45,981 nucleotides of DNA. It comes from Candidatus Dormibacteria bacterium (lineage in GTDB: Bacteria > Chloroflexota > Dormibacteria > DASZGP01). The DNA lies in contig JBHEMP010000070.1 of assembly GCA_046262515.1 (NCBI GenBank), positions 1 through 45,981 of the forward strand, given 5' to 3'. Of this stretch, positions 1 through 45,981 are shown piece by piece. The translations under genes were made by a program, and so were the position numbers. How positions within the stretch are numbered: the stretch's first letter is position 1; each line of letters opens with the position of its first letter. The notes beneath the pieces were generated by a model that did not search any database, had not been told where the DNA came from, and saw nothing but the letters and a program-made list of their open reading frames with translations.

Positions 1-1129
1 GGAGATCGTGGGCATGGTCCGGACCTTCGTCGAGAAGGAGATCATGCCGGTCCAGCACGACCTCGAGCAGGCGGACGAATACCCGGAGGACATCGTCCGC
101 CAGATGAAGGAGCTGGGTCTGTTCGGCCTGGCGATCCCCGAGGCGTACGGCGGGGGCGGGGTTGACTTCAGGACGTATGCCCTCTGCATCGAGGAGATCT
201 GCCGCGGGTGGATGTCGATCGCGGGTGTCATCAACACCCACTTCATTTCCGCGTACATGATCGACCAGTACGGGACCGAGGATCAGAAACAGCGTTACCT
301 GCCCCGGATGGCCACCGGCGAGTTCCACTTCGCGTACTCGATGTCCGAGCCGGGAGCTGGGTCCGACGTCCAGGCCATCCGGACCCGGGCCACCAGGGAC
401 GGGGACTCCTACGTCATCAACGGCGAGAAGATGTGGGTTACCAACGGGGCCCGCTCCACCCACGTCGCCGTGCTGGTCAAGACCGACCCCGAGTCGGATC
501 CGCCCCACCGCGGCATGAGCTGTTTCCTCGCTCCCAAGGGCGAAGGCCTGGTGGTGAGCAAGAAGATCCCCAAGCTGGGATACAAGGGAGTTGAGACCAC
601 GGCGCTCTCCTTCGAGGACTACCGGGTCGGCGCGACAGACCTTTTGGGCGGGGTCGAGGGGCAGGGCTTCAAACACATGATGTCCGGGATCGAGGTGGGG
701 CGCATAAACGTCGCCGCGCGCGGCGTGGGGGTGGCCCGGCGCGCCTTCGAAGAGGCGATCAAATACAGCCAGGAGCGGCAGTCGATGGGCAAGGCCATCA
801 GCCAGCACCAGGCGATCCAGTTCCACCTCGCCAACATGTACACCAAGATCGAGGCCGCACACCTCCTGACCATGGCCGCCGCCGAGAAGAAGGACCGCGG
901 CGAGCGGGTCGACCTGGAGGCGGGAATGGCAAAGCTATTCGCCAGCGAGACCTGCTTCGAGGTCGCCACCGACGCCCTTCGAGTCTTCGGTGGGTACGGC
1001 TACTCCAAGGAGTACCCGGTCGAACAGTTCTACCGGGACGCCCCCCTGCTGATGATCGGCGAAGGGACCAGCGAGATCCAGCGCATCATCATCGCCCGCC
1101 GCCTGCTCGAGTTGTACAAGAACAAATGA
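1..1129 (+). CDS. Acyl-CoA dehydrogenase, 5'-truncated by window; candidate methylsuccinyl-CoA dehydrogenase
   Basis: ACAD motifs [36 protein letters not shown] and [10 protein letters not shown]. Overlaps the MaoC gene (ATGA). Substrate is inferred from EMC context. Confidence 0.9.
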
Positions 1130-1677
1130 CGCAGTTCGGGCGCTACTTCGAGGACTTCGAGGTGGGAGCGACCTACAGGCACTGGCCCGGCAAGACGGTG
1201 ACGGAGGCGGATGACATGCTCTTCTGCGCCCTGACCATGAACCAGCATCCCCTCCACTCGGACCTGAACTACGCGGAAACGCGGACGCAGTTCGGCAAGA
1301 ACGTGGCGGTCGGCAACTACGTTTACTCCCTGGTCCTCGGGATGAGCGTCCCGGACATCTCAGGGAAGGCGATCGCCAACCTCGAGATCGAGTCCCTCAA
1401 GCACGAGAACCCGACCTTCCACGGCGACACGATCTATGCCGAGAGCACGGTGCTCGACAAGAAGGAGTCCAGCTCCAAACCCGACCGGGGCATCGTCTAC
1501 GTTGAGACGCGTGGACATAACCAGCGCGGCGAACGGGTGTGCATCTACCGCCGCCGGGTGATGGTGCCCAAGCGGGAGCATTATCCCGACCTGCAGCCTG
1601 CCGACCTGTCACCGCAGCAATCACGCGAGGCGGGGCTGATCCCCGAACCAGAACGCAGCCCGGGAGCGGCGACTTAG
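1126..1677 (+). CDS. MaoC-family dehydratase; candidate mesaconyl-CoA hydratase
   Basis: [18 protein letters not shown] and [11 protein letters not shown] hot-dog fold motifs; translationally coupled to the ACAD. Confidence 0.88.
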
Positions 1678-1789
1678 GCTCTGCGGCTCGTTACCTTGCA
1701 AGGCGACCGCTGACGTGGTCCAATAGGGCCGACACAATGGCTACAGGATCCCTGGGCCAGCACGCATCGCAGAAGAGAGGAGATACAAC

Positions 1790-2293
1790 GTGGCCGACCT
1801 GAGCATGGAGACCCTTCTCCATCCCCCCTTTGAATCCGACCCGCCGCTGAAGTTCAACATGAACGCGAAGCTTCTCGGCCTGATCCTGGCCATCGTGTAT
1901 GCGATTTTCGCGCTGTTCAGTTTGATCGGGATCCCGCTGGCGTTCGCCGGCTCCGCCTTCCTAGCCGCCAGCGGCTACCACGGCGTGGCCTTCTTGGTGG
2001 TCATCGGCGCTATCGTCGCGGCCATCGGCGACGTGTTCGTCGCACTCGGTGGTTGGAAGATGAACAACCTCAATGGGGACGGCAAACGACAGGTCGTCCT
2101 CGGTCTCGCCCTTGGCGTGGTCGCGTCGGTCATCGGGGCGATCGGCTCCTTGAGCTTCACCGGCGTCATCGGCGCCCTGCTGGTAGCCGCGATCATCTAC
2201 TACCTGGTGATCATCAGCCGTTTCCCCGGCGAGCAGCCGCTGGTCGCGGGCTCCGGGGTCACCACCGGCGGGGCGCCACCACCCTCCGCCTGA
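1790..2293 (+). CDS. Hypothetical membrane protein (about 4 TM)
   Basis: AGGAG RBS before GTG, four hydrophobic segments, followed by a terminator. Confidence 0.8.
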   Translation: MADLSMETLLHPPFESDPPLKFNMNAKLLGLILAIVYAIFALFSLIGIPLAFAGSAFLAASGYHGVAFLVVIGAIVAAIGDVFVALGGWKMNNLNGDGKRQVVLGLALGVVASVIGAIGSLSFTGVIGALLVAAIIYYLVIISRFPGEQPLVAGSGVTTGGAPPPSA

Positions 2294-2307
2294 GCAACGA
2301 ACTTCAG

Positions 2308-2342
2308 AGGCGGCGGCGCTGGGCGCCGCCGCCTTTTCATTT
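2308..2342 (+). terminator. Rho-independent terminator
   Basis: Stem AGGCGGCGGCGC-tgg-GCGCCGCCGCCT followed by TTTCATTT. Confidence 0.85.
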
Positions 2343-2396
2343 GGCGTCGGAACCGCCAGGCGGCAAGGACGCCGCAGTTCTGGGAACATTGGCGGC

Positions 2397-2987
2397 GTGA
2401 CATCCACCATCACCGCTCCACGGCGCGCCACTCACCTCCACTGGACCGACGACAAGAAGGCACAACGGTTGATCGCCTCCGATCCCCTCGCCCTCCTGGT
2501 CGGGTTCCTCCTGGACCAGCAGGTCCCAATGGAGTGGGCTTTCGCGGCCCCGCAGCGGCTCAAGGAACGGCTCGATGGCAAGCTCAAGCCCCGGCCCATC
2601 GCCCGGATGGGGACCGAGGCCCTGGTCGACCTCTTCTGCGCCAAACCGCCCTTGCACCGGTATCCCGCCAGCATGGCCCGTCGCACCCAGAAGCTGTGCC
2701 AACTCCTGGTCACCGAGTACGGAGGCGACCCTCAACGCCTCTGGAGTGACGGCGCGGACGCGGCGCACGTGGTCAAGCGCATCGCCGCTCTGCCCGGGTT
2801 CAGCGCCTCCAAAGGGCGGGTCATCGTGGCCGTCCTGGCCAAGCGCCTGGGGATCGAAGTGCCGGGCTGGGAGCAGGTGGCGCCGGCGTGGTTCAGCCTG
2901 GCCGACGTGGACTCCCCGGAGGCCCTCCTCCACTACAGGGACCTGAAACGTGCGGCCAAGAAGGCCGGGAAGTGGCCGCCCGGATAG
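2397..2987 (+). CDS. HhH-GPD-type base excision repair-like protein
   Basis: LALLVGFLLDQQVPMEWAFAAP, LHRYPASMARR and ALPGF helix-hairpin-helix motif. Confidence 0.85.
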   Translation: MTSTITAPRRATHLHWTDDKKAQRLIASDPLALLVGFLLDQQVPMEWAFAAPQRLKERLDGKLKPRPIARMGTEALVDLFCAKPPLHRYPASMARRTQKLCQLLVTEYGGDPQRLWSDGADAAHVVKRIAALPGFSASKGRVIVAVLAKRLGIEVPGWEQVAPAWFSLADVDSPEALLHYRDLKRAAKKAGKWPPG

Positions 2988-3087
2988 GGCGACGTTTACA
3001 ACGATTTTTCCGTTTGTTGCAAGGCCTTCGCATGCAGACTGGCATTAAAGCTTATATTCTTACTATCAATCTTGTAGGAGTCGCCAG

Positions 3088-3339
3088 ATGATTGCCAGCA
3101 GGCCTCACCCACGCCCATTCCCCGGCGCCGACCGGAGCCGGGCAGGTGCTGGTCGCCGTCGACTGGTCGACCAGCTCCCCGATCCCTATCACTCCTTGCT
3201 GGTCATGGTGCAGCTGGAAAAGGCCTCCTTCGCCGACGCGGCCAGGGCATTGGGGTTGCGCGAGGGCAGCGTGCGGCTGTTGTACGCCGAGGGATGCCGT
3301 CGGTTGGAGGCCCTGCCGGGAGGCGACGGACACAACTGA
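3088..3339 (+). CDS. Small protein consisting of a sigma-70 region-4-like HTH only
   Basis: LPDPYHSLLVMVQLEKASFADAARALGLREGSVR...RRL matches the sigma region 4 pattern; AGGAG RBS upstream. Confidence 0.6.
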   Translation: MIASRPHPRPFPGADRSRAGAGRRRLVDQLPDPYHSLLVMVQLEKASFADAARALGLREGSVRLLYAEGCRRLEALPGGDGHN

Positions 3340-3366
3340 CCCTGCCCGCGGTGCACCTTGGCCGGG

Positions 3367-5103
3367 TCAGACGATGGCGAGGGTTCGGTACTCGCCAAAG
3401 ACCTCGCGCATGACACCGCAGATCTCGCCCAGTGTCGCGTAGGCGCGCACAGCCTCCAGGATTGGGGGCATCAGGTCGGCATCGGGGTCTGTCGCCGCCG
3501 CGCGCAGGGCCTCCAGTGCCGTTTCCACGTCGGGGGCCTGCCGCCCCGCCTTGAGTGCTGCCAGCTTGTCCACCTGGGAGAGTTCGAGGGCCCGATTGTC
3601 CACGCGGAAGAATTCGCTGGCAGGCTCCTCCTCGGTGCGGTACTTGTTTACTCCCACGACGACGCGCTGACCCGATTCAACCTCCTTTTCGAACCGGTAA
3701 CTCTCGTCGGCGATCACGCCCTGGTAATAGCCGGTCTCGATAGCCCTGACCGCACCCCCGACCTCCTTTTCGATCTTCTCCAGCTCCGCCCACGCGCGCC
3801 GTTCCAGTTCGTCGGTCAGGTGCTCGACGTAGTAACTGCCCGCCAGCGGGTCGACGGTATCCGTCACCCCTATCTCCTCCGCGATGATCTGCTGAGTCCG
3901 CACCGCGATCTGCTGGGCCTTCTCAGTGGGGATGGCAAGGGCCTCGTCGTAGCAGCTGAGGGCCATTGACTGCACGCCTCCCAGGACCGCTGAGAGGGCC
4001 TGGATCGCCGCTCGGACGATGTTGTTCTCGGGCTGCTGGGCGGTGAGCAGGCTGCCCCCGGTCTGGGTATGCGTCCGTAGCATCATGCTGGACTCCCGCT
4101 GGGCTCCATATCGCTCCTTCATCAGCCGTGCCCACATACGCCGCAGCGCCCGGTACTTGGCGATCTCCTCAAAGAAGTCGATATGGGTGTTGAAGATCCA
4201 GCTGAGACGACCGGCGAACTCGTCGACCGTCACCCCCCGGGCCAGCGTGGCGTCGATGTAGGCGCAGGCGTTGGCGAAGGCGAAGGCCATCTCCTGGACC
4301 GCCGTCGAGCCGGCCTCCCGCATGTGGTAGCCGCTGAGGGAGATGGCGTTGAACTTCGGGTGGTTGCGGGCACAGTGCGCGATCAGGTCGGCGGCCAGCC
4401 GCAGGGAGGCGGCCGGCGGGTAGATGAAGGTCCCGCGCGCGACGTACTCCTTGAGGACGTCGTTCTGCGTCGTGGCGTTGACCTGGTCGCGAGTGGCGCC
4501 CTGCTTCTCGGCCACGACGATGTACATCGCGGCCAGGACCGGGGCGGGCGCGTTGATGGTCATGGAGGTGGAGACTCGGCTGAGCGGGATGCCGTCGAAC
4601 AGCGCTTCCATGTCCGCTAACGAGTCGATCGCCACTCCCACCTGGCCCACCTCGCCCTCCGCCCGGGGATCATCCGAGTCGAGGCCCATCTGGGTGGGCA
4701 GGTCGAAGGCCACCGAGAGGCCAGGCTGGCCATGGTCGAGGAGGAACTTGAATCGCTTGTTGGATTCCTCCGCGGTGCCGAAGCCCGCGTACTGCCGGAT
4801 GGACCAGGGTTGGCCCCGGTACATGTTGGCGCGGATGCCGCGCGTGAAGGGGTACTGACCGGGGAACCCCAGGTCACGCTCGTAGTCCAGCGCGGAGACG
4901 GAATCGGGCGTGTAGAGGGTGTTTACGTCCAGGTGCGAAGGAGTCTCGAAGGCTCCTTTGCGCTCGCCCCGGGCCAGCGACTTCTGCAGTGGTCCCGCTC
5001 GCCACTCGGCCCGCAGGTGCTCCAGCCTGGAGGAGTTCAATCCTTCCCGCGGAGCAGCGCTGCGCTCCGCCGCGCGCGGCTGCCAACTCTTCGCCTCCGC
5101 CAT
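3367..5103 (-). CDS. Acyl-CoA mutase large subunit (methylmalonyl-CoA mutase N-terminal domain, no B12-binding domain)
   Basis: GQYPFTRG, WSIRQYAGFG, LSVAFDLPTQMG, QNDVLKEY, GYHMREAG and ATLGEI. Start at ATG 5103 is supported by TAGACT 7 nt upstream. Confidence 0.92.
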   Translation of the reverse strand: MAEAKSWQPRAAERSAAPREGLNSSRLEHLRAEWRAGPLQKSLARGERKGAFETPSHLDVNTLYTPDSVSALDYERDLGFPGQYPFTRGIRANMYRGQPWSIRQYAGFGTAEESNKRFKFLLDHGQPGLSVAFDLPTQMGLDSDDPRAEGEVGQVGVAIDSLADMEALFDGIPLSRVSTSMTINAPAPVLAAMYIVVAEKQGATRDQVNATTQNDVLKEYVARGTFIYPPAASLRLAADLIAHCARNHPKFNAISLSGYHMREAGSTAVQEMAFAFANACAYIDATLARGVTVDEFAGRLSWIFNTHIDFFEEIAKYRALRRMWARLMKERYGAQRESSMMLRTHTQTGGSLLTAQQPENNIVRAAIQALSAVLGGVQSMALSCYDEALAIPTEKAQQIAVRTQQIIAEEIGVTDTVDPLAGSYYVEHLTDELERRAWAELEKIEKEVGGAVRAIETGYYQGVIADESYRFEKEVESGQRVVVGVNKYRTEEEPASEFFRVDNRALELSQVDKLAALKAGRQAPDVETALEALRAAATDPDADLMPPILEAVRAYATLGEICGVMREVFGEYRTLAIV

Positions 5104-5172
5104 GGCGTCCAGTCTAGACACGCCTGGGCGCAAGCCGCCCGGCAAACTCGGGCGCCCCCGGGGGGTGCGAAC

Positions 5173-5239
5173 CTGTTACACCACTGTCACGTTAAGGGGG
5201 GTGTGTAAATAGTGATAGTCACAGTTACATGGAATGTAA
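5173..5239. promoter_or_regulatory. Candidate transcription-factor sites in divergent promoter region
   Basis: CTGTTACA (5173) and CTGTCACG (5184) with 11-bp period, GTCACA-GTTACA (5218-5229) and palindrome TTACAT-N3-ATGTAA (5225-5239). Confidence 0.4.
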
Positions 5240-5298
5240 TAGTTCACAGCAGACCGATGGTGACACCGTTCACCGGCGGTTGGACACGGAGGATCGAC

Positions 5299-6237
5299 AT
5301 GGCGGCAAAGGTTTTGAGAAGGAGCACGGCGGGCTCCGCGGCGATCATGGTCGCGAGCGCTGGCATCTGGTTGAACACGGCGCCGTCGCTGGCCAAGGAT
5401 CACGACCCGGGCACGGCGGCGAAGCCGGCCGCGAGCAGCAGCAGCAGCGGCCACGACAGCGCGGGCGACAACAACGCCGGCGACGTCTGGACGGACAACG
5501 TCGGGCAGCCGTCGGGGCCGGGGCATGAGCAGGATCCGCACCTGGCCTGCACCGACATCAACCTGTGGGGCGCGAAGATGGCGGATCCAAGCGGATCCTA
5601 TGCCATCGACTCAATACCCCCGTCCGGCAGGGGGGGCGTCGTTTACACGTCGACCTGGCGGTACAACCAGGCGCAGGGCGGGGTGCAGGTGATCAGCGTG
5701 ATCCCCGTCCATACCCTGGTGGCCAACGCCCAGGCGGCGGGCGCCACCCCACAGAACAAGAACGGCTATCACTTCAAGCTCGACCTCAGCCAGGACCCCC
5801 AGAAGCACAAGACCTTCTGGGTCGACTGCCCCGCCCCGGCACCGACGTCGGTACCCCCGACTGTCGTCTCCCATACCGAGGGTAGCGGCGGCACCGGGGT
5901 CCTTCCCGTCGCCACCACCGAGGGCACGCCGGGCACAGAAGGCAACGGCCTTGGGGCCGGGGGCGCTGTCGCGGGCGTGAGCACCGAAAACGGCACGGTT
6001 TCGCCGGCCGGCGAGGTCCTGGGTGCCAGCACCGTGGCCCCGAGGGCGGCGGTGGGCACCTCGGCTTCGGCCGGGGCGGTACTCAGCAGCAAGATGACCC
6101 AGCCCGTGGGAGGGGTCCTCGGCGCCGCCACATCAATGCCCACCACGGGCCGCGGTCTGGTCGCCGGCGGGCTGCTGGCTGCCCTGGCGATGATCGTCGC
6201 GGGCGCCCTGATGGTGAGGCAGAGCCGCACCTCGTAG
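5299..6237 (+). CDS. Secreted protein with LPXTG-like (MPTTG) C-terminal sorting signal
   Basis: GGAGG RBS before ATG 5299, signal-peptide-like N-terminus, Gly/Thr/Ala-rich linker, MPTTG then a hydrophobic helix and basic tail RQSR. Confidence 0.8.
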   Translation: MAAKVLRRSTAGSAAIMVASAGIWLNTAPSLAKDHDPGTAAKPAASSSSSGHDSAGDNNAGDVWTDNVGQPSGPGHEQDPHLACTDINLWGAKMADPSGSYAIDSIPPSGRGGVVYTSTWRYNQAQGGVQVISVIPVHTLVANAQAAGATPQNKNGYHFKLDLSQDPQKHKTFWVDCPAPAPTSVPPTVVSHTEGSGGTGVLPVATTEGTPGTEGNGLGAGGAVAGVSTENGTVSPAGEVLGASTVAPRAAVGTSASAGAVLSSKMTQPVGGVLGAATSMPTTGRGLVAGGLLAALAMIVAGALMVRQSRTS

Positions 6238-6253
6238 AGCCCTTCCAAAGCCG

Positions 6254-6285
6254 AAGGGGCGCCCGTATGGGCGCCCCTTTTTCTT
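6254..6285 (+). terminator. Rho-independent terminator between convergent genes
   Basis: AAGGGGCGCCC-gtat-GGGCGCCCCTT followed by TTTCTT. Confidence 0.9.
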
Positions 6286-6300
6286 GTCCGCTGCTCGGCG

Positions 6301-7548
6301 TTACTCCGCCCGGCCCTGGCCCTCCGCGCCGGCCTGGACGAGGATCGCGATCTTGCCGGTGTGGGCGTTCTCGTACATCTTCTGGTGAGCCCGGGCGACG
6401 TCCTCGAAGGGCAGGGTCTCACTCAGCACCGGCTGGATCTTTCCCTCGATGATCAGCTGGTTCGCCGCCGTCGCCTCGAAGGCATTGGCGAAGTGACTGC
6501 CGATGATCCGCTTCTGGCGCATCCAGAGATGACGAACATCGAAGTCAAGCTGGTACCCGCTGGTGGCTCCGACGATGACGATCTTGCCGAAGCGGGAACA
6601 CACCAGCACGGAGGTCGGAAACGTCGCCTGCCCCACGTGCTCGAATACGATGTTGGGCTCCTTTCCGCCAAAGTGGGTGCGCAGCTCCTTGCGGAAGCGA
6701 TGCGACTCCTTGAGCCGTCTGGCTTCTTCCTCCTCGGTTTCCTTACCGGTGCGCTCGAAGCCGTAGTCCTTGCGGTTGATGGCTGCCACCGCGCCGAGGT
6801 CGAGGACCATCTGCTTCTTGTCCTCGCTGCTGACGACGCCGACGGCGTTGGCGCCGACCAGTTTGCAGAGCTGGATCCCGAACACCCCCAATCCCCCGGC
6901 GGCACCCCAGACCAGGACGTTGTCACCGGCCTTGATCTCGCACTGGTTGATCAACATCCGGTAGGCCGTGAAGTAGGTCAGGGCGTAGCTGGCCGCCTCC
7001 TCCCAGGTCAGGTTTTTGGGTTTGGGCACCAGCTGCTGGGCCTGGACCTTGGTGAACTGCGCGAAGGAGCCCCAGGTGGTCTCATACCCCCAGATCTTCT
7101 GCCACTGGCAGGCGAGGGGATCGTAGCCGTTGCACTCCGGGCACTCCCCACAGCTCTGGTTGCAGTGGATGACCACCTCGTCGCCGGCCTTCCAGCGCTT
7201 GACGTTGCTGCCCACCTTCCAGACGATGCCGCTGGCGTCGCTGCCCCCGATGTGGTGGTCGAAGTCGGGATGGGAGTCGAACACCGAGACCGGCTCGCCA
7301 AGCGAGGCCCAGACGTTGTTGAAGTTCACCCCCGCCGCCATGACCATGACGACGACCTCGTCAGCCGCGGGCTCGGGCACCTCGATGTCTTCGACCTGGA
7401 ACGCCTGGGTCGGCTCGCCCTGGCGCTCTCGACGAATCACCCAGGCTTTCATCCGCCTGGGCAGCTGGCCCGGCTTGATGTCCGCGGGCACCTGTCCCAG
7501 GGGCACCTCGTCCACCGTCCGCTCCGGCTCGTTATCTGCAATGGCCAT
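6301..7548 (-). CDS. ccr: Crotonyl-CoA carboxylase/reductase
   Basis: VMAAGVNFNNVWA, HIGGSDASG, IWGYET, WGAAGGLG, VFEHVG, LWMRQK and GSHFAN; GGAGG RBS. Confidence 0.92.
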   Translation of the reverse strand: MAIADNEPERTVDEVPLGQVPADIKPGQLPRRMKAWVIRRERQGEPTQAFQVEDIEVPEPAADEVVVMVMAAGVNFNNVWASLGEPVSVFDSHPDFDHHIGGSDASGIVWKVGSNVKRWKAGDEVVIHCNQSCGECPECNGYDPLACQWQKIWGYETTWGSFAQFTKVQAQQLVPKPKNLTWEEAASYALTYFTAYRMLINQCEIKAGDNVLVWGAAGGLGVFGIQLCKLVGANAVGVVSSEDKKQMVLDLGAVAAINRKDYGFERTGKETEEEEARRLKESHRFRKELRTHFGGKEPNIVFEHVGQATFPTSVLVCSRFGKIVIVGATSGYQLDFDVRHLWMRQKRIIGSHFANAFEATAANQLIIEGKIQPVLSETLPFEDVARAHQKMYENAHTGKIAILVQAGAEGQGRAE

Positions 7549-7683
7549 CCACTACCTCCGCCGTTGGCTCCAGAAGGGGTCAGATCCTACCCGTCACCGG
7601 GCTGCTGGCGCCTGCCGGACAGGCCACCGGTGCGCTGTTACAGGCCACTAGGATCGACGTCCAATTGTCACGGAGGTCGAGCC

Positions 7684-8670
7684 TTGAAGGTCTTCATTAC
7701 CGGTGGCACCGGGTTCATCGGGTCCGAGGTGGTTCGCCGTCTGATCGCCCGGGGGGATTCCGTCACGGCCATGGTCCGCGACCCCACCCGGTGCGGCTCC
7801 CTGGCTGCCGAGGGCGTTCGCCTGGTCGCCGGCGACCTGTCCTCGGATGCAGCCCTGGCGGAAGGCATCCAGGGCGCGGCGGCCGTCATCCACTGCGCGG
7901 CAATTTATGAGGTGGGGATCCCCGCCGCCCGGCGACCGGCAATGCTCGCGGCCAACGTGGAGGGTACGGAACGCGTGCTCCGCCTGGCGGGCGAGGCGAA
8001 GGTCGCCAGGATCGTCTACGTCTCGACCATCAACGCCTTTGGCAACACGGAGGGGCAGGTGGTCGACGAGAGCCACCAGCACAGCCGCCGCTACGTCTCC
8101 TATTACGACGAGACCAAGCACCTCGCCCACCTCTCCGCCAGGGCCGCGGCGGACGCCGGCGCGCCGGTGGTCATCGTGCAGCCCGGCGCGGTCTACGGCC
8201 CGGGCGACCACTCCGCGGTGGGCAGCCTCATCAACCAGTTCATCGCGGGCCGGCTGCCGGCCATGACTTTCCCGGAGACCGGGTTGAACATGGTGCACCG
8301 CGACGATGTCGCCGAAGGCATCCTCCTGGCCCTCGACCGAGGCCGCACAGGGGAGCAATACGTGCTGGGAGGCGAGATCACCACCCTCCGTGGGGTCATC
8401 GAAGCCGTGGGTGCCCTTGTGGACAAAAAGCCGCCGGGGATGACGGTTCCCGCCGGGCTCATGAAGGCGCTCTCCCCGCTCGGCCGGGTCATCGGCCCCG
8501 CGATGGGAGTTGGACCCAACCTCGCCGAGATTGTCAGTGCGAGCGACGGCGTAACCTACTGGGCCCGGGATGACAAGGCTCGCGGCGAACTGGGCTACTC
8601 GCCGCGGAGCCTTCGCGATGGGCTGAGGCAGATGCTCGAGGTCGAAGGTCGTCTTCCCAGCGTCACATAA
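7684..8670 (+). CDS. NAD-dependent epimerase/dehydratase (extended SDR)
   Basis: TGGTGFIG, HCAA and YxxxK (YDETK). TTG start after GGAGGT; the listed 769-aa ORF is over-extended. Confidence 0.9.
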   Translation: MKVFITGGTGFIGSEVVRRLIARGDSVTAMVRDPTRCGSLAAEGVRLVAGDLSSDAALAEGIQGAAAVIHCAAIYEVGIPAARRPAMLAANVEGTERVLRLAGEAKVARIVYVSTINAFGNTEGQVVDESHQHSRRYVSYYDETKHLAHLSARAAADAGAPVVIVQPGAVYGPGDHSAVGSLINQFIAGRLPAMTFPETGLNMVHRDDVAEGILLALDRGRTGEQYVLGGEITTLRGVIEAVGALVDKKPPGMTVPAGLMKALSPLGRVIGPAMGVGPNLAEIVSASDGVTYWARDDKARGELGYSPRSLRDGLRQMLEVEGRLPSVT

Positions 8671-8763
8671 AATGGTTCCCAGCTTTCTCGGGCCAGGCGC
8701 CCCCGCCCGGCCACTTTCGGATTGCCAGTGCCCACTCGAGGCCTGGCGAAAGGAGGTTGCCCA

Positions 8764-9759
8764 GTGACGATCAGGCTCCGTCGCTCCTGCGTAGCGGTGC
8801 CCGGCAGCTCGGAGAAGATGCTGCGCAAGGCCGGCGAGAACGCCGCCTTTGGTGCTGACCAGTTCTTCCTCGACCTCGAGGACGCCGTCGCACCCGGGGT
8901 GAAGGAGGCGGCCCGCGCGAACGTTGTCGCCGCCCTCAACGAGTACCAGTTCGGGGATGCCGTGCGGGTCGTTCGGGTGAACGCCGCCGACCACCCCAAC
9001 TCCTACGGGGACATCCTCTCGGTCGTCGAGGGCGCGGGTGCGCGCCTCGACTGCCTGATGATCCCCAAGGTGGCCAACGTCAGCCACGTCCACTTCGTGG
9101 ACCGACTCCTGGACCAGATGGAGAAGAACCTCGGTCTGAAGAACCGCATCGGCCTGGAATTACAGATCGAAACCGCGGAAGGCCTGATCAACGTGAACCA
9201 GATCGCCGCGGCCTCCACCCGCACGGAGACGATCATCTTCGGTCCAGGCGACTTCAGCGCCAACATCGGCATGCCCCAGCTGACCGTCGGCCAGATCGAC
9301 AACCGCTACCCCGGCGACATCTGGCACCACGTCAACATGTCGATCCTGATGGCCGCCCGGGCATACGGCCTGCAGGCCATCGACGGCCCGTACGCCCTCA
9401 TCCGGGACGAGCCCGGGCTCCGCGAGGTGGCAATGCGCACCTACCTGATGGGCTTCGACGGCAAATGGGCCCTCCACCCGGACCAGGTGGCGCCCCTCAA
9501 CCAGATCTACACCCCGCCGCTGGAGTCCTATGAGCGCGCCGAGGGCATCATGGCCGCGTACAAGAAGGCCACCGAGGAGGACAAGCTTGGTGCTGTCATG
9601 TTCGGCAACGAGATGATCGACGAGGCCAGCCGGAAAATGGCGGAGCAGCTGGCGATCAAGGGCAGGCACGCCGGCCTCGACAAGAGGCTTGCCGAGAAGC
9701 AGGCGGCGGCCAATGGCGCGGTTCCCGCCGGGACCACCAACAGCGGAGACAACAAATGA
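8764..9759 (+). CDS. CitE/HpcH-family CoA-ester lyase; candidate malyl-/beta-methylmalyl-CoA lyase
   Basis: RRSCVAVPG, FLDLEDAVA, VRVN, QIET, FGPGDFSA, IDGP and GFDGKWALHP; AGGAGGT RBS before GTG 8764. Confidence 0.88.
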   Translation: MTIRLRRSCVAVPGSSEKMLRKAGENAAFGADQFFLDLEDAVAPGVKEAARANVVAALNEYQFGDAVRVVRVNAADHPNSYGDILSVVEGAGARLDCLMIPKVANVSHVHFVDRLLDQMEKNLGLKNRIGLELQIETAEGLINVNQIAAASTRTETIIFGPGDFSANIGMPQLTVGQIDNRYPGDIWHHVNMSILMAARAYGLQAIDGPYALIRDEPGLREVAMRTYLMGFDGKWALHPDQVAPLNQIYTPPLESYERAEGIMAAYKKATEEDKLGAVMFGNEMIDEASRKMAEQLAIKGRHAGLDKRLAEKQAAANGAVPAGTTNSGDNK

Positions 9760-11297
9760 AGGTAAGCCCATTCGTCCCCGCGGCCGAGAAGCTCATCTGG
9801 AACCCCTCGGCGGCCGAGTTACAGGCCCTGACGGGGGAGATGCCGAACGCCCGCAGGAGCAGCTACGGGAACTGGAATATCCAGACCGCCGTCGATGCCC
9901 GCAGCAAGGCCTCCACGTACATCGTCAGCGATCACCCCGAGGAGCACCCCTCCCAGACGATCACCCGGGCCGAGGGGGAGCGCCTGGCCCGGATGCAGGA
10001 TGAGTACATCGCTCAGAAGGAGATGCTTGTCGTTGACGGCTACATCGGTAACGACCCGGCTTTCCGGACCCGGGCGCGACTGATCATCGAGCGCGACAAC
10101 GCCAACGTCGCCGGCATGCAGAAGATCCTCTACTACGACGCCGAGGACGCGGGCGAGGACTTTGACCCGGAGGTCACGGTGATCTACACACCCAACCTCG
10201 CCGTCAACGACTACCCCAAGGAGCGGGTAATCGCGGTCGACCTCGAGACCAACATCACGCGCGTCATGAACTCCGACTACTTCGGTGAGTCCAAGAAGGG
10301 CGGCCTGCGGATGTGGAACAAGCTGGTCTACGACAAGGGGGGCTTGCCGCTCCACGCGGGCTGCAAGGTGATTCCGACCGAGGAGGGGGACAAGGTCATG
10401 CTGATCGTGGGCCTCTCGGGAACGGGCAAGACCACCACCACCTTCACCCGGCAGAACAACTCCAAGCCGGTCCAGGACGACTTCGTGGCCATGATGCCGG
10501 ACGGCCGTATCTACGCCACCGAGAATGGCTGTTTCGCCAAGACGTTCGCACTCGACCCCGAGTTCGAGCCCACCATTTTCCACGCTGTGACCCGTCCCGG
10601 GGCCTACCTCGAGAACGTCTACCAGGACGACGAGGGCGTCGTGGACTTCAACAACACCCAGTACACCCAGAACGGTCGCGCCGTCTTCGCCATGGAGGAC
10701 CTGGGCTGGAGCGCTGACGCCCGGGACCTCAAAAAGGCGGACTTTCTGCTCATCCTCAATCGCAATGAAAACATCATCCCGGCAGTCGCCCGGCTCACGC
10801 GCGAACAGGCCGCCGCCTACTTCATGTTGGGCGAGACCCAGGGGACCAGCGCTGGGGGCAAGGAGGAGATGGGCAAGTTCCTACGGGTACCCGGGACGAA
10901 CCCCTTCTTCCCGATCCTCCACGACCACCAGGGCAACCGCTTCCATGAGCTGCTGGAGAAGCACCGCTTCGAAGTCCTCCTGCTGAACACCGGCCGGGTG
11001 GGCGGCGGCGAGGCTGATGACAGGTCCAAGAAGGTTGGCATCGACACCAGTTCGGCGGTGGTGAAGGGCATCGCCGAGGGAACCATCAAGTGGGAAAAGG
11101 ACCCCGACTTCGGGTACGAAGTGGCGACCGCCATCCCAGGCCTGGACGACGAGGACCTGCTGCAGCCGCGCAAGATGTACCGGCGACAGGGTCGCGACGC
11201 TGACTACGCCAAGCTGGTGGAGCGCTTCAAGGCAGAGCGCACGGAGTTCCTCGGCCAGTTCCCCAAGTTGAACAAGGCGATCGTCAAGGCCATCTGA
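9756..11297 (+). CDS. pckA: Phosphoenolpyruvate carboxykinase (ATP)
   Basis: YFGESKKG, LHAG, P-loop GLSGTGKTT, QDD, ENGCFAK and LLNTG. Confidence 0.88.
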   Translation: MKVSPFVPAAEKLIWNPSAAELQALTGEMPNARRSSYGNWNIQTAVDARSKASTYIVSDHPEEHPSQTITRAEGERLARMQDEYIAQKEMLVVDGYIGNDPAFRTRARLIIERDNANVAGMQKILYYDAEDAGEDFDPEVTVIYTPNLAVNDYPKERVIAVDLETNITRVMNSDYFGESKKGGLRMWNKLVYDKGGLPLHAGCKVIPTEEGDKVMLIVGLSGTGKTTTTFTRQNNSKPVQDDFVAMMPDGRIYATENGCFAKTFALDPEFEPTIFHAVTRPGAYLENVYQDDEGVVDFNNTQYTQNGRAVFAMEDLGWSADARDLKKADFLLILNRNENIIPAVARLTREQAAAYFMLGETQGTSAGGKEEMGKFLRVPGTNPFFPILHDHQGNRFHELLEKHRFEVLLLNTGRVGGGEADDRSKKVGIDTSSAVVKGIAEGTIKWEKDPDFGYEVATAIPGLDDEDLLQPRKMYRRQGRDADYAKLVERFKAERTEFLGQFPKLNKAIVKAI

Positions 11298-11459
11298 GCC
11301 GGCGCCGCGGAGCCGCCCTTTGCTTTTCTTTATGGCGGCCCCGGCGGCGCGTTGCTACACTGCCCTTGAATTGGCGCCCAGCGCGCCCCGGCAGCGGCGA
11401 AGAGGGTCCCAGAACTGAATTCAGCACGCGTCAGAACACACGTCCTCCTGGCCGCACTG

Positions 11460-12662
11460 GTGGCGATCACCATGACCGCCTCATGGCAGCCTCGCAACGG
11501 CCCGTTGTACCCGACGGCTGCCGCCGCGGCCAGCGCCCTCCGTCCAGGCCACCATGTGCGCGTCCCGGCGCCCGTGCCGCACCCGCCACCGCTGCCCGCG
11601 CCGGTCCTGGCCTTCATCCAGCCACGCGCGCAACTGCCCGCCCAGGCTGACGTGGCCAGCGTGAGCATCCCCGGCCACGGGGGCAGCTACCTGGTCCCCT
11701 ACATCCAGACCCAGCCCGACCTTCACTTCCGCCTTGAGGCGCAGAACCTGCCACCCGGCGCCACGGTGCGAGTGACGCTGGATGCCGAGGGATCAAACCC
11801 ACGCATGATGGACGTCGGCGCGCCGGCGTATGAGGGCGCCTTCGACAATGTCAGCAAGGGCGACCACAGCCTCACGGCGGTGGCCCGCAACGATCCCTTC
11901 GTTCACTTCGCGGATGAGCTGACGGCGGACGACCGTGCCGCCAGCGTCCGCCTCACCCACGTGGCGCGAGGCGACATCGTGGCGGCCCTTGGAGACTCCA
12001 CCACGGAGGGCAACGGCGGGCCCGTCTTCAAGTTCATCCCCAACTGGGTGTCCGCCCTCACCAGCGCCGCCGACTGGACCTCGCCGGACGGCCGTAACTT
12101 CCCCCAGGCGGGCGGCGTCTCGCACCCCTGGGCGCCCGCGTCCTTCACCTCCACCCTGGGCACCATGCTTGCCCAGCAGCGAGGCTACCCGGTGCTGGTT
12201 CTCAACGACGGCTGGTCGGGGGCGACGGCGGACGCGTACAGCCACATCATCTCCAGCAACACCCTGGCCGACGAATACGCGGCCGTGCGACCCAACTCCT
12301 GGGTGGTCAACCTGGGAGTCAATGACCCCCTCACCCACCAGACCCCGGACCAGTTCGACGCCAGCCTCCACGCCATCGTGCGCGACCTCAATGATCGCTT
12401 CGGCGCGCGCAACGCCGACATCCACGTCGCCTGCCCGACGTACTCCCGCGACGCGCGCCACGACGGAGAGGCAACCTACCTACCGGTTATCGATCGGTTC
12501 CGCGCGACCGCGGGGCTGGGCGCCGCGCCCAACTTCTTCGCCTATTACCATGACGTGCCGGCGGCCCTGTCGGATGAGGTCCACCCCAACGCGGGCGGCT
12601 ACCGTGACATGGCGAGCATGTGGGCCCGCGCCCTGGCGGGGCAGGGCACCAACTGCACCTGA
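11460..12662 (+). CDS. Secreted SGNH/GDSL hydrolase
   Basis: ALGDSTT, NDGWSG, NLGVND and DEVHPN blocks. The start may be the in-frame CTG at 11415. Confidence 0.85.
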   Translation: MAITMTASWQPRNGPLYPTAAAAASALRPGHHVRVPAPVPHPPPLPAPVLAFIQPRAQLPAQADVASVSIPGHGGSYLVPYIQTQPDLHFRLEAQNLPPGATVRVTLDAEGSNPRMMDVGAPAYEGAFDNVSKGDHSLTAVARNDPFVHFADELTADDRAASVRLTHVARGDIVAALGDSTTEGNGGPVFKFIPNWVSALTSAADWTSPDGRNFPQAGGVSHPWAPASFTSTLGTMLAQQRGYPVLVLNDGWSGATADAYSHIISSNTLADEYAAVRPNSWVVNLGVNDPLTHQTPDQFDASLHAIVRDLNDRFGARNADIHVACPTYSRDARHDGEATYLPVIDRFRATAGLGAAPNFFAYYHDVPAALSDEVHPNAGGYRDMASMWARALAGQGTNCT

Positions 12663-12674
12663 TGCCTGGCGAGG

Positions 12675-13148
12675 CTACATCCCCGGCGGTGCCTGCCCCA
12701 GGGTGAACTTATCCGGTCCGGCGCCGCAGCTCGGGCATTTGTCCGGTGCTTCGAAGCCCCGGTCGGTGAACCCGCACTCACCACACTGCCACTGCCGGGT
12801 GGCGAAGAACTGGACGATGTCGGAGCGGCTGACTATGCCCACGAGCTTGGTGCCGTCCATGACCGGGACCCGCCGGATCCGGTGCTTGACGAAGAGCCGG
12901 GCGGCTTCACCCACGGGAGCGTCGCCGGCGATGGTGATCGGCTCGCGGCTCATGATGTCGGCCACCGTGCGGCCCTTGCGGTCGATCACGTCGAACTCGG
13001 ACACGATCCCCGTGATCTTGCCCTTGTTGTCCAGAACGGGCAGCCCGGTGATGCGATGTCGGGTCAGGATCGAGGTCAATTGCTCGACCGTAGCCGACTC
13101 CGAAATCTTGAGGACGTCCCTCGACATGATGTCTCTGACCAGAACCAC
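12675..13148 (-). CDS. CBS-pair protein with C-terminal rubredoxin-like metal ribbon
   Basis: Two CBS repeats (VRDIMS..GIVSEFD; VADIMS..GIVSRSD) plus WQCGECG...CPSCG. GTG 13148 lies 7 nt after GATAAT. Confidence 0.85.
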   Translation of the reverse strand: MVLVRDIMSRDVLKISESATVEQLTSILTRHRITGLPVLDNKGKITGIVSEFDVIDRKGRTVADIMSREPITIAGDAPVGEAARLFVKHRIRRVPVMDGTKLVGIVSRSDIVQFFATRQWQCGECGFTDRGFEAPDKCPSCGAGPDKFTLGQAPPGM

Positions 13149-13214
13149 GACAGGAATTATCATCCGTTGGCATCTTTGCCGGCCACAGCCGGCCCAAACC
13201 CGCCACTAAGGGAA

Positions 13215-13274
13215 GGCTTAGCCGGGACGCGGCGGCTCGGGCGCGGCAGCTTCGGATGATGGAGGTTCGATTTG
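13215..13274 (+). repeat. Partial copy of the 18219-18430 element
   Basis: Ungapped alignment to 18214-18273; the last 36 nt are 32/36 identical and the first 13 nt are 12/13 identical. Confidence 0.75.
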
Positions 13275-14135
13275 GAGATCAAGAGCGTCTGCGTGGTGGG
13301 CGCGGGTACGGTGGGCTCGCAGCTGGCGTTCCAGGCTGCCCTGGGCGGCTTGTCCATCCGGCTCACGTCCCGCCGGCAGGAGACGCTGGACAAGGGCATC
13401 GCCAACGCCACCCGGCTGCTGCGCCGGCGCGTGGAGAAGGGCACCCTGACCGAGTTCGAGTGCGAGGACGCCATCGCCCGCGTCAGCCACACCACCAAGC
13501 TGGAGGAAGCCCTACCCGGCGCGGACCTGATGGTCGAAGCCGTCGCCGAGCGACTGGACGTCAAGGAGGAGGTCTTCCGACGTGCGGGCGAGCTGGCTGA
13601 CGAGCCCACGATCCTGGCCACCACCAGCTCCACCATCGGGATCCACAAGCTGGCACCCCTGACGGGCAGGCCCGACCGGTGCATCAACGCCCATTTCTTC
13701 AACCCCGTCCTGCTGATGGACCTGGTCGAGGTCGTGAGGGGCCCCGGGACTTCAGACGCCACGGTGGAAGCCGTCATGGCCTTCGCCCGCCGGGTGGGCC
13801 GGCACCCCGTCCTGGTGCGCCGCGAGAGTTACGGCTTCATCGTGAACAGGGTCATCTTCACCGCGATCAGGGAGGCCCTGCGCCTGGTCGACGAGGGGGC
13901 TGCCACCCCAGAGGACGTGGATGAAGCATGCGTGCGGGGCCTGAACTGGCCGATGGGCCCCATCAAGCTTGCCGACTTCATCGGCCTGGACGTCATCCGG
14001 GATGCCTGGCTCCTGGGCAAGGAGGAGATGGCGGACGCGTCCTGGGAGCCGACTGACGAGCTGACTCGTCGGGTCGAGGCGGGCGAACTCGGGATGAAGT
14101 CCGGGCAGGGCTTCCTGGCCCACGACAAGGGCTGA
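13272..14135 (+). CDS. 3-hydroxyacyl-CoA (3-hydroxybutyryl-CoA) dehydrogenase
   Basis: VVGAGTVG, EAVAE, HFFNP, GFIVNR, PMGP..LAD.IGLD and LGMKSGQGF. Confidence 0.9.
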   Translation: MEIKSVCVVGAGTVGSQLAFQAALGGLSIRLTSRRQETLDKGIANATRLLRRRVEKGTLTEFECEDAIARVSHTTKLEEALPGADLMVEAVAERLDVKEEVFRRAGELADEPTILATTSSTIGIHKLAPLTGRPDRCINAHFFNPVLLMDLVEVVRGPGTSDATVEAVMAFARRVGRHPVLVRRESYGFIVNRVIFTAIREALRLVDEGAATPEDVDEACVRGLNWPMGPIKLADFIGLDVIRDAWLLGKEEMADASWEPTDELTRRVEAGELGMKSGQGFLAHDKG

Positions 14136-14142
14136 GGCAGGC

Positions 14143-14796
14143 GTGCCCGCCTCTGTCGCGATCCTGGGCGGGACCGGGAAGGAAGGCCGCGGCCTGGCGA
14201 TGCGCTGGTCCCGCGCCGGGCGCACCATCGTCCTGGGCTCCCGCGACGCGGAGCGGGCAGCGGTCGCGGCGGAAGAGGTCGCGGCCGCGTCGGGCGGCCC
14301 GGTGCGCGGCATGGCCAACGGGGACGCCTGCGAGGCAGCCGACCTCGTTGTCGTCGCGACGACCTTCGACGGCCTGGAGGACACCATGCGCGCGTGCGCG
14401 GCAAAACTGGAAGGCAAGCTGCTCGTCAGCGCCGTCATCCCGCTCAAGGTCGAGGAGGGCAGGTTCGGGGTCATCCCCGTTCCCCAGGGTTCCGCGGCTC
14501 AGCTGGCCGCGACCCTGGCCCCCGGCGCTCGGGTCGCGGCGGCTTTCCACAACGTCAGCCATAAGCTCCTGGCGGACCTGGACCACGCGATCGACGAGGA
14601 CATCCCCTTCGCGGCCTCGGACGAAGACGCCGCCACAGTAGGCCGGCTGTGCGCTGACATCGGGGCTCGCGGGGTCCATGTCGGCGGCCTCCACCTGGCC
14701 CCATTCCTAGAGGGCTACACGGCCGTCCTGCTGAGCGTCAACCGCCGATACAGGACGCAGGCGGGGATCAGGCTGACAGGGCTTCCGAACCTCTAG
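14143..14796 (+). CDS. npdG: NADPH-dependent F420 reductase
   Basis: ILGGTGKEGRGLA.RW, GSRDAERA, GSAAQ, AAFHNVS and GIRLTGL. Confidence 0.85.
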   Translation: MPASVAILGGTGKEGRGLAMRWSRAGRTIVLGSRDAERAAVAAEEVAAASGGPVRGMANGDACEAADLVVVATTFDGLEDTMRACAAKLEGKLLVSAVIPLKVEEGRFGVIPVPQGSAAQLAATLAPGARVAAAFHNVSHKLLADLDHAIDEDIPFAASDEDAATVGRLCADIGARGVHVGGLHLAPFLEGYTAVLLSVNRRYRTQAGIRLTGLPNL

Positions 14797-14820
14797 CCTG
14801 TACAGCTTCCGAATTGGTGC

Positions 14821-15014
14821 GACAGGGAACCCACCAGGCGAGGGTCCTGTCATTCCCGGCACAACCCGCGTCGCCGGACGGGGCGGAGTTATCGCGGAAA
14901 GCCCCTGGCGGGGCTTCCTCGCCGCCCCTCGAAACTGCGCGCGCCCGTTCTCCAGGTAGCCTCAGTCAATCCGTCCTGCGTGCTCGTCACGCCGCGACAC
15001 GGGTTGCGCCGGGA
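14821..15014 (-). ncRNA. Putative structured RNA A (family unassigned)
   Basis: 21-bp closing stem (14854-14874 with 14994-15014) is fully paired on the minus strand (2 G-U). Internal helices are present, plus a flanking hairpin at 14821-14851. Confidence 0.5.
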
Positions 15015-15098
15015 GCGCCACCCCCGCCTATGCGATCCCTGCATGCACCACGGAACGGCTGATTTGTTGTCAGAGAGACGGAGGTAGGGCGCGAACCA

Positions 15099-15266
15099 CT
15101 GGCGGTTCGGGGGCACGTCTTCCCGGGTGAATCTGGAGCGACCGGCAGGACGATGCCAGCAGCATCCAGCGACTGCGGGAGGACGTGGAAGAGGCGCCGC
15201 GTCGCGGCAGCTACAACATCGGGGCGGCGCCGCTGAACCCGGGGAGGCGTGCCCCCGGACCGTCAG
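15099..15266 (+). ncRNA. Putative structured RNA B (family unassigned)
   Basis: Uninterrupted 30-bp stem (15099-15128 with 15237-15266) with 4 G-U pairs on the plus strand, enclosing two hairpins. Confidence 0.6.
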
Positions 15267-15290
15267 GATCCGAGCCGCCTTACTGTCGCC

Positions 15291-16196
15291 TCATCTTGGA
15301 GGCCGGTCTCTCTGTAGGCGGGACCCGCCTTGGCCGGGATCTTTGCGCCGCCGGGCGGCCAGCCATTCGACGACCCCGAAGCAGGCGGCTGCCAGGACCA
15401 GACCGCCGAGGGCATCGACCAGGTAATGCTCGCCCAGGTAGACGATGCTGAAGATCACGGCCAGGACCCATGCGCCGAGCGGCACGACGGCCCGGGCTCC
15501 GAAAAGCCGTACTCCGTAGAGCATGCCCAAAAAGGGAAAGGCGGTATGCAGTGAAGGGAAGGCGGCCACCTTGTTGGGGGTCATGCTCTTGTAGATCACG
15601 TCGGTGCTGCTCGGGAGGGTGTGGCTGATGATCTTCTCCACGTGTGGGATCAGGCCCTGTTCCGAGGCCAGCCACGGCGGCGCCACAGGGACCAGTAGGA
15701 AGAAGACAAAGGCGGCGAAGCTCATCGCGAGGAGGGTCAAGGCAAAGCGACGAAAGAGCCCGCGGTCCCGGATCCAGAACGCATAGCCCAGCGTCAGTGG
15801 GTACGCGAAGTGGAGGAAGTAGAAGAGTGTGCAGACCACGTCGAGCGCGGACGGTCCCCCGCCACGGTAGAACCAGGCCTGGAGCGCCAGCGTGGGCAGC
15901 GTGCCCAGGCCGACAACATGGTCTGCGGCAATAACCTCCGTGTAGTGGGGGGCGATACCCGTCCTGCCGGCGAAACCCCGCAGGAACTCGTAGCCCAAGA
16001 AGAGCAGGATGAACGGCGCCCAGTCGACGATGAAGGCCTTCCAGCGCCCGAGGACCACCGCGCCGAGCAGGAGTATGAAGACAAAGTAATCGGGCGAGAC
16101 GGAGATGCCACGCCAGACCAGGAACGCGGTGGTGGCCACTACGTAGGCAATGACCGCGGGCACCATGTAGCGGCGCATGCCGCCCCGGCTCTCCAT
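15291..16196 (-). CDS. PAP2-superfamily membrane phosphotransferase (Aur1/IPC-synthase-like)
   Basis: YFLH, PVAPPW, AAFPSLH and HYLVD motifs with multiple TM helices; start uncertain (16178-16262). Confidence 0.85.
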   Translation of the reverse strand: MESRGGMRRYMVPAVIAYVVATTAFLVWRGISVSPDYFVFILLLGAVVLGRWKAFIVDWAPFILLFLGYEFLRGFAGRTGIAPHYTEVIAADHVVGLGTLPTLALQAWFYRGGGPSALDVVCTLFYFLHFAYPLTLGYAFWIRDRGLFRRFALTLLAMSFAAFVFFLLVPVAPPWLASEQGLIPHVEKIISHTLPSSTDVIYKSMTPNKVAAFPSLHTAFPFLGMLYGVRLFGARAVVPLGAWVLAVIFSIVYLGEHYLVDALGGLVLAAACFGVVEWLAARRRKDPGQGGSRLQRDRPPR

Positions 16197-16272
16197 GGCC
16201 GAAAACACTACCGGCAAACCGCGGATCGGTGGACCCCAACTTAGCTCGGCCGCCCCGCTCATATATCGTTAG

Positions 16273-17490
16273 GTGACAATGGCGCCATCAAGTTCTTCGG
16301 TCGCCGCGGAGCAGCTGGAGGCCCTCCTTCAGCACCATATGCGGGCGCCCATTCAACCTTCCGCGGACCTGTCAGACCCTCGGGCCTCGGCAGAAGCGGC
16401 GGGCCTGCGCTACGTCAGCGACACAGAACTAGGGATATCGCGGCGCGTACGCGGCAAGTCCATGCGCTACCAGTGGCCGGACGGTACCTCGGTAACCGAC
16501 CGACCCACGCTGACGCGGATCAAACGGCTGGCCATACCCCCGGCATACCATGACGTCTGGATCTGCCGCCACCCCACGGGGCACCTGCAGGCGGTGGGTC
16601 GGGATGAGCGCGGCCGAAAGCAATACCGCTACCACGAGGAGTGGCGCACGGTTCGCGACGCCGTGAAATTCCACCGCATGCTGGCCTTCGGCGAGGCCCT
16701 GCCGAGGATCCGCGAGCAGGTCTCCGCCGACCTCCGCAAGCGGGGTCTACCGCGCGAGAAGGTGCTCGCCGCGGTGGTCGCGATGCTGGAACAGACCCTG
16801 GTCCGGGTCGGCAACGAGGAGTACCGCGAGCAGAACCAGAGCTACGGACTGACGACACTCCTGAACCGACATGCCCAGCTCAAGGGCAAGAAGGCGCGGT
16901 TTCGCTTCAAGGGCAAGAGCGGCAAGCAGCACGACGTGGAAGTTGACGACCCCCGCCTGGTGCGGGTGGTGCGCCAGTGCCTGGACATCCCCGGCCAGGA
17001 GCTCTTCCAGTGGGTCGACGAGGACGAACAGCCGCACGTGGTGGACTCCGACGACGTCAACAAATACCTGAGGGAGGTCAGCGGGGAGGAGTTCACGGCC
17101 AAGGACTTCCGCACCTGGGCTGCCACCGTGCTCGCCGCCCGCCTCCTTCGCGCCGCGGGGTCGGTGGAGTCCGACCGCAAGGCCAGGACAGAGGTGGCCC
17201 GGGTCATCAAGGACGTCGCGGCTCAGCTCCGCAACACCCCCGCGGTTTGCCGCAAGTCCTACATCCACCCGCGCGTCATCGACTCCTACGTGGGTGGCTA
17301 TATCCGGCCCCTGGTGCCCGTCACGGACGCCCTCCCCGAGCCGGAGCGGAGCCTCGAGGAGGAGGCGCTGCTGGACCTGTTGCGCGAGGGAACCGCCGTG
17401 GTCGAGGGCGCGGCGACGGCATCCCGGCCTCGGCGCCAGCGTCGGCGCTCGGAGACGGGCTGGAGCCCGAGGGTCCTTAAAGGCCGCTGA
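16273..17490 (+). CDS. DNA topoisomerase IB
   Basis: GRDERGRKQYRYH, RVGNEEY, FKGKSG, KDFRTW and NTPAVCRKSYIHP (catalytic R-K-R-N-Y). Confidence 0.93.
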   Translation: MTMAPSSSSVAAEQLEALLQHHMRAPIQPSADLSDPRASAEAAGLRYVSDTELGISRRVRGKSMRYQWPDGTSVTDRPTLTRIKRLAIPPAYHDVWICRHPTGHLQAVGRDERGRKQYRYHEEWRTVRDAVKFHRMLAFGEALPRIREQVSADLRKRGLPREKVLAAVVAMLEQTLVRVGNEEYREQNQSYGLTTLLNRHAQLKGKKARFRFKGKSGKQHDVEVDDPRLVRVVRQCLDIPGQELFQWVDEDEQPHVVDSDDVNKYLREVSGEEFTAKDFRTWAATVLAARLLRAAGSVESDRKARTEVARVIKDVAAQLRNTPAVCRKSYIHPRVIDSYVGGYIRPLVPVTDALPEPERSLEEEALLDLLREGTAVVEGAATASRPRRQRRRSETGWSPRVLKGR

Positions 17491-17541
17491 GACCTCTCCC
17501 GCGACGTACCGCGGCGGCACGCGCGTCCCTACAATGCCGGC

Positions 17542-18219
17542 ATGGCGAAGAGCGAGGGCAGGGTCCTGGTGGTGGACGACGAACAGGGCATCGTCGATTT
17601 CCTCAAACTCGGCCTGCAGTACGAGGGATACGAGGTTCGCACCGCGGGCGACGGTCCGCAGGCCCTGATCGCCATCAGCGAATTCAAGCCCGACCTTGTT
17701 GTCCTCGACATCAACATGCCGCGGATGGATGGCTACAAGGTCTGCCGGACGATCCAGGGCGCGGACACGGGCATCCTCATCCTCAGCGCGCGCGACGGCC
17801 TTGAGGACCGTCTCAAGGGCCTGGACGTAGGCGCGGACGACTACCTGGTCAAGCCGTTCCACTTTGAGGAACTGCTGGCCCGGGCGCGGGCTGTCCTGCG
17901 CCGGCGCCGCCCCACCAACGGCGAGGTGCTACGGGTCGGCCCGATCACCCTCAACGACGGCACCCGCGAGGTCACCGTGGGCAGCCAGGCCGTGGAACTG
18001 ACTGCCCGGGAGTTCGACCTGCTGAGGTTGCTGATGCAGCATCCCAACCAGGTCCTCGCCCGGGACCGCATCCTGGACCAGGTGTGGGGCTACAACTTCT
18101 ATGGCGATGAGAACAACGTGGAGGTCTACGTGCGGTACCTGCGTCAGAAGCTTGGCGACGAGGACCGGCGGCTGATCCAGACCGTGCGCGGCGTGGGCTA
18201 CCGTATCTTCGCCGGCTGA
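17542..18219 (+). CDS. OmpR/PhoB-family response regulator
   Basis: VVDD, LDINMP, GADDYLVKPF, LTAREF and IQTVRGVGY; TACAAT 6 nt before ATG. Confidence 0.95.
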   Translation: MAKSEGRVLVVDDEQGIVDFLKLGLQYEGYEVRTAGDGPQALIAISEFKPDLVVLDINMPRMDGYKVCRTIQGADTGILILSARDGLEDRLKGLDVGADDYLVKPFHFEELLARARAVLRRRRPTNGEVLRVGPITLNDGTREVTVGSQAVELTAREFDLLRLLMQHPNQVLARDRILDQVWGYNFYGDENNVEVYVRYLRQKLGDEDRRLIQTVRGVGYRIFAG

Positions 18220-18430
18220 GCCGGGATCCACCGATCGGGGCGCGGCAGGTTTGGATGATGGACGTTCGAGTTGAAGGAGCCGCGGGCACCCGCTTGCGGG
18301 TGGCACCGGACTGAGCGCACCTCTAGGTGCGGGAAGGAGGCGCGCAACCCCGCCCAGCGGGCGAAGCCGGCGACGCCCAAATCGGGCGTTCAGCGCCGGA
18401 AATGCAAGCTCGGATCGGTGGATCCCGGCT
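18219..18430. mobile_element. MITE-like or structured repeat element with 18-bp terminal inverted repeats
   Basis: AGCCGGGATCCACCGATC (18219-18236) is the exact reverse complement of 18413-18430; about five internal hairpins; partial second copy at 13215-13274. Mobility is not demonstrated. Confidence 0.55.
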
Positions 18431-18456
18431 ACGACCAACGTGCCCGGGAGCCGGTC

Positions 18457-19965
18457 CTGAGTCTGCGCGCGCGCCTCTCGGCGTTGAGCGTCGCCCTCCT
18501 GCTACTGCTGCTGGTTCTGGGCGGGCTGGCTTCATACCTCGCACTGGGGACCTACCAGCGGATCAACGAGGCGCAGTCCCTGGACCGGCGGTACGACGTC
18601 ACGCTGCGCGAGTTCCGGGCTTCCGCGGGGGGGGCGGTGCGGCCCGGCGTGGCTGCCTGCGCCGCCAACCGGCTGGGAGGCCGGAGTTCAGTCCTCGGCG
18701 GCGGTCTGTCGGTCGGGTTCGCGCAGGAATGCCTGGCCCCGGCATTCGCCGGGCCCCAGGTGACGGCGCTGATCGTCGCCCCGGATGGCGCCGTGCTGGC
18801 CTGCGCCACCGCCGCCTCAACCGGGAACTCGTGCGATCCGGCCTCGGCGGGGATCCCGATCCTGACAGCGGGGCAGTATGTCGCCGCGGCCCGCGGAGCC
18901 CCGCGTGCCTACTACCGTGTGGGGACGGGGTCTGATGAGCGCCTGGTTGTGTCGCGTCGGTTCCCCGCCTCTGGGCGGGTACTTGCCGTCGTCCAGCTGA
19001 GCGAGTCGACGGCGACGCTGCAACAGACGCAGCGTGCGCTGCTGGGCGTCCTGGGGGTCGCCGGCGCGGCCCTGGCGCTACTGGCCGTGGCCGTGACCCC
19101 GCTCCTGGTCGGTCGGGCGCTCAGGCCCCTGCGCCGGGTCACCGACGCCTCCACCGCGCTGGCGGCCGGCGACTTGGACCGCAGGGTCGATGTCCCTGCG
19201 ACCCACGACGAGGTGGGACAGCTGGCGCGAGCCTTCAACGACATGGCAAGCGCCATCCAGCGCGCCCTGCACGTGCGGGAGGAGAGCGAGTCCGGCATGC
19301 GGACCTTCGTCAGCGACGCCTCCCACGAACTGAGGACCCCCCTGACCACGCTCCAGGGACAACTCGACGTGCTCGCGCGCGGCGCTGCGGGGAGTCCCGG
19401 GGCACTGGAGAATTCGCTGGCCTCTATGCGTCGCGAGGTGACGCGGATGTCCGCCCTGGTGGAGGACCTCCTGACCCTGACCCGGCTGGACAGCCCCGGG
19501 GCGCGGCGACAGCGAACCATCGTCGACCTTGACCGCCTGGTCGCGGAGACCGTTGACGAGCAGTCGGTCCGATTCCCGGACCAGCATGTCGAGGTCGAGG
19601 CCGCATCGCCCGGATTGCTCCTGGTCGAGGGCGACCGCGAGGAGCTGCGTCGCCTGGTCCTCAACCTGGCCACCAACGCCGCCAAATACGCGCCTGGCGG
19701 CGTCCATCGCTGGCGAACCGCGCGCATCGGCGAAAGGGCGATCATGACCCTGACGGACGAGGGACCCGGGATCAGCCCCGAAGCGATCTCTCGCGTGTTC
19801 GACCGGTTCTATCGCGGTCCCGCGGAAGCCGGCAGGGTCCCCGGGTCAGGCCTCGGCCTGGCGATCGTGCGGTCCGTTGCCGAGGCGCATGGGGGATCGG
19901 TGGCGGTGAGCAGTACTCCTGAAGGAACCAGGTTCCAGGTCGAGCTCCCTGCCACGGCGCCGTAA
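18457..19965 (+). CDS. HAMP-domain sensor histidine kinase
   Basis: Two TM helices, HAMP (DEVGQLARAFN), DASHELRTPL, NLATNAAKY, DEGPG, FDRFY and GSGLGL. Start is probably CTG 18457 (LSLRARL) or GTG 18418. Confidence 0.93.
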   Translation: MSLRARLSALSVALLLLLLVLGGLASYLALGTYQRINEAQSLDRRYDVTLREFRASAGGAVRPGVAACAANRLGGRSSVLGGGLSVGFAQECLAPAFAGPQVTALIVAPDGAVLACATAASTGNSCDPASAGIPILTAGQYVAAARGAPRAYYRVGTGSDERLVVSRRFPASGRVLAVVQLSESTATLQQTQRALLGVLGVAGAALALLAVAVTPLLVGRALRPLRRVTDASTALAAGDLDRRVDVPATHDEVGQLARAFNDMASAIQRALHVREESESGMRTFVSDASHELRTPLTTLQGQLDVLARGAAGSPGALENSLASMRREVTRMSALVEDLLTLTRLDSPGARRQRTIVDLDRLVAETVDEQSVRFPDQHVEVEAASPGLLLVEGDREELRRLVLNLATNAAKYAPGGVHRWRTARIGERAIMTLTDEGPGISPEAISRVFDRFYRGPAEAGRVPGSGLGLAIVRSVAEAHGGSVAVSSTPEGTRFQVELPATAP

Positions 19966-19981
19966 GGGGGTTTGAGGGAGG

Positions 19982-20221
19982 TTAGGTCCCTTGAGCGCCT
20001 TTGAGGACACGGAAGCGCGCCTGGCCGGCGGGGGCAGCCTGCGCCTCGACCAGGTGACCATCCAGGCGCAGGGATCTCGGTACCTGGTCCTCGGGTTCGC
20101 CGACGTCCAGCCACACCTCCAGCGCGGCGCCCCGGTCGAGGCGATCGAGTTCAAGGCGCGCCTTGACGTAGTTCAGCGGGCAGGGCGTTCCCCGCAGGTC
20201 CAATACGGTTGCGGGTGTCAT
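19982..20221 (-). CDS. TusA-family sulfur carrier protein
   Basis: LDLRGTPCPLNYVK (CPxN variant); the real gene is the last 79 aa of the listed 297-aa ORF. Confidence 0.88.
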   Translation of the reverse strand: MTPATVLDLRGTPCPLNYVKARLELDRLDRGAALEVWLDVGEPEDQVPRSLRLDGHLVEAQAAPAGQARFRVLKGAQGT

Positions 20222-20931
20222 CCCTGCGGTAGGTATGGCGCGATCGGGCTCAGCCAGCTGGCAATCTGCGCGAACTGACCCGTGAATATGAGGACCCCCA
20301 CGCCCACTAGCATCGCCCCGGACACACCCTCGACGACGCGCGCCCGGCCGTTGACAGCGCGCAGGACGGGGCGGACGCGCTCCATCAGCACAGCCACCAC
20401 CAGGAAGGGGATCGCCAGCCCGGCGCAATAGAGCAGCATCAGTCCGACTCCCTGCGCCACGTCCTGGGCCACCGCGCGCGAAATGATGAAGCCCAGGATC
20501 GGACCCACGCAGGGGGTCCAGCCAAGCCCGAACGCCACGCCGACCACCAGCGCCGAGAGCGGTCGCCCGCCGGGCAGGCGGTGCGCCATCTGCAGACGTG
20601 CCTCTCGAAAGAGGATCGGGATGCGGAACAGGCCGAGGAACTGCAGCCCCAGGATGATCACCAGCACCGCCACCACCTGCGCAAGCAGGTCCTTGAACCC
20701 GAACGGGAGATTGATGACCAGCACCTTGAACACGCCGAAGAGCGTGACGAAGGCAAGAGTGAAGCCGAGGACGAAGAGAGCCGCGTTTCCCACGAGCCCG
20801 GCGCGCCCCTGCCTTCCCTCCACCCCGGCGCCGCCAAGGTACGCCATGTACCCCGGCACGAGGGCGATCACGCACGGCGAGAGGAAGGAGAGGATGCCAC
20901 CGACGAACGCGGTGGCCACGCTGAAGACCAC
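20218..20931 (-). CDS. ccdA: CcdA/DsbD-type thiol-disulfide transmembrane protein
   Basis: SFLSPCV and GWTPCVGP with about 6 TM helices. Confidence 0.92.
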   Translation of the reverse strand: MVFSVATAFVGGILSFLSPCVIALVPGYMAYLGGAGVEGRQGRAGLVGNAALFVLGFTLAFVTLFGVFKVLVINLPFGFKDLLAQVVAVLVIILGLQFLGLFRIPILFREARLQMAHRLPGGRPLSALVVGVAFGLGWTPCVGPILGFIISRAVAQDVAQGVGLMLLYCAGLAIPFLVVAVLMERVRPVLRAVNGRARVVEGVSGAMLVGVGVLIFTGQFAQIASWLSPIAPYLPQG

Positions 20932-20985
20932 GGCGCGATTTTAGGCGCGGACCGGAGAAGAGCCGCGGGAGATGCGGAAGGTGGC

Positions 20986-21462
20986 CTAGAGCGAAGTGCG
21001 GATGATCGCCGAAACCTGCACCGGGGCCCCCTCGGGGAGCTCGTCGGTCTCCACGACCGAGCGGCGGTGCCTGCCCCGCTCTCCCAGGGCCTGGTAGAGG
21101 GCCTCGGAGGCGCCGTCGGCGACTCGCCCGGGGCTCATGAAGGTCTCACTGCAGCGCACCAGCACATTCAACTGCTGAACCTGGCGCACCCTGTCCAGTG
21201 AGCCCAGTTCCGCCATCAGGAGTGCCAGGAGGTTGTGAACGCAGAGGCGGGCTCCACGGGCCGCGGTACGCACTGAGACGTCGTGGTCCACGGCACCGGT
21301 GTACCGGAGTTCATCCCCCCAGCGGGGTATGACGGACGGTGTGTACAGCATCTCGCCGACCCGACGGACCAGCGCCAGGTCGGCGGCGCGGACGGGGGGC
21401 AGGAACAGGGCTACGTCAGCGACGTCCCCTGTGGCGAGTTCCCCGCGAAGTAGCTCTGCCAT
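20986..21462 (-). CDS. RidA/YjgF-family protein
   Basis: ELGSLDRV, VADGASE, GRHRRS and LPEGAPV. Confidence 0.8.
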   Translation of the reverse strand: MAELLRGELATGDVADVALFLPPVRAADLALVRRVGEMLYTPSVIPRWGDELRYTGAVDHDVSVRTAARGARLCVHNLLALLMAELGSLDRVRQVQQLNVLVRCSETFMSPGRVADGASEALYQALGERGRHRRSVVETDELPEGAPVQVSAIIRTSL

Positions 21463-21567
21463 CGGTCATTCTGACTCTAGGCCGAGACCCGTAAAGAGAC
21501 GATCCGGCTGTGGCAAATTCTTATGAAGGAATGCCAATGGCGCCGGCACATTGCCTCGGGCCCGGGG

Positions 21568-22998
21568 TCAGCCCCTCAGCCGTGTGAGCGCGATGCTGCC
21601 CAGCAAAATGCCCGCGAGCACCAGGACCACGCCTGCGGCGACGGGCAGGGCGATGTTCGGACGCGAGGGTGCGGGGATCTTCGGTCCGGCCGTCGGGCAC
21701 GGCGTCCCAGGAGTCGGGGTCTGGGCATTGCCGGGGCTGGCACTCGCGGCCGACGGGGTGCCGACGACGGCCCCCCCGGCAGTCGGAGCGGGGGCGGGTG
21801 CATTTACACAGATGGGTGTGGAAGGACTCGGGGACGCCGCCGCGGTGGCGGTTGGCGATGCCGGCGCCTGTGTTCCTCCCTGGCAGCTGGGTTCAGGGCA
21901 CACCCCACCCTCAGGCTGTCCCTGGGGCGTCGCCTGCGTATCACTCAGGCTGAAGGCCACGTTCACATTCTTGTCCGGGTTCCACGCGGCGACGACCACG
22001 GTTGCCGGGTTGTCGCGACCGACCGACAGCGCGGTTACGCCCTTCTCGGTGAGTCCTCCGGGGATCGCGGTCCAGGTGCCGCCACGGTCCGAACTGCGCC
22101 AGACCCCGCCGCCGGTGCCGCCTCCCCCGTCACTTCCCGCATACACGATGTTGGGGTCCGCCGGGCTGACGGCGAGGGTTCCGTAGCCCTGGGGGGGGAG
22201 GCTTGACAACTGCCCCCAGCCCTGGCCCCCGTCGTCGCTCTTGAAGACGCCCGCCGAGCCTGCGAGGAACACCGGGCGAGACGAGGCACCCGCGGGCAGG
22301 GGCCCGGCGACCACCGCCGAGACCACCATGTCGGTCGGAAGACCCTGTTTCAATGGAGTCCAGGTCGCGCCAAGGTCCTTGCTCATCACCGCGCGCGAAC
22401 CGGGGTTGCTGATGCCGTCAATGCCTGCGACGAGGACCGCGGGATTGGCGAAGCGCACGAAGGCCACGGTGCTGACATCCATACCGGCCAGCCCTGCCGA
22501 CTGCCAGCTGCGGCCGCCATCAGCGCTCCGGTAGGCGCCGTCGGAGGTGGCTAGGACGAGCGTTCCGACCCCCATCGCGATCGCCCTCACGTTGCGTGCC
22601 CCGGACGAGACGAGACCCTGCGTCGAGCCCTGCCAGGTCTTGCCGTTGTCGAGACTCTTGAAAAACCCCTGCCCGGCGCTGCCCACGTACATCGGCGGCG
22701 GTCCCGATGGCCCCTTCGACGGGTCTATCGCGATCCTCCACAGCCGAGCGGGAAGGACGCCGCCTGGCACCTGGCGCCACAACTTGCCATCGTCGGTGTG
22801 CTGCAACCCCTGGCCGTTGGTCGCGGCCCACGTGGAGGCCGGCGCCGACGGGTCCTGGGCGAGGCTGAAGCTCGGAACCCCTGACGGGAGACTGCCATAA
22901 GAGGTCCACTGAAGGTCCGCCGCGGACGCGGGGATAACCGCCGCGCCGACCAGGACGGCGGACGCGACGGCAAGAAAAACGCGTTTCAGGACAGCCAT
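21568..22998 (-). CDS. Membrane-anchored secreted BNR/Asp-box beta-propeller protein
   Basis: Signal peptide; repeated S-x-D-x-G-x-x-W boxes; Pro/Thr/Ala linker; C-terminal TM helix. TATACT lies 8 nt before ATG 22998. Confidence 0.85.
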   Translation of the reverse strand: MAVLKRVFLAVASAVLVGAAVIPASAADLQWTSYGSLPSGVPSFSLAQDPSAPASTWAATNGQGLQHTDDGKLWRQVPGGVLPARLWRIAIDPSKGPSGPPPMYVGSAGQGFFKSLDNGKTWQGSTQGLVSSGARNVRAIAMGVGTLVLATSDGAYRSADGGRSWQSAGLAGMDVSTVAFVRFANPAVLVAGIDGISNPGSRAVMSKDLGATWTPLKQGLPTDMVVSAVVAGPLPAGASSRPVFLAGSAGVFKSDDGGQGWGQLSSLPPQGYGTLAVSPADPNIVYAGSDGGGGTGGGVWRSSDRGGTWTAIPGGLTEKGVTALSVGRDNPATVVVAAWNPDKNVNVAFSLSDTQATPQGQPEGGVCPEPSCQGGTQAPASPTATAAASPSPSTPICVNAPAPAPTAGGAVVGTPSAASASPGNAQTPTPGTPCPTAGPKIPAPSRPNIALPVAAGVVLVLAGILLGSIALTRLRG

Positions 22999-23073
22999 CC
23001 CGCCCGAGTATAGGGGGGTTACCTCCTGGGCCACGGGCCCTTCACGGCGTGCGTCCAACTCATAATCGATGCC

Positions 23074-24249
23074 GTGCGGGCGCGAGTTTGGACATTCCTG
23101 ACCCAGCCGGAGGTCGTCGACGAGGATCGGCTGCGACTGGTGACCACGCTGCTGATGGCCGCCGGTGGGCTGTTCTTCTTTCGGCTCAAGGCCCTGCCTG
23201 CGCTGGTCGGCTGCCTCGCCGGCGGCGGGGCAGTGCTCGCCGTGCTGTGGGCCGGCTTTCACCGCCTCGGGTTGCGGCCGCTGGGCGGATATTGGCCCGG
23301 GGTGGCGCGCGGCGTTTCCGTGGCACTGCTGCTCTTCTGCCTGCTCCCGCCCGGTCTCCCCTGGGTCCTCGCCGGCTTACTGGGGGCATTGGCGGTGGCG
23401 GTGGAGGGGGTCCAGCGCAAGGCCCTCGTGCCCCTCGCGTTCTCAGGGGTGAGCCTGGCCTGGTTGCTCGCCTGGCTGTGGCAGTCGCGCGCCGGCACGA
23501 CCTATATCGCCCCATTCGACTTTCATGCCATCGACGAGCCGATCACGCTGTGGCTACGCTTCCAGGTCGCCGTGGACCCCGTCAGGGCCTACGCCGGCCA
23601 GGTCGCGGGACCGCTCGGAGCCACCTCCTTCGGGCTGGTCGCGATCTGCGTTCTAGGGCTGTCCTACGCGCGGGCCGTCTCCTGGCACCTCCTGCTGGCC
23701 TTTTACATCCCGGTCCTGGCGATGGTCATCCTGGGACAGCGTCCCATTCCCGTATACGCATTGGATGCCCCCGCGCTGGCATTCGCCGCCCTGGTGGCCG
23801 CGGACGCTCGCCGCCTCCCGCGGAGTGCGGCCTGGCGGGTCGCCATGGGTCTCGGTGCCGGGCTGGTTGCCGCCGGGCTGCTCTATTCGGGGACCGGTTT
23901 CCACGCCTTCGGGATCGGCGTCGTCGCCTGCACCGCGGTGGTGGCGGTGTTCCAGTTCTTCGGGCTGGCCGGTTCGCCCGGGGCCCTCCAGCGTCGCTCC
24001 GAGGCTCGTCGCGACCGCGACCCGGGAACGGGCGACCCGGATGTCGCGGAGCCCGTGCCGCGGCGCACTTCCGCCGTCCAGGTCATCGCCCTCTCCGTAG
24101 CCCTTCCGCTCGGGCTGGTCCTGGTATGGCGCGACGATACTCTGCGGCGCTCCGAACGGTCGGCGCTGGTCACCATGGGCGCGGTCCTCTACTTCCTCGC
24201 CATCGGCCTGGCCCTGGCGTGGTTCTGGTTTCTGCGCATCCCCACTTAG
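23074..24249 (+). CDS. Divergent RnfD/NqrB-like membrane protein
   Basis: LLPPGLPW, GQVAGPLGATS...VSW and FAALVAAD resemble RnfD blocks LPP.LPW, G...GSxGETS...I.W and FFMATD. Confidence 0.6.
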   Translation: MRARVWTFLTQPEVVDEDRLRLVTTLLMAAGGLFFFRLKALPALVGCLAGGGAVLAVLWAGFHRLGLRPLGGYWPGVARGVSVALLLFCLLPPGLPWVLAGLLGALAVAVEGVQRKALVPLAFSGVSLAWLLAWLWQSRAGTTYIAPFDFHAIDEPITLWLRFQVAVDPVRAYAGQVAGPLGATSFGLVAICVLGLSYARAVSWHLLLAFYIPVLAMVILGQRPIPVYALDAPALAFAALVAADARRLPRSAAWRVAMGLGAGLVAAGLLYSGTGFHAFGIGVVACTAVVAVFQFFGLAGSPGALQRRSEARRDRDPGTGDPDVAEPVPRRTSAVQVIALSVALPLGLVLVWRDDTLRRSERSALVTMGAVLYFLAIGLALAWFWFLRIPT

Positions 24250-25421
24250 CTGGCGCAGTTGCCGGTGCCGGCCGGGTTGCGGCGGCCCACCCCAGCGCTG
24301 ACGTCCGGCGCGACTTCAGTGTCGGTGAGGGCATATCCCTCCTGGGGGTTGCTGGTGGAGTTGGCGAAGACGACCCCGAGGACGTGGCCCTGCGAGTCGA
24401 CAAGCGGGCCGCCGGAGTTACCGGGACGGATATTGGCGCTGAGAACGTATATCTCACGCTGGACCTGGGCGTCACCGTAGATGTCACGCCCCTCCGCCTG
24501 GACGCGGGCGCGCACGGCTGCGGCACCCACCACCTCGTCCCCTCCGCCGGGATAGCCAATGGTTGCCCCCGCTGTCCCCCTGGTGCCGTCTCCCTGCAGG
24601 ATCGGCGGCAGGCGCAGTCCGGGTACATAGAGGATCGAGATGTCGCGTTCCGGGTCGAACAGCACCACCCGCGCTGACAGGACCCGGCCGTCCTGGAGCA
24701 ACACCGTGGTGCCGTGGGTCCCTGCCACGACGTGGGCATTGCTGGCGATGTACTCGGGCGCGACAGGGAACCCGCTGCCGAAGACCTCGCCCCCGCAGCC
24801 GAAGCTGCGCACCTTGACGGTGCGGCGCGCGGCGTCGACAACCGCCGGGTTGGTGGCGATCGCCGGGTCCAGGGTCACGGGCCCCGGCAGGTTGGGGTTG
24901 GCGATCGCGTCAAAGACCTTGGGATATGGAACCCCGGCGATGATCTGCTCCACGCCGCCGAGGAAGCCCGGGGGCCGCGGGAACAGGGCATCGATGCGGC
25001 GCAGGATGGCCGACTTTTCAATCGCGCTGGAGATCGGCGGAATAGGCCCTCGCTTGAAGGCAAGCCCGAGGAACCACGAAGTGGCGAGGACCGTGAAGAT
25101 GGAGAACGCGGCGCCCGCCAGTGAATCGAGCTGACCGCGATCGCGCGCCCGGAGCAGACGGACGCGGATCGGCTCACCGGCGGCGTAACCGATGCTGCTC
25201 CCGATGAGCGCGGCGAGGAAGAGGATCAGCAGGGCGATGTACGGGCCATTGGTCGTGCCGGCACTGACAGCCCGCTCCAGCGGCGGGGCCACCAACGCCC
25301 CGATCGCGAGCCCCAGCACGAGCCCGATATAGGAAAGCGAGGAGAGCGAGAAGCCGCGCCGGTAGCCGTTACCAAACGCGATGAAGATGGCGGCCACGAT
25401 GACCAAGTCGAGAAGGTTCAT
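24246..25421 (-). CDS. MarP-family membrane serine protease (CvpA-like TM domain plus trypsin domain)
   Basis: LLDL..GYRRGF N-terminus, NAHVV, RDISIL and GNSGGPL. Confidence 0.9.
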   Translation of the reverse strand: MNLLDLVIVAAIFIAFGNGYRRGFSLSSLSYIGLVLGLAIGALVAPPLERAVSAGTTNGPYIALLILFLAALIGSSIGYAAGEPIRVRLLRARDRGQLDSLAGAAFSIFTVLATSWFLGLAFKRGPIPPISSAIEKSAILRRIDALFPRPPGFLGGVEQIIAGVPYPKVFDAIANPNLPGPVTLDPAIATNPAVVDAARRTVKVRSFGCGGEVFGSGFPVAPEYIASNAHVVAGTHGTTVLLQDGRVLSARVVLFDPERDISILYVPGLRLPPILQGDGTRGTAGATIGYPGGGDEVVGAAAVRARVQAEGRDIYGDAQVQREIYVLSANIRPGNSGGPLVDSQGHVLGVVFANSTSNPQEGYALTDTEVAPDVSAGVGRRNPAGTGNCAS

Positions 25422-25472
25422 GTTGTTCAAGGCTACCCAGCGCGGCGGGCCGGACCTGTGTGGTCGCTGCCC

Positions 25473-28144
<2,672 letters not shown>

Positions 28145-28213
28145 GAGCGTCCCGCCCTGAGGGGGCTAGTGGGCTGGAACGGCGGGATCGCGCAGATCGC
28201 CGTCAGGGGCCAA

Positions 28214-28660
28214 CTATTCGGTTTCGACGTTGAGGTTGACGGTGGCGTGAACGCCATGACCGAGGTCGACCTCGGCCAGCCACGAACCTGCGGCCTTGAT
28301 GGCGTCCGGGAAGCTGATCTTGCGGCGGTCCACGGTGATCCCGTACTGGAGGGAGAGGGCATCGGCGACGTCACCATTGGTGATGGACCCGAAGAGCCTG
28401 CCATCTTCACCCGCGCGCGCGTTGAGACTGATGAACGCGGTACCAAGCTGCTGGGCCAGCAACTCCGCGTCCCCGCGGCCGCGGGCCGCCTTGCGGTCAG
28501 CGCTGCCCTTCATGCGCTCAGAGTGGGCGATCGCTCCCGGCGTGGGCTGGATCGCCAGGCGGCGGGGGAAAAGGAAATTGCGCGCGAAGCCGGGGGCGAC
28601 CTCTTTGACATCACCGCCGCGGGCGGTCCCCTCGACATCCTTCAAGAACAAAACCTTCAT
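28214..28660 (-). CDS. rplI: 50S ribosomal protein L9
   Basis: MKVLF..DV, VAPGFARNFL and GRLFGSIT. Confidence 0.97.
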   Translation of the reverse strand: MKVLFLKDVEGTARGGDVKEVAPGFARNFLFPRRLAIQPTPGAIAHSERMKGSADRKAARGRGDAELLAQQLGTAFISLNARAGEDGRLFGSITNGDVADALSLQYGITVDRRKISFPDAIKAAGSWLAEVDLGHGVHATVNLNVETE

Positions 28661-28668
28661 TGCTTCTC

Positions 28669-29019
28669 CTAACTGACCCGGTCAGACCGCGCGGCGACGG
28701 TCCGCCCGCGGAGGCGGTTGACATCCTGGTGGAAGAGGCTGGTGCCGGCTTCGATGGCCGCCTCGTGCTCCTCGACGAGCTCCCGTGGGGCCCGACCCAC
28801 GCTGAACCGCAGGGCCAAAAGGGTCAGAGCCACCCACTCCATCTGGCCCAGTACCGGGATCCATTCCAGCGGGACCGCCGGCACCCAGACCGCGAACAGC
28901 ACCACGCCGAGTCCGATCTTCCACCAGCGCGGCGTGCGCGGGTCCCGGTACAGGCAATAGACCAGCCGGCCGGACTTTGGCAGGCTCCGTGCCAGCCGGA
29001 AGAGGACCCCGATACTCAT
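28669..29019 (-). CDS. DUF1232/YkvA-like small membrane protein
   Basis: DPRTPRWWK and EWIPVLGQME (degenerate D.IPVLG..DD). Confidence 0.7.
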   Translation of the reverse strand: MSIGVLFRLARSLPKSGRLVYCLYRDPRTPRWWKIGLGVVLFAVWVPAVPLEWIPVLGQMEWVALTLLALRFSVGRAPRELVEEHEAAIEAGTSLFHQDVNRLRGRTVAARSDRVS

Positions 29020-29071
29020 TGTCGTCAGCTCTCAAACCGGGCCCGGAGGAGGAACGCTGCACAGGCCCTGG

Positions 29072-29141
29072 AAACAAAAAACCCCTCCGACGCGTCGGCA
29101 AATCGACGGCCCGGGGGGAGATTCCTCGGCGGAGTATACCA
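29072..29141 (-). promoter_or_regulatory. Extended -10 promoter plus terminator-like leader
   Basis: Minus strand TGG-TATACT (29141-29133), followed by CCCCCC...CCGACGCGTCGGAGGGG-TTTTTTGTTT. Confidence 0.5.
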
Positions 29142-29192
29142 GCGTGCAGCTCGCAAGATGCCGTCCCAGCGGACGCAATTTAGACTCCACCC

Positions 29193-30566
29193 GTGAGCGC
29201 GCTTTTCGACCACGTGGATGCCAACCTCGACCGTTCCCTGGGGGAACTCCTCGAATTGCTCCGGATCCCCAGCGTCAGCGCCCTGCCCGCCCACGCCGGC
29301 GACGTGCGGGCTGCCGCGGAGGCGTCAGCGGATGCCCTCCGCCGTGTCGGCATGGAGAAGGTCCACCTTGCGGAGCACCCCGGCGGCAATCCGGTCGTCC
29401 GGGGGGACTGGTTGGGCGCGGGCCCCGGCGCGCCCACCCTGCTGCTGTATGGCCATTACGACGTCCAGCCGCCCGACCCCCTGGAGCAATGGACCTCGGG
29501 CCCTTTCGACCCGGTGGTCCGCGACGGTCGTATCTACGCTCGCGGCGCGTCAGATAACAAGGGTCAGTACTTCGCCATCCTTAAGGGGCTGGAGGCGGTG
29601 ATGGAGACCACCGGCCGCCTGCCTGTGAACGTCAAGTGGACGATCGAGGGCGAGGAGGAGATCAGCGGCCGGGCACTCTTCGACTACCTCGCCGACCACA
29701 GCGACGAACTCCGCGCGGACGCCGTGTTTGTGGCCGATAACAACTTCCCTCGCGCGGGCCTGCCCGCCGTCCTCACCGGGCTGCGCGGCCTGGTGTACAC
29801 CCAGGTCGAGGTCCAGGGCGCCTCCGCGGACCTGCATTCGGGCACCTACGGCGGAGGCGCGCCGAACCCGCTCAACGCGCTCAGCTGGATCATCGCCGGG
29901 CTCAAGGACGCCGGCGGCCACGTCACCATCCCGGGCTTCTATGACCGTGTTCTAGATCCCTCGACGGAAGAGATCGAGTCCTGGCAGCGCCTCGGCATCG
30001 ACGAGGATGCCTTGCTGCGAAATGAGATCGGCAGCGACAGTCTGTTCGGCGAGGCCGAGTTCGGGCTCCTGCACCGGATCTACGCACGGCCGACACTGGA
30101 CGTCCACGGCATCAGCGGCGGGTTCGTCGGGGACGGACCCAAGACCGTCATCCCAGCCCGGGCGATGGCCAAGATCTCCATGCGCCTGGTGCCGGACCAG
30201 GATCCCCAGGACGTCTTCCGTGCCTTCCGAGCGCGGGTTGAGGAGTTGTGCACGCCGGGGGTCAGGGTGACCGTACGGGAGATGAGCCTGGATGTGCCCG
30301 TCAAGGCCGCGGTCGACGGGAGGGGGGTCCAGGCTGCCGCCCGCGCCTTCCGGCGAGCCTTCGACGTCGAACCCGTCTTTGTTCGAATGGGGGGGAGCAT
30401 CCCCGTGATGGCGGCCTTCCAGGAACACCTCGGCGTGGAACTGATCGCCTCGGGCTTCGGCCTGCCGGACGACCGGCTTCACTCGCCCAACGAGAAGATG
30501 GACATCGCCCAGTTTGCCGGCGGCATCAAGACCAGCGCCGCCCTCCTGGAAGAGCTGGGCGGGTAG
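29193..30566 (+). CDS. M20 family dipeptidase
   Basis: YGHYDVQP, ARGASDNKGQ, EGEEE, DLHSG and LHSPNE. Confidence 0.93.
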   Translation: MSALFDHVDANLDRSLGELLELLRIPSVSALPAHAGDVRAAAEASADALRRVGMEKVHLAEHPGGNPVVRGDWLGAGPGAPTLLLYGHYDVQPPDPLEQWTSGPFDPVVRDGRIYARGASDNKGQYFAILKGLEAVMETTGRLPVNVKWTIEGEEEISGRALFDYLADHSDELRADAVFVADNNFPRAGLPAVLTGLRGLVYTQVEVQGASADLHSGTYGGGAPNPLNALSWIIAGLKDAGGHVTIPGFYDRVLDPSTEEIESWQRLGIDEDALLRNEIGSDSLFGEAEFGLLHRIYARPTLDVHGISGGFVGDGPKTVIPARAMAKISMRLVPDQDPQDVFRAFRARVEELCTPGVRVTVREMSLDVPVKAAVDGRGVQAAARAFRRAFDVEPVFVRMGGSIPVMAAFQEHLGVELIASGFGLPDDRLHSPNEKMDIAQFAGGIKTSAALLEELGG

Positions 30567-30572
30567 GCCGGA

Positions 30573-31799
30573 TTGAGCATCCAGTTCTTTCCCTCGGAGC
30601 GCGCCAGCGTCGGGGTGGAGATGGAGCTGGAGCTGGTCGACCGGGACAGCCGCGAGCTGCGGTCCGTGGCCAGCGAGGTTCTTGACGAGATGGGACGCGG
30701 GCACCCGGACGGGGTGCACCCGACCGCCAAGCACGAGTTGATGGAATCCTGCGTGGAGATCCTGACCGGGGTCAACCTCACCGTGAGGGCGGCCCAGGCG
30801 GAGCTGGCCCGGACCCTCGCCGAGGTCCGCACGCACACCGCCCCGAGGAACCTCGAACTCCTCTGTTCCGGGACCCACCCGTTCACCGACTGGGCGACCC
30901 AGGACATCAGCCCCTCGGAGCGCTACCGCCAGCTTGTCAGGGACATGCAGTGGTTGGCCCGCCGCATGCAGATCTTCGGCGTCCACGTGCACTGCGGCGT
31001 CCGCGCGCCGGAAAAGGCCATCCCCATCGTCAACGCGATGACCGCATACATCCCGCATTTCCTGGGGTTATCGGCCTCCAGCCCCTACTGGATGGGAAGG
31101 GACACCGGGCTGGCCTCCAGTCGCGCAAAGGTTTTCGAGGGTCTGCCCACGGCCGGGATTCCCTACCAGCTCTCGGGATGGGATGAGTTCGAGCGCTTCA
31201 TGGGCACCCTCATCGCGGCCCGCACGATCAAGACCATCCGCGAGGTCTGGTGGGACATCCGCCCCCACCCCAACTTTGGCACCGTCGAGTTGCGAGTGTG
31301 CGACGGCCTGCCGACCCTCCATGAGGTTGGCGCCGTGACCGCCCTCTTCCAGTGCCTCGTCCACCGCATGGACACCCAGCTGGACCAGGGCTACGAGCTG
31401 CCCATGCCGAGCGAATGGGTGGTCCGCGAGAACAAGTGGCGGGCCGCCCGGCACGGCATCGAGGCGGAGGTCATCGTCGACGAGAGCGGCGCCACCCGCG
31501 AACTCAAAGGGGCGCTCCTGGAGTTGGTGGAGGAGCTGGAGCCGATGGCCCGCCGCCTGGAGTGCGAAGAGGAGCTTGGCCGCCTCCCCGGCATCATCGA
31601 GCGAGGCCCGAGCTACACCCGCCAGCGCGAGGTGATCGCCTCAGGGGGAAGCCTTATCGACGTCGTCGACAGCCTCGTCGAGGAATTGAAGTCGGACCGG
31701 CTCGGCGAACGGCGCCCACCATCGGGGGTCCCGCCCCGGGGTCCGCTTCCTCCCTCCGAGACCCCTACCCTCTCAGGACCCAGCCGGGAGGGTGAGTAA
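30573..31799 (+). CDS. YbdK-type carboxylate-amine ligase (glutamate-cysteine ligase family 2)
   Basis: VGVEMELELVD, GTHPF, FGVHVH, SASSPYW, WWDIRPHP, TVELRVCD and ENKWRAAR. Confidence 0.92.
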   Translation: MSIQFFPSERASVGVEMELELVDRDSRELRSVASEVLDEMGRGHPDGVHPTAKHELMESCVEILTGVNLTVRAAQAELARTLAEVRTHTAPRNLELLCSGTHPFTDWATQDISPSERYRQLVRDMQWLARRMQIFGVHVHCGVRAPEKAIPIVNAMTAYIPHFLGLSASSPYWMGRDTGLASSRAKVFEGLPTAGIPYQLSGWDEFERFMGTLIAARTIKTIREVWWDIRPHPNFGTVELRVCDGLPTLHEVGAVTALFQCLVHRMDTQLDQGYELPMPSEWVVRENKWRAARHGIEAEVIVDESGATRELKGALLELVEELEPMARRLECEEELGRLPGIIERGPSYTRQREVIASGGSLIDVVDSLVEELKSDRLGERRPPSGVPPRGPLPPSETPTLSGPSREGE

Positions 31800-32924
31800 A
31801 AGCTCCTCCAGCATCGCCGCCAGCATCGCCGCGCGCTCGGGGATCGCGTCCACGACGACGTATTCACCCTCGCCATGGGCCAGGTCACCCACCGCGCCCA
31901 GCCCATCAAGTGTGGGGACCCCCATGGCGGCGGTGAAGTTTCCATCGGACCCCCCCGGGACAAAGGCCGCGCCCGGGGCGACCAGCCCCATCCCCGCCGC
32001 CAACCGCGCCAGCCGCTCATAGAGTGGCTCACCGAAGGAGGCCGGGAAGGGAGGCCGGTTGGGCCCTCCACTGACCTCAACGCGCAGGCGCGGGTCGGCG
32101 GCGCCGAGGCCGCGCATGGCAGCCAGGACCCGCTGCTCCTCCGCCGCGGTCGCCACACGGCAGTCGGTGTAGAACCAGGCGCGGTCCGGGATCGTGTTCT
32201 GGGTCACCCCGCCTTGCAGCAGGGTGGGGGTCACCGTGGTCCCCGCGGCCCGGTCGCCGAAAGTTTCAACCTGCAGCATCAGGCGGGCCGCCTCCAGGCT
32301 GGCGTTGGCGCCGCGCGCAGGGTCAGAGGCGTGTGCGGCGACGCCGTGCACCGTCACGTCGTACATGGAGACACCCTTGCGCCCCGTCTTGACGGCGCCG
32401 CCGGCGGCCGCGGGCTCGGTAATCAGCGCCGCCGCCGCTCCCATTGCGGACGATTCCACGAGGTGGCGTGACGTCTTCGACCCGAGCTCTTCGTCGGACG
32501 TCAGGAGCAGCGTCAGCCCGGCGCGCTCCTCGAGCGCGGCCGCTGCGTACAGGGACTGGACCACGCCGGCCTTCATGTCGAATACGCCAGGGCCGGTGGC
32601 GCGCCCCTCCTGGACGCTGAAGGGCCACCGCGCCAGCGTTCCGACCGGCCAGACGGTGTCAAAGTGCCCCACCAGCAGGACGCGGGTGGAGGCTCCAAAG
32701 CGCCAGCGGAGGTGGACCCGCCCCGACGCCACGACGCGCTCCGGTGACGCTCCCAGCAACTCCGCCCCCATGGCGGCCACCGCATCGGCGCAGAGGCTGG
32801 TCGCGGCGAGGTCCGCCGATGGTGATTCAACGCCGACCAGGGTCTCGAGGGCTGCCAGCATTCGGGGGGTACCTGAGCGCATGTCCTCCAGGAGGCGGCT
32901 CAACCTGTCCGGGCTTGCGGTCAC
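31773..32924 (-). CDS. M20 metallopeptidase (carboxypeptidase G2-like)
   Basis: GHFDTVW, GPGVFDMKAG, SDEELGS, GGSDGN and DGLGAVG..AH. Confidence 0.92.
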   Translation of the reverse strand: MTASPDRLSRLLEDMRSGTPRMLAALETLVGVESPSADLAATSLCADAVAAMGAELLGASPERVVASGRVHLRWRFGASTRVLLVGHFDTVWPVGTLARWPFSVQEGRATGPGVFDMKAGVVQSLYAAAALEERAGLTLLLTSDEELGSKTSRHLVESSAMGAAAALITEPAAAGGAVKTGRKGVSMYDVTVHGVAAHASDPARGANASLEAARLMLQVETFGDRAAGTTVTPTLLQGGVTQNTIPDRAWFYTDCRVATAAEEQRVLAAMRGLGAADPRLRVEVSGGPNRPPFPASFGEPLYERLARLAAGMGLVAPGAAFVPGGSDGNFTAAMGVPTLDGLGAVGDLAHGEGEYVVVDAIPERAAMLAAMLEELLLTLPAGS

Positions 32925-32965
32925 GTCCTCAAATCTACGCGCCCGGGCGGCGCGGCGAGGGGTAT

Positions 32966-33676
32966 TTAGTAGATGAACACAACCAGCGGGACCTGCCCCA
33001 TGCGGATGTGGCGCGTCGAGGTCACGCCAAAGCCGCGGTAGTTCATTTCGGACACGGTCCAGCCATTCCCATCGGCGTCCACCGCCTCGACATACGCAAC
33101 GTGTCCATAGCCACTCTCACGGGTGACCATGATCGCGCCGACGCGGGGGGCCTGACCCTCTGGGAAGCCCATCGCCGCCGCATTGACGCCCCATTCGATG
33201 GCATTGCCCATCCACGGGACGTACCGCCGGGTCGAGACGTACCACGTGCACCAGCCCCAGCTGAAGTGGCCGCCAGAGCCGGCCGCAGGCGCGGCCTCGG
33301 CGAAGGGGCGGACCGGGGGCGGCGGCGCGGCCGGTGCGGCCGGGGCGGGGGCGGCTGGGGCGGCTGGGGTGGCGGCGTCGGCGACCGCGGGTGGGGCGGC
33401 CGCGGGCAGCACCGGGCTGTGCTCGCGAACGCGGTCGGCCTGCAGCTCGGCCGGAAGGACCAGCACACGCGCGGAGGCGCCGCCGGCGACGACTCCGCCG
33501 TGGGCCGAGGCGGCGGTGAGTACAAAGGGTGCAAAAGCGGCGCCAAGGACGACCGCGTGGCTGAGCAGGCGGGCCACCGGGCGGCGCGCGCGGGCGCGCC
33601 AGACGTGCCCGGCGCCGTCGCTGGCAGCCACGACATACCCGTTCCTGACCTCGACGGTGATCGACTCGAATTGCAT
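32966..33676 (-). CDS. CHAP-domain protein
   Basis: GWCTWYV, GNA..W, YGHVAYVE and VSEMNY; Ala/Pro linker; GGAGG RBS. Confidence 0.88.
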   Translation of the reverse strand: MQFESITVEVRNGYVVAASDGAGHVWRARARRPVARLLSHAVVLGAAFAPFVLTAASAHGGVVAGGASARVLVLPAELQADRVREHSPVLPAAAPPAVADAATPAAPAAPAPAAPAAPPPPVRPFAEAAPAAGSGGHFSWGWCTWYVSTRRYVPWMGNAIEWGVNAAAMGFPEGQAPRVGAIMVTRESGYGHVAYVEAVDADGNGWTVSEMNYRGFGVTSTRHIRMGQVPLVVFIY

Positions 33677-33868
33677 CGTCGTCCCCTCCGGGTGAATGCC
33701 CGGCGAGCGGCGCGACGTCGTGATTTACTCACGCGCCAGCAACAGCCACCCGATTCCCGCCTGGTGAACCGTGACCCCTCACGGCCCCTTTCCCGTACCA
33801 GTCGAGCGCTTCGACCTTACATGACGGCGGCGTCAGATTCAAATTGCCCGGTGATAACCTCCCCCTCC

Positions 33869-35155
33869 ATGCCAGAGCCGGCGTCCCTGCGCGTGGCGCT
33901 GCTGACCTACCGCGGGAACCCCAATTCCGGCGGCCAGGGGGTCTATGTCCGGCACCTCTCGCGGTCCCTCACCGCGCTCGGCCACCATGTCGAGGTCTTC
34001 TCGGGCCAGCCTTATCCGCGCCTCGACCCGGGCATCGAATTGGTCAGGGTCGCGGGGCTTGACCTGTACAACGCTGACCACCCCTTCCGTGTGCCCCGAC
34101 CGTCCGAGTTGAAGGATTGGATCGACGAGCTGGAGTGGGAGATGATGCGTGCGGGTCGGTACCCCGAGCCACTGACCTTCAGCCACCGCGTCCGCCGCCT
34201 CCTGCGGGAACGGGTGGACGAATTCGACGTGGTCCACGACAACCAGGTGCTGGCAACGGGGATCCGCGGTATGCAGGAGGACGGTCACCTGGTGATGGCG
34301 ACCATGCACCATCCCCTCGCGGTGGATCGGGAACAGGCCGGCCGCGAGAACCCGGGACATGCCGCCGCAACAGCACGGTGGTACGACTTCCTGTCGATGC
34401 AGGACGAGGTGGCTCGCGGCATGCCCCTGGTCCTCACGGTCTCGGAGTCCGCCGGCCGTGACATCGTGGAGCGGGTAGGCCTGGACGCCGCCCGAATTCG
34501 CGTGACTCCACTGGGCGTGGACACGACGGTGTTCCGTCCCCGACCGGGGCTGGCGCAGCGTCCCGGCCGGGTCTTCACCATGGCCGCCGCGCACATCCCT
34601 CTGAAGGGCCTGCGCATCCTTATCGAGGCCCTGGCGATAGTGCGCAGGGCACGGCCGGATGCCCACCTCGTCGTGGTGTCGCGGCCGTGGAAGGACACCG
34701 CGATCCCCGGCCTCCTTGCCAACCTGGGCCTGGAGGCGGCGGTCACCCTGCTCAGCGACGTCAGTGACGAGCGGCTGGGCGAGGAATACGCGCTCTCCGA
34801 ACTGGCGGTGGTGCCTTCGCTGTATGAAGGTTTCTCGCTACCCGCGGTGCAGGCAATGGCCAGCGGCGTGGCACTCGTGGGCACCACCGCGGGCGCCCTC
34901 CCGGAGGTCGTGGGCGACGACGGGTCATGCGCCACCCTGGTCCCTCCCGGGGAGCCGGCGTCCCTGGCGGAGGCCATCACGGCCCTGTTGGCCGACCCCG
35001 CCCGACGGACCGCCCAGGCCGACGCCGGTCGGGAGCGCGTGCTGCGCCGGTATGACTGGCGGTCCTGCGGCCTGCAGACCGTGGCTGCCTACCGCGAACT
35101 GTTGGAAGGGGCAGGTACGCTCCCAGTCCTGAAAGCCAAGCCCCCGCGGAGGTAG
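33869..35155 (+). CDS. Family 4 glycosyltransferase
   Basis: GGQGVYV, VHDNQ, LKG and PSLYEGFSLPAVQAMA; real start near ATG 33869. Confidence 0.9.
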   Translation: MPEPASLRVALLTYRGNPNSGGQGVYVRHLSRSLTALGHHVEVFSGQPYPRLDPGIELVRVAGLDLYNADHPFRVPRPSELKDWIDELEWEMMRAGRYPEPLTFSHRVRRLLRERVDEFDVVHDNQVLATGIRGMQEDGHLVMATMHHPLAVDREQAGRENPGHAAATARWYDFLSMQDEVARGMPLVLTVSESAGRDIVERVGLDAARIRVTPLGVDTTVFRPRPGLAQRPGRVFTMAAAHIPLKGLRILIEALAIVRRARPDAHLVVVSRPWKDTAIPGLLANLGLEAAVTLLSDVSDERLGEEYALSELAVVPSLYEGFSLPAVQAMASGVALVGTTAGALPEVVGDDGSCATLVPPGEPASLAEAITALLADPARRTAQADAGRERVLRRYDWRSCGLQTVAAYRELLEGAGTLPVLKAKPPRR

Positions 35156-35158
35156 CCC

Positions 35159-36118
35159 ATGCCCATCTTCGACCTGCCCCTGGAGGCACTGCACGACTAC
35201 GCCGGGCGCAACCCGCGTCCGGCCGGCTTCGACGCCTTCTGGGACCAGGGCCTGGCGGAGATGCGGGCGGTCGACCCGGACGTGCGCATCGAACCCGCCG
35301 GTCCGGCGGCTCCCTTCGCGGAATGCGCCGACCTCTGGTTCACCGGGGTGGGCGGAGCTCGTCTGCACGCCAAGTACGTCCGGCCGCTGAGCGCAGCCGA
35401 TGGCCACCCCGCGGTCCTGCAATTCCATGGGTACTCGGGCAGCAGTGGCGACTGGAGCGACAAACTGGCCTATGCGGCGCGCGGATTCACCGTCCTGGCG
35501 CTGGACTGCCGCGGCCAGGGAGGTTTCTCCCAGGACCCGGGCGGCGTGACCGGGAACACCCTTTCCGGGCACATCATCCGCGGACTGGAGGACGGCCCCG
35601 AGAAGCTCTACTACCGGCAGGTGTTCCTCGACTGCGCCCAGCTGGTGTCGGTGGCGATGTCCTTGCCCGGTGTCGATCCCGGCCGCATCGGCGCTTTCGG
35701 GGGCTCCCAGGGAGGTGCGCTGACGCTGGCGTGCGCCGCGCTCGAGCCCCGCGTCAAACTGGCCGCGCCCTGGTACCCCTTCCTGTCCGACTACCAGCGG
35801 GTATGGGAGATGGACCTGGCGATCGCGGCGTACGAGGAGCTGCGCGCCCACTTTCGAAGCTTCGACCCCTGTCATGAGCGCGAGGAGGAGATCTTCACCC
35901 GGCTCGGTCATATCGACGTCCAGCACCTGGCGCCCCGTATCCAGGCCCGGGTGCTGATGGCTGTCGGGCTGATGGACACCGTCTGCCCGCCGTCCACCCA
36001 GTTCGCCGCGTACAACAAGATCCAATCGCCAAAAGAACTCGTCATCTACCCGGACTACGGGCACGAGGCGTTGCCCGGGTGGGCGGACCGGGTATGGGAC
36101 TTCATGGGCGGCCTCTAG
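35159..36118 (+). CDS. Acetylxylan esterase / cephalosporin-C deacetylase (CE7)
   Basis: FHGY, RGQ, GGSQGG, D.VCPPSTQ and GHE. Confidence 0.93.
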   Translation: MPIFDLPLEALHDYAGRNPRPAGFDAFWDQGLAEMRAVDPDVRIEPAGPAAPFAECADLWFTGVGGARLHAKYVRPLSAADGHPAVLQFHGYSGSSGDWSDKLAYAARGFTVLALDCRGQGGFSQDPGGVTGNTLSGHIIRGLEDGPEKLYYRQVFLDCAQLVSVAMSLPGVDPGRIGAFGGSQGGALTLACAALEPRVKLAAPWYPFLSDYQRVWEMDLAIAAYEELRAHFRSFDPCHEREEEIFTRLGHIDVQHLAPRIQARVLMAVGLMDTVCPPSTQFAAYNKIQSPKELVIYPDYGHEALPGWADRVWDFMGGL

Positions 36119-36124
36119 GCGCGC

Positions 36125-38515
36125 TTACACCCGCAAATCGTTCGGACCTGGGCGCAACGCAACCGGGACACCGCCCAGGTCAAGCAGCCCCTTCGTCGAA
36201 TCCGGCAGGTGCACGGTGCCGCGAAGGGTGTCCCCATGCCGTTCGATTTCTACGCTGACCAACCCGCGCGGGGTGGGGACCGCGCCCGCAACCCGCTCCA
36301 GCCCGGCGAGCCGGGGCGCAACCAGGACCTCGGCGAAGCCCGGCGCGGAGGGACGGACCCCGAGGACGTGGGCCAGCAGGTCGTAGGTCGGGGTCGCCGA
36401 CCATGCGTGGGCGTGGCTGCGCTCCGCTCCCCCGCCGGCAACCCAGTGCTCCCAGAAGGCCCCGTCTCCGGTCTGCTCGAACTGCGCCCATCGCCGGAGC
36501 GAGGCCAGCAGCAGGTCGTGGCGCCCGCAGGCGGCCAGCGCCTGGTGCACGAAATGGGCGAAAAAGGGCTGGGCGGCGAGAACATGGCGGCCGGGGTCGA
36601 AGCCAGGCGGTAGCACCCAGCGCCCCATGGGGCCCCCCTCCAGGACGGCGTCGCGGGCAAGCCCAGGATCCATCGCCACCTCCATGAGCGCAGATGCCTC
36701 CTCACCGTCAACAAGACCCGCCAGCACCGCGACGGCAGCGGCGTGCTGCGTGGCGATTCCAGGTCCTGGTTGCTCGACAAAGCGTCCGTCCGGCCCCCGG
36801 AAGCGGCGCAGGCCCGCCTCCAACTGGGCCGCACGCCCGCGGGCGCGGTCAGCCGCGTCAAGGCGACCGAGGGCGTCGGCCATCCAGGCCTGGTCCCGGA
36901 GGGCCAGCAGAAGGAGCCCCTGCATGGTCGCCGTCGGCGCATCGAGGGGCACGGGCCACCACTCCACGAAGGGCCACCCGGGGAGCGCTCCCAGTGCGCC
37001 ATCCTCGACGAAATCCCAGAACCAATCCGCGATCCTGGTCGTTGCCGGGAACAGTTCGTCGACGAGCCCCAGGTCACCGCCCTGCCGGTACGCCGCGGAC
37101 AGGCCGCGGATCCAGTGCAGCGAGGCGTCAGGGATGGTCTCCGGCTCCACCGTGAAGTCCCCCGCCGCGACCATGGGCAATAGCCCGTCGGGGCGGTGGA
37201 AAGCCGCCGCCATGCGCAGCGCGTGGGAGGCGAGGCGATGGTCCCGGGAGAGCGCTCGAACGAGGATGCCGGTGAGGAAGGAATCGGCGGTCCAGGCGCG
37301 CTGTTCGCGTCCCGGGCAGTCGATGAAAGCGTCCGTGCAGCAGAGCTGGATGGTCCGCGCCCCGGTCGCCCAGGCCCGGTCCAGGACAGGGTCACTGGAT
37401 TCAAAGCGGGCGTCGATCGACAACGGGTACAGGCGTTCACGAATCGTCGCGTCGAGAATTTGCGCCCGCCCTCCGCGAACCCCAACCTGGAGGTACCGCA
37501 GACCGAAGGCCTCGAAGGGGGCGACGGTGTTGCGTCCCGCCGTCGCAACGTGGCGATGCGCCCACATCCGTTCCGGCTCGAGAACCCCTCCGCCCGCCGA
37601 CACGTGTTCGCCGGCGCGAAGCAGGATCTCGGTCCCCGCCGCCGCGTCCACCTCCAACTCCACCAACCCCATCACGACGCCGCCCATGTCCAGCACCAGC
37701 GCGTCCCCATCCTCCAGGGCCTGCTTCGGGGCCACCGGGGGCCCCTCGACCTGCGCTTCGCCGGCGGCGTCGTACACCGGGTCCCGGGGCAGGGGCGACG
37801 GGGCCGCCGCGTCGGCGCCGAGTCGGCCCCGGCGGGCCAGCGCGGCGCCACGACGATGCTCCTGTGGGGCCGGCAGGGGAGCAGCCGCGACGGCGGTGAA
37901 GGGAACCGCGGGGAGGGATGCCGGCGAATCAATCATGGGCGCCCCGCTCAGGACCACGACCGGCGCCCACGCGCGATCGTCGTAGCCCGCTGACCTCCAC
38001 CCGGCGGTCAGCGGGGCATCGTGATCCTCGTTGGGCGGGCCGATGGGAAGTCGCCTCCCGGGCGCATTGCTACTCCTGGCCTTCCAGCCGGCGCCGCTAC
38101 GGAAGTCGGAGACCTCGCTTTCGGCAATCAATCCACCCCTGCCAAGCCCGGCATAAGGCGTGGCCGGGCGCCACCAGGGAACCGCGGAACCATAATGCCG
38201 GACCAGCACGCATAGGGCGTTCTCACCCGTGCGCAGCCCGCGCAGGAGGTCGTACTCGTCCCAGTAAAGGCTCCCGGCCTCTGCGCGCTGCGGCCCGCGA
38301 CCCAGCTCCTCTCCGTTCAGCCAGGCGATGTATCGACCGTCTGCCGTCAGACGCAAGGCGGCTGCCCCTGGGACCTCCGCCAGCACGACGCGGCGGCGCA
38401 ACATCACAAATCGATCCGGTGGCGGGTCTCCCGGGGGCGAAAGACGGCTGACGTCCGGCGGCCGCTCGTCCCAGATCCAGTGGGCCTCCCACCGCGTCCG
38501 CCACCGCACGCGCAC
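36125..38515 (-). CDS. GH78-like (alpha-L-rhamnosidase family) glycoside hydrolase
   Basis: TADGRY..NG, DCPGREQRAW.AD, FWE, SHAHAWS and PTPRG; start may be GTG 38509. Confidence 0.82.
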   Translation of the reverse strand: MRVRWRTRWEAHWIWDERPPDVSRLSPPGDPPPDRFVMLRRRVVLAEVPGAAALRLTADGRYIAWLNGEELGRGPQRAEAGSLYWDEYDLLRGLRTGENALCVLVRHYGSAVPWWRPATPYAGLGRGGLIAESEVSDFRSGAGWKARSSNAPGRRLPIGPPNEDHDAPLTAGWRSAGYDDRAWAPVVVLSGAPMIDSPASLPAVPFTAVAAAPLPAPQEHRRGAALARRGRLGADAAAPSPLPRDPVYDAAGEAQVEGPPVAPKQALEDGDALVLDMGGVVMGLVELEVDAAAGTEILLRAGEHVSAGGGVLEPERMWAHRHVATAGRNTVAPFEAFGLRYLQVGVRGGRAQILDATIRERLYPLSIDARFESSDPVLDRAWATGARTIQLCCTDAFIDCPGREQRAWTADSFLTGILVRALSRDHRLASHALRMAAAFHRPDGLLPMVAAGDFTVEPETIPDASLHWIRGLSAAYRQGGDLGLVDELFPATTRIADWFWDFVEDGALGALPGWPFVEWWPVPLDAPTATMQGLLLLALRDQAWMADALGRLDAADRARGRAAQLEAGLRRFRGPDGRFVEQPGPGIATQHAAAVAVLAGLVDGEEASALMEVAMDPGLARDAVLEGGPMGRWVLPPGFDPGRHVLAAQPFFAHFVHQALAACGRHDLLLASLRRWAQFEQTGDGAFWEHWVAGGGAERSHAHAWSATPTYDLLAHVLGVRPSAPGFAEVLVAPRLAGLERVAGAVPTPRGLVSVEIERHGDTLRGTVHLPDSTKGLLDLGGVPVALRPGPNDLRV

Positions 38516-38617
38516 AACCTAACACCGTGGGCATCTGGACCGGCCTGAGCACCACGCCTCTCGCCGGTGTCCTCATCGGCCTCCTGTGGTGAGACGCGGC
38601 ACTAGAATCCGCCACTC

Positions 38618-39517
38618 ATGAGCCCTGGGGCGGTGCTGGCCTTCGACATCGGCGGGACACGCATCAAGTCGGCGGTGGTGGTCGACGGGCGGGTCGTGGG
38701 GCTGCGGCGAGATCCAACACCGGCCACCTACGCGGCCACGCTGGAGTGCCTGCCCGAACTTGGGACGGAACAGCGGGCCACCCAGCCGGCCGTCACCCAC
38801 GTCGCGGCCTGCGTTCCCGGCATTGTGAACGCTGACGGCCGCATCGCGTCTCTACCCGGCAAGCTGCCAGGAGCCGAGGGCCAGAACCTGCGCACCGCGC
38901 TCGAGGACGCCTTCCACCTCCCCGCGTCCGTCTGCAACGACGCGCTGGCATATGGCAGCGGCGAGGCGGTGGCGGGCGCCGGCCGCGGACAGCGCCGGGT
39001 GGTCGTGGTGACCATCGGGACCGGGGTGGGGGTGACCGTTTGCGAAGACGGGGTGCCGCTGGGTGAAGGTCCCTTCGGTGGAGGGATCCTCGGTGGCCAG
39101 ATCCCGATCCTCGCCGAGGGGGGAGGGCTCCGCGACACCAGCGGCCGCAGCGGCACCATCGAGGCGGTGTGCCGGGCGGAGCGCCTGGTTGACTACACTC
39201 GTGAGGCTGGCGGCGCCGCCTTCTCGCCAACCGAGGTCATGAGCGCGCTGGCGGAGGGCGACCCGGCGGCCGGCGCCGGAGTGGCGCGCTACCGCGCCCT
39301 GCTCGCCCAGGCGCTGGTTGCGCTGGCCCACGCGCACGGGCCGGATGTGATCGTCGTCGGGGGCGGACCGGCGGGCCCGGGTTCGGCCATTCTGGAAGGG
39401 ATAGAGGAGGTCATGACGCCGCGGCTCTTCGGCAACTACAGGGTGAGGGTGCGCCTCGCTGAAGGCGGCGACGGGGCGGCGCTCCTCGGACTCGCCCACC
39501 TCGCGCTCACCACTTGA
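38618..39517 (+). CDS. ROK-family sugar kinase
   Basis: DIGGT, ND, TIGTGVG, G.IE and VGGG. Confidence 0.88.
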   Translation: MSPGAVLAFDIGGTRIKSAVVVDGRVVGLRRDPTPATYAATLECLPELGTEQRATQPAVTHVAACVPGIVNADGRIASLPGKLPGAEGQNLRTALEDAFHLPASVCNDALAYGSGEAVAGAGRGQRRVVVVTIGTGVGVTVCEDGVPLGEGPFGGGILGGQIPILAEGGGLRDTSGRSGTIEAVCRAERLVDYTREAGGAAFSPTEVMSALAEGDPAAGAGVARYRALLAQALVALAHAHGPDVIVVGGGPAGPGSAILEGIEEVMTPRLFGNYRVRVRLAEGGDGAALLGLAHLALTT

Positions 39518-41244
39518 ACTACGACAAAAAGCCATCGATCCCCATGGGCGATGCATCGATTTGCGCTGTCGGCTGGGAGGCCGTTGCGAGCCGCATAGTC
39601 GCCGGCTCGCCCCGGCTGGTCGTGGTCGAGGTTTTCCCGGGGGTCAGTGACGAGGACACCCGCGAGCTGGTGCGGCGGCTTGGCGCGGGCGCAGTCTTTG
39701 AGACCTCCGACGCCCTGCTGCCGCCCGAGCAGGTCGATGCACTGGTCCTGCCGGAGCTGACCGACGACCGCGTGTTTGGGAAGTTGAGCAGGCTTCAGAT
39801 GCGGGACTTCTTCGACCCCGGGAAACTGGCCCGGCTGGCACAGCAGGTTGCGTCCGAAGCGGGACGGGTTGTCGTCGTCGGCCCGGGCGCTTCGCTGGTC
39901 GCCCGTGGCGACGTCACGGTGCTTGCCGAGATGCCGCGCTGGGAGACCCAGCTTCGCCAGCGACGAGGAGAGGTGGGCAACCTTGGCGCGGCCAACCAGG
40001 GCGAAGGGGCATCCCAGCTTTACAAACGCAGCTACTTCATCGACTGGAGGGTGTGCGACCGGCACAAGAAAGCGCGCTGGGCGGACTTCGACCACTTCCT
40101 CGACAGCACCATCCCCTCGAGCCCCCGGCTGATCAGCCGCGACGCGATGGAGCGCGCGCTGGACGTCGTCGCCTCGCGGCCATTCCGCGTGGTCCCCTAC
40201 TTCGACCCGGCGCCGTGGGGCGGCGAGTGGATGCGGCGGGTCTGCGAGCTGGACCCACGCCCGCCGAATTTCGGCTGGTGCTTCGACTGTGTTCCCGAGG
40301 AGAATTCGCTCCTCCTGGATTTCGACGGCAACCAGTTCGAGACGCCCGCGGCGAACCTGGTCTTCCAGCGCCCGCGGCAACTACTCGGGGAGACTGTGGA
40401 ACGCCGCTTTGGAGCCGAGTTCCCGATTCGGTTCGACTTCTTGGACACCATGGGGGGCGGCAACCTGTCGTTGCAGGTGCATCCCCTGACGGCGTACATC
40501 CGGGAGCATTTCGGGGTCCGGTACACCCAGGACGAGAGCTACTACATGCTGGACGCGGCGCCCGAGGGCAGCGTTTTTCTCGGCCTGCGCGAGGGCGTCG
40601 ACCGGGAACGCTTCGCCGCTGACCTGCGGCGGGCGGAGGCCGGCGAAATCAGTTTCCCGGCAGATGAATACGTGAACAAATTCCCCGCCAGGCGCCATGA
40701 CCATTTCCTCATCCCGGCCGGCACCATCCACTGCTCCGGCGCGGGCGGGATGGTGCTGGAGATCAGCGCCACCCCCTACATCTTCACCTTCAAGCTCTGG
40801 GACTGGGATCGGCTCGGCCTCGACGGCCTGCCTCGCCCCATCAACGTGGAGCACGGGCTGCGAAACATCCAGTGGGACCGGGACACCAACTTCGCGCTGC
40901 GTGAGCTGGTCAACCACGTGGTGCCGGTCGCCGAAGGCCCCGGCTGGTCCGAGGAGCGCACCGGACTGCACCCGACCGAGTTCATCGAGACCCGCCGCCA
41001 CTGGTTCACGGGAACGGCTCCGCATCCCCACGACGACGCCGGGGTGAACGTCCTCAACCTCGTCGAGGGGACGGAGGCGATCGTGGAATCCCCTGACAAC
41101 GCGTTCAGCCCCTACGTCGTGCACTACGCCGAGACATTCATCGTCCCTGCGGCGGCCGGTCCCTACGCGATCCGGCCCTCAGGAGACCGCGCCGTCGCCG
41201 GCCACGCCACCATCAAGGCTTTCGTCCGAACCGCGACCGCCTGA
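39514..41244 (+). CDS. Class I mannose-6-phosphate-isomerase-like cupin protein (long form)
   Basis: PWGG, LSLQVHP, QDESYY, IPAGTIH and LEIS; coupled to the ROK gene by a TTGA overlap. Confidence 0.85.
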   Translation: MNYDKKPSIPMGDASICAVGWEAVASRIVAGSPRLVVVEVFPGVSDEDTRELVRRLGAGAVFETSDALLPPEQVDALVLPELTDDRVFGKLSRLQMRDFFDPGKLARLAQQVASEAGRVVVVGPGASLVARGDVTVLAEMPRWETQLRQRRGEVGNLGAANQGEGASQLYKRSYFIDWRVCDRHKKARWADFDHFLDSTIPSSPRLISRDAMERALDVVASRPFRVVPYFDPAPWGGEWMRRVCELDPRPPNFGWCFDCVPEENSLLLDFDGNQFETPAANLVFQRPRQLLGETVERRFGAEFPIRFDFLDTMGGGNLSLQVHPLTAYIREHFGVRYTQDESYYMLDAAPEGSVFLGLREGVDRERFAADLRRAEAGEISFPADEYVNKFPARRHDHFLIPAGTIHCSGAGGMVLEISATPYIFTFKLWDWDRLGLDGLPRPINVEHGLRNIQWDRDTNFALRELVNHVVPVAEGPGWSEERTGLHPTEFIETRRHWFTGTAPHPHDDAGVNVLNLVEGTEAIVESPDNAFSPYVVHYAETFIVPAAAGPYAIRPSGDRAVAGHATIKAFVRTATA

Positions 41245-41946
41245 CACTTCAGCGTACTTTGCGCCCGGGGCAAAAGCATGGGGCTGTCGCCCGCTGAGGT
41301 CGCTGAGCAGCCGCACCAGGGGGGGACCGAGATGGGCTTCAATGGCGCTCGCGACGGCGTTGGAGTCGCCCGCCGCCAGGGCCGCCAAAATCACACGATG
41401 CCCGCGGATGGCATCGCGGATCTGACGCTGCGACATTGGCACAAGGTACCGTGCGCGGTTCACGTGGATCCACGCCCGCCGCACCGCCTCGCTGGCGCGA
41501 GGGTTGTCTGCCGCCGCCATGATGCTGGCGTGGAAGGCCTCATCCGCCGCCAAAAAGCGCAGCCAATCGCCACTCGATGCCGCCTCGCGCTGAACGGAGA
41601 TGAGGCGGTCGAGCTCGCGGAAGTCAAGGGGCATCGAGGCGTCGATGACCCGGCGTGCCATCTGGACCTCCAGGGCCTGGCGCACAGCCATGTTGTCGAT
41701 GATGTCGCGCGGGTCGAGCGGCGCGACGTAGGTGCCGCGCTTGGGCACAGCGACAATCAGGCCTTCGGCGGCGAGCCGGTGCAGTGCCTGCCGGAACGGC
41801 GTTCGGCTCATGCCCAACCTCGCGGCCTCAGCGCGCTCGTTGATCGGCGACCCGGGGGCCAGGGCACAGGAGCCGATGTCCCGGGCAAGTTGTTCGTAAG
41901 CCGTCTCGCTGATGCTCACACCCCCGCTGGCCATTGCCGTGCTCAT
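41179..41946 (-). CDS. GntR/FadR (FCD) transcriptional regulator
   Basis: LGMSRTPFRQAL, PKRG, DEAFH, N and H of the FCD domain. Confidence 0.9.
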   Translation of the reverse strand: MSTAMASGGVSISETAYEQLARDIGSCALAPGSPINERAEAARLGMSRTPFRQALHRLAAEGLIVAVPKRGTYVAPLDPRDIIDNMAVRQALEVQMARRVIDASMPLDFRELDRLISVQREAASSGDWLRFLAADEAFHASIMAAADNPRASEAVRRAWIHVNRARYLVPMSQRQIRDAIRGHRVILAALAAGDSNAVASAIEAHLGPPLVRLLSDLSGRQPHAFAPGAKYAEVSGGRGSDESLDGGVAGDGAVS

Positions 41947-43610
41947 GAGCGCAGGAAGAGGTTCGCGAAGAGCCGGCTGTTGCGGTCCTGGTCGGCCTCG
42001 TTGCCGGCACCGTCCAGTCCGCCCAGGGTGGTGTTGACGCCCTGGTAGCGCGTGTCCGTCCAGAGCGGGATCGAGGGCAGGTTGACCCCGAGGTTTCGCT
42101 CGATCTCGGCGAAGACCTCACGCCGAGCGCTGCGGGTCGCCGCGTACGTAGCGAGCGTGAGTCCCCGCTCTCGCTGCAGCAGGGCCAACAGGCCTGGGTC
42201 GGCGTACCCGGTGCCGGAGTACGCAGATCCCGGGGCGGGGTCGACCGGGGCGGTGAGGAAGTCCGACAAGTCGGGGTCCAGGCCCAGCCCCGTGGAGCCG
42301 AGGGCGAGGTCGAAGTCGCCACGGGCGAGGCGGTCCTGGAGGCCGAAGCGGCTGAGCTCCTCGGGCCTTACCTGGATGCCCACCTTGCGCAGCGAATCCG
42401 CGACGCGCCGGGCAGCGTCCTTCACATGAGGGTCTCCCTGTTCGAAGACCAGCGACGTGCTCAGGCGCTGTGCCTGCCGCGCCAGGATGCCGTCGGCCCC
42501 GGCCGCCCAACCTGCGCCACGGAGCAGCGCAGTCGCCCGGGCGGTGTCCTGTCGGTAGCGGGTGACCGCGGCCGAATCGAAGGCCCACGACGTCGGACTG
42601 ACGAACCCCCATGCCGCGCTTCCCCTGCCGCCGGTGGCGGCACGCACCAGTGCCTCGCGGTCAAACGTCAACGCCACAGCCTGCCGCGTGGGAACGTCGC
42701 CGAAGAGCCGGCCGGGACGGGTGTTGAACCGCAGGTCGTGGAGGCCCAGGTCCGGGTAACTGGTCACGCGCACCCCCACCGTGCCCCGGACCCGGTCGGC
42801 GGCGGCGGCGGTCAAACCCTGGTCCCACGTCAGTTGTGCGTTGGCCAGCGCATCCGCGGCGCTGAGGGGATCACGAACAATGATCTCGCGGAGGGTGTCG
42901 ATGACCGCCCGCCCACCGTAGTACACGGGATTGGCGCGCAGCTCGATGCCCAGTCCCTCCGTGCGGCGGACGAACTTGAACGGACCGCCACTGACCGACG
43001 GCGTGCTGCCAAAAATGCCCTGGCTCATTTTTTTGATATCCACCTGGGCGAGCACGTGGCGCGGCACGACGGGCATCACCAACTGCTCCGCGAGAAAGGC
43101 CGCGTCGGGGGCCTTGAGGGTGAAGCGCACGGTGGTGTCGTCGACCCGGGTGACGGCTGCCAGGGGGCTCCAGTCGAAGCGGGCGCGGGTGTCCAGGTCG
43201 GGGTTGGCCTCGGTCTGCACGGTGTAGACAACGTCGTCAGCACCCATGGGTTTGCCGTCGCTCCAGCGCGCCCCCGGGCGCAGCCGTACCGTCCAGTCGA
43301 GGCCGCTGGCAGAGATTTCCGGCATGGCGGCGGCAAGGTCGGGCGAAACCACCTGGTGTGCGTCCACCTGGTACAGGTTGGGGAACATCGGCGAATAGGC
43401 GCGCACCGAGGAAACATCGCCGGCGACAAGCGGGTTGAGGGAGCCGGGCTCGGCGTCGAGGGCGAGGATCACGAGGCCACCGGTGCGCGCGTGGGTGGGC
43501 TGGTCGCCCGCGCCGGCGGGGCCGCACGCCGCCAGCGCGATGCCCAGCAGAGTCAGCGCCACGCGGAGGTCGGCCCACCGCCGGCCCCCACCCGTGTTTC
43601 GCGCACGCAT
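41943..43610 (-). CDS. Family-5 ABC solute-binding lipoprotein
   Basis: Lipobox LAAC, LNP, PDLA, WSDG.P..ADDV.YT, GGPF and NP.YY; start uncertain. Confidence 0.88.
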   Translation of the reverse strand: MRARNTGGGRRWADLRVALTLLGIALAACGPAGAGDQPTHARTGGLVILALDAEPGSLNPLVAGDVSSVRAYSPMFPNLYQVDAHQVVSPDLAAAMPEISASGLDWTVRLRPGARWSDGKPMGADDVVYTVQTEANPDLDTRARFDWSPLAAVTRVDDTTVRFTLKAPDAAFLAEQLVMPVVPRHVLAQVDIKKMSQGIFGSTPSVSGGPFKFVRRTEGLGIELRANPVYYGGRAVIDTLREIIVRDPLSAADALANAQLTWDQGLTAAAADRVRGTVGVRVTSYPDLGLHDLRFNTRPGRLFGDVPTRQAVALTFDREALVRAATGGRGSAAWGFVSPTSWAFDSAAVTRYRQDTARATALLRGAGWAAGADGILARQAQRLSTSLVFEQGDPHVKDAARRVADSLRKVGIQVRPEELSRFGLQDRLARGDFDLALGSTGLGLDPDLSDFLTAPVDPAPGSAYSGTGYADPGLLALLQRERGLTLATYAATRSARREVFAEIERNLGVNLPSIPLWTDTRYQGVNTTLGGLDGAGNEADQDRNSRLFANLFLRS

Positions 43611-43702
43611 CTCCCAGGCTGATCCCGCGCCGACCCCAGTCAGCCTGCCCGCCACGGCCTTCATCCAGTTGTGGTATACCACGAACTGCGGGATGAAGTG
43701 TC

Positions 43703-45981
43703 GTGGCTGAAACGGGTGCACTCGCGCCCGGCGCAGGTGAACTGAACCGGGGACGCGGTCCGCGACAGCGGCTGGCGCTGACGCGGTCAAACCTGGACGT
43801 ACTGCTCATGCTCGCGGTCCTCGTGGCGCTGCTCGGGCTTCCCCGGGGTGTGCTGGCGCGCGGCATCGTCCAGGGGGCCGCTTACTCCCTGCAGGCCCTG
43901 GCGGTGGTCCTGGTATTCCGCAGCAACCGGGTGATCAACTTCGCCCAGGTCTCGTTCGGCGCCATGGCCGCCGTCCTCTTCGCGATCCTGGTGGGCAGAC
44001 TGCAGTTCCTCCACCTGCTCGAACCGATCTGTCCGCCCTGCCTGGCGGGGGCGGTCAGCGCCCCCCCACCGCTGGCGGTGGCCATAAATTTCTGGATCAG
44101 CGCGGCGGTCGCGCTGGGTGTGGCAGGGCTAAGCGGGTACCTCAGCTACGTCGTCGTTCTGAGCCGCCTGAGCAAGGCGCCAAGGCTGGTGCTGACGGTG
44201 GCCACCATCGCCGTCGCCCAGTTGCTCGCCAGCTTCGCGGCGGGGCTACCGCAGCTATTTATCAGCCGTGGCCCCAACGGGGACGTCCAGACGGCAACCG
44301 CCTTTTTGGGCAAGGTTGCCATCCCCCTCGAAATGACGGTCAATATCAGCGGGACCCTCTTCCACGCGTCCGATGTTCTGACGGTTGTTGCCGCCGCGCT
44401 CGTCGGGCTCGGGCTGACCGCATTCTTCCTGCGCAGCCGGGTGGGAATCTCCATCCGGGCCAGCGCCGACAACCCTGCCCGCGCCCAGACGCTGGGCGTC
44501 AACGTGGGCAGCCAGACAGCACTGGTGTGGTTGGTCGCGGGCCTGCTCTCTGGGATCGGGGCGATCCTGTCGGCGACCGGCGGCGGAGTCGACAGCACCA
44601 CCGCGCTCAGTACGGCGGGGCTCGCTCGCATCCTGCTCATCGCCGTGGCCGCTCGCTTCTCGAGCCTGCCACTCACCGTGCTCGCCGCCGTCACCCTGGG
44701 GGTGGGGGAACAGGGTTTCTTTGCCACCTTCAACGCGCCGACACTGTTCGAGGGCCTGCTCGTGGTTGGCATCGCGGTGTTCCTGCTGCTGCAGCGGCGG
44801 GGTGGCTCGCGGGCGCTAGCGGAGGTCAGGGAGTCGTGGCTCGCGGCGAGGGAGCTTCGCGCCGTGCCGCGGGAGCTTGCGCACGTGCACGTGGTCGAGA
44901 ATTACCGGCGCTACGGTGCTGCGGCGGGGGTGGTCGCCATTCTGCTCTACCCCTTTGTCATGGCCCCGAGCCAGGTAACCCTCGGCTCGGTGATCCTGGT
45001 CTACGGCATTCTGGGCGTATCGCTGCTGGTGCTGACAGGGTGGGCCGGCCAGATCAGTCTCGGGCATTTCGGGTTCGCGGCCATTGGCGGCTATGTCGCG
45101 GCCGTGCTGGCGGCCAACTATTCGGTGCCCTTTCCCGTGTGCCTGGTGGCGGCGGGGCTGGCGGGGTCCGTGGCAGCCGTGGCGGTGGGACTGCCCGCGC
45201 TGCGCCTGACGGGCCTGAACCTCGCGGTGGTCACGCTGGCGCTGGCGCTGACGGTCACGGACGTGCTGCTCAACCGCACCTACCTCGGCGGCATCCTGCC
45301 GCAGGCCATCCCCCGCCCGCTGCTGCTGGGCATCGACCTCAACGACGACCGCGCCTATTTCTATGTGTCACTGCTTGTGCTCGCGCTGGTGGTGGCCGTC
45401 ACCATGGCCATGCGCAGAAGCCGCACCGCCCGGGCGCTGATCGCCTGCCGGGACAACGAGGAGGCCGCCCAGTCCCTTGGTATCAACCTCTTCCGCACCA
45501 GGCTTGGCGCCTTTGCCATCTCGGGCTTCCTGGCGGCGCTGGGCGGCGGTCTCTTTGTTTTCCAGCAGCGCGGGCTGCAGCCGCTGGACTTCGCCCCGCA
45601 GGTGAGTATCGGGATCTTCCTGATGGTCGTCATCGGCGGGCTGGGGAACATCGCCGGGCCGATCCTCGGGGCGGCCTATATCGGCGTTGTCAGCGCGATC
45701 CCGGGGCAGGTCGGGAGCCTCTTCGCCACCGGCGCGGGGGTCCTCTTCCTGCTCCTCGTGGCGCCGGGCGGGTTGGCGCAGCTGGCCTTCGGGGCGCGCG
45801 ACGCCTTCCTGCGCCGGGTGGCCATCCGCCACCGCATCTCAGTGCCCAGCCTGCTGGGTGACCGGGCCCTGGATGCCGACGCCCCGGCACCCATCCTGCC
45901 CAACCAGCGCGCCGGAGGCGGCACCGCCTTCGTGCCCCGTCGCTACCAACTCGAGCCCGGCCCGGAGCCCGCGCCCGGTGG
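43703..45981 (+). CDS. Fused LivH-LivM branched-chain-type ABC permease, 3'-truncated by window
   Basis: Read manually (absent from the ORF track): VLVFRSNRVINFAQ, GWAGQISLGH, L.G.NLAVVTL, RDNEEAA.SLGI and MVVIGGLG in one frame. Start is between 43703 and 43808. Confidence 0.85.
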   Translation, partial: MAETGALAPGAGELNRGRGPRQRLALTRSNLDVLLMLAVLVALLGLPRGVLARGIVQGAAYSLQALAVVLVFRSNRVINFAQVSFGAMAAVLFAILVGRLQFLHLLEPICPPCLAGAVSAPPPLAVAINFWISAAVALGVAGLSGYLSYVVVLSRLSKAPRLVLTVATIAVAQLLASFAAGLPQLFISRGPNGDVQTATAFLGKVAIPLEMTVNISGTLFHASDVLTVVAAALVGLGLTAFFLRSRVGISIRASADNPARAQTLGVNVGSQTALVWLVAGLLSGIGAILSATGGGVDSTTALSTAGLARILLIAVAARFSSLPLTVLAAVTLGVGEQGFFATFNAPTLFEGLLVVGIAVFLLLQRRGGSRALAEVRESWLAARELRAVPRELAHVHVVENYRRYGAAAGVVAILLYPFVMAPSQVTLGSVILVYGILGVSLLVLTGWAGQISLGHFGFAAIGGYVAAVLAANYSVPFPVCLVAAGLAGSVAAVAVGLPALRLTGLNLAVVTLALALTVTDVLLNRTYLGGILPQAIPRPLLLGIDLNDDRAYFYVSLLVLALVVAVTMAMRRSRTARALIACRDNEEAAQSLGINLFRTRLGAFAISGFLAALGGGLFVFQQRGLQPLDFAPQVSIGIFLMVVIGGLGNIAGPILGAAYIGVVSAIPGQVGSLFATGAGVLFLLLVAPGGLAQLAFGARDAFLRRVAIRHRISVPSLLGDRALDADAPAPILPNQRAGGGTAFVPRRYQLEPGPEPAPG

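Follow-up and report, generated by a model that had tools for sequence, protein, structure and literature searches.

Insertion sequences of the IS481 family use CTAG as target and are bordered by NCTAGN direct repeats, and the TAG of the flank can act as a stop codon (described in passages of PMC6794481 and PMC2516522). The window element reported here has the CTAG target and the NCTAGN-type flanks in common with family members such as ISRe46/TnRErm46 of Rhodococcus equi and ISLxc2 of Leifsonia xyli, and the TAG of its flank likewise serves as stop codon of a neighbouring gene. Its IS481-family partner is about 1.1 kb long and encodes one transposase with HTH and rve (DDE) parts, whereas the window element is 515 bp long, contains no transposase and has an unrelated interior.

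Correia/NEMIS in Neisseria, ERIC/IRU in enterobacteria and RUP/BOX/SPRITE in pneumococcus are likewise short non-autonomous repeats with terminal inverted repeats (TIR), located in intergenic or 3' positions and forming stable hairpins upon transcription. They are linked to IS families other than IS481. Mostly they are single hairpins of 100–200 bp, whereas the window element of 515 bp carries two separate branched modules of about 165 nt with opposite polarity and is tied to IS481. Among the effects that the review PMC10969869 reports for repeats of the Correia, ERIC and pneumococcal kinds are cleavage by RNase III, transcript levels that depend on orientation, and structures resembling terminators. 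The 6S and Ms1 sRNAs have long closed stems and lengths of 160–190 nt, like the domains in the window; the window element differs from them in being multi-copy, mobile and TIR-bounded, in having no Rfam match, and in being absent at this site from 4/4 congeners.

In the accessible text of the literature on the IS481 family and MITEs, no description of an IS481-derived MITE was found, and no paper on a MITE family of Dormibacteria was found. IS481 is not mentioned in the main text of the 2024 MITE review (PMC10969869). MITEs are a known kind of element; documented here is a family of them from Candidatus Dormibacteria that is linked to transposases of the IS481 type.

The element, its copies and its distribution

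The window, i.e. the whole stretch of DNA that was analysed, comprises 45,981 nucleotides of a Candidatus Dormibacteria bacterium (assembly GCA_046262515.1, contig JBHEMP010000070.1, positions 1–45,981 of the forward strand). Its genome, here G000, is a draft of 2.40 Mb in 182 contigs and is 88% complete. In the ORF list, the gap under study is bounded by the stops of ORF 14143..14796 (+) and ORF 15291..16262 (−). We consider this gap to be very probably (probability about 0.88) one copy of a non-autonomous IS481-family derivative, a MITE, in which the two hairpins are conserved internal modules. The features of the locus are as follows.

14143..14796, plus strand: upstream gene, F420-dependent NADP oxidoreductase-like (Pfam PF03807, E 8e-15)
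14792..14797, no strand: left flanking hexamer TCTAGC, of the NCTAGN target/duplication type
14798..14825, plus strand: left terminal inverted repeat, CTGTACAGCTTCCGAATTGGTGCGACAG; set by the similarity boundary among copies, with an inverted match to 15283-15303
14803..14853, no strand: 5' half of the outer stem, pairing with 15015-15061 in the consensus fold of seven full copies
14854..15014, minus strand: left domain, 161 nt; 21-bp closing stem and branched interior, better fold as minus strand
15015..15098, no strand: spacer between the domains, 84 nt; contains an internal inverted copy of the terminal repeat at about 15020-15061
15099..15266, plus strand: right domain, 168 nt; 30-bp closing stem, G-U pairs on the plus strand only
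15283..15312, plus strand: right terminal inverted repeat, corresponding to the IRR of an IS481-family IS; 89% over 27 nt to L032 2956-2982
15291..16262, minus strand: downstream convergent gene, PAP2-family membrane protein (Pfam PF14378, E 2.3e-28)
15313..15318, no strand: right flanking hexamer TGTAGG, degenerate; its TA/TAG core alone matches the left hexamer

The PAP2 gene is adjoined by a bacterial type IB topoisomerase gene at 16273-17490 (+) (PF01028, PF21338).

Through BLAST of the gap, we found seven full copies in G000 at 91–94% identity (contigs C70, C64, C150, C130, C40, C57 and C85), two internally deleted copies (C80 and C53) and four short fragments (C126, C174, C6 and C12); contigs C139 and C150 overlap at their ends and were counted as one locus. 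The original prediction had read the gap as a pair of stand-alone ncRNAs forming an undescribed system, and had itself named many dispersed copies with target-site features as the pattern that speaks against this reading. That pattern was found, and the reading is not supported: the gap is one of many copies of an IS481-related MITE.

Alignment of the copies with their flanks gave an element span of about 14798-15312 (515 bp), of which the left end reads (N)TGTACAGCTTCCGAGATGGTGCGACAG and the right end reads CTGTCGCCTCATCTTGGAGGCCGTTCAG. The terminal repeats are imperfect (14805-14825 against 15283-15303), and the end motifs are kept across G000 and two further genomes, G003 and G002. The right repeat was recognisable in five of nine G000 copies and was absent from C40, C57, C85 and C80. 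According to the pair list of the consensus fold, 14803-14853 pairs with 15015-15061, which makes the element's left half one long palindrome; the repeat recurs in it as an internal inverted copy, and the left domain is nested inside. The outermost 9 nt (columns 14798-14806) showed a pairwise difference of 0.38 against 0.076 for the whole element, which is odd for a terminus recognised by a transposase. None of the three small ORFs in the gap had a Pfam match, and 1-nt indels among the copies break their frames; on these grounds, the gap was judged not to encode a small protein.

In 4/4 genomes of the same genus, the flanking genes are convergent and lie about 12 nt apart without the element, which marks the insertion as lineage-specific; with sequences about 75% diverged, the boundaries of the empty site are not base-exact.

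The repeat motif, searched with at most three mismatches, was present in six of the 11 genomes of the family (10 in G000, 20 in G003, three in G008, two in G002, and one each in G001 and G005), with 0 matches for the reversed control. An exact scan of the degenerate motif over 185,579 species genomes, one for each species, returned five stretches, exclusively from Dormibacteria and 'Chloroflexi' MAG contigs: a Candidatus Dormibacteria MAG contributed four of them, and the fifth is from a MAG that bears the label Chloroflexi. In the second species, G003, a search gave 38 matches to an element family of about 530–550 bp that shares both the ends and the two-domain layout. The relative in G002 is a single hairpin of about 235 bp with CCTAGG flanks.

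Copies with a deleted module occur in both species: C80 of G000 is without the left domain, and the G003 copies L034, L063, L033 and L069 are without one or the other module. From their sequences, they look like independent deletions of palindromes. Breakpoints differ among the G003 copies, and the deleted copies are therefore uninformative on the mobility of module-less forms.

Three smaller loci are recorded here. The C80 copy lies about 15–20 nt from a tRNA-Lys(TTT) gene (L008 1356-1429). At about 8520-8625 of G000 contig C6 there is a mini-derivative of about 110 bp with degenerate ends, only the 3' arm of the right domain, and TAAG on both sides. The G003 element is represented at 1501-1600 of L013 (G003 contig C43) by a left end alone, which is directly followed by a 464-aa ORF; on reading, this ORF was judged not to be a transposase.

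The partner insertion sequence, the target site and the neighbouring genes

A whole IS of 1123 bp was found at 1862-2984 of L032, a 'Chloroflexi' MAG contig, flanked by CCTAGG at 1856-1861 and 2985-2990. The MITE repeat recurs as the right repeat of this IS (TTGAACAGCTTCCAAGATGAGGCGACAG, read inward), whose HTH and rve (DDE) parts are encoded in two frames. NF033577 (IS481) was the best NCBIfam model for both halves, scoring 65.2 bits for the first (profile positions 2-112 of 284) and 130.6 bits for the second (115-277); because a frameshift splits the transposase gene, each half stays below the curated IS481 cut-off of 224 bits. The left repeat of the window element (14798..14825) matches the right end of this IS at 76%. 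Compared by eye, both MITE ends resemble the IS right repeat, with about 20/28 matches against about 14/28 to the left repeat of L032.

The same transposase tail was found at a contig start of G008 (L041), with 86% identity over 50 residues, followed by CTGTCGGGTCATCTTGGAGGCCGTTCAG and immediately by CCTAGG. At the start of G000 contig C26, the last 61 transposase residues (72% identity) are followed by ...ACTGTCGCCTCATCT...GTTCAC and immediately by CCTAAC. From this tail and repeat, the partner IS is therefore present in the genome of the window in unassembled form. No complete autonomous IS was found in the G000 assembly, in which the family searches gave no full IS481, IS630 or IS5-type gene. 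Between the MITE interior and the transposase of the L032 IS, tblastn revealed no similarity (best E 0.38), and derivation of the modules from the interior or the transposase gene of the IS was rejected for want of similarity to the L032 IS.

Other transposon types were considered as the source and rejected. For an IS630/Tc1-type origin, the sole IS630-type gene found, on G002 contig C65 (L027), is CTAG-flanked, has other terminal repeats and shows no motif at the ends of its IS. For an IS5-/Harbinger-type origin, PF01609, PF13359 and PF13586 had no match in G000, and the PF01609 loci of G003 had no matching repeat. A match to the IS481 model on G001 contig C48, about 850 bp from the motif, belongs to a two-ORF IS3-like element unrelated to the motif.

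Two of these loci deserve description in their own right. The IS630-family element of L027 (about 929-2049) has a DDE_3 domain, a 360-aa ORF, CTAG on both sides and repeats of the form TGGRCCGTAAC...; being CTAG-flanked, it represents a second CTAG-targeting transposon type in the same genus. The two-ORF transposase on G001 contig C48 (L039, about 1190-2326) has an A-run, AAAAAAAG, between its frames, typical of programmed frameshifting in IS3-type elements.

CTAG or CTAA is found at a fixed distance outside the terminal repeats in the other copies. Thirteen elements had both ends (five in G000, six in G003, one in G002, and the IS); among them, the TA core was present on both sides in 13/13, CTAG on both sides in 8/13, and identical hexamers in 4/13 (C64, L034, L058 and L032), so the duplication length (2, 4 or 6 bp) cannot be fixed from so few identical pairs. 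In G000, with a G+C content of 67%, base composition predicts 7236 CTAG sites but 816 were observed (ratio 0.11), an under-representation of about ninefold. CCTAGG occurred in this genome at 0.08 and TTAA at 0.22 of expectation.

Among 13 copies or fragments, nine have a plus-strand ORF ending at most 3 nt from the left end of the element, and nine have a convergent ORF ending at most 21 nt from the right end. At the window copy, the TAG stop of the upstream gene (14794-14796) lies within the CTAG of the left hexamer, and the F420-oxidoreductase-like orthologues of 4/4 congeners end one or two codons later, at TGA. TAG stops inside the flanking CTAG were also found in G003, G002 and L032. The last seven codons of the PAP2 gene and its TGA stop (15291-15293) lie inside the right repeat of the element, and its orthologues match just to residue 311-312 of 323. 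Judged from these alignments, the ends of both neighbouring genes are rewritten by the insertion.

We propose that an IS481-type transposase would recognise the terminal repeats of the MITE and insert it at CTAG (NCTAGN). CTAG has TAG on both strands, and insertions therefore land or survive at the 3' ends of genes, where the flanking CTAG or the element itself supplies the stop codons of the neighbours. This CTAG/TAG logic accounts for the position of copies exactly at gene ends and for the rewritten C-termini. The comparisons show that the window element belongs to an IS481-type family as a non-autonomous member, that it occupies a CTAG where two convergent genes meet, and that their stop codons are supplied or preserved by it.

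The hairpin modules and their strand polarity

The original prediction had placed two long-stem domains separated by an 84-nt spacer in the gap, and an inverted-repeat search recovered both of them at 14854-15014 and 15099-15266. The left arms (14854-14874/14994-15014) are 21 nt long and 90% complementary, the right arms (15099-15128/15237-15266) are 30 nt long and 87% complementary, and these coordinates thus give domains of 161 and 168 nt. Read along the plus strand of the window copy, the closing stem of the left domain departs from Watson-Crick pairing at 14861/15007 and 14869/14999, both of them A.C and hence G-U when the minus strand is read. The closing stem of the right domain departs from it at 15102/15263, 15107/15258, 15118/15247 and 15121/15244, all of them G.T on the plus strand. 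The claim that G-U pairs are confined to one strand, minus in the left domain (2/2) and plus in the right (4/4), was thus reproduced at the same positions. Folding of the 483-nt gap gave z = −5.8 for the plus strand and z = −6.5 for the minus strand; for each strand, 0/100 shuffles folded as well.

By eye, the domains had not been matched to tRNA, tmRNA, RNase P, SRP or canonical 6S, and the Rfam search agreed: there were 0 matches at gathering score in the whole window (6S, tmRNA, RNase P, SRP, riboswitches and others), and E-value mode gave just two chance-level matches to eukaryotic lncRNAs (E 0.98 and 7.2). Consensus scans of 14600-15500 detected no sigma-70-like promoter on either strand and no terminator-like site of the kind with a G+C-rich stem and a following U-run. 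In the window sequence, no U-run follows the left or the right stem.

The left domain was aligned over eight G000 and nine G003 copies, with a mean column identity of 79%. On the minus strand it contains 46 consensus pairs, with 98.8% of cells paired and compensatory double changes in 10/46. The covariation score was 0.267, against at most 0.136 for slid controls, and was reached by 0/500 shuffles. At an interspecies divergence of about 30%, the changes include transversion-type doubles (UA to AU, GC to CG), and there is no fixed mismatch. Most of the compensatory changes separate just two lineages and therefore represent few independent events. Covariation had been suggested beforehand as a check on the structures, and compensatory changes were indeed found across the families of the two species.

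The consensus energy of the left domain is −79.0 kcal/mol for the minus strand against −50.3 for the plus strand. Tallied over the union of pairs predicted on either strand, minus-type G-U occurs in 55 cells at 12 positions (nine of them in at least three copies), and plus-type G-U in five singleton cells. Rare variants (fewer than three copies) show no strand bias, with three minus-type and five plus-type positions; therefore the present copies may drift neutrally, with a polarity inherited from the founder. In the right closing stem, which is alignable between G000 and G003, the variable or wobble positions carry G-U on the plus strand in 5/5 cases in G000 and 8/8 in G003, with 0 of the other type, and one G-U is kept in 19/19 sequences. 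G-U positions are particular to each of the two lineages and fall on the same strand throughout.

Considering single copies, folding energy in the left domain favours the minus strand in 8/8 G000 copies, by 9–17 kcal/mol, and in just 4/7 G003 copies. In the right domain, the plus strand is favoured in 8/8 whole G000 copies, by 14–24 kcal/mol, and in 7/7 G003 copies. The single hairpin of G002 is symmetric and has no strand preference (−166.5 against −167.6 kcal/mol).

A covariance model of the left domain found matches in 2/151 genomes of the class (G000 and G003), solely at the mapped copies or fragments of the element, and the left domain is therefore not a host ncRNA gene. The possibility of a widespread ncRNA was rejected on the same result. 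What stands of the structured-RNA reading in the original prediction is the stems themselves, their conserved pairing and their opposite polarity, which recur in other copies; what does not stand is that they are stand-alone genes.

As a cause of the polarity, transcription-associated deamination was rejected by argument: it predicts the opposite strand for the domain beside each gene, and the changes mix T/C and G/A on a single strand. Taken together, the pairing between species, the compensatory changes and the strand-specific G-U suggest a function of the modules as a single strand, probably as RNA.

Possible roles of the modules

Our preferred reading, which we hold tentatively and at less than even odds, is that the modules are RNA exit hairpins (3'-end, terminator or insulator structures) and not independent ncRNA genes. 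Each module folds best, and tolerates wobble pairs, only on the strand that has its 3' end towards the closer terminus (minus in the left module, plus in the right). The three alternatives below fit this polarity rule equally; on the preferred reading, the modules would act as RNA hairpins in transcripts reading through or out of the element. Serving there as 3'-end, terminator or insulator structures, the hairpins may make an insertion between convergent genes tolerable. Stated for the element as a whole, it is possible, though doubtful, that it constitutes a mobile bidirectional RNA 3'-end/terminator/insulator cassette or else a MITE-borne sRNA pair. Counting against an RNA role are the lack of a promoter- or terminator-like pattern and the lack of a U-run. 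The unbiased rare variants, the symmetric hairpin of G002 and the missing promoter and U-tract terminator also speak against selection that is still at work.

Another explanation, which we regard as unlikely, gives the modules no function at all. They would go back to nested palindromic insertions or to inverted duplications and survive as relics, their palindromes maintained by DNA-level processes such as templated repair from arm to arm and their polarity derived from the founder. A palindromic structure is typical of MITEs, the left half of this element duplicates its own end in inverted orientation, copies without one module exist (C80 and the four G003 loci), and the rare variants of the left domain show no strand bias; moreover, any transition turns an ancestral G-U into a Watson-Crick pair, which would let the polarity persist without selection. 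Such relics are hard to reconcile, however, with 98.8% of cells being paired at about 30% divergence, with transversion-type doubles and no fixed mismatch, and with each lineage having its own G-U positions all on the same strand. Arm-to-arm repair, too, would yield perfect palindromes instead of strand-specific wobble.

It is improbable, in our estimate, that the hairpins act as single-stranded DNA in transposition and so help to mobilise the element. The best-folding strand is the one with the 3'-OH that a DDE transposase exposes (minus left, plus right), the arrangement of the modules shares the two-fold symmetry of the terminal repeats, and the maintenance of pairing along the lineages of both species' families fits selection on propagation; on the other hand, the parent IS has no counterpart of either module, and the G002 family is without the modules. 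We know of no hairpin requirement in IS481- or IS3-type copy-paste transposition. Very improbable is an arrangement of two outward transcription units, in which promoters in the spacer would drive a minus-strand sRNA on the left and a plus-strand sRNA on the right, both MITE-borne. Divergent transcription from the spacer does predict the observed wobble polarity, and QMITEs of Coxiella give rise to sRNAs according to a section of the review PMC10969869, but read-through transcripts leaving the element predict the same polarity equally. The spacer, moreover, is largely an internal inverted copy of the terminal repeat, and 14600-15500 contains 0 sigma-70-like promoters on either strand.

A false lead is removed: the supposed best candidate for an undescribed system has turned out to be a copy of a transposon. 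The rewriting of C-termini by copies of the element matters for the annotation of Dormibacteria MAGs. If the element is such a bidirectional cassette, an IS481-type element could thereby spread, without harm to the host genes, into the junctions where convergent genes of Dormibacteria meet at CTAG stop codons. The conserved, strand-polarised hairpins offer a testable case of a mobile element with an RNA-level or single-strand DNA structure that may be under selection.
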